A stretch of DNA of 58,218 bases, the filler included, from Dugesia japonica (lineage: Eukaryota), in NCBI GenBank assembly GCA_001938525.1. It is 6 parts of 6 records of this genome, joined end to end, with 100 filler letters (N's around TTAATTAATTAA, not from the genome) between each part and the next. Parts side by side here need not be neighbours in the genome. Positions count along the whole stretch, not along the records: positions 8,582 to 21,325 come from MQRL01647294.1; 5 more parts are not named here. The stretch is one strand, 5' to 3'. The position numbers and the translations under genes are program-made. The notes beneath the pieces are model-generated. The model did no database searches. It saw nothing but the letters and a program-made list of their open reading frames with translations, and was not told the DNA's origin. Each line of letters opens with the position of its first letter. Positions within the stretch are counted from its first letter, which is position 1. Of the stretch, positions 1-58,218 are shown piece after piece.

Positions 1-99
1 CCTATTCAAAATTGTTGAATAGAAACCTTTCATTGTTGTTATAGCAGTCTAGATATGACTGTTTTTTATATTTGTTATTAGTTTTATACCTTTTGCATT

Positions 100-2964
100 C
101 ATGCTCATTTTTTCACTAAGTAGGCTACAATGTTTTTGGCTTAAAAATATTCACTCGCAATATTTCTTCTCTTTACTCTCATTTCTTAAGTTTTTAATCA
201 AGGAATTTAGTTTCAGTGAGTAAAGCGGTTGTAATTTGAGGTGTTCAGCAATCCATCTCAGATCATACTTTCCAACAACCTTTCCAATTTTATATCTTGA
301 CTTGCAAAAAAGAAGCTGCCCATAACGCCAGCAACTATATTTATTATACAGTTCTCATCTTTTCAGTACTTTTCTATCTCGATGTACTGTAGCTTGTACA
401 TTTTCAGTTTACTCAAGTCAAGAATGCTTTGACGAATATAACTTGGTCGGTACAAACATACAATTTCCTTGTTGAGTTAAACTGATATTAAGTCATTATT
501 ATCCACTCAAAAGGTATAGAGTTGAAAAATAGTTAGCTCCAGCAATACTGCTAAATATTTCCTCTAATGATGGTATTGGAAATGTTAGTTGGTTGGTTTT
601 AGCATTAAGTGCACTGTATTCAACATATACGGTTATCACCGTTTTTATTTTGCACAACTACAATAAGAAAATTCCATTGTGAAGTACTCCGCTTTACAAC
701 ACCAGAATCTCCAAAATCTTTCACCATATGTTTTACTTCATCTTCGAGTCCTTTTCGTATTTTTCGTGGCTTGAAAACAATTGGTCTGCTATCGATTGTT
801 TCCATTATATGTTCAACCATATCACCTTTGTCCACATCCATTTTATATCGACTAAATACATCTTTATTCCTTTCAAGGATTGCTAATGTTTTAACCACAC
901 CGTAGTAGTTGCTTGCAACTTACATTTCATTTTTAATTTTCTGCAGTATATTGTCTGCAACTTTCTTTTCTTTTGTTTTTTTTTTACATTGAATAATTGT
1001 CTGAGTGATACTTTTTCAAATACTTCTTCATTTTGATTTAACTCTTTTACATAACCGAATGTTGTTCACTTGTCTAGAGTTTTACATCATCTTTCTAACA
1101 AATATACTTTTATTTATATGTATTCATTATTATTGATAGCGATTCCATCTATTACTAAATGTTTCTGTATGGCCATTTTCACTTTATCTCCAGTGAAAAT
1201 CAATTCCATACTCGTGTCAAAAGTAAGTTTCTGATCTGCTTGGTCCATTATCATGCCTCTGATAAANNNNNNNNNNNNNNNNNNNNNNNNNNNNNNNNNN
1301 NNNNNNNNNNNNNNNNNNNNNNNNNNNNNNNNNNNNNNNNNNNNNATTCATTTAATATAAAAGCTTTGATCAAAATTTTGGTTTTTTTATTGATATTGGA
1401 TAACAATTCGATATCAATAAAAATATTTATATTTTATATTAAATGAATACCATTTCCATCTACATTTTCAGATACCGCAATTTTATAACATTGATTATCA
1501 TTATAAATCTCACGAATCTCTGTTTTCCGAATTTCGTATTACAACTCATTAACACGATTGGTGTTAATTTTTTATTGACTCAAGTAGAACTGTTCTTAAA
1601 ACAAATTGAATCTTAACAGTCTGTATTATTATTCCATTATTACATGCATCCACCATTATTTTGTATTTTTTCATGATTGTTAATCTAATATATAGATGCG
1701 GAAATATATTTGTCATAATATCAAACACGTGTTCTGTCATTACAGGTTCAATTGACCTATTTAATTGTATCTTCCACAAACATTCTTCAATTGTACCATT
1801 TGCGCCTGTTACTTTTGTCATAGGTATAAAAATTCTTACAAAAGGGTTCTTTTTACAGATAAGCTCAGCTAACATTTGAAAAGCCATTTGTCAAACATAG
1901 TTTTTACTGGTATCCCTGCAATCATGCATTTAACAATCGGTTTATTTCTTGCTTTTTTGGTTTTTACATAATTATTAGTGTTGGTTTTTAAGTGTTTGTC
2001 TTGGCTGTGCTCCATTTCCTTAACAAATGCATTTACCATTGTGAGGTCGATTAATGAATTTCAGATGTCTGAGATTTTTTAATTTTTATATATATTACGA
2101 TATATTATTTAAAAATTTATTTCTGAAACTTTTAAATATTATTGAAAAAAGTGAAGATAAATTTTTAAAAATTATAGAGTTTTTTTTAAATTAAATTATT
2201 TAAAATCAAAATAAATATTTAATATTATGTAAAAGTATAAAATTACAAAAATTGTTTTATAATATTAAAATGTTTTAAAATCAAGATCGATATTTTTTAT
2301 TATGGGAAATTTCAAAATTATAAAAAATGGTTTTATAAAATTATCATAAATAAAATATTTTAAAAAAAGGAAAACCGATATTTTTAAAAAAATATATTTT
2401 ATTAAAATGTCTCAGATTATTTGTTTGAATACTGTGGATTGTTCTTCATCATTTTTCATTTTAATAAAAGACTTGTAATAATCAATAAAAAAATTTATGG
2501 AGACTTGTGAGACTTTGAATTTAACTAATAACCTTGATTTCCTCTTTCTTTTCAGATAAAAAGCAGCTCTCCATATGAATACGCTTAGCAAAATTTGTTA
2601 TTCTCCCCCTGGCTACTGCATTAATTCAAGGATCGGCATAACTTGGTTAATTTTTTATGGTTTAAAATCCAGTAAATTGATAAGAATTTTTTCCAAGTAA
2701 TCGATATCTATCTTTGTACTCTCAAAGCTTGGATCACATTTTATTTCCTTCATCAGGTTATCGTCAAAATATTTACTAAATATAATAATCTTCTTTTCGG
2801 CTGTTATGCTACAAGCATCAAATGAATAGATAAATTTTATGACGTTTTGTAGGTGTTCCTGAATATTGACTGAGCTTTCATTATTCTTTCTGAACTTGAA
2901 CAGCTTAGCTTCCGTTTCTTTAAACATATTTTTCTGCAGGAATCGTTCCTGCTCGTGACGTCAT
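100..2964 (-). mobile_element. Degraded Ty3/gypsy LTR retrotransposon (PBS, gag, protease, RT and RNase H fragments)
   Basis: Minus-strand RT N-terminus (IETIDSRPIVFKPRKI...GVVKRSTSQWNFLIVVVQNKNGDNRIC, then FPIPSLEEIF) at ~520-898. Retropepsin-like KPIVKCMIAGIPVKTMFD at ~1890-1945. Gag-like ORF 2655-2927. PBS at 2947-2963. Many stops and frameshifts. Confidence 0.8.
2947..2963 (-). promoter_or_regulatory. Primer-binding site complementary to the 3' end of tRNA-Ser(CGA), directly after an LTR end (...TATAACA)
   Basis: Minus strand reads TATAACA|TGACGTCACGAGCAGGA. This matches the complement of metazoan tRNA-Ser(CGA) 3' ends as I recall it (TGGCGTCACGAACAGGA) with 2 mismatches, and it lies upstream of gag. 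Confidence 0.65.
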
Positions 2965-5299
2965 GTTATATAAATAATAAGATGATTTACAAGTTAACAT
3001 TATATTNGTTAAAAAANTAGCAATATTAAAACAAATCAAATTCAGGAATTGACTTTTCAATTGACTTTTCAAAAGTCTCTTCCTGACGAAGACAAAGTCA
3101 AAATATAGAATTGTTATCAAAAATCAAAAAAACAAATTTTAATCGAAGCTTTTATTTTAAATAATTAAATTGAATTATAAAGTTACTAATATTATGAAAC
3201 AATAAAAATAAACACATCATGACAAATTAATTGTAATATTTTTAAACAAAATCATAACAAAAGGTTATAATAAATCAAAGGATTAATAAGTTTCAATCCC
3301 TGTAAATTATTAGAACATAATGCCACACCATCATTTGATATTCGTTTAACCCTCATACAATATTATCCTTTTAATATTTGTTCATATAATACGCATACAC
3401 GATTCATTTAATAGTTGTTTATTCATTGGACTATCTCGACGGATGTAAGCACTACAGGGTGATCAGTATAACTAACAATCCACAATCAAAACTATGTGCG
3501 CATCTCAATTATTATTTTAAACTTATACAAATAAATAATCAAATAATAAATTTACTTTTCTTAAAAATAGCGATATTGATACCATAGCTGTTAGACTCAA
3601 AATTGCATATTTTTAAAAAAGAATGATTTTTTGATTATTTTGCTTCCTTATATACCCTAATGTATCGTTAAATTTTGACAGATACTTCGTAGAAACAACT
3701 TTGGTTTTGTTTTTTTTCTACTTTATGAATTTTATGATTGATAGTGTATTATTCATTCGTGGGCTTTATTTCTTTTTTACAGCTTATTTTATTATTATTT
3801 TATTGACAATAAACGGTGCCAATACGATGGTGACATTAAAAATTGTGATCAGTAAGCCGGCGCCAATTACTTTTGAAAGAAAATGTTTTAACATAAAATA
3901 ATAATTTTAATTAATTCGATTTTTTTGAAATCGAAATATAAATAGGAAATACTACACAAATATAATTATTTCAATAATAATATCAGAATATTACTTTAAA
4001 TAAACAAATCTATTTCTACGTATAAATTTATTTTCCTAATTTTATTCGGATTTACATAAATTAAAATATTTAATGTAATAATAATAATAAAATTAGTAAT
4101 ATTTTAAAATAATAATAATTTTCAACTTTACATTACGTAATTTATTATAATATAATTTTATGATAATAATAACAATTATAATAATTATTTTTCCTGAATT
4201 ATATTGATGCTTTAATATTTTTATTATAAAAACGTTAATTTTACTTTTAATAATAACCTTTTCTTATTGGAGTTATTTGTTTTAATTTACATAATTATAG
4301 TATTTATTTTATTATATATATATATATATATATATACTTGTATAAACATTTATAAAAGTATAAATATTGATATAATATCCAGCTTTTCCTTTTTGTTTCA
4401 ATTTTGTGTTTCGTAATTTTTTCCGTTTCTTTCATTTCTTGATAAATTTTCATTTTAGTTCATCTTAATTAATATTCTTTTATTTTCTTGACGCCTATTT
4501 TATTAATGATTATTTCCTTTAATCTTCCTTTGAGCATTTTTTCTTTAATTCCTTTTATTTCCTGAGCCATAGTTGTTTATTAATCCTTGCATGACATTTT
4601 GCCTATTGATTATTTCTTTTGAACAATTATTTTTTTGAGTAGTATTTTATTATTTCTTCTTCATTTCTTAATTCATTTATTTTATTATCTATCATCTCGT
4701 TTCTCTATATTTTTTTCCTCTTCCCTTTTGTTTTAATTCATTTACATTTTATTAATCTATTTAATTCACTATTAATGCGTTAAGTTTGGCCTCATAGCTG
4801 CTGAAGCACAACATAATTTTCATTTTTAAAATTGTGACTATATATTTCTCGATAATCAATGTTCTTCGATAAAGTTATTGACGTAGCATTGAAATGAACC
4901 ACTTTTTCACTAGACTTTTTATAGCTATCAATATATTGATATTCACTTTGAAATGTNNNNNNNNNNNNNNNNNNNNNNNNNNNNNNNNNNNNNNNNNNNN
5001 NNNNNNNNNNNNNNNNNNNNNNNNNNNNNNNNNNNNNNNNNNNNNNNNNNNNNNNNNNNNNNNNNNNNNNNNNNNNNNNNNNNNNNNNNNNNNNNNNNNN
5101 NNNNNNNNNNNNNNNNNNNNNNNNNNNNNNNNNNNNNNNNNNNNNNNNNNNNNNNNNNNNNNNNNNNNNNNNNNNNNNNNNNNNNNNNNNNNNNNNNNNN
5201 NNNNNNNNNNNNNNNNNNNNNNNNNNNNNNNNNNNNNNNNNNNNNNNNNNNNNNNNNAGACAATGTTTAAGATGTATTAATAGATTTTTTTCTAAATTT

Positions 5300-5640
5300 T
5301 TTTGTTCAATACTCTATTGCTGTAAGGCAATTATTCTTACTATCTCCATTATAATTCCAAATAGCTTCATATATTGCCTTTGGAATATATATAATTTCCG
5401 GTTACTATTTTAACATTATTAAATGAAAGAATGAATGAATCTTTGAACAGAGTATAAAACATATAATTGGTGGGTGCTAAACAAGAAACTTAAGCCAAAC
5501 GTTTTCCAGTTTTATCAACTACTTTTACCTTTACATTCATACCTTATCATTCAAATTCAAATATGCTGTTTGATATCGAATAATGAAAAACAATATTTTG
5601 CTTTTTTGACCAGTAATTGAATTCATTGAAAACACATCTA
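5300..5640 (-). pseudogene. Polinton/adintovirus major capsid (hexon-like) N-terminal fragment, copy 1
   Basis: Frameshifted translation ...VKVKVVDKTGKRLA...APTNYMFYTLFKD...FNNVKI...AIWNYNGDSKNNCLTAIEY. Alignable at nucleotide level with 24840-25000 (PSNYMLHTPFKD...INYNADSKKKCLTAMEY). Confidence 0.7.
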
Positions 5641-6258
5641 CAAATTTTTTTAGTTTATTTTAAAATCGGATAGTTAGGAAATTTAAAATTAAAATATTTA
5701 GCATTTTCCGTTTTTAAATATGAATTTTTAAGTTTGTTTGAAAAAAGCAAATTTATGTTCATAGTTTTTATTTGAAATAAATTTTAATATGGAGTTTAAT
5801 TTTGATTTTGATGATCTGATGAGTACTCAAAACTCATCTAACAATTAAATACTTAAATTGTAAAATATAATCTCTTGATCGAAATTTATCAAGTTAAGGT
5901 CTAATCAAAATCTCAAGAATAAACTTCAAGAAACTTCGTTAATAATCTATGCGTTTTGCTTATAAATTAATCAAAAGTTTCCCGTCTATTCATACTTAAT
6001 ATTCATATTCATACCCGTCTACTCCCACACCTATTAGTAACCGAAACATTCATCTCGTAGTGTAAGCCACTTTTTACTCAGATAGAAAAGCGAGTTACTA
6101 AAATGTCAAAAACAATATTATATAAAAAATCTAATTCTTTAATAAAATTAGTTATTAGAAATCTCAGTAGATGTGTAGTTAAAATTTAAGCTGTATAAAC
6201 GTCATGACTGCTATTTTAGTTTCTCGGGTAGAAAATTAATTAATCTAATCTCTAAATG

Positions 6259-6448
6259 TAGTGATTCTCAGCCTGGTTTTCAACACGGTACACTTTTGTT
6301 AATTTAAAAAATTTGGCAAGATATTAACAATAAGTCCCGTTAGAAATATAAAACCGATTGAACTGCTTTTTTGACATTGTTTATGTATGGGTATTCGAAG
6401 TGGAAGCACACTTCAAGTATATCGTGGNACAGTGGTTGAGAAATAATT
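6259..6448. mobile_element. Possible hAT/Charlie-type MITE
   Basis: Degenerate terminal inverted repeats TAGTGATTCTCAGCC ... GGTTGAGAAATAATT resemble Charlie CAGTGTTTCTCAACC ends. No clear target-site duplication. Confidence 0.35.
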
Positions 6449-7641
6449 AAATAATTTTAAATCAATAATATTTTAAAAATATTTATTTAAAAAACATTCA
6501 CAGTAAAAAATCTTTGTAAATTATATTCTAAACTAAATCAAGTAAAAAAAATGTTTAAAAACAATTCAGATTTATATTTCATACGATATCAAGAAATTAC
6601 ACACAATTCTGTAAGAATAGAGAGTTATTACAATAGTATGCTGCATAACTAATATTTGACTGAGTCCAAATATATAGCGTGATGCATAACAGTTAATTGT
6701 TTGTTTGCTGATTGAGGTATGTTGATTAATTAAATGAAATTAAATTAAAAAGTATCCTAATAGCCACTAAAGTAGATAAATAACATACTGGAATTTTACT
6801 GGATAAATAAATTTTGAAACTTTATACGAGAATTAAACGATTATTTGTGTTTTGATAGTCTGANAACTATATTCACCGTATAATAGACTCTTAATACGTT
6901 TTAATATTTATCTAATGAAAAAGGATACGAAAATTGAAATTTTTCAAAAATAATTTAACCGATCTTCATGATTCATATATCAGTAGATAGGTATCTTTAA
7001 AAATATTTATTGTATTTGTTTTATTGCACTATTTTTCGAATTTCTTTTAAATTAAAATATTTCCAAAATAACTCCTAAAATTGAAAGGAAATCTAAGTGG
7101 TTTTTTCGAAATTCATTTTGTGTTTTATTTGTCTCATTAAGAACTACTATTTATCAATTTATCAAACTTGATTTTGTGATGTGAAAAAATAGCTATTTAT
7201 GATATAGAAAATTTACTTTTTTATATTATATTATATCACATATGTATTATATTTATAATATTATAATTTTACAATTGNAATTATTGCGAGAATAATTATT
7301 GGACTTAACCATTGATCGTATTTGAGATTTAATTAAAAAAATTTATATATATGCATCAATGAATAAAACGAATGAATATTTCTGTCAATATTTCAAAAAT
7401 TTTATTTGATTTTAGAATTTCAAAAAACAATGATTTTAAAATAAAATGCTATTATTAAATAAAAACTTTAATTTACTAATAAATAATTAACCAAAAATAT
7501 TTCCCTTCAAATAAAATTTAAAGGAAACTAAATGTATATTGATTCAATTAAAACAGTTTTAATGGAATTCCAAACCTATCTACACATCCGGTAGCTTATT
7601 CACATAAATACCATATAAAATACTTAACAAATATTTGTTCA

Positions 7642-8481
7642 ATGTTTCTAAAATTTTTATTATCAGTCATATTTTTGCTTATTTTTATTAAACTATACAA
7701 AGCACAATGCGGGTGTACTCAAAAAGTAAAGTAATTTTATTTTAAATAAGATTTTGTTTTAATTTAATTTTTCTTTCTTCTAGGCAATCAAAATCCAAAC
7801 TTTTGCTGTTGATGATATGATTTTGTCTTCACAAGATCTTTTAATAATAAACGGAGTAAATGAAATTAATTTAATGTTATAATTTCATGGATGAATACGA
7901 TCTTCTAGTTTAAAGCAGCTCAAGGTAATCATTGGCCAAACAAAACTGTAAGATATTCATTCTATCCTTCATACCGTAATAATAATGAATTTTAATTATA
8001 ACAAGTTGTAAAATGATTTTATTCATTTCCAGCTGACAGAAATAAAAACAGAATCAGAGAATATTTAGCCATTTATGAAAAAGAATTGGGAAATTGTTTA
8101 AAATTTATCGAGGAAAACACTGGTGTTTTTGCAAGCATATTAATGGGACCGGGATGCCACTCGAGTATTGGATATAGTAAAGATTTACCTTTACAAATAA
8201 CATTGCCAGATAAATGTGTTAATAAACGAAACGTAAAACATGAATTTACGCATTTGATCGGATTCATGCATGAACATACTCGACCTGATAGAGATCAATA
8301 TTTGACAATTCAATTTGAAAATATTCACACTCCATGTAAAATAGATTTTAAAAAACTTTTTTTAAAATCTATCATTTAAGATTGTTATAATTTCTTTATA
8401 TGCGAAGGATGTAAAGTCACAACAACATATGATTTTGAAAGTATCATGCAATATGGATCAAGAGCTTTTACGTGTAATGGA
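7642..8481 (+). CDS. Astacin-family (M12A) zinc metalloprotease, secreted; 5 exons, 3' end lost at contig end
   Basis: Signal peptide MFLKFLLSVIFLLIFIKLYKA. Exons ~7642-7725, 7784-7855, 7909-7975, 8033-8336 and 8381-8481, separated by GT-AG introns of ~45-60 nt that splice in frame. Propeptide DDMIL, WPNKTVRY, GCHSSIG, zinc motif HEFTHLIGFMHEHTRPDRD and Met-turn YDFESIMQYG. Confidence 0.93.
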
Positions 8482-8581
8482 NNNNNNNNNNNNNNNNNNN
8501 NNNNNNNNNNNNNNNNNNNNNNNNNTTAATTAATTAANNNNNNNNNNNNNNNNNNNNNNNNNNNNNNNNNNNNNNNNNNNN
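8482..8581. other. Artificial contig-joining linker (44 N + TTAATTAATTAA + 44 N)
   Basis: Six-frame-stop 12-mer at 8526-8537, centred in N runs. The identical structure occurs five times in the window. Confidence 0.97.
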
Positions 8582-9742
8582 ATTATTATTATTATAATAA
8601 TTTTAATTAATTATAAGTCACTTAACATTATTTCTGACTTTTTGGAAATAAGTAAAATATATTTTTAAATTCAAGTCTTAATGAATAATGTAATAAAGTC
8701 GAAAATGCCTTTTAATTACAATTATTGATTAAGAATTACTTGACTTTGGAAACATAATTTGATTATTCTTATTCTGTGGAATTTCAACATTATTAGAGCC
8801 ATATTTCCGTGAAAGAAATATTAATGAGATTTCCAAATTTTTAATTTACTGGAACTATTTTTTTGCTTAAATACTAATCTTGATTAATTTATGATTAACA
8901 TTTAAAAAATTCACTATTTACATATTAAATAAATTAAACATATATGTATTTATGTATTTTCGTTATAAATATATAAAGAATTAATGAAAATTATTTTACA
9001 TTATTTGAGAAATTCTTTCTGGGCTCCGTATTCTTGTACCAGAGCAAGTTTGTGGACTTCTATCATTTTTTATATAGACTTGATTTAACTTAAAAATTAT
9101 CTACTAAACTCATATTCCGAGTCAACCAAGGGATGATGATTTATTTCTCTGATGAGAAAATTATTTATTATTGTTAATTAATTTTAAGCGAATAAATCAA
9201 ATTTACATAAAATACAAATAAAAATTCGTAAAATAAAATAACATAAAATAGAAGTATTTTCCTAATTGAAATTTTTTAACCAAACTTTTTCTTAATTATT
9301 TTATCTTTAAAACTTTATAAATTTTTTTTGAGAAATTTGCTTTAAAAAATTTTGCAAATTTAAAACGAAATTTTCGATGTTTAATATTTTTTATATATTG
9401 CTGAAAATCTAGTGTTGGAAATTAATTTTAAAAAATTTTTGAGTCTAAAATTTACCCACGGATCATCATGATTCACTGCCTACTGCTAAAGTTCATCTCA
9501 TCCTACATCCAACGATCTATTTAATCAATGTAATATAATTAACCCAATCAATCCATTCAATACCGCTAATTTGCTCGATACAAATAATCCATGTGAAATA
9601 AAATAGCGACATTCAAAATCAAAACTAAAATTCTTAACTAGATTTTTTTTCAAATACAATTTATAAACTTAAAATAATATTTTTAAACTTGATTTGCATA
9701 CTTCAAAAATTCAAAATTTAAATTTAAAATTACCATTATTGT

Positions 9743-9853
9743 GAGAATAATTGTTGGACTTAACCATTGATCGCATTTGAGATTTCATTAAAATAAAGAA
9801 AAAGCTTCGAATAAAATATTTTGATCGAAGCTTTTTCTATATTTTAATGAAAT
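9743..9853. repeat. Interspersed repeat ending in a ~29-bp-stem hairpin (related copies at ~7288-7340, ~54688-54810, partial at ~3140-3160)
   Basis: Shared motif GAGAATAATTRTTGGACTTAACCATTGATCG. 9782-9810 and 9825-9853 are near-perfect inverted repeats. Confidence 0.7.
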
Positions 9854-11361
9854 TTTAAATTTAAACTTATTTTGCACCGCAAAATAATTAATGCAGATCC
9901 CAAAACCTTAAATAAAGTAATTCAAATTACCAGCCAAATTTTTTTAATACATTTAAAATAATCATTTCAAATTGATAAGCCTATTTTTTGCATCAATATT
10001 TTCTAGAAAAGAACCCCCGTTCTCTATGCGCGATAACAATTAGGTGATTGAGTGTGCACCTATCTCTTCCAGTATTCTGATTAATTAGTTTNCCATATCC
10101 TTGTACTAATTACAAGCCACATTTTATTTGCAAATAGATAAATAATCAGCAAATTCTCATTTTCTCATCAACGTTAGGCACTTTAACCAGATGTTTGGTT
10201 CATACATACTAGATTCAACTAAATGACTCAGCTCGATAAAAATCCAACACATACACGGTAAAACACACACACATACACGATGAGAAGGTTGTTTTTCCAG
10301 TATTCTGATCGCTACTAGATCAGTTGCAGGGCTTCCTACAATCTGACTGACAGATTACTAGATCACTTAACAAAGAATTTGCTACCCATATTAATGTATT
10401 GTATCATTTTTATCTCACTTATATTTTAATGCTTATTAATATTGTTTACAATCTATATTAANATTTTGCTGAATATTTTATTGTTATTAATTAACGATTT
10501 CGATTTTAATCCAACCATGCATATTAATAGAAACGTCCTGTTCTGTTAAATTTTAAAATAATTAATTTTTGTATTGATAATAAAAATTATTTAGAAATCC
10601 TAATTTTAATTTAAGTTATTTATTTAACTTTTCACATTTTCAAAAATTTCAAATTTTTTTCCTAATTATAATAAGTTATAAATTGTCGAATTTCTAATTT
10701 CGCATGAAATTATTTCTGAAAGCTTTAGGAAAAAAAACAATTAAAAATCCCATTTTAGTTAATATTTCCAGTTTTAATAGTTAATGAAGAGTTTTAAATA
10801 CAACAGCTGACAATTATAATTTTTGTAAGAGCTTTTATCAATATATCTAATAGTTTATTTCAGAAAAAATCCATTTAATAATTGCATGAATTATTTTAAT
10901 TTTTCATCTGTTTTCTATAAACAATAATAAATGAAATTTCTTTTACTAAATTAATTTTTTTTAAAAAATTGTAATTGCTTTGTAATTCGTGTTTCTTATT
11001 AATTAATAAATATTTGTAAAGCAATATTTTAAATTGTTCTCTAAATTTATTTTCAGTTTTCTTGTTGACAAAGTAATTTATATAAAAGCTTTTTTTTAGT
11101 TTTCCAATTACAAAATGCTATGAATAATTTATTTGGTTTAGTTTTTAAGATTTATTTTGATAAATTAATAATTGTGCTCATATTTAAATTATAAAATGAC
11201 AAAAAAAACTTTAAAGCAAATATTTTATTATTATTTTTATTATTATTATAATAATTATTATTATAATTATTAATTAATAATCTTATCCAATAGAAATTGA
11301 GTTATCTGAATATGAATATTGAAATTCTAGTATTTTAATATTATTTATCTTATGAAACATG

Positions 11362-14300
11362 TGTTGTAGTAGTAAAATAAATAATGTCTAAAAATAATAA
11401 TTGTGATTTGCAAAANGAATTACCNATTGAAGATTTACCNAACATGGTGGCAGTGGTAAATACCGATTCTATTACAGAGAGGTTATTGCCAAAAGTGTTC
11501 TGCAGAGGAGATGATATTGAGAAATTCATCAAGCAGTGTGTATTGTATTTTTAAGCTTAAAACATCACCCATGTGAAACAACAGGAGAGATTAGTCACTT
11601 GTTTGCTAGATGAAGATTTGTTGAAAGAATATTTAAAGACGTTTAAACGTTGAAAGTTTTCAGTCTCACTCACATATGGCATTTGAGAAAGAAAAAGATG
11701 TTTTCAAAGATTTTCAAAATTTGATTAACTACAGGCGTGAAAATGAAGGATTCAAGTTTATTTTAAAAATGTAAAAGATTTAGTGGAAAGATTATTTACA
11801 AATAAAGATTTTACTGAGAAAAAATGGTAGCAAAAATGCTACTATATTGTTCAGATAACAAAAAAATTGAAGAAGAAATGACTTTGAGGAAACGAGAGAA
11901 TATAGAAGAAATTGAAGAAACAATGATGTTAGTAGATCGAGTAGAGAAAAATAGAGATTGTGTTGATGCAGTTAGAAGTTACGCAAGAGTTACAAGTCAA
12001 AATTATCAGAAACCAGTAAATTATACAGTGAATAGAAATGTGGATCAAAGAAAGGAAAAACAAAAATATCGAATGTTGGTTATGTCATAAGATCGATCAT
12101 AATAAAGCAAATTGTCCGAAAAAAAGTGGTAGAGTGCTGGAGTTGTCATAAAAAAGTCGAGATTGTCCAAATAAAAACTAACAAAATGTTTTGGTTGTTG
12201 AAAGGTTGGCCATATTAGAAGGTTATGTCAAGAAATAATGAATTTGCATAGTTAATAATAAGTAATGTGATATTGGCGGACATATGGCAGAAGAGTGCTA
12301 CACAAACTTGAAAATGAAAAAAACAAGTGAGAAATTTATGACTGCAGAAAGATCAAGAAACCGATATAATCGAGTTCATGCGGTTGAAGATAAATATGTC
12401 AGTACAAACGGTGGATTTGAGGAAGTATATGAAAGTGATTCCGAAAGGCAGTAACCAAAAAGCAGGGCTCTATTAGTATTGGAGTTTGTTGGAGCCATCC
12501 ATTGTTAAATTAAGTGAGTAATTATCCTCAAGGGTTCAAAAAGTGGGATGATATAGGAAAAGTTACAGAAAAAGTATACAGGTTCTTAAAGAGGGAAAAT
12601 TTTGCAGATGATAGACAAGTAGAATAGGTTGGAACAATTGAAGCAAGAAAGAAAACAAATATTTCGTACTATAAATTGCAAGGCAGACCAAGTGTTACGG
12701 TATCAATTCAAGGAAATAAAGNNNNNNNNNNNNNNNNNNNNNNNNNNNNNNNNNNNNNNNNNNNNNNNNNNTTTGAGTTGTTTTAATAAATTACAAGAAG
12801 TAAATTTAGAAATGAGTGATAAAAGATTGCGTTGTGCAAATAATAGTACACTTGAAGTTGTTTAGTAAAGTTAGAACTGGAGTGATAATTGATGAAGTTT
12901 GCAAAGAGATTACTTTCTTAGTTGCTGAAAGAGTGACANCAGATCTGATAGGAAGAAAATATATGAAGAAGATNTTTGGATATCAGCTTATGTGAAAGGT
13001 TAACAGCAAAATGGATGAAAAGGTTGAAAATTACATTTGCAGTATTGAAGCATAATTTGGGAGACAAATTAAAAAAGGAGAGTGATTGACTTAAATATTT
13101 TGAAGATTAAAGAGAATCAACGGTTACTGAAAATAATTGAAAGTAAAGAAGATGCTTTTATGGCAGATAAATGTGATGTAGGACGCACACATCTGACAAG
13201 ACATAAAATAATCACCAGTGGTGAACCGATCAATGTAAAACCATGCAGGCAACCAATGAACTTAGAAGATAAAATTGAAGAAGCTATCCAAAGCCTTTTT
13301 GAGAATAATATTATAAGGAAATACAGCACTCCATGGAATACCCAACTGATCTGTGTTTGGAAAAAGGAACAGAAGGACAAAAGAATATGTTTTGATTTCA
13401 AAAAATTGAATGAAGTAACGAAACGTCAAGCCTTTCCGATGACTAGTGTCGATGAAATGCTGGACAAGTTAGATGGAGCCAAATATTTCAGTTCAATAGA
13501 TTTGGGAAATGCATAATATCAGGTAGAGCTCAAAGAAGAATCTCAAGAAAATACGGCGTTTTCAACAAAGCATGGACAATATTGTTTTAATAGAATGCCA
13601 TTTGGCATCGTAGTGGCACCAGAGACATTTCAGGAGATGATGATAAAAATGGTAGGCGGAATCAATAGAGCTGTTGTTTATCTTGATGACATTATGATAT
13701 TTAGGAACAATGAAAATCAACACTACAAAGTCATTGAAAACGTATTGATGGAAATAACGAAGGGTGGTCTAAGAATAATTCCGGGAACGTGTCAGTTTCT
13801 TCAAAGCGAAATCAAATTTTTTAAACACATAATTAGCAGGAATGGTGTTAGAACTGATCCGTCTAAAATAGAAGCAATATGAACATTTGACAAACGTAAC
13901 TGTGTGTAGAAGTTACAAAGTTTCTTGGGAATTTGTAATTATTACAGGAAGTTTATAGAAAACTACGCAAGAAAGTCAAAGATATAAGAGCAGTTGTGTA
14001 GCGGACCAAGCAACAAGAAATTAGAATGGACAGAGAAAAAATCGATACTTTTAAAGGTCTGAAAAACTCTCTAATAACTGCATTAATATTGTGTTTTCCG
14101 GCCATTAAACAAAGAATTTATATTATACACAGATGAAAGTTTTGATACAATTGGAGCAGTATTGTCAAAGAAAGATAAGGAAGGAAGAGAAAGAGTTGTT
14201 GCCTATGGATCACACTCAATGATGAGTCATGAAAAGAGATGCTGCATAACACGAACAGAGTTATTGGCTGTGTATTATTTCTGTATGCATTTCAAACATT

Positions 14301-14587
14301 ACTTGTTAGGTAGAAGATTTACTCTTAGAAAAGATCATAAAGCTCTAACTTTTATGATGACGACAAATAAACCGATTACGTCACAATTCTAAACATGGAT
14401 AAATTATCTGAGCAGTTTAGATATAATTTTGGAATATAGAAAGGAATTCAACATGGTAATGCAGATATGTTATCTAGACCAAGATATGAGGTATGTGTAC
14501 AATGTCAAATGTAGAAAATCAAGAAAATGACAATTCCGGATGACAAACTACATATGAAACAATAGAAGAAATACACAAATTATTATA
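11362..14587 (+). mobile_element. Degraded Ty3/gypsy LTR retrotransposon (LTR remnant, tRNA-Leu PBS, gag with CCHC knuckles, protease, RT, RNase H, start of integrase)
   Basis: TGTTG...AACA followed by PBS TGGTGGCAGTGGT at 11445-11457. Gag MVAVVNTDSITERLLPKVF. RT RICFDFKKLN, YFSSIDLGNA, MPFG, VYLDD. RNase H VVAYGS...ELLAV...DHKAL. Truncated at 14588 by a Polinton terminus. Confidence 0.93.
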
Positions 14588-16240
14588 AGTAGGAAGATAG
14601 TAGCGCACGGTCACAATTTAAAATGGTCACAAGTTGATGGGGTCTCGACAACTGCTTACGATTGTGACCGTATTTTTGTGATGGTTTTTTTTCTAAGATT
14701 TTGGGATCAAAAAAAATTTTTTTTGTTTTTTTTGGAGTTTTTAAGATTTGGTTGTTGTTGGACAAAATTTCGCTCTATATATTGTCTAAAGGACTTATGA
14801 TGTTGGATGTATGGTTTGTCATAGAAGTATGGTAGCGCACGTTCACAGTCATATGAGTTATTGCGGGGTATTTTTTTTGGAGGCTGTAGGTTTGTAGTGG
14901 GTTTATGGATTTTGTTGCTTGATGATTTATTGGAGATGTAATGTGATGAGCAATACTTTGGATGTCAATTGTGACTTAATTTCTGATTGGTTGTGCTTGA
15001 ATTTGATTAGTTAATATTTGTAAGTAGTATAAAAATGTTAAAAAAATTTCGCAAAGGTATGTGTGGAAAGACAATTAATTATCGGATTTTTTAAGATTTA
15101 TTTGAAATCTTTCAGGCAGAAGTGTATGACGTCATCATCTTTTGAAATCCTTATTTTGGTTAAAATTTTGAATTTAACGAAAGTAATGGTATTTTTGTAA
15201 AAAGGATGTATTTTTGAATATATTTTGAGTATTTTTGAACAGGGAAGGTTTGATTTTTAATATTTTTCGAACCGGGAAGAGGGGAGTCTTGATATATTTT
15301 TTGGCAGGAAACTCAAAGATTTTTTTGTTGGGAAATTTAAAGAATTTTTTNNNNNNNNNNNNAAGAATTTTTTTTTGCATGAGAAATTTAAATTTGTTTT
15401 TGAGAAGACTTTATATTTATGTGTAAGATGGAGCAGTCTTGATATTTAGCATGGGGAGTTTCTATATTTAGTAACGGGAAGTTTCTATATTTAGCATGGT
15501 ATCGGCAGTCTTGATATTTTGCATCGGGCAAACTTGATATTTCGCATGGGTCAGTCTTTATATTTTACATGGTATGAGCAGTCTCTATAATATTACAAGA
15601 TATCGGGCAGTCTTAATATTTTTCATGGTATGAGTAGCCTCTTTATTTTGCATAGGATGGAACAGACATGATATTTTGCAGTAGATGGATCAGTCTTGAT
15701 ATTTTTGCAAGAGATTGGACAGTCTTGATTAAGAACTATAATACTTTATGAGTGTATTATTTACAAAGTAAGCCTGTATAATATGTTTTATGAGAGTATT
15801 ATTTGCACGCAACCGTGTATTATGGGGTTTACAAGTATTTTATTTACAAAACAACAGTTTAATGGTTTTTATATGTATTATTTACATAACAATTATGTAT
15901 TCAAGGATTATAAGTGTATTATTTGCATAGTTACCTTGTCTTATTTACATAGTAACTATGTATTATAGGGTTTATGAGTGTTTTATTTACATAGTAACTG
16001 TGTAATATAAGACTTATAAGGGTATTATTGTCATAGTTACCTTGTTGTATTTACATAACAACAGTATAATATAAGACTAAGGAGGGAATTATTTACATAG
16101 CAAACGTGTAATATAAGGTTTATGAAGGTAGTTTTACATAGTAATTATGCAATATAGAGTTTATGAGTGTAATCTTTGTAAATTTACATTGTATTATTTA
16201 CTTATCAACTATGTAATATAGGTTTTATCAGTGTGGATCA
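14588..16240 (+). mobile_element. Polinton/Maverick terminal inverted repeat arm with subterminal tandem arrays (left arm)
   Basis: Starts AGTAGGAAGATAGTAGCGCAC, the AG-initiated, AGT-rich Polinton-type terminus. Homologous to 56785-58200 (+) and 25750-26909 (-). ~30-bp GGCAGTCTTGATATTTTGCAT repeats at 15425-15730 and ~42-bp repeats at 15735-16240. Confidence 0.8.
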
Positions 16241-16439
16241 TTTTCATATTTATAACTTAAAATTACTGTATTTATACTTAATGTTTACTTGTTGATGTTT
16301 TTTTTACTGAAATAAATCATTATGAAAAACCTTATTAATATGTAATTATAAAACATGTTTTTTACAAAATAACTAAAAATACTAAATAAAAGAAAAACAA
16401 AATATTAAAACATTTATTCAATGATAACAAAAATATTCA

Positions 16440-16727
16440 TTGTATTCATTCATTTCAGCCAGATGCTTTTCTATAGCAACCAGTAAATTAAACTTTGTGC
16501 ACCCGAAACAACCAGGTGCGCAAAATTCAGCTGCCATATAGTGATTTACCANTACTTCCGGAAGAAAAGGTTGCCTTTTTTCGTCCAAGATTCCCCGTTC
16601 TTAGCAAATATCAACAAGCATTCCTTAATTAAAATTAATAATAAAATTATAAAATAAATAAAAATCAAACCTCTTTTGCAAATTGTTCTTTCATTATCTT
16701 CATTTTTTCAATAATTGTTGAAGCCAT
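16440..16727 (-). pseudogene. Small two-exon ORF relic with CAPGCFGC motif, inside the Polinton arms
   Basis: ATG at 16727 (MASTIIEK). GT...AG intron at ~16670-16624. Exon 2 reads GMLVDIC*ERGILDEKRQPFLPEVXVNHYMAAEFCAPGCFGCTKFNLLVAIEKHLAEMNE. Needs one frameshift and contains one stop. Confidence 0.4.
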
Positions 16728-16757
16728 TTTAAAATTATAAGAAATAATAATGAAATG

Positions 16758-16791
<34 letters not shown>

Positions 16792-16904
16792 CTAATGAAA
16801 AACCTCAACGTAATATATAAATTATTTGAAATTTATATATCTAAATTTAAATGGAGTTTTTTTGTACTTGAATTATAAAAGTTTTGCATTTGTGTTGCAA
16901 ATTT

Positions 16905-17357
16905 TCAAAATTTATCAATCAAATTAAATAAATCTGAAGTAATGTTACTCACATATCCTTGAAAATTCAAATTTTAAAGCTCTATTATTACTGGTTTTCC
17001 CGTTGAGAACACATTTAGACATAAAGGGTCATATTTTACAAGTCTTAGAGCGGGAAATAACTCTGGTTTAAACCAACAGTTGACTATTTTTGATAATTTA
17101 TACAAATTTATTGAAACTCCCATATTTAATACAATGGATAGCGATTGAAATTGTAAATATTTTCTTTCATAAGGGTTTAAATCAAGCGGTTCCAATGGTT
17201 TCTTACAACCCGTTATTCTACATTTTCCTAATCTTAAGTACATAATTGTAAATTTATCACTTTTAACTTGGAATGGACAGGGTTTTCCCTTTAAGAAAGC
17301 TCATTTTTTAATTACTTCTTGCGACACTTCACCTCTGTAATTAATATTGGTGATCAT
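16905..17357 (-). pseudogene. Divergent intronless TATA-binding protein (TBP)-like gene, two in-frame stops
   Basis: One frame of 151 codons: MITNINYRG...*...TIMYLRLGKCRITGCK...LQFQSLSIVLNMGVSINLYKL...FKPELFPALRLVKYDPLCLNVFSTGKPVIIEL*NLNFQ...F*. Aligns by eye with both TBP core repeats (TALIFSSGKMVCTGAK; YEPELFPGL...LLIFVSGKVVLTG). Confidence 0.78.
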
Positions 17358-17489
17358 AATAAATGAATTAAGAAGAACATTAGGAATATGATGGTATTAA
17401 TTTAATTGATTCGTTATAAAATGTAATAAATTAAAGAAAACTAAGATAAGCAAATGATAATCAAATTATTCTATGTAGAAAATACCACC

Positions 17490-19080
17490 ATAAGCCTTAT
17501 TTTACACAGTTGCTCTGACAATAATACATGGTTGTTATATAAATATTACATGGTAACTAAACAAATAATATACTCATAAACCGTATAATATATGGTTACT
17601 AAGCATTAATACAGTCATAATCCTTATAATACATGGTTGTTATGTAAATAATGTAAGGTAACTGTGCAAATAATATACTCATAAAACCTATTATACAAGG
17701 TTACTATGTATTAATTCACTCAGAATCCTTACAATAGAATGTTGCTATGTAAATAATACAAGGTAACTATCCAAATAATATACTCATAAACCTTATAATA
17801 CAGGTTTACTATGTATTAATACAATCATATTCCTTATAATATATGGTTGCTATGTAAATAATGTAAGGTAACTGTGCAAATAATATACTCATAAAACCTA
17901 TTATACAGGGTTACTATAAATTAATTCACTCAGAATCCTTATAATAGATGGTTGCTATGTAAATAATACAAGGTAACTATGCAAATAATATAGTAATAAA
18001 CCTTATAATACAGGGTTGTTTTGTAAATAATTCCATCATAAGTCTTAGATTATACCGTTTTTATGTAAATATTACCCCCCATAAGCCTTTTATAACACGG
18101 TAAATATGTAAGTAATATACACCTAATACAGGTTTAAACAATACACTCAGAAACCCTATATAGTCATAACAACATTTACTTATAAGTTTTATGTAGACCT
18201 TTAAGGTATTTTTAAAGTAATTTTTAGTTATATATATGGAAAATTGTCACTCTCATACATCTTATAATGTATATTGTATGTAAATAATATAAGTTACCTA
18301 TGTAGATATCACACTCATAATCCTTAAAATACACGGTTGCTATGTAAATAATGCAAGGTAACTATGCAAATAATATACTCATTAACCCTATACAACCATA
18401 AAAGTATTTTCTTGTAAGTTTTTATATATTGAAAGGCGCCATGAATTTATGTTTTTTTTGAAAACAGTTCTACGTTTTTATCATTTTGTTCTAAGAAATG
18501 TTCTTAGTTAATGAGATTTTTTATAAAAAAATTACAACACTAATGAGATTTTCTATTAAAAATTGCATCGGTAATGAGATTTTTTACAAAAAATTTCAAC
18601 ACTAATGAGATTTTTTATCGAAAACTGTCACTAGTAATATGTTTTTTATAGAAAAATTACCTAGCTATATGTGAATATGTTTTTTATAGAAAAATTACCT
18701 AGCTATATGTTAATATGTTTTTTATAAAAAAATTACCTAGCTATATGTTTATATAAAAATACTTCTATGTTTTTATCATCTTATAAAGAAATGTTTTGAT
18801 TTGAATATTTTATTATGTAAATATCACAGAGACTCCCCTCTTTGATATTTTCATTGGATATATTTTATCATGAAAATATCACAAATACACTGAAAATCAC
18901 ATGCCTATAAATTTTAGATGGTTTCATCCCTTGCAAAATATCAAGACTGTCCCATCTAAAGCAAAAATATGTTTAAAAAATCAATAATGCTTCAATCTCT
19001 TAAAAATATCAAGACTACCCAATATCCTGCAATAATATCAAGACTGGCCTATCTAAAGTAAAATATAAAGAAATAATCAA
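17490..19080 (-). mobile_element. Inverted (right) Polinton TIR arm, terminus missing
   Basis: 17490-18390 is the reverse-complement family of the 15735-16240 array. 18930-19070 (TGCAAAATATCAAGACTGTCCC) is the reverse complement of the 15425-15730 repeats. ~31-bp repeats at 18500-18750. Confidence 0.75.
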
Positions 19081-20107
19081 TAATTATTTTTAAATAATTT
19101 AATTCAAATAATTAAAATAATCTCTAATGATAATTTTTGAGATACATTTTATATTTATAATTATCATTTTTGAAATGTTAATTAATTATTAACTTCTTTG
19201 TTGAAATTAATTCCTCAGTTAAAACTACTTCTTTTGTTGAAATAATTTATTATCTTGAAATAAGTTTCTTCGTTGAAAATAATTCCTTTATTTAAATGAG
19301 TTCTTTTGGTAAAATTAATTCATTAACCCCACTTGAATAAAAAAATTTTCAAATAAACATAAATTATAATGACGAAAACTTATTTTACTTTCCGTTTTCT
19401 ATTAATCAGTATTACTTCAGTATTTATATCACTTTACTGGCTAATTGAGCGATGCATAATCTTTTTATTTTACCATTATCATCCATTTAATTTTTATATT
19501 TAGTTTTACTTTTAGTAAGAATTTTAATACTAATTATGTTGCATACCACTTGGATTTAGAAAAGAATATGAAAGAAAAGTCTTACAGTAAAGTCTAATTA
19601 ATAGTTAATTAAGAGTGAAAAAGTATAAAATTTATGTTCAAAAATTAAATAGAATAAAGAAATTTTTCATCAAAACTAAAAGTAAAAATGTTATCAATAG
19701 AAATTAAAAATAAACTTCACTTATCATAGGTTGCGGACTGTTGATATATATTATGTTTATTAGTTTGTATAATTATTTTTCATTTGTATAGAATAATAAA
19801 TTTTATATTTAATACCAATCATATTAAAAACTTTTGATTTTGGTTAAATTTCTCAACTTGTTTCCAATTACTACTTCTAGGGAATTTTATTTATTTATTT
19901 AATATAATTTATTACTTATTTCAATTCTAATACTGTTTATAAAAATATATCATACAATATATAAAATAAACAATCCAATAATTTCACTTGAATTCTTTTA
20001 TGAATACCATAATTGGTGTTGCTAAATAAAATACGTTTTTTACGATAAAATTACAATTAAACTGAAATATAATAATGATGATATATTTAGATCATATATA
20101 TATTTAA

Positions 20108-20410
20108 TTATTCTCTTGACTTCGGTTTATAAATCATTTTCGAAGTAGTTTGTGTAAATGTTTGATATTCATTTCTAGGTACTACAATGCATCCTGGGTG
20201 ATCAATCGGAGTAAAAATATTTGTTGAATCCCATTTCATTGGATTATAAAACCTTCGTGGATTATCACATTGCATAATCATTGAAGGTTGAGGACGAGGA
20301 ATTGGACACTGAAGTTCATCTGGTTGTTTCATTCCTTCACAAGAGCCTGAATCGCAAACAAATCTTTTCCACTGATCTACACCGCCATATGAAGAATTAC
20401 ATTGACACAT
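20108..20410 (-). CDS. Orphan Cys/Pro-rich ORF (100 aa); 5' end uncertain
   Basis: Uninterrupted ORF with higher GC than its flanks and 7 Cys (MCQCNSSYGGVDQWKRFVCDSGSCEG...). No family recognised. Confidence 0.45.
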   Translation of the reverse strand: MCQCNSSYGGVDQWKRFVCDSGSCEGMKQPDELQCPIPRPQPSMIMQCDNPRRFYNPMKWDSTNIFTPIDHPGCIVVPRNEYQTFTQTTSKMIYKPKSRE

Positions 20411-21325
20411 TAATTTTTGTTATTTGCTTCTACAATTATTTTTTAAAATATAAAAATATATCCAATAACAACATCAATATAATTATTAATTTAATATTTT
20501 CAAATATAGCCTTTGAATTTGATAATAATTTTAAAGATCGCTTCTTTTTACTCTTTTCTATAATGCTGTATAAAGAAAATATATTTCAATAATTTCTGTT
20601 ATTTACTTTACTGTGTCCATCTGTGACAGTTTAACTCAGAATTGGTTCAAAAATGGGGTTAAATTCGATTAAATATCTATTTGAAATGAGGGTGTCATTT
20701 TGACAAGTTAAATTGCTGACAATTACACAAAAATACATCATAGATTCATCCTATAATTGTTCATTTAATACTATTCTCACTGTTATATTTATTTCAAATT
20801 TTATAATCTATTGTTCAATTTTAATAACATGAACAAAGACGACGTCTAAAATAGCAAAATTTAACAATCATCTACGTTGTATTAAGAGCGAACATTATTA
20901 AGCTAGAGTGAAGATCAATGAAGAGCGGGAAAGCCATTGATGATTGAATACTAGTACACAGTGATCAGAGCATTGATGAATGAAGATCGGCAAAGAGTAA
21001 GAAAATCAATAAGTGAGAGAAAAGACCTATGAAGACTAAATTGCCAGTCTAAAGGTAGACCGGATTCGGCCTCACCGAGGAAATAATTTGACATTGATTA
21101 CCCATAATGAGGAAATTCTAGACCGAAATTAACCTGAATTTACTTCACTGAGTAAATTATCAATCTATTTTTATTATTTTTTATGTTCCTCGGGTGAGAA
21201 ATCTAAATTAAGAACACGTTTTTCTATATAAGTTTTTATCTATAAGGTTTAACGATTTTAGGTTTACATATTTTTAACGTAAAATTCTCTATCAAATGAA
21301 CCCTTTAATGTTCAAATTTGAGTTA

Positions 21326-21425
21326 NNNNNNNNNNNNNNNNNNNNNNNNNNNNNNNNNNNNNNNNNNNNTTAATTAATTAANNNNNNNNNNNNNNNNNNN
21401 NNNNNNNNNNNNNNNNNNNNNNNNN
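21326..21425. other. Artificial contig-joining linker
   Basis: TTAATTAATTAA at 21370-21381 inside N runs. Confidence 0.97.
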
Positions 21426-21477
21426 TGTATATATATATAAGATCAAAGTAAAATTATTTTTCAATTAGTTCTGTTAG

Positions 21478-21870
21478 ATGTCAGAGAAATGTAGAAAGCT
21501 ATCTGGTGAAGCATATAAGAAACGAAAACTTGAAAAAGAAGAAAAACTCAAGAAAGAAATCATTTCGATTGCACATTTCTTTCAATAAGTTACTTCCTCA
21601 AGCAATGAAACGCCTATTGAAACTGAAGATAAATCGCCAAATATTCCATATCAAGAATATGAAAATGCAATCAATCCGAAAAAAAGATAGCGAAGCAGTT
21701 TATCTTCTGCGCCAGACAAAATATCTTTACAATGGTAGGTTAAAGTGCCAACACAAGTACACACAACATAAAATGCGGAACCAGAATCTATCTCTTTTAG
21801 AAAGGAAAGTAAAGATTTATCAAATATTACTGAATTAGATTTAAATGATCCAGACCTATGGCCAATAAAC
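21478..21870 (+). mobile_element. hAT (ZMYM1/Tip100-like) transposase N-terminal relic
   Basis: MSEKCRKLSGEAYKKRKLEK at 21478 and ELDLNDPDLWP at ~21832-21864. The SGxxxRKRK start and DPxxWP motif are typical of this hAT group. Frameshifted. Confidence 0.55.
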
Positions 21871-33738: not shown

Positions 33739-34149
33739 ACCCAAATCGCTACAATTCTGTTTTCTTGCTCCTTATGTAAAAAGCTAATTTGCGTTTTCAC
33801 ACATGTGAGTTGAGTAAAATTCCTGTAATGTTCAATTATTTTGATTGTCTACTTTATTCTCTTTATTTAGTCTGATACGATTTGATATAGAAGCGATTCT
33901 ATCTTCTGTTGATGATTTTTATTCTGTAATTAGATATAATAATAATGATATTGTTACAGTCTTTAATTTAATAATAAATTTGATTTATTAATCTTTTCAA
34001 TTAAATACAGATTAAATATTATTATTCTTGAAAAATATTATTTGACTAGATATAATTCGTCTAAAATTACTAAAGAGATTTAACTTTAAATTTTTCATTT
34101 CATATTTTGGTTTAAATCAAAACATCTTAAAAACAAATTAGTAAATAGA

Positions 34150-35632
34150 AATGCAGTGGGCCATAAAGAATGTTCCCTTGTAATAAGAATACAGTTGATG
34201 TTCCAATTTAGGAATTAACAGAGCTCATACTTAGGAAAATTATGCATGTCGTATCCTCTTAAATTATGGAATAGAAAAGGTAATTTTATGTTTATTCTTC
34301 TTCTTAGATTGCAAGAGTTACATGATGCGTCCATGTTTTCATATAAATTATATAGTATTGTATCAAAATACTAAATTCTTAAGCATTCATCATTTAAATT
34401 AAAAAACACCTGTAAAATATCGTACCATAAAATAATATATTTTGTTCAGTCAAATACCCAACATAGTTATAATTTTATCCCCCTTCAAGTAACAATAAAT
34501 TTGTTTTCTGACTAATTTCAACTCTTGATCTTTGAACAATATCCAAATTAGGATGTTTCATAAAGATTTCCACATCCTCATAGTCAATAGAATTTCTATT
34601 AGATGATAACACATTGATAGATAACCCTGGATTTGGGTTTACAAATTTCAGTAGAAATCANNNNNNNNNNNNNNNNNNNNNNNNNNNNNNNNNNNNNNNN
34701 NNNNNNNNNNNNNNNNNNNNNNNNNNNNNNNNNNNNNNNNNNNNNNNNNNNNNNNNNNNNNNNNNNNNNNNNNNNNNNNNNNNNNNNNNNNNNNCTACAC
34801 ATTAATTTTAACTTTTTTCTTTCCATTATTAGAGTGCGACAAATAACTACTTCCTGTAAGCCGACTTATATTGCTTATTTTAGTCAATTTGAAGTTAATT
34901 TTTAATATTCTACTGAGAATCTAGCTACTTCCTAGTTCAGTTCATACATGAATGATCTTCTCATTTAATGACTTATTTCATTCTTCAAAAAACTAATCAC
35001 AAAGTAGTACAGCACTATTAGATATTAGATATTTCGATGAACTCTAATGAATCCCAAATTGAATTTTTCCATTCTTCATTTTTTCAATTATTTGAAATAA
35101 TCTATTTACTAAAGTATCTGGTAAAATTATCTCTCGTATGTTAAATCTTAAAACATTTAATGTCAAGATCTGGTGACATCTGTACAAGTCGGTTTCAGTA
35201 ACAGATTTGGCTATGAAACTGCCAATCTGTGATTATTCCTTCAAATATTTGTTTACACTTTTTCTGTAACATCATTAAGGTTCTCTTCAATTATTTCAAT
35301 ATTATTCGAGTCCGTTTCTTTATTTACAACCACTTGTTCAATAATTGCTTGTTCATTCTTGATAATATCTTTATCCTCGTTATTAACAATCACTTACGGT
35401 TAAAATATTTTAGAAGGAGAATCTTCGAGAATTTCCATCAACAGTGTTTTATTACTTGAAGTACATTGTGTCAATTGATGTGTATGCGGCCTTGATATGT
35501 ACTTAAACCTAATGTAGAGCATGCAGGACATATATAATACATTTTCTGATAATAAGATTATAATATCTTTTGATTTTCTCATGATAGAGATCGTTAAATT
35601 TTGAATTTCTACAATAGTTGGTATATTCTTTT
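34150..35632 (-). pseudogene. Polinton pPolB 5' part, copy 3 (heavily degraded, not evident from the ORF track)
   Basis: Fragments in order: EYTNYCRNSKFNDLYHEKIKRYY, YYICPACSTLGL, TELGSS*ILSRILKINFKLTKISNISRLTGSSY, NPGLSINVLS...KHPNLDIVQRS...NLLLLEG, ASCNSCNLRRR...LPFLFHNLRGYDMH (ExoII). Confidence 0.85.
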
Positions 35633-35877
35633 CTTAAATGAAACTAGGTAAATCTTATAATGTTTATTGTCATGTTTTTAACTTATTCATTAAAAAATAT
35701 CGTTAATTAAAATCATTTCTTTTCGATTAAAGCATTTAATAAAATCATTATCATTAAACATAAACATTAAGGTTTAACAAATTGCCTTAATAACTTTTTT
35801 AAAATTTTAACAGATTATCGATGGAAAAAATCTTTTTGTTTAAATTGATGGCTTTTTGTCTTTATATTTTTTATATT

Positions 35878-35908
35878 ACGGTACCCCTCTCACTACTATC
35901 TACTTACT
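35878..35908 (-). mobile_element. Polinton-type terminus upstream of pPolB copy 3
   Basis: Minus strand AGTAAGTAGATAGTAGTGAGAGGGGTACCG, similar to the termini at 14588, 26909, 28913 and 56785. Confidence 0.5.
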
Positions 35909-36449
35909 TTATTATTTCGTGAAGGAAACGTTTTTTATAGTAATACTTTCAGTAATANNNNNNNNNNNNNNNNNNNNNNNNNNNNNNNNNNNNNNNNNNN
36001 NNNNNNTAAATATCTAACTACTGTCATTATATATTATCTCATAATGGATGCATTTTTAGATAGTAGTATTTTAAGCATTATATAACTACTTTTTTTATTC
36101 TAAGTAGAACGGTGTCGACTTATTTTTTTATTATAATTATTTTGATTTACTTTAAATAGTTTGTTGTTTACTTGGTCATTTACTTTTATTTGGTTTATAT
36201 TTAAAAGCTTTTCAATATTTTTGTAAACCGAAAAAAACCAACACATGTGCATGTAATGAGAGAGCATGAGTCATAAATTTGCAATATAAACGCAAATTAA
36301 ACAAAGAAATTGCAACACGAAGGCATGCAATGAGAGCAATTATAAATATGTAATTATTGAGGCTTGTCACTAATTTTACCTCAGAACAGAATAAGTGTGA
36401 AAAGTCTAGATCTCTGTTTACACATGAGGTGTAAAAGTTCACAACTAAT

Positions 36450-36655
36450 GTGTCAAATATGATTGTTTACAATAAGTTGTGACTTTTCACACTTGTGATA
36501 CGCCAATAATCTGAGCTGGTGCCTAACTATATACCTACTTATTTGCTCTGTTTCTATTATTTCATATGAAATCTCAATCAATCGCGGATCAAAACTATCT
36601 GAATCATTGGTAAGCTTGCCATCACCCAATCTCAAGATCTACTCGTTGCAAATTA
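36450..36655 (-). mobile_element. Possible Helitron PIF1-helicase fragment
   Basis: E*ILRLGDGKLTND...LIEI resembles the WLLxIGDG motif of Helitron helicases. Very short. Confidence 0.35.
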
Positions 36656-37087
36656 TACATATTAATTTTTATTGTTGTTAACAATTTAATAGTTTAATCT
36701 TTATAAAGAAATTTGATGATTATATTTTTATAAGTTTCAGCTATCCCATCAAAAGTAGTGCTTAAAATTTATAGGCTTAAGATTTATATTATTTAAATGT
36801 TTTGTTTAACTACGACATCCAAACATACATTGCAAATTATGTATATAGCTTATACTACGACTATCAATAAAATGTGTTATATACGCAAATAACAATATTA
36901 TAGAATAATAATTAATATTATTACTAATAATAATAATTAAAATAATATTATTAGTATAATAATAATAATAATAATATTAATAATAATNNNNNNNNNNNNN
37001 NNNNNNNNNNNNNNNNNNNNNNNNNNNNNNNNNNNNNNNNNNNNNNNNNNNNNNNNNNNNNNNNNNNNNNNNNNNNNNNNNNNNNNN

Positions 37088-37138
<51 letters not shown>

Positions 37139-37149
37139 AATTACTGAAA

Positions 37150-37440
37150 ATAAGTAATAACAAAATTACATTGCATATCTGGGGAGTAAATTGATTTAAA
37201 AGCTTTTGAAACATCCAGAATTTGACATATAAAGGAAGATTTTTATTCTGCATAAATATGAATAAATTAAACCTAGAAAGGAAACTCGTCAATAGAAAAT
37301 TTGGAAATAATCATTACAATAAAAGATTGACAATCATGCATCAAACATTGAAAAATATCTTGAAATCCCTCAAAAAAAGGTAATAGGAAAAATAATTATC
37401 AATATTCTGATCAATTACTAGGAGCTACCAAAAATGTTTA
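37150..37440 (+). mobile_element. Possible degraded rve integrase fragment
   Basis: MHQTLKNILK at ~37336-37365, followed by LGAT, resembles the integrase ERxHxTLKxxL helix. Otherwise eroded. Confidence 0.3.
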
Positions 37441-38959
37441 AATAATTCTAAAATATCCACGATTAATCAATTTTTGTGTTTAATTTATAAAAATAATTAT
37501 TTTAATTTTATTTATTAATTTCATATTTTCTAAATAAAACTGATCTTCTCAAATAATTGATTTATTTTTTGTCTTTTTGATGTATTTATAATTTATTTTT
37601 TATTTAAATTATATATTAATTTATTTATATATTTTTAATTATTTTTATTTCAATTATTTATTTTTATGTGCAAAAAATATATTAGAAATAATTAAATTTA
37701 TTTAAATAATTTTTTCTATAATTTAATTACATATGACAAAAATATTTCGAAATATCTTAAAAAATTACTGTTGATTCCATTTACTCTGTAACTTGTCAGG
37801 AGAGATTTACTTTTCCGGGTAGAGTTTAGAAACAATGAGACAAATTAAACACATTAAAACAACAAAATGATCTATGATAATGTTAAACAAATTGTCACCG
37901 ATTTTTATCAATATCCGACTCTATTCAAAAGAATTCCTTTCCAAAGAATTCTTTTGAAATATAATGGAACTTTTCTGTTGTTTAAGAAAAAATTAAAATT
38001 TTCTATATAACCAAAAATATAATGAAAATTCCCATTTGAATTATTTATTAAGTCACATTATAATATTTAAATAAAATTACAAATTTAATTATTTTTTTTT
38101 ATTTTTCATTTATTTACAAAATTATCTTTCTTAATTAATATTGAAATTTTTTAAAATTGTCTTAAATGTTATAGAAAGATTGACTATTAAAAGTTTAACG
38201 CATAATTTAGACTTATGATATAACGATCATTACATGATTGAGATACGTTCGTTTCAGTTTCTTAGAGAATACAATCTCGGCAGTTTGGCAGTCACTGCTT
38301 TTTAACACAAGAACTGGGTGAAGATTAAGTCCGGCGTTAAGGAAAAAGCTTCGGCATATAAAAGGGATTTTCTCATTATACGAGCTTTTGCTATATAAGA
38401 TATTATTGATGTTAAAACTATAACTACGTTTTTCATTTATTTTATCTAAATAATAGAAAGATTTAGCAGAACCGGAAATTGTAAAATGTAATTTATTTCG
38501 ATAATTTACCTATATTATATTAGAAAAATATGTAAAATACGATGACAAATATTTAATAAAAAATAAATAACGAACATTTAAAATAAATTATATTGTTATA
38601 TATTTCGACGGATCAACCTGGTTTCATCCTCAGACAAAAATGAAAAATTAGTTTATTCAGTCTATAAATTGTACTGAATATAAGACGGCTATATTGTTTC
38701 ATTTTAGAAATTTTTCAATAAAAAATTTTATCTATAATAATATTTTATTAAAATTACTATATTGAACCTATAAAAATCAAAGACGTTAAAATTTTTAATT
38801 TTAAATTGTATTAAAAATTTTCACAACCTATAAACAAATAAAATTGAAAATTATTTTAAAAATAAAATACAAACTTTTAAAAACCTAAAAAAAATAAAAA
38901 ATAAAATTTCAAAAATGGAAAAAAAAATTTTTATCTAAAAAATTCGAATCAATTCAGTC

Positions 38960-39290
38960 GAAAAAGCTGTCTACATTAATGTTTGTATTATGAAATCTAA
39001 TCATTAACGCCTCATACAATACTTTCTCTCAATAATTTTTAAATTGTTTGGACAAAATATTTCAATTTGAAATTTCAACATTCGCATTACAATTACTTTT
39101 ATTATTATGCTCAGCAATATTACTACCATCACTAAACCTATTATGCTCTTGAACCCTTGTACAGAGATGACGGATAGTCTCTCTAATGTATGTGACATCT
39201 CATCCATTACATTTAAATTGATAAGCAAGGTTAGAACACAAACCAATTGATGTATGGGATTTTTTACGTTAGAAAGTTATTATTTAAAAG
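38960..39290 (-). mobile_element. Penelope-like GIY-YIG endonuclease relic (different subfamily)
   Basis: Frame not in the ORF track: LCSNLAYQFKCNG*DVTYIRETIRHLCTRVQEH...SNIAEH...KVLYEALMIRFHNTNINV. Confidence 0.8.
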
Positions 39291-39919
39291 TTGAAATTCA
39301 TTTAGATATTTGTAATATATTAAATATTTTTATCCCTTAAACGATTTTTTGATTAAAGCATATTATAATCTGATAAAATATTTTGAATGTCTTTTTTATT
39401 CTCCAAAAATATGAAAGTGATTTTGAAATACTCAAATAACCAATAAGATTGTTGATAAATGAATAAATACAGTCATGTATTCAAGTTCTACTAATGCTAC
39501 AATTATTTCCAAAAACATGTGTCGTAAATTGAGGTTAATTAATTTCAAAACTTCTAATGAAATAATGAATATTAATGAAATCTTTATNNNNNNNNNNNNN
39601 NNNNNNNNNNNNNNNNNNNNNNNNNNNNNNNNNNNNNNNNNNNTTGTATTGATAGTTTGTGATCAGATTATTTCATTAACTCAGATGAAATTATTTAGAA
39701 ATTTAAAAGATTTAGTTTATAATATGATTTATTAAAATATTTATAATATTAAAAAATCTAATAACATTAAAATAAACAGCTTATTATTTATAAGTAGTTT
39801 ATATTCTAGTGTTAAAAATATAAAATTAAAAAAGAACTAAATTTATATATTAATAAATCATATATTAAAAAATGATTTAAAGATTTTTATATTCAGTTCG
39901 GTGGTATTTCTATTTAAAT

Positions 39920-40459
39920 TCAACACGTATTATAATTTGCTTTAGCTTCATAGTATTTTCTTTCTACTCGTCTCCAATTGTAAGGATCGAGGCTGAGTTC
40001 ACAAGTCTCATGATAATGTTCATCAATTCCTGCACATCTTTCATCAAGTCGTTTGCATATAAAATTACATTTCCTGCCAATTCTGATATATCTCCGTCGA
40101 CAGAAATCTTTAATAGCATCACAAGCTTTATTACAGACCATATCGAGGAAATATAATCGATTTTCGCAAACCTGTTTCGGATTGCCACATTTATTTAGTA
40201 AATTTGATTCTTTAGCATTACATCCGTCAGTTAAATGATGGAAAGCTTTATCACATTTCTTGGCAAGAACATCACTCGCTCCTTTACATATCATACCACC
40301 ATGTTTACGAAATTCATCACACTTCAACTTTAGAGGTATCAGATCTTCACATTCTTGCTCTCCATATCGAACTAAAATTGGTACCTTTGCAGATGTGTAT
40401 TGAATAAATATTAAGATAATTACTAAAAACAGAATTGACAAAATATTGTAATTTATCAT
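39920..40459 (-). CDS. Secreted cysteine-rich protein, 179 aa, 15 Cys with 11-residue periodicity; no family recognised
   Basis: ATG at 40459 directly follows a TTTTTTTTCAG acceptor. Signal peptide MINYNILSILFLVIILIFIQYTSA. Intact single-exon ORF. Confidence 0.85.
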   Translation of the reverse strand: MINYNILSILFLVIILIFIQYTSAKVPILVRYGEQECEDLIPLKLKCDEFRKHGGMICKGASDVLAKKCDKAFHHLTDGCNAKESNLLNKCGNPKQVCENRLYFLDMVCNKACDAIKDFCRRRYIRIGRKCNFICKRLDERCAGIDEHYHETCELSLDPYNWRRVERKYYEAKANYNTC

Positions 40460-40699
40460 CTGAAAAAAAATATTATTAAAATTATAAATAAAACATTTCA
40501 TAAGATGTCTCACTTTACAGAATTTATTAAAATAAATAATAATACTGATTGTTATGCTTTTGTATTCTAGTTGATTTGTAGGACTGTGGAGCTGTGATCT
40601 ACACAACTAATTTGATGCACCTACGTAATTTTCACCACATTTTCTTTCAATTTGAAAATTGTAGGCTTTCAATAAGTTCATCAACTAAAAATGCTAGCA

Positions 40700-40799
40700 N
40701 NNNNNNNNNNNNNNNNNNNNNNNNNNNNNNNNNNNNNNNNNNNTTAATTAATTAANNNNNNNNNNNNNNNNNNNNNNNNNNNNNNNNNNNNNNNNNNNN
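40700..40799. other. Artificial contig-joining linker
   Basis: TTAATTAATTAA at 40744-40755 inside N runs. Confidence 0.97.
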
Positions 40800-40802
40800 C
40801 TA

Positions 40803-41070
40803 AATTCTTACATAAACTCATCAGACCTTCGTCTACATATAAATTTCCTGTCGTAATTCCTTCTTGTTCATTATAAATAATAATATTTTTCTTAAAAAAT
40901 AATAATTTTCTAAAACTTGTTTAAGTTTTATAAATAAAGATAACCACATAATCACATACAGATATGAAAATATCAATACTCAATTCTTACACAAAATCAT
41001 CAGATCTTCTTCTACATATAGTTTTATTGTCATAATTCCTCTGGGTTCATTATAAATACTAATATTTATT
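40803..41070. repeat. Diverged direct duplication of ~85 bp at ~180-bp spacing
   Basis: AATTCTTACAYAAAMTCATCAGAYCTTCKTCTACATATA...GTTCATTATAAATA at 40803 and 40982. Confidence 0.7.
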
Positions 41071-44000
41071 TAATAATAATAATTTTAATTATATTTATCG
41101 ATAATAACAATAATTTCACATTTTATATTTTTTATAAAATTATAATAATAATATAATTCTTGTGCTTAAACCTGACTCATAATCTATTATTTTGTTATTT
41201 ATAATGATCATGGTGATTTATTCTGTTTTCCCCCTATAATATCAAAATATTTTAATATAATTATTTGTTTTAATCTTTCTTTTTCTCCCATCAATATAAT
41301 ATTTTTTTTAATACATGGATATTTCCAACACATNNNTACAAATTATAAATAATAATAGATATTCCTTGTTTTATTAACATTCTTCTTTTCAATCACTTTG
41401 ACTTATTTTCTGAGCATATTTTATCTTAGCCATCTAATTATTGATTATCTTCAATTATTTTATATTTTAATATTTAATCAATTCTTTGTTTTCTCGACAG
41501 CTTTTACAACTTTATTTTCTTTTTATTGTTTTACCCTAGATTTTGTTTGATATTTCTACACCTTTTAACTTCAATTATTATTATTTAATAATCGTTTCCT
41601 TATNNNNNNNNNNNNNNNNNNNNNNNNNNNNNNNNNNNNNNNNNNNTTTTTATTCATTTTCTTATTACTTTTTAATTTATTTCCTTTTATGTTTTTCATA
41701 TTTTACGAAAGGCTGTTTCAGCCCAACATGTTCATCATTCATTATAATTATTATAAACAATTCGATTTGTGAAAAATTTTCAAGTGCAAATTTTATATAC
41801 ACAATAAAGAGTCAGATTTAAAATAAATTGTCAAACAAAAATAGAAATTAAATAAATTGTCAAATTATCGTGAAATAAATTGTTAAAAAACATTATATGA
41901 GATAAATTTTAGTAACAACTGTATTAATACAGTATTAATTAAGATGTGAAATTATTCCATTAAAATCGTTGAAATATATATCCGAAGAAATAATGAATAC
42001 GCAAAAGCCGAACATTTGAGACTATATTTTTTAGAAAATATTACAAGTATGGTAATTGCTCGAGTATTATCAACTTATAAACTATATATTACTTTTGGCT
42101 TTTTGTTGAAATTAATTGTATGATGCATAACATTTATTGCAAAGTTCTTAATAATTATTTAACAATTTAATAAGACGAATAGAGAATCTAATAACAGATA
42201 GTAAAGAAAGAAAAAAGATGAAGAACCGACAAAATTGGAGAATACACACCAACATTCAAAGCGAAAGCAATAACAGTTACAATACTTTCCATCCATAAAA
42301 TGAAACACGTAAACATGAGAATGAATACTAAATGATCGAAAGAATATAGAAGATTATGAGAAACAAAAATTTATAGAGGGATACAATCTTACGTTCAAAC
42401 TGAATCGTTTAATAATTCTCGAATATCAATTCAATAAAGGATTCCGCCAATTAAAAGTTAAAAAAATTAGAAACATTAAAAAGATAAATGGAAGGTATAG
42501 CAAAATTTCAAACTACAACATAACTAATTTGTGGAAAGTCAAATTAAATAAATTTAAAGGAAATGAAGACGATAAAATTTCTCATGAAATGTATATTGAA
42601 ATTATTAAATATAAAAATTATCCATAATATAAAAAACATAAATCATATTCAGGTCTTAGGAGAAAATCTATTGAATTTGCACATCCGTGTACCCGGATTC
42701 CCAGATTTCTTAAAAACTATAAAATATAATTTATCCAAATGCTGAAAATAAAATTAATTGTAAATTGCTTAATAATTAAAAGTAAACTTTTTAAAATTCT
42801 AAGATACAAAATTATAAATTAAATTGTGTTATAATAAATCAATCAAAATTGTAAAAATAACATACCGATATGTTAAATACACACATTAATCGCTAAGGCA
42901 TACAATACTAGTAAGTAAATTAGTTCTCAAGGAATTAATTTTTTGTACTAAATCTTCTTCATTTCTCAATTTGAATATTTGAAGATAGTTTTATCAAAAT
43001 ATTTTTACTCTTGAAATTCTAAGTAAGATGAATTTAATAAATAAAGCAAAATATTTGAATACAAAATTTTTATAAGGTTTCAAAATTTTTAAGTTTGACT
43101 GTGTGTCTTACCAACGTGTATGTCTTTTAGCATAAATAACATGCTCTTGTACATAAATATAAATTAATAGAAAAAATAACTCTGTTTAAGAAAAGTTTTG
43201 TATTTGTTTTAACCATTAAAAGTTATACTTAATTATGCTTTGTTGATTTATATTTGCTTATACTCAATTCTATCGACATGATAATTGATGTTAAACTTGA
43301 TCAGTGAAAGTAAGTTTACTTTGTGAAAATGTAATTTATGTATAATAGATTTAAATACCATTATATTAAAATTAAAAATTGCTTAATAACAATAAGAATT
43401 TCAATATATTTTTGCTGTTCATATTGGTATTTTCAAATTAGCTGAAATGTTCTCGAATAATATTAGATTAATATTGTTAATAATTTAAAATATTATTGAT
43501 TATAAAATTATTATGAAATCNNNNNNNNNNNNNNNNNNNNNNNNNNNNNNNNNNNNNNNNNNNNNNNNNNNNNNNNNNNNNNNNNNNNNNNNNNNNNNNN
43601 NTTTTTTTGTAATTTATTTTATTTATAATTATGGCGACGAGACTTTAAAAATAAGATAGTTTATTAATGTGAATTTATGTATTGGTGCCTAGGTTCTATA
43701 TTTAGAATAAATCTGATTTCGATTTTCCATGGAAAAAGTCTTAAATCACAAAACCATAATCGATTTTTCGTTTATTATAATATTTTCTTATTATACTCGC
43801 TATATTCTATAAAATATGAGAATAAATATTGCTGTGTTAATAATAATTGGTCATAAAGTTTTAAATGTTTTGCACTATTTTAAATAAATGTCTTAATATA
43901 AGTAGTGTGGCCGTTTCTAGGTTCACGGATTTTGTGGGATAATGATTTATTGAACGTATAATGTTAGATTTAATGAATAAATCTTGCTCTATTTACCACT

Positions 44001-44679
44001 TTGTTTAATGGTGTTTGTGAACTCATTAATATATAATCGAAGTGACAGTCATATTTATAATCAACAAATGTTTCTGTTTTAGAGTATTTTTTATAGAGGC
44101 ATGATATATTGTGTGGTTGCATTAACGATCGTAGCAATTTGATTTAAAATGAATATTACAGTGTTTCATTTTGACAGTCAGTAATTCTGGTTTTTATAAA
44201 ACACTCAACAAAAATATTAAATAAAATTTATAAAACTAATGACTTAAGTTTCAAAACTGATTGTTAAATTTTCAAAATGTAATTCGAAATCGCGTTTTGT
44301 GATTTTATTGAATTATTTACTGCCCACAGCAAATAAAATTTTATTGCTTTTCCTTTGGTATAATCGTCGTTTTATGTATGTAAGTTAGCATTAGTAAATT
44401 TTTTTAATGAATATGAATATAATGAAAATATTTAACGTTAAACAGAGATTATTTTACCTTTAAGATTTAGAAATCTAAGCAATCTCTTGGGAAAATATTT
44501 TACGTTTAAAATTATTTTTCATAATTTATTTACGGTTATTTTTGGTTCGTTATCAAAACAGCTTTCATTATATTCGATACATAAAAAAATTTTTTACATT
44601 TGTTGAGTTTCAAGGTTTTATTTATTTTAATTTCTTTCTAAACTGTTATCTGTCTGTAAATTCCTTCGTTCTTTAAGAG

Positions 44680-44892
44680 CAGTGGTTCCCTAACCTTATA
44701 GAGGTGGCGGAGCACATTTAATTACCCTGAGCATCAGAACTTATTAATATTGATTTCCGTGATTAATATGGATTTCAACATATCAAATTTTCCATTTAAT
44801 CAAATCAAATAATAATTATATATAAAAAAATTGTAATTGTAATTATTTGGTGGCGCACAAATGCTCCACGGAGCACTGGTTAAGAATGACTG
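44680..44892. mobile_element. hAT/Charlie-type MITE (213 bp)
   Basis: TIRs CAGTGGTTCCCTAACC / GGTTAAGAATGACTG. Subterminal CGGAGCAC at both ends. Flanks TTTAAGAG / CGCTAGAG resemble a decayed Charlie-type NTCTAGAN target duplication. Confidence 0.65.
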
Positions 44893-44999
44893 CGCTAGAG
44901 GTAGATTTCCCAAAGCCGACTGAAATTTGATATCTACACAGTTTCTTGCGGGTGTTTGTGGTAACACGTCTTTATAAAATCGATTTGCTGTTCACAGTT

Positions 45000-45790
45000 A
45001 TAATTATTCTGTATTCGATTTAAGTAGAGAATCATTTACATCTATACATTTATTTTAAATACGTTCAGAAATAACCAAAAATGTCTTTCTCCGTAATCAC
45101 GCAATCCTGCTCTGATGTGTTGGTCTATTATTTCCATAATATACGTACATTAGCAGAAACTTATACTTTTCCATCTGCGTAACTCTTGATTATATCGGCC
45201 ATAATCTTGTTGTTACTCATCATGACCAGTTTCTTTTTTTGACGGACTGATACAGTAATATGGCATTTTTGAGAAAACTTATTCTTTGGATTCCTTTTTC
45301 AACTTTTTCCTTTCTAACCGCTACTTTCCTTGTTACACTATTAATTCGGCCCTCTGGGCGAGTCTCTTTTATTGACATACTGGGAGATAAATAACTATTA
45401 AACATGCTCATGAATTTCAAATTATTATCATCACGACTTTGTATAACTTATCGCAATTATTTAATATTTTATTTTGCATAAGATTTTAGGTCCATGTTAT
45501 AAAAGATAATATTTAATTTATCTAGAAAACAGCTTTTAAACTGATATAAAACACAATATTATATATAGGATATCACCACCGTTTCCTGCTGATTTCGATT
45601 TTTCTCCTCGTTGTCCATCGGGTATGGCATAAGGATGGGTATTAATTTCTCAATCTTGGTCGTTAATCATTCTGCCGCAATTCGTGTGTTGCAAGTAGTT
45701 TTCGAGAAATAGCCCCATTATTTGATTTGACCGGTGGTTGCCGGAGGTGTTTAATTTTAATCTTCATGACGAAGTTCATAGCATTCATAC
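45000..45790 (-). mobile_element. Possible piggyBac-like transposase relic
   Basis: Ordered fragments across frames (YAIP, NRNQQETVVI, MFNSYLSP, AILLYQ/KKLVMMS) loosely follow PGBD motif order. Highly eroded. Confidence 0.28.
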
Positions 45791-45881
45791 TAACAGGAAT
45801 ACTAATGATAATAATAATTATAATAATAATGACGATGATAATAATAAATATAATAATGATATCAATAGTCAATAATAATAA

Positions 45882-48405
45882 TGTAGTTAGAAGTTACGCG
45901 AGAGTTACAAATCGAAATTATCAGAAACCTGTAAATCATACAGTGAATAGACATGTGGAGCAAAGAAAGGAAAAACAAAATATCGAATGTTGGTCATGCC
46001 ATACGATCGGTCATACTAAAGCAAATTGTCCGACAAAAAAGTGGATTAGTGCTGGAGTTTTCATAAAGCTGGACATATCAGTCGAGATTGTTCAAATAAA
46101 AAACCAACAAAATGTTTTGGTTGTGGAAATTTTGGCCATTTTANAAAGTTATATCAAGAAGTGAGGTGTAAACGATGTGGTAATAGTGGACATAGAGCAG
46201 AAGATTGCTACACAAATTTGAAAGCGAAAAGAACAAGTGAGAAATTTATGCCTGCAGAAAGATAAAGAAACAGATATATAATCGAGTAAATGCGAATGAA
46301 GATGAAGATGTTAATACAAACGATGAATATGAGGAAGTGTATGAAAGAGATTCTGAAAAGCAGAGGCTCCACCAGTAGAGGAGTTGGTTGGAGTCATCCA
46401 TTGTTAAATAAAGTTAGTAATTATCCTCATGGGGTTGAAAAGTGGGATGATATAGTAAAAGTTACAGAAAAAGTATACAGGTTCTTAAAGAGTGAAAATT
46501 TTGCAAATGATAGAAAAGTAGAATGGGTTCGAAAAGTTGAAGCAGAAAAGAAAACAAATATTTTGTACCATAAATTGCAAGGCATACAGAGTCTTACGGT
46601 ATCAATTCAAAGAAATAAAGTAGAATGTCTATTAGATACAGGGACTCGAATTAACGTGATGAGTTTGAGTTGTTTTAATAAATATCGAAAAGTAAATTTA
46701 GAAATGAGTGATGAAAAATGGTATTGTCCAAATAATAGTATACTTGAAATTGTTGGGAAAGTTAGAACCGGAGTGATAATTAATGAAGTTTGCAAAAAGA
46801 TTACTTTCTTAGTTGCTGAAAGAGTAACACCAGATCTGATAGGAGGAATAGATATGCAGAAGATTTTTGGATACCAGCTTATGCGAAAGGTTGATAGCAA
46901 AACGGATGACAAAGTCGAAAATTACATTTGCAATATTGAAACAAAATGCGGAAGACAAATTAAAAAAGGAGAGCATTAATTATTTTGAAGATTAAAGAGG
47001 ATCAACGGTTATTGAAAATAATTGAAAGTAAAGAAGATGCTTTTATGGCAGATAAATGGGATGTAGGTCGCACACAAAATAATCACAAGTAGTGAACAAA
47101 TCAATGTAAAACTGTATAGGCAACCAATAAACTTGAATCTAAAATTGAAGAAGCTATCCAAAACCTTTTGGAGAATAATATTATCCGGAAATACAACTCT
47201 CCATGAATACCCCACTAATCTGTGTTTAGAAAAAGGAAAGAAAGATACAAGAATGTTTGTATTTCAGACAGTTGAATGCACTAACGAAAAGAGAAGCCTG
47301 TTTGTCGATGAAATGCTGGACAAGTTAGATGGAGCCAAATACTTCAATTCAATAGATCTGGGAAATGCATACTATCAGGTAGAGTTCGAAAAAAAATCTC
47401 AAGAAAAAACGGCGTTTTCAACTATGCATGGACAATATTGTTTTAATAGAATTCCATTTGGCATTGCAGCGGCACCATGGGCATTTTAAGAAATGATGGA
47501 AAACGTGGTAGGCGGAATCAATGGGGCCATGGTTTATCTTGATAACATCCTGATATTTACGAACAATAAAGATCAACACTTTGAAGTAATTGAAAGAGTA
47601 TTGGCGGAAATAATGAAGGCTAAGAATTAATCCGGAAAAATGTCAGTTTCTTCAAAGCGAAATCAAGTTTCTTGGACACATAATTNNNNNNNNNNNNNNN
47701 NNNNNNNNNNNNNNNNNNNNNNNNNNNNNNNGAACATTAGGCAAACCTAACTGTGTAAAGAAGTTATGAAGTTTCTTGGGAATTTGTAATTATTATACGA
47801 AATTTATAGAAAACTACGCAAGAAAATCAAAGATATTAGAGCAGTTGTGTAGCGGACCAAGCAACCAGAAATTAGAATGGACAGATGAAGTGATACTTTT
47901 AGGGGTCTAAAAAAATCTCTAATGATTGCACCAATATTGTGTTTTCCGGACATAAACAAAGAATTTATATTTGATACGGATGCCCGTTTTGATACGATTA
48001 GAGCAGTATTGTAACAGAGAGCTAAAAAAGGAAGAAAAAGAGTTGTTGCCATATTGAATCACACTTACTGACAAGTCATGAAAAGGTATACTGCATTACA
48101 CAAAAGGAGTTATTGGCTGTGTATTATTTCTGTATACTTTTCAAACATTACTTGTACGGTAGAAGATTTACTCTTCAAACAAATCACAAAGTCCTAACTT
48201 TCATGATGACGACAAAGAAACCAATTACGTCGCAATTCCAGACATGGATTAATTTTCTGAGCAGTTTAGACATGGTTTTGGAATTCAACATGCTAATGCA
48301 GATATGTTATCTAGACCAAGATGTGAGGTATGTGTACAGTGTCAAATGTCACATGAAGATGCCAATAAAGGGAAGATTAAAACGAGAATACTGAACATAA
48401 TTGAA
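45882..48405 (+). mobile_element. Degraded Ty3/gypsy element, same family as 11362-14587 (gag 3' half, protease, RT, RNase H)
   Basis: High nucleotide similarity to 11968-14510. Four CCHC knuckles, LLDTGTRINV protease, IDLGNAYYQV, KTAFST, IPFG, VYLDN and RNase H. Truncated at both ends. Confidence 0.93.
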
Positions 48406-49096
48406 AAAAATAAAAAAAGAACATCATTTAAACATTTTTGAGTAAAAACAGTAATGATAATAATAATCAGAGGAATGAGAGGAATATTAACAATGAGGTA
48501 TAATATAAATGCTAATATTAATAGTGCTCATAAAATTAGAATTAATAATAATTGTAATAAGAATAAAATTAACCATAATAAATGAGATTACTAGTATCTA
48601 TTTCAGATATGTTACCCTGTTCTACGTTTATTTGATCCAAAAGCAGGATTAAAAATATAATAGTTGTAACGGATTGAAAAATATTTTAGTTCTGAGTATG
48701 ACAATAAATAAAAAATAAATCCAACATATTTTTGAGAATAATTTAATTTTAGCATAATAACAAGCAGAATCGACATACTTTTGTTTGATGACTACGCTGG
48801 GATCTAAACTGGAAATTGACTTTGAAACTTTCCTTAAAGAGTAAGATTATCGACGCTAATTGATGCGATCAAGATACAACAACGTTTAAAGATTTACTGC
48901 TTGTTTATATACCAAGCTTAGATGAGGCGTTGAACGCGAAATTCAGCAATTATCTATTGAAATTGATGGTGTAGTTGAATGATTGGACGTCGATTAGATT
49001 GAATTTAACAGATAGTTTCCGAACGAATGTCGATTATCATAATTAGGGCGATGTTTTCCTGAACAGAAGTCGATGACTTGTTCTTATAATTACCTG

Positions 49097-49196
49097 NNNN
49101 NNNNNNNNNNNNNNNNNNNNNNNNNNNNNNNNNNNNNNNNTTAATTAATTAANNNNNNNNNNNNNNNNNNNNNNNNNNNNNNNNNNNNNNNNNNNN
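49097..49196. other. Artificial contig-joining linker
   Basis: TTAATTAATTAA at 49141-49152 inside N runs. Confidence 0.97.
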
Positions 49197-50374
49197 TTCA
49201 CTGTCGATTAAAAACTAATTTTTACTTAATAAATTTACTCTTATAAATTTATATTCCCTTTGAAAGATAAAAACCCAATAAAATGTTATAATCTGATTAA
49301 TAATAATAATAATTAAAAAAATATCTGAAATAATAAAACTTAATAAATCATATCAATGGCAAGTTGAAACGTTATTATTATGACTTCAAATCACGATTTC
49401 TAATTGTTCATTTCATTTGATTTCTTTTGGAAATTTTATTGACAAAATTTCATGAAATTTATTTTTCTAATAACCATAGATATGTAAACCTAGTTAAATA
49501 AATTCATTAATTTTCAAAAGTCGAAATTAATTTAACAATTTCTTATACATATAATCATTTAAAAATTTGATAGGTTGTTTCTCGATGATAATGTTCATTT
49601 ATATTTTCATTACTTTATGTACAATTAGAGTTAAAATCTTTGGTTTTCTTACCAAATTATTTATGTATTCTTTTATGTTTAAACTTAAGAATGACTCCAC
49701 TTATGTTAAAATAATATCAAAGTTATTTATGTTATTTCACTTTACTCAAATTCAACAAAAAACAAAAAAGTATAACTACTAAAATTCCATTTATTGCAGA
49801 ACCAAGAATTTTCTAAAACCCATTAAATTATTTTACTAGAAATTATCATTTTTATCCAATCAAATTCGGTCATAACCTAAAATGCAAAAAGAATGAATAC
49901 AAAACCATATAAAATATAAGAGTGGAATAAAAATCCCTTGTGATTTTGATAGAAAAAATTAATAATTAATAATTTATAGAAATAATTAACATAAACCAAA
50001 GACAAAATTAAGCGCCTCTAAAATAATTAAAATTGAAAGATTTTTGGTGAATCTTAATTAACGTTAAATAATTTTAGAAAAAAAAAATTAAAAATAAAGA
50101 TAATTTAATTAATATTTATTTACTGTTGTTAGATTAATATTCACTTTCCGGCAATATTTTATGTCTAATAGAAATAACAGAATTCTATAGAATTAACGGA
50201 TAGCTCCAAATAGTATGACTCATACTATTAAATAGTATGACCAAAAAAAGTTCTTTTTTGAATTTTCATTATTATTTTATTCAATTATTTTACCAATGGT
50301 CATACTATTTATTAGTATAGTCATAAAAATAGTCATACTGGTAGTATATATATAGCCATACTAGTAGGAATAGT

Positions 50375-51920
50375 TAGGGTTTCTCATTTCTCAAAGTATT
50401 TTCATTCTCGAGAATTTCCGGAATAATATAAGTTTGCAATTTTAAAATAAATACATTTGTTTGAATATTTTAAAATATTTTATTAAAATGATATTTCAAA
50501 AAACATAATTTATTTGCTTATTTATCCGATAACTGTATTCAAAGTTTCATAATAAATGTTCCAGAAATTGGAAAATTACGTTCATTTTGAGTTGAGGTAA
50601 GTCTTATTGTCAGCAGCGCATCAAATAATTGTTGCAAATTTTGAGTAATATTTTCAGTACATTCGTAAATGTTAAATTATTTTGTCAATGAGCAAAATGT
50701 TTCACTATTTTTGTGAAGCTTTGTCGTGTCTGTAAACATAGATATTACCACTTTGTAATTGATCATACAAAGTTTTTACAATGGTATTTTCAGTTTCCAC
50801 TTGAGGTATAAATTCTAATTCAACGTTTAAATATATAAGCTTTCAATTCATCTAACAACTCATTGGCAATGCTGCTATTTTGATTTTTTAAATTATTAAA
50901 CAAAAAATGAAGTATACCTTCGCTGATCAATAGATTTTTAATTATGTTTGTTGAGCTCCTCCACAGCAAACTTAACAGTTTCCAACACATTTACAATTTC
51001 TTTAAAAACTTTTGTATCTTCTTTGTTCCACAGAAAGAATAAGTTTATTTCATTTGAAGCTTTAATGATATATTCTCCAATCTTCATAAATCGGAAAACC
51101 ACATTTAGTAAGCTATTTCAGAGAGTCTTGCAATCCAGAATTAACTGTAGTTCTCTTTTTTCAACAGTAACAACTTCTTTTTGAAGAATAGAATTTCTCA
51201 CTGGTGATCTTTTAAATAATTTTACAATTTTCCGGACAGTATCAATGGTTTCACGAACAGTTTTTGCTAAAACTAGTTCTTCATCTGACTCAACGACATC
51301 TTTTTCACTATCGTATATAAAATCACTTTCAATATTATTATCATCTTCATCGTTAGAAAATGATTCAATGTTGGCTTTTCTAGTATAAAAAACTTATATA
51401 ACCGCAAGATGGATTGCGTCATTATAACACAGTTGTTGAATGGAATGAGATCATTTTCCGAATTTCTTCATGACCGTTGCGCCAAAACTTGTTACAGCAA
51501 CTACATCTTTTTCGAATGATAATTTAAATGTTGTTAACATTTTGCCAACTAAATTTAAAGATGTTTCGGCTGGCAAGTGCCATGTATTCTTGCCAGTCTC
51601 AAATCAAGTGAATTTTCATTACAATATAAATGAACATTCAAGTATCTACGGTTTTTCAAACTTGTCAATTCATCAATTGAATTACTAGTCTTCTTATTTT
51701 GGTTTTTCAATATTATATTTTGGTTTATATACTCTAATTTAACTCTCTGGTAATATACAAAAATTATTTCCATAACATGAGAAGGATTTTTAGGAAGGTC
51801 AAAACCTTTGTTGTGCATGCTGTTTTGTAAAAAATCACTTTTTGTTATGGCATTTATGGAAAACCCATAAACGTCAGCAAGTTTTGCAACTAGCTCTGCA
51901 AGACCATNGGTGCAGTCCTG
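50375..51920 (-). mobile_element. hAT DNA transposon relic (transposase pseudogene plus probable 3' TIR TAGGGTTTC)
   Basis: SIDELTSLKNRRYLNVH (DxWT), VTSFGATVMKKFGK, AIHLAV, VRKIVKLFKRSPVRN, LILDCKTL*NS (TRWNS), and C-terminal ALLTIRLTSTQNERNF...LSDK dimerisation motif. Confidence 0.88.
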
Positions 51921-52384
51921 TGACTATCCAGTCCTGTTTTAGACGAACCTTTGCACTATACCTCATTAGAATATTAGAAATATTTCAAGAAAATTTGTTT
52001 TCTGACTTTATTATTATATGATGACAGACATTACTGTTTAGTTTAATATATATTTAAAAGATTATGAATTAAATTCTTACAAATAATGGTGAGCCGGTTT
52101 GAAAACCGAATGAGAATCCAAACGAATTTAATCTCAAAGGTAAAATTACAGTTTTACACAAGGAATTGATGTACTGGAATTTTTCTAATTCATTCTTTTC
52201 TCCAATTAAAATCTGAACAGTCTTGTTACTGAAAATAAATTTAGAAAATTTAAAAACTGATTTTATTCATTTATTTGATTAATTTTATCAGATAAACCCA
52301 AATGTTTTCACGTCTTTTGTTTAACAAACTCTGAAAGTCAAATAAAATGTAATATATAAATCAAATAATATGATTTTTTTCATA

Positions 52385-52845
52385 TAATTAGTCACCGTTA
52401 TAATGAACAACACTTTTCCAACGGGAAACAAGTTTGTAAATTCTATTTACAAGACAAAAAACATTCCAACTTCCTCTGAAATTTCTTTAATACATTAGAA
52501 ATTATTTTCTGTAGCTAATAACAGGAGATAGTTGAAATGTCGTGTGAATAATGTGAATGTGAAAGTATTTTCCATTGGAGCATTTTACTATTTTATTGAG
52601 TGATATTTGCAATATGAGGCCTTGCATTGTTGTGTAACATTATCACTTGATTTCTAATCACAGTCATAGGTTGTTTCTGAAGCAACTTTTCTTTGGCATG
52701 TTCTAGATGTTTTACTTAAATCTGTGAAGTTACTTTTTGATTTTTGTTCGGAGGCTCATAGGAAACAATAATATCTGCAGTCCACCATACATAAAGCAAG
52801 ATCTTTAAGACATGCTTTGGTCTCGCTTGTTTTTGGTAGAAGGTA
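52385..52845 (-). mobile_element. Mariner (Tc1/mariner) transposase relic
   Basis: KILLYVWWT..IVSYE, VIMLHNNARPHIA (HDNARPH), LQWKILSHSHYSHDIS (HPPYSPDLAP), and C-terminal KLVSRWKSVVHYNGD. Confidence 0.88.
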
Positions 52846-52879
52846 TCTATTTTTAATTAAAGGTTAACAAGCAATCCAA

Positions 52880-53790
52880 AAAATATTTGTATACAGGATT
52901 GCAACTGTAATACTTCACTTTATAAAAAACCAACAGACACATGACTTTATACCACTCCTAAAAGTTTTTTTGATGATCGATATAAGAATGGAATAACAAA
53001 ATGTTTGGTTCATCGAGTGTGGTGTATATCATCAAGCTTTGAGATTTCTGATGATTGTCTTAACAAATTAGATAGTAGTATTCGCGCTAATTGATAGCAT
53101 CAAAAAATGATTTATAATAATATAAGAAGTACTCTAAACAAACTGTGCTCAACATCAAATAATGATAAAGATGAAAACATTAAAAATAATCAATAAAAAG
53201 ATGAAAAAATAACTAAAAAACTACCATTCTTTGAAGGATCTAAATCATTAAAATGCTCTCTCATGAAATATTTTGATGATAATAAATTTAGATTAATTTT
53301 CATTTCAAAGAAAACTTCAAGTTATTTAAGCAAAAAATCTACTACACCAAAAGTTTTACTCGCTAACTTAGTTTATCAATTTAATTGTAACCGGTGTGAT
53401 GCCACGTACATTGGAGAGACAAAACGTCATCCTCGTACCCGTGTTATTACTCAAGCATATGCAATTGAGTATGAAAAGTTCGGTTTTAGATCATGACTGT
53501 TGCTGCTAAAATTGAAAAGGCAAAACAAGCATTGGTGAGTTTACAGTTTTGAACAGCGGTTTTGGTAACTATTTTGAATGAATTACGTAAGAGGCTTTAG
53601 AAATTGGGCCACATAATCCGATTCTTAATACTCAAATTGACACACATTCACTTTTAAATTTATTTTAATCTTATTTTATTGGATTGATTACGTAACTGGT
53701 TTTATTGGCCAGTATATAAACAATTTCCTTCTTGTTTTACCACAGTAACTTATGATGGACATAGATTTGTCCGAAACATGTATTACGAAA
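52880..53790 (+). mobile_element. Penelope-like element: RT C-terminus, GIY-YIG endonuclease and 3' tail
   Basis: YKKPTDT, YKNGITKCLVHR, KLPF, NLVYQFNCNRCDATYIGETKRH, EALEI..HNPILNTQ. The 3' non-coding part is shared with 32125-32260. Confidence 0.88.
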
Positions 53791-55929
53791 TATGTATACA
53801 TAAAAACATGTATATATAAAATATATATAATATTAGATCAAAATCAAATAATGTATTTTAGATAGTCGCTGTTTTATATTTTTTTATTCCACATTTTTAA
53901 CAGCCGATTGTGCTTGAATTTTTTATTTAGATGCCTCAATAAAATGAATATCGATTTAAGTAAAGAATTACTTGGTGCATTGAAAATTTAATTGGCATAA
54001 TGTCTCTCATATATGTTATTTATTATTTATGTTAATTGTTTTGTATTTGTGTAAAGAGAATTAGATGTACCATATTTTATTATATTTATGTCCCATTAAA
54101 ACAAATATTTGTTCAAAGCATATAATAAAAATTAATTTTATTAAGAATGAATTTCGAATGGTTTCAATCATTTCAAACTTGATAATTTCCGTCTAGTCTC
54201 ACAATGTCATTGATGTTTAAAAAAAACGAAAATTTATTCGAAATTTTTTTTTAACAGAAATGTTATAATTTTTTTGCTTGTTAATGAGCAACATATAAAA
54301 ATTAAAATAACAAGAGCAATCAGATTCAATTATAATGTAGAAATTTATTGATAAAGTCGCTTTGAGATTTCCGTTTAGTTGACGATTCTTGATAACGATA
54401 ATAGATTAATAAATAAACCGGTTTTTTTGTACATTGTTTAATGGTAGCTACGGTTAATTATAAATTTTGCGAATTTAAATTAGATAAAATTAGAGTTATT
54501 AAGTTAATTATTTAATTTTATGTAAAAATTTTTATAATTAAAACATATTTTGAAACTCTAATGGTGTGTCTAAAAATAGATTAATTGCAGAGTTCAGCTT
54601 TTATTTGAGATTTAAACTTCTCTCTTTCAAAATTTTACAAATAAATTAACTTAAAATAATTTTTTTACAATTACAAGAATTATTTCGAGAATAATTGTTC
54701 GACGTAATCATTGATCGTTTTTCAGAATTCATTAAAATAAAAGATTCGATAAATTTTATTTTTTTAAAAAAAAAATTATTTTTGATCGAAGCTTTTATTT
54801 GAATGAATTCTAAAAAAAATTTTGATAATAAAGAAAATTAAATTACTAAAAAAACACTATTATAAACACATATTTTCCATTTTAAAATGTTTAATGTTTA
54901 TTGAAGTACGAGTAATTTAAAATTTAATTACAATATGATTTTCAGAACTAACATGAGACATTTTTAGATTTGATAATTTATCTGCATTATCCAACTATGC
55001 GTCCAATTATTTTTCGATATTTCATTACTTGTTATCGACTTATCATAATCAAAGGTTTCCAGTAATTATTATAATAGTAGTTAGTTTTAACATTAATACA
55101 TTATTTATTGTTTACAACTGCAAAAATCAATTTCAACGAATTTCTCAGTTTAAGTTTTAAATGTTTCATAATATGACTTCTGTAAATAATGTAATAACCA
55201 GATTAATAATATGGCGCCCACCTGAGACGTAGGCTTTAAGTCCCGCTTACGCCTGCTTTGATTGACTCTATTTAATTTGATTGAAAAAAAAAATTCATTT
55301 CCTTCTTTTTTGTTTTAATAATACGTTTTTGAATATTAAAAATCATTTAAATTCTAAAGTGAACACCTCAGGCTAAACTTAGAGTATTTATTTCTTTATA
55401 AATTTATAAATAACATATGCTCAACTAGATAATCTTGGATTTATTCTAAATAAGATTATCAATTTACAATTATTACAAGAATATTTGGCATGTTTCTTAC
55501 AAAACTTGCTTATGAAATGATGCATAAAGATATAAATGAAATATGGAATAGGAGAAAATACTAATTTTATGAATCATGAGGTAAAACAATTTATCTAATT
55601 AAATCAATTCTTTCCAACCAAATGTTCAATATCTTTCTAATAATAATAGTAATAAAATTTTTAGAGTGGTACATGCATAGAATTTAGGCATTTAGGAGCC
55701 TTGGTCAGTAATCTATAATGGCGCCACACTCACGCACTGTTCCATGAATTTAAATAAATTTAAAAAAAATAAAAGCTAATTTTATCAATGGACTTTAATA
55801 TCTAAGCTTTGTACATTAAATAATGTTTCAATTTTAAAATTTACACATTAACCTATATTTACTAGGACCTTTATTTACCCAGTCATCTGCCATATTTGCC
55901 TCTATGGATATACATCATTAGATTATTGA

Positions 55930-56784
55930 ATAAGTGAATCAAAGTTCTTTATGTGATTAACAGTAAATTTATTGTTTTAAAATTTAAACCTTTAGCATCT
56001 GATGTGAGCTCAATGTCTACTGCGATTTCTTTCTCGATGGAGAGAATGGATATATTAGCCAAACGATACTGTGTCATCGTCGTGCGCAGATAATTTTTAA
56101 TTAGCTTCAGTTTTGAAAAACTGTCTTCTCTTAATTCTATGGTTATTTGAAGTTTCAGCAAAATTCTTGGTGTTACAGCTAAGTTTGAAAAAATTTACAG
56201 AATCTATTTTTACTGATATACTGCAAGATATGATATGGAGCATTTATTTCTTCATCTTCCTTCAGTGCAAGATGCAAAAAAGTTCATCACAAAGTTGCAG
56301 AACATCAATGTAATTCCTATTGTCATGTGCTAATATTCTTTCAAGGGTTTGGGATTTTACCAGTAAATTCTTTTTTAATTCTTTGAAAGACTCTTGATTT
56401 TCTAAAGAAACCTAAAACTAGAGTTGTACTCTTCCAGCTGTTTAAAGTGATTTGTAACAGACTGGATAACTGTATCCAAAACAGCAAAGACAAAATTGGT
56501 TCTAAAATAGTCGTGGATTTACCATGGGTTCATATGGTGACTCGAAATCAAAAAAACGTCTCTTCTTTGAACTCTTATTCCTTCGGTTACTGGAATAGTT
56601 GTGTCTTCCAAATCACTTTCCTTGGCTGATTCTTTGGAATCAGTTAATGCCTCCCAGAATTACGCATGAGAACGCCATCTACGAAAAAGGCATCAGTTTT
56701 GTTTAGTTGTTTGAATGTTTCTGATAAATCAAATGTTACACCTTGCAGCATTTTGCTTATAACGTTGACTTTATATAGTACTTT
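55930..56784 (-). mobile_element. hAT (ZMYM1/Tip100-like) transposase 3' relic, interrupted by a Polinton
   Basis: LYKVNVISKMLQG...DLS and the dimerisation domain EDSFSKLKLIKNYLRTTMTQYRLANISILSIE. Confidence 0.85.
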
Positions 56785-58200
56785 AGTAGATAGAAAGAAG
56801 CGCATCAAAACACTAGCAGTTATCGTGCATCCCTCCCTCGCGGAGAGGGCTCGGAAACACTCTATTGTGCTATGATTTTTTAATTATTTTTTTCTAAGAT
56901 TTTTGGGATCAAAAATTTTTTGATCAGATCAAATTTCTTTTGATCCTGGTGATGTGTGTTTGTTTTTTAATTTTAAAATTTGTGTGTTTGGGTTGTTAAA
57001 GTCTTTTTTAAAAAGTAGGTCAAGTTGAGTTGGTATGTGTGGTTGTGTGTGCTTGAAAGAAGTGTTTTGGACTCGAGGGGGAGCTGGAGATCTTGGAAAT
57101 ATTTTTTTTGGAGTTTTCAAGATTTGGTTGGTGTGGACAAAAATTTGGTCTATATTTTGTCTAAAAAATTTATGGGATTGGATGGATGGATTTTGCTAGA
57201 AGTGTGGTAGTGCATCAGATCAGTCGTACTAGTTATCGTGGGGTGTTTTTTAGGGAGGTTGTAGGTTTGTAGGAGGTTATTGGATTTGAATGGTTGATGT
57301 GTTTTTGGAGAGGTAATGTGATGGAAAATATTTTGTATGTCGAATGTACTTTGATGTTTTATTTAAAGGGGTTGAATTTGATTGGTTGATTTTTATAAGT
57401 AGTATAAAAGTGTTAAAAAAGTTTTTGGGGAGGTGGACAAAGGTATGTGTGCAAAGACAATTAATTATCAAATTTTTTAGGATGTATTTAAAATTTTTCG
57501 GGCTGAAGTGTATGACGTCATAATCTTTTGAAATCTTTATTTTGGTTAAAAATGCTGTATTTTGCTTTAAATGATAAATTTAATGAAAGTAATGGTATTT
57601 TTGTTAAAATGATGAATTTTTGAACAGGGAAATTTTGTTTTTTAATATTTTTGGATGTGGGAAGAGGATAGTCTTGATATTTTTTTTGGCAAGAAATTTA
57701 AAAGTTTTCTTTTCGGCGGAAATTCAAAAAAATATTTTTTTGGCGAGAAATTTAAAAATTTATTTTTGCATGAGAAATTTAAAATTTTTTTATTGAGCAG
57801 ACTTTATATTTATGTATGAGATGGAACTGTCTTCATATTTAGCATGGGTAGTTTCTATATTTAGTAACGGGGAGTTTCTAAATTTAGCATGGTATGGGAA
57901 GCCTCTCTTTTATGTATGAGACGGGGGATTTTCTATATTTAGCATAGTATGGGGCAGTCTTGATATTTTACATGGACGATTCTCTATATTTTGCATGTGA
58001 CCGTCTTGATATTTTGTATGGTATGAGGGAGTCTCTATATTTAGCATGGTATGAGGGAAGTCTCTATATATAGTATGGTATGAGGGGAGTCTCTATTTTC
58101 GTACAAGATATTGGACAGTCTTGATATTATTACACGATATCGGGCAGTCTTGATATTTTGTAAGATATTATTACAAGATATCCGTCAGTCTCTTCAAAAA
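56785..58200 (+). mobile_element. Polinton TIR arm, third long copy
   Basis: Starts AGTAGATAGAAAGAAGCGCATC exactly where hAT homology ends. Colinear with 14690-15730 and with the reverse complement of 25750-26800. Confidence 0.8.
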
Positions 58201-58218
58201 ACTTCAAAGAGTGCAGTC

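Follow-up and report, generated by a model that had tools for sequence, protein, structure and literature searches.

Polintons are elements whose ends start with AG, and non-autonomous forms were reportedly described by Kapitonov and Jurka in 2006. The target-site duplication (TSD) of Polintons/Mavericks is 6 bp long, and non-autonomous Polintons are mentioned in passing in the same source (PMC3014272). In MELD viruses, TBP is listed in a figure legend (Starrett et al. 2021, PMC8502044; bioRxiv 10.1101/697771). This legend was the only mention of a Polinton or MELD TBP in the accessible portions of the published text, and one supplement file of PMC8502044 contained no occurrence of TBP or TATA.

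We analysed a window of 58,218 nt from Dugesia japonica (GCA_001938525.1), composed of short draft scaffolds joined through N44-linker-N44 spacers and containing many N gaps. One of these scaffolds (MQRL01647294.1, positions 8582-21325) carries the locus of interest at 14588-19080. The genome is AT-rich, with a GC content of 26%. An earlier note offered two readings of this locus: a deletion derivative of a Polinton, or a non-autonomous element in which a transcription-factor cassette was retained. The locus is Polinton-derived, as it combines a terminus with a gene common to Polintons. We assign a probability of roughly 65% to its being a dead, internally deleted Polinton remnant that later lost its right end. 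The features of the locus and its flanks are as follows:

11900-14587, plus strand: decayed Gypsy pol (RT, RNase H), the insertion target (Pfam; RNA reads of the family)
14588-15400, plus strand: Polinton-type terminal inverted repeat (TIR), outer portion, with the only terminus of the putative remnant and a 12-N gap inside (alignment)
15285-15730, plus strand: 'A' array of 23-28-nt units (about 28 nt), inner TIR (repeat analysis)
15740-16240, plus strand: 'B' array with periods of 22, 42, 64 and 106 nt (repeat analysis)
16418-16727, minus strand: small gene with two putative exons, 16727-16671 and 16623-16418 (sequence)
16760-16789, no strand: (AT)15 microsatellite close to the point where high depth gives way to low (sequence, depth)
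16905-17357, minus strand: pseudogene of 150 codons from a Polinton-borne TBP-like family (Pfam, frame analysis)
17464-18400, minus strand: inverted 'B' array, repeating every 105/210 nt (68-86% identity with its left counterpart)
18486-18754, no strand: arrays of 31-nt and 38-nt units, unpartnered on the left (comparison of arms)
18925-19071, minus strand: inverted 'A' array, the broken right end of the putative remnant, with no terminus beyond it (alignment)
19194-21025, no strand: single-copy flank without Gypsy integrase or TIR (depth, Pfam, motif search)

Contigs from three DNA runs and reads from one RNA run, out of 24 listed runs, were aligned to the locus. The RNA reads are uninformative on the expression of the locus copy, since 2739 of the 2925 were less than 95% identical to it. 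They did provide insight into the left junction. The Gypsy pol gene (Pfam RVT_1, E 4e-23; RT_RNaseH, E 2e-25) is broken off just ahead of its integrase by a Polinton-type end, which starts at 14588 with the same 14 nt that occur inverted at 26896-26909. RNA reads of the Gypsy family track the locus to 14586 and then diverge into other letters (62 reads), which, by their motif, we take to be the start of the integrase (zinc finger). Because these reads continue past 14586 into the putative integrase start, the terminus at 14588 represents a true insertion.

No right-hand terminus was found between 17400 and the end of the scaffold. Over the same interval the outer TIR had no inverted partner (local scores of 30-31, with shuffled sequences reaching up to 35), and the two other TIR copies in the window scored 486 and 561. 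There was also no TSD: the 6 nt preceding 14588 recur only at 19363, within the single-copy flank, and the 7- and 8-mers at this position showed no recurrence. Gypsy is not resumed to the right of the locus, as judged from zero Pfam matches in all six frames of 19061-21325, and a search of the window for its continuation motif, allowing up to 3 mismatches, gave no match. Had a whole unit inserted, the target would be duplicated and Gypsy would continue on the right, and neither is the case. The flank was recovered as one contig of 1.8-1.9 kb per DNA run, with a depth of 8-12, in all three runs, and depth drops to 12-170 from 19242 onward. In two of the three runs the flank contig carried 91 non-aligning letters left of 19194, which may derive from the other allele or from a short array variant.

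These junctions bear on whether the layout is an artefact of short-read assembly, with pieces of high-copy repeats scaffolded together, which we consider very improbable. The region 15363-21325 is free of gaps except for one N, a 170-nt contig identical to 14811-14980 was found in two of the three DNA runs, and the left junction falls exactly where the family reads leave Gypsy, in a copy diverged enough to assemble uniquely. In favor of an artefact are the gap in the left arm, the many gaps of the window, the 91 non-aligning letters at the right junction, and the fact that none of the contigs listed spans the whole stretch or bridges either junction. The claim that everything lies within one contig holds only loosely: the scaffold is single, but its left arm is interrupted by the gap at 15351-15362.

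The two arms had been described as mirroring each other. This is true of the A and B arrays, which reappear inverted on the right in mirrored order with 68-86% identity, but in the left arm it does not extend to the outermost ~800 nt. In 50-nt windows across 15750-16150 identity was 60-86%, against 50-60% on a control of unique flank. Outside of the arrays, the left arm consists of ~700 nt of non-repetitive TIR at the outermost position, and it is 70-75% identical to the two other TIR copies in the window over 0.8-1.0 kb. The A array also occurs within these TIR copies, at 25750-26000 and 57670-58190. Conversely, nothing in the left arm matched the region of the 31-nt and 38-nt arrays on the right (18450-18900); the 31-nt array was found also at 23669-23900. 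With only about half of each arm mirrored, and with both 14588-15400 and 18450-18900 unpartnered, the arms do not make up a TIR pair. We infer that the right arrays are the subterminal arrays of a Polinton end; the deletion points are putative as well.

The gene content of the locus agrees with the statement that no pPolB, integrase or capsid lies inside. We searched 14588-19080 with 597 ORFs of 80 related loci and only the TBP family matched; genes for pPolB, rve integrase, packaging ATPase, protease, and major and minor capsid proteins were absent. This genome is unusually rich in Polinton debris: the window alone has pPolB fragments (four), capsid fragments (two) and a PZ-like fragment, together with two further TIR copies. 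Gypsy and hAT-like debris is also found in the window, and this mixture, with a probable 47-nt intron, fits a eukaryotic and probably invertebrate genome. In the next scaffold, a single TIR (25690-26909) joins a capsid gene at mid-length, and the fragment of that gene abutting the TIR, 24333-25013, is 5'-truncated and has internal stops. Intact relatives of this capsid are at most 72% identical to it, and the pPolB fragment of this scaffold is three N gaps away from the TIR and capsid. The same TIR family had been said to flank capsid and pPolB there; it does adjoin the capsid fragment, but as one TIR rather than on both sides. Random internal deletion of Polintons is thus common here, and nothing suggests that the TBP gene was chosen.

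The ~1.2 kb between the B arrays holds the TBP-like frame and the small gene. Both of the genes claimed for this interval are present and co-oriented, but neither is intact. The TBP-like frame matched Pfam PF00352 at 29.4 bits (gathering cut-off 22.9, E 7e-7) and also matched archaeal TBPs. It carries premature stops at codons 19 and 128, and so the locus has no open frame for the full TBP fold. Ten relatives were found: eight of ~150 aa with 53-71% identity, one 84-aa piece, and one with 41% identity. We rejected a captured host TBP pseudogene, since the closest relatives (53-71% identical) are short Polinton-linked proteins, whereas identity to cellular TBPs is ~15-24%.

The genomic context of this family was investigated in metagenomes, where a scan yielded 121 confirmed TBP-like loci, of which 80 were kept; a profile search gave 251 clusters at E ≤1e-10, with cellular TBPs included at the lower end. 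Core Polinton genes (ATPase, integrase, capsid, protease or pPolB) lie beside TBP in 44 of the 80 loci, in 31 of the 39 of at least 3 kb, and in 15 of the 17 of at least 5 kb. Two long loci, L009 and L020, have TBP without core genes within ~5 kb. Pfam identified representatives as A32-like ATPase, rve integrase, adenain-like protease and pPolB; the capsids had no Pfam match and are presumed to be such from recognised family resemblance. In the near-complete L007 and L013, TBP is located 2.2-2.4 kb from one end of the contig and is directed inward, towards the ATPase; the TBP at our locus is directed likewise relative to the right arrays. Co-oriented, adjacent pairs of TBP and a small ORF are found in L004, L007, L011 and L013. 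None of the 18 loci (out of 80) examined for complete terminal inverted repeats had them.

In a tree built by a quick method from 85 rows, with no cellular TBP and with the 75 of 80 loci whose TBP ORF was long enough, the window protein and 8 close relatives clustered on a single branch (SH-aLRT 99). This branch lay within a group (support 89) to which loci with core genes, L007 and L013 among them, also belong. The TBP-like gene is thus an ordinary gene of a Polinton clade. As a normal passenger of full-length elements, its presence at the locus needs no selective retention. In viral contigs, none of 57 pattern matches was a TBP-like relative, and neither the B-array motif nor the terminus motif was matched; phage records also gave no match.

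Members of this widespread family are short (median ORF of 155 aa). The intact relative P0002, 71% identical to the window protein, has a predicted fold (pLDDT 88.7) with the TBP saddle, matching solved TBPs at a TM of 0.75 over ~175 columns (E 1e-8). The model also matches NCLDV TBP-like proteins, and its identity to the best viral structural matches is 13-17%. At the sequence level only the second repeat can be aligned with cellular TBP. The alignment takes in the EPELF stirrup, the conservation of which is partly selected because EPELF served as a search pattern. F41 (81/83) and G50 (83/83) are conserved without having been part of the pattern.

A TATAAAC motif within 70 nt upstream was detected for 16/29 ATPase, 15/19 PZ-like, 8/12 PLA2-like, 4/12 capsid, 4/10 exonuclease-like and 2/16 minor capsid genes, and for none of 18 integrase or 67 TBP genes, on a background of 3.6% and among relatives that are not independent of each other. 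The B arrays of the locus contain no TATAAAC and 3 ATAAAC each, with 1.6 per kb window-wide. The TBP-like protein of intact elements is most likely a viral late transcription factor, a function suggested by the predicted fold and by the motif distribution. In intact elements it would be expressed early, bind TATAAAC ahead of packaging and virion genes and, once bound, might recruit host TFIIB and RNA polymerase II. If this is true, a short TBP and a TATAAAC box would constitute an early-to-late switch for Polintons without an RNA polymerase of their own.

No single frame is open across the small gene, which is probably made of two exons around a putative 47-nt GT-AG intron and encodes a CxxxCxxC motif. 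No homologue was found among proteins of 37-119 aa or in the 80 TBP-linked metagenome loci (best E of 0.08-0.2, taken as chance), and no Pfam family matched its two frames at E ≤1. Similarly, none of 23 TBP-neighbour ORFs of the related loci matched any Pfam family at 0.01. Its identification as TFIIB was rejected, since no zinc-ribbon or cyclin-fold Pfam match was obtained; a very diverged form is possible. The gene does have other copies, represented by one 242-nt contig at ~90% identity, with a depth several times that of single-copy sequence.

Depth along the locus provided insight into what has been amplified. Summed contig depth is not copy number and varies with the divergence of the locus copy from other copies; in these terms, it was ~0.7-4 x10^5 over the outer TIR, the TBP-like gene and the right arrays. 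Parts of the left inner arrays reached 6-24 x10^3 and the small gene 1-3 x10^3, with values of 17-390 at the four sites listed between 16273 and 16678. The small gene is thus ~100-fold shallower than the TBP-like gene, with the step located at 16630-16850. Family copies mostly match at 90-95% identity, and other TBP copies have different DNA downstream, as in a 462-nt contig that aligns only over 16903-17080. The abundant unit seems to comprise TIR, arrays and TBP, like the end of a normal element, while the pair of TBP and small gene seems to be rare. A gap of ~100-fold indicates that amplification has not acted on the two genes as a unit. The step speaks against such a unit at high copy number and is compatible with one at low copy number.

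The depth step would also be explained if two Polinton subfamilies, a rare one (left arrays and small gene) and an abundant one (TBP and right arrays), had been joined near the (AT)n at 16760, either by recombination or by insertion of one into the other followed by deletion. We regard this as quite unlikely. The different DNA downstream of other TBP copies agrees with such a join, as do the arms, which are only 68-86% alike, have periods of 106 and 105/210 nt, and differ by the extra arrays on the right. Nevertheless, the two genes lie side by side in the same orientation, as TBP and a small ORF do in the related loci, and the identity between left and right equals that among the left-arm units themselves (61-80%). 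The asymmetry of array content may be native to the parent element. The (AT)15 at 16760-16789 is in any case a candidate point of deletion or recombination.

A low-copy family of mini-Polintons is unlikely as well. Such elements (TIR, TBP-like gene, small gene, TIR; ~5.3 kb whole) would be mobilised in trans by autonomous helpers, and the copy at the locus would have lost its right terminus later. Mirrored A and B arrays that enclose just two genes, the clean left insertion into Gypsy, and the further copies of the small gene (~90% identity, several times single-copy depth) all fit this idea, and the intact capsid relatives, at most 72% identical, are possible helpers. Set against it are the missing right terminus and TSD, the breakage of both genes, the ~100-fold depth step between them, arms unlike in array content, the failure of the layout to recur within the window, and the zero matches for two motifs in viral contigs. 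By extension, it is a doubtful proposition that young mini-Polintons supplied the late factor in trans or competed for it, in the style of satellites or defective-interfering elements, and that the locus is an old copy minus one end. Were a mobilised mini-family real, it would represent a satellite-like element acting on the transcription of its helper.

Our preferred reading remains that of an internally deleted remnant. A Polinton inserted into a Gypsy element, as the left junction shows. An internal deletion would then have removed the ATPase, integrase, capsid, protease and pPolB genes, sparing the TIR-proximal TBP-like gene and an accessory gene, with subterminal arrays from both ends on either side. 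The outermost ~800 nt of the right TIR and the remainder of Gypsy, which are absent, would have been lost in another deletion or rearrangement, and both genes then decayed, as their broken frames demonstrate. The order and position of the deletions are inferred. Among the points against this reading, the arms differ in array content and are less alike (68-86%) than expected for the two ends of one element from a family with mostly 90-95% identity, and the other copies of the small gene may point to a low-copy family with the layout of the locus.

Between the two readings of the earlier note, the deletion derivative gains support from the one terminus, the mirrored inner arrays, and the nesting of the TBP among Polinton-borne TBPs. 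The alternative of a non-autonomous element retaining such a cassette is unsupported at this locus, given no right terminus or TSD, no resumption of Gypsy, broken genes and a ~100-fold depth gap. An intact Polinton is also contradicted, as the locus lacks two TIRs, a 6-bp TSD, pPolB and integrase, and ATPase, protease and capsids; nor does it have the two intact termini of a mobile non-autonomous derivative. With one terminus and no full-length TBP-like protein, the remnant would be inactive now, as an integrase would have only one end to recognise. A one-ended, decayed remnant matters little in itself, and the locus is a poor example of a Polinton-borne TBP.

Several known systems are close to the locus. 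It is reminiscent of non-autonomous, internally deleted DNA transposons in that an internal deletion has left terminal sequence in place, but those elements need both termini and show TSDs and repeated junctions, none of which the locus shows. Compared with the TBP-like genes of MELD and giant viruses, the P0002 model is alike, while the family is short and the locus copy is a pseudogene. The locus differs from Polintons/Mavericks in having no core gene, one terminus, no TSD and two broken genes. It has the AG start of Polinton ends. Its long TIR with subterminal arrays is shared with Polintons/Mavericks (adintoviruses; PMC8502044), as is a gene whose relatives adjoin ATPase, integrase, protease, pPolB and capsid.

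Fragments of Polintons, comprising pieces of pPolB, capsid, the PZ-like gene and the TIR, are spread over the majority of the scaffolds joined in the window. A considerable fraction of this genome must consist of this family.

Positions of these pieces, each from pPolB, capsid, the PZ-like gene or the TIR:
231-494
4810-5540
21426-23560
24333-25013
28000-28850
29512-29661
34149-34334
25690-26909
56876-58218

Another deleted structure was found at 23669-26909, in which a TIR and the A array (inner TIR repeats of about 28 nt) are joined to the mid-portion of a capsid gene, and the 31-nt array known from 18486 comes next; the structure is uncertain because of three N gaps. Around the PZ-like fragment, a further inverted repeat set (29060-31460; 91-97% identity over 110-160 nt) occurs together with 20-, 31- and 32-nt arrays, and these repeats may be the termini of another Polinton family.

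Three DNA sequencing runs each yielded a contig that skips 882 nt of the TIR (14809-15692), and therefore shortened TIR variants are present elsewhere in the genome. At the broken right end of the TBP-bearing remnant (14588-19080), 91 letters (19103-19193) in the flank contigs of two DNA runs did not align to the window, a possible allelic difference at this end.

Two Cys-rich open frames were also detected, both probably host exons or genes; the product of the second looks secreted.

20108-20419, minus strand, Cys-rich open frame without Pfam match
39920-40606, minus strand, Cys-rich open frame without Pfam match

Among the 80 metagenome loci carrying relatives of the TBP-like gene (L001-L080), L009 encoded a dual-specificity phosphatase (Pfam DSPc, E 6e-20) at 4008-4316. 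The distance to its TBP-like gene is 1.6 kb, and 5.3 kb of this contig contained no core gene (ATPase, integrase, capsid, protease or pPolB). No TATAAAC box was found upstream of the TBP genes of the TBP-bearing Polintons in this set, in which the box precedes many ATPase, PZ-like and PLA2-like genes.

Follow-up and report, generated by a model that had tools for sequence, protein, structure and literature searches.

A small TBP-like gene carried by virus-like Polintons, and a promoter box shared by their packaging and putative capsid genes

The gene at 16905..17357 (minus strand) of the window, by which we mean the whole 58,218-nt stretch of Dugesia japonica DNA analysed here, is a dead copy of a small TBP gene carried by a group of virus-like Polintons. 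The packaging and putative capsid genes of the TBP-carrying Polintons share a TATAAAC/CATAAAC box, and the new observation is this placement of the box (YATAAAC): on the packaging and virion genes of these elements, never on the TBP gene. We consider it fairly probable that the gene product, mini-TBP, is an early viral mimic of TBP, made from a host-type promoter, which would bind YATAAAC and recruit host TFIIB and Pol II for late transcription. The window copy being a pseudogene in a nest of fragments, the evidence on function comes from its relatives.

The window copy and its surroundings

The frame reads on the minus strand from an ATG at 17357 to a terminal stop at 16907-16905 and needs no intron; its 150 codons include both saddle-repeat motifs, as a prior sequence-only reading had described, and the two stops noted there lie at codon 19 (17301..17303) and codon 128 (16974..16976), also on the minus strand. 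The TBP identity proposed in that reading held up: translated with X at the stops for Pfam and solved-structure matching, the copy scores 29.5 bits against PF00352, above the curated cut-off of 22.9 (E 6.8e-7), and its top match among solved structures is an archaeal TBP (E 1.7e-5). Besides the stops, 7 of 33 near-invariant columns are altered, compared with 0-2 in 106 of 109 intact relatives and more than 5 in none of them, and its branch in the family tree measures 0.29 vs 0.063 for its sister P0003; for these reasons, stops included, we regard it as a pseudogene. No clear TATA is left upstream of its ATG; an initiator-like TCATT stands immediately upstream (17358..17372, minus strand), and 24 of the 28 promoters of intact family members likewise have an initiator-like sequence.

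The copy is flanked by an array of ~105-bp units on its left (15746..16270) and by an inverted partner of 105-bp units, with 68-89% local identity, on its right (17464..18392). The two arrays hold 7 and 8 copies of TGTAAATA, whose likeness to the TBPm3 site we take as coincidence in AT-rich DNA. Farther out, a putative left terminal arm that begins with an AGTAGG end motif (14588..15730, plus strand) is 71% alike across 843 nt to a putative right arm lying beyond scaffold gaps (25783..26909, minus strand). Inward-facing copies of the 14-nt end motif stand at 14588 (+) and 26909 (-); the window contains 4 matches to it vs 0.01 expected. Between these outer arms, past a scaffold gap from the TBP copy, sit a degraded N-terminal stretch of the gene for a protein-primed DNA polymerase B (pPolB) (21931..22884, minus strand; iE 1.6e-54) and a putative major capsid protein gene fragment (24336..25019, minus strand), which matches the family profile at iE 4.1e-73 and whose capsid identity is weak. 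The claim that the gene lies between Polinton TIR arms stands in part: the end motif is shared and the arms are alike, but their 6-nt flanks differ, with no matching target-site duplication, and the right arm is cut off from the TBP copy by six N gaps. We therefore conclude that this is Polinton-derived DNA and that a single element with true TIRs is not shown. The end motif is absent from the 151 loci examined, and no TIR was found in five long loci examined.

The window as a whole is a nest of Polinton remains, AT-rich, gapped and crowded with them. A third copy of the end motif, at 35895-35908 (-), leads into a decayed pPolB N-terminal region (34155-35079, -), in support of the motif being the end of a Polinton. 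More pPolB, capsid-like and pX-like fragments occur in both orientations (225-518, 4738-5647, 28489-28851, 29479-29661); the pX-like piece in the window has no YATAAAC upstream. Short repeats of the terminal-arm type (25020-25066) adjoin the capsid-like fragment in mid-gene, so that a deletion junction or a second insertion may lie at this arm. The 1-kb arm occurs a third time at 56888-58218, 75% alike to both others and apparently without end motif, next to hAT-like remains. Other residents are two decayed gypsy-like gag-pol copies, 80% alike and labelled from their translations (11966-14512 and 45881-48349), an astacin metalloprotease fragment that fits an animal host (8017-8376; Pfam E 8.8e-20), and a 228-codon frame encoding a hydrophobic leader and a body rich in cysteine, for which Pfam gave no informative match (39923-40606, -).

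An element-borne family

A single-sequence search with the window copy returned 10 relatives, nine of them at 53-71% identity; a profile search extended this to 626 proteins at E<=0.001, with 251 50%-clusters at E<=1e-10. From metagenomes we kept 80 loci out of 84 confirmed matches, and in these the genes near mini-TBP include the ATPase (23 loci), integrase (14), capsid-like and PLA2 genes (10 each), and pPolB and adenain (7 each). At least one Polinton core gene is present in 19 of the 21 loci of at least 4 kb; four loci (L007, L014, L053, L061) have pPolB-like, integrase, ATPase and capsid-like genes beside mini-TBP. The capsid-like label comes from weak Pfam matches (E 0.007, 0.039) and position, and the capsid-like profile found no match among PDB sequences. 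Common Polinton, Maverick and adintovirus genes are pPolB, an rve-chromo integrase, an A32/IVa2 ATPase, adenain, PLA2, and pX-like and capsid-like genes (parts of PMC8502044 and PMC6431247); TBP is outside this core set.

Mini-TBP has diverged together with the element genes, with rho of 0.84 for the ATPase (21 loci), 0.83 for the integrase (11) and 0.65 for the capsid-like gene (8). The intact family is under purifying selection: dN/dS among copies, a measure the sequence-only reading had suggested, has a median of 0.19 across 48 pairs and is below 0.4 in 12 of 13 non-overlapping pairs. In a tree of 67 rows sampled from 145 (11 partial or odd rows dropped), nine cellular-type TBP rows are split from the family by a long branch with support of 100/99; the window copy nests with L002, L007 and L014, and the viral TBPs L081 and L084 group with the cellular-type proteins, apart from the family. 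The phylogeny thus separates mini-TBP from cellular-type and these viral TBPs, in a tree that is without TRF2. L079 and L080 are divergent cellular-type TBPs outside the family, with changes of their own at DNA-facing residues. No member of the clade turned up in IMG/VR when it was scanned with alignments of the family, the capsid-like gene and the ATPase; 4 distant viral TBPs were matched.

Two DNA runs of one organism yielded 4980 and 4264 contigs on 16250-17510, among which only 222 and 142 are at least 99% alike; the TBP family is therefore multi-copy in that organism, which may differ from the window's strain since the runs share at most 0.16 of the stretch's words. Contig depth is concentrated over the TBP gene and is not a copy number. 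An RNA run, X10, gave 302 reads (from ~25% of the run), none of them at least 99% alike and 252 below 90%, with more first mates over the TBP frame on + than on - in a run of unrecorded strandedness; another, X9, gave 45, mostly poly-A loose ends. Because strandedness is unrecorded and carry-over from high-copy repeat DNA is possible, we do not take these reads as expression.

These data bear on the idea that the gene is a retrocopy of host TBP or TRF, or a domesticated paralog, lying in repeats by chance. A TBPL1 cluster does appear among the Atlas look-alikes (score 0.93), and linkage within the window is broken by scaffold gaps. Against this stand the thousands of related contigs in one organism, the Polinton neighbours in unrelated metagenomes, the co-divergence with element genes and the long branch from cellular-type TBPs, and we consider the idea very improbable and already largely refuted. 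Core genes in 19 of 21 loci, co-divergence and the long branch together argue that mini-TBP is not a host retrocopy, in agreement with the earlier view that it is too divergent to be a recent one.

Fold and DNA-facing residues

Mini-TBP is predicted with confidence to have the two-repeat TBP saddle fold. The AlphaFold2 model of P0003, an intact homolog 71% identical to the window copy (109-row alignment; pLDDT 95.5), has no long helix between the two repeats; its best PDB matches are TBPs (TM 0.69-0.80), and 148 of its 150 residues align with human TBP at Z 13.6 and rmsd 2.6. Like cellular TBP (eukaryotic or archaeal, PF00352), then, mini-TBP would have the two-repeat saddle, three of the four intercalating phenylalanines and the C-terminal stirrup. 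It is unlike cellular TBP in its sequence, at ~20% identity, in having other residues fixed at DNA-facing positions, in the apparent lack of a conserved first-stirrup phenylalanine, in an H2 stretch that is shortened in the window's subfamily, and in being multi-copy and element-borne.

The second repeat retains the EPE-F stirrup and both of its phenylalanines, and the first repeat retains its second one; these three are fixed in 109, 108 and 109 of 109 relatives. The first-stirrup phenylalanine has no conserved counterpart, at a position that lies outside hhalign coverage and where the register shifts by 1-2 between alignments. Three residues, I194, V203 and L205, are changed in the yeast altered-specificity mutant TBPm3 (PMC1636458, in part); motif spacing places R, C and N of mini-TBP at these positions, and among 109 close relatives the R is shared by 108 and the C and the N by all. 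Across the broader set, this Asn and one first-repeat Arg remain almost invariant and the other two positions vary, R105 and C113 differing in distant family members. The C-terminal repeat of TBP contacts the 5' half of the box (passages of PMC3142196) and the EPE-F stirrup surface is clamped by Brf1/TFIIB (passages of PMC6066478). Judged from these alignments, the DNA-facing residues are seen to be rewired and the TFIIB-side stirrup retained.

TAND2, TFIIA and BTAF1 bind the convex surface of TBP (PMC3142196, same passages). The stretch that holds helix H2 measures 32-33 aa in cellular-type TBPs, ~17-24 in most of the window's subfamily and 27-31 in the L053/L061 subfamily, so that loss of H2 is not family-wide. 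We take helix H2 to be the convex surface used by these three factors, and its deletion in the window's subfamily would be likely to free mini-TBP from TFIIA, TAF1-TAND2 and BTAF1/Mot1. The short first repeat remarked on in the window copy, and the absence of an N-terminal extension, are family traits.

Promoter classes and proposed role

We searched 25-70 nt upstream of the first ATG, distances being counted to the ATG and not to mapped transcription starts, in dereplicated loci. YATAAAC stands there in 14 of 19 ATPase genes, 11 of 13 pX-like, 6 of 7 PLA2, 6 of 8 capsid-like, 9 of 16 penton-like and 5 of 12 integrase genes (the pX-like and penton-like labels come from weak matches or position), with a peak at -40 to -31. 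It is found before none of 47 TBP, 5 adenain and 7 zinc-finger cluster 10 genes, and before only 1 of 6 in cluster 19. Two promoter classes emerge: the TBP promoters (n=28) have no YATAAAC, a canonical TATA in 16 cases and an initiator-like TCAY in 24, as against 14, 6 and 2, respectively, in the ATPase promoters (n=19). Over L001-L078 the box is strand-biased (224 plus-strand vs 41 minus-strand copies), and it lies in non-coding DNA in 41 instances and in two different coding frames in 10 and 9.

As controls we collected Polinton and Polinton-like loci through matches to integrase, pPolB and ATPase; many are distant protist-type viruses or partial contigs. TBP+ loci of at least 3 kb numbered 33 (29 after dereplication) and TBP-less loci of at least 4 kb numbered 62 (38 after dereplication), TBP-less denoting no TBP match in the portion of the locus examined. 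In the TBP+ set the box precedes 56 of 179 ORFs, spread over 24 of 29 loci; in the set without a TBP match this holds for 4 of 420, from 3 of 38 loci. Canonical TATA is equally represented (43/179 vs 115/420 ORFs). Matched for the ATPase gene, the figures are 14/19 vs 1/31, the one exception being L150. The ORF count excludes L147, a fragment of 5 kb that is near the TBP+ clade and shows no TBP; 3 of its 5 ORFs are preceded by the box. Since the TBP+ loci are related, forming one clade or few, gene and box may co-occur by descent, and Fisher p-values overstate independence; with many of the controls distant or partial as well, the link is an association and not proof. L147, L149/L151 and L150 are Polinton contigs in bacterial genome bins, probably contaminants, and one of them has mini-TBP.

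The sequence-only reading had proposed that the protein redirects host polymerase to element promoters; the presence of two promoter classes gives this real but indirect support. On the reading we favour, host TFIID would start the TBP gene early from its host-type TATA and initiator; mini-TBP would then bind YATAAAC upstream of packaging and virion genes through its rewired concave face and present its conserved C-terminal stirrup to host TFIIB; and Pol II would thereby be brought to these genes for late transcription. Timing, YATAAAC binding and TFIIB recruitment are what we infer, alongside the fold, Polinton residence, selection, promoter classes and residue changes reported above. Counting against this reading are the genes that often lack the box (adenain, clusters 10 and 19, integrase), the box in L150 and L147 where no TBP is seen, the variation at R105 and C113, the pX-like piece of the window with no box, and the absence of TFIIB or another late factor from 129 scanned neighbour ORFs. 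To a fuller version we give about even odds: that a clade of animal Polintons has its own early-to-late switch run by one 150-aa protein, a natural altered-specificity TBP paired with a YATAAAC box poorly served by host TBP; the switch would draw on TFIIB and Pol II of the host and escape control by TFIIA, TAF1 and BTAF1.

The box might instead be read by host TBP or another element protein, mini-TBP doing some other DNA job such as replication or packaging at the AT-rich terminal or 105-bp arrays. L150, a 20-kb contig, has TATAAAC before 2 of 14 ORFs, including the ATPase, and no TBP was found in its genome; wild-type TBP has been crystallised on a C(-25) TATA variant (entry PDB 1qn3, in part), so host TBP may use TATAAAC; TBP-like folds are found in replication initiators too (RepD, Z 7.3); and the arrays beside the window copy carry their TGTAAATA copies. 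But CATAAAC, seen 22 times vs 1.4 expected, departs from the consensus at both ends, five TBP-less relatives have a canonical TATAAAT at the same ATPase position, and a role in replication would give no reason for the near-invariance of the TFIIB-side stirrup. We rate this alternative unlikely.

Somewhat less probable again is that mini-TBP acts as a decoy with no promoter of its own, soaking up TFIIB or blocking host TATA boxes and so damping host transcription. Retention of the stirrup while the first repeat is cut down would suit a decoy, and repression through sequestration of TFIIA is reported for TLF/TRF2 (PMC3142196, in the passages cited above); however, a decoy needs no invariant non-canonical DNA-facing residues, and it leaves unexplained a clade-restricted box that marks virion genes and spares the TBP gene.

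The nearest parallel to the late-transcription reading is herpesviral: KSHV ORF24, EBV BcRF1 and HCMV UL87 are TBP mimics with TATT late promoters (sections of PMC6541308). As there, a TBP-fold protein occurs in a virus without its own polymerase, a variant TATA box, placed at TATA distance (measured here to the ATG), is common to the structural genes, and early genes, among which we would count the TBP gene here, keep host-type promoters. Proteins of the ORF24 type are large, contact Pol II directly and depend on a complex of six proteins (same sections of PMC6541308); mini-TBP, in contrast, has 145-170 aa, the saddle only, a cellular-like EPE-F stirrup and the box YATAAAC, and a Pfam scan of 129 neighbour ORFs revealed no partner of the six-protein type, nor TFIIB or another late factor. 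By this comparison mini-TBP would work like the herpesviral TATT-binding mimics but is not one of them. The TBP homologues of Nucleocytoviricota and poxvirus VITF-3 (BFVD matches) are also viral TBP-fold initiation factors but work with an RNA polymerase that the virus itself encodes and are in most cases longer, whereas the scanned neighbour ORFs of mini-TBP loci include no RNA polymerase subunit.

Whether the system is undescribed, as had been suggested, receives a divided answer. Our literature searches brought up no publication about a TBP family of Polintons or about its promoter box, and TATA, TBP and TFIIB occur 0 times in 10.64898/2026.06.19.733378. A TBP-like gene is, on the other hand, already labelled 'TBP' in the Fig. 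5 legend of PMC8502044 (Starrett 2021), a source whose consulted parts hold no discussion of family, residues or promoters and whose text supplement has no TBP match; its figures may map the gene.

If the proposed role is true, this would be the simplest viral late-transcription system known, an independent and much smaller parallel to the herpesviral TATT-binding proteins, and direct evidence of a virion-producing programme in integrated Polintons. Gene timing in Polintons/Mavericks, and a real virus programme in the animal ones, could be tested directly using a single small protein and a motif of 7 nt; factor and box would provide a means to wake late genes or to track them, and would be a TBP-TATA pair that is naturally orthogonal.

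TBP+ elements also carry accessory genes, namely a ubiquitin-conjugating E2, a dual-specificity phosphatase, RING fingers and KilA-N proteins (accessory-gene loci L007:225-719, L010:4008-4316, L053:13315-13893, L052:1710-2168 and L055/L061/L072). A leucine-rich-repeat membrane protein gene lies two genes after TBP in five loci (L011:1918-3327, L030, L037, L042, L022), and in four of the five it has a YATAAAC box.
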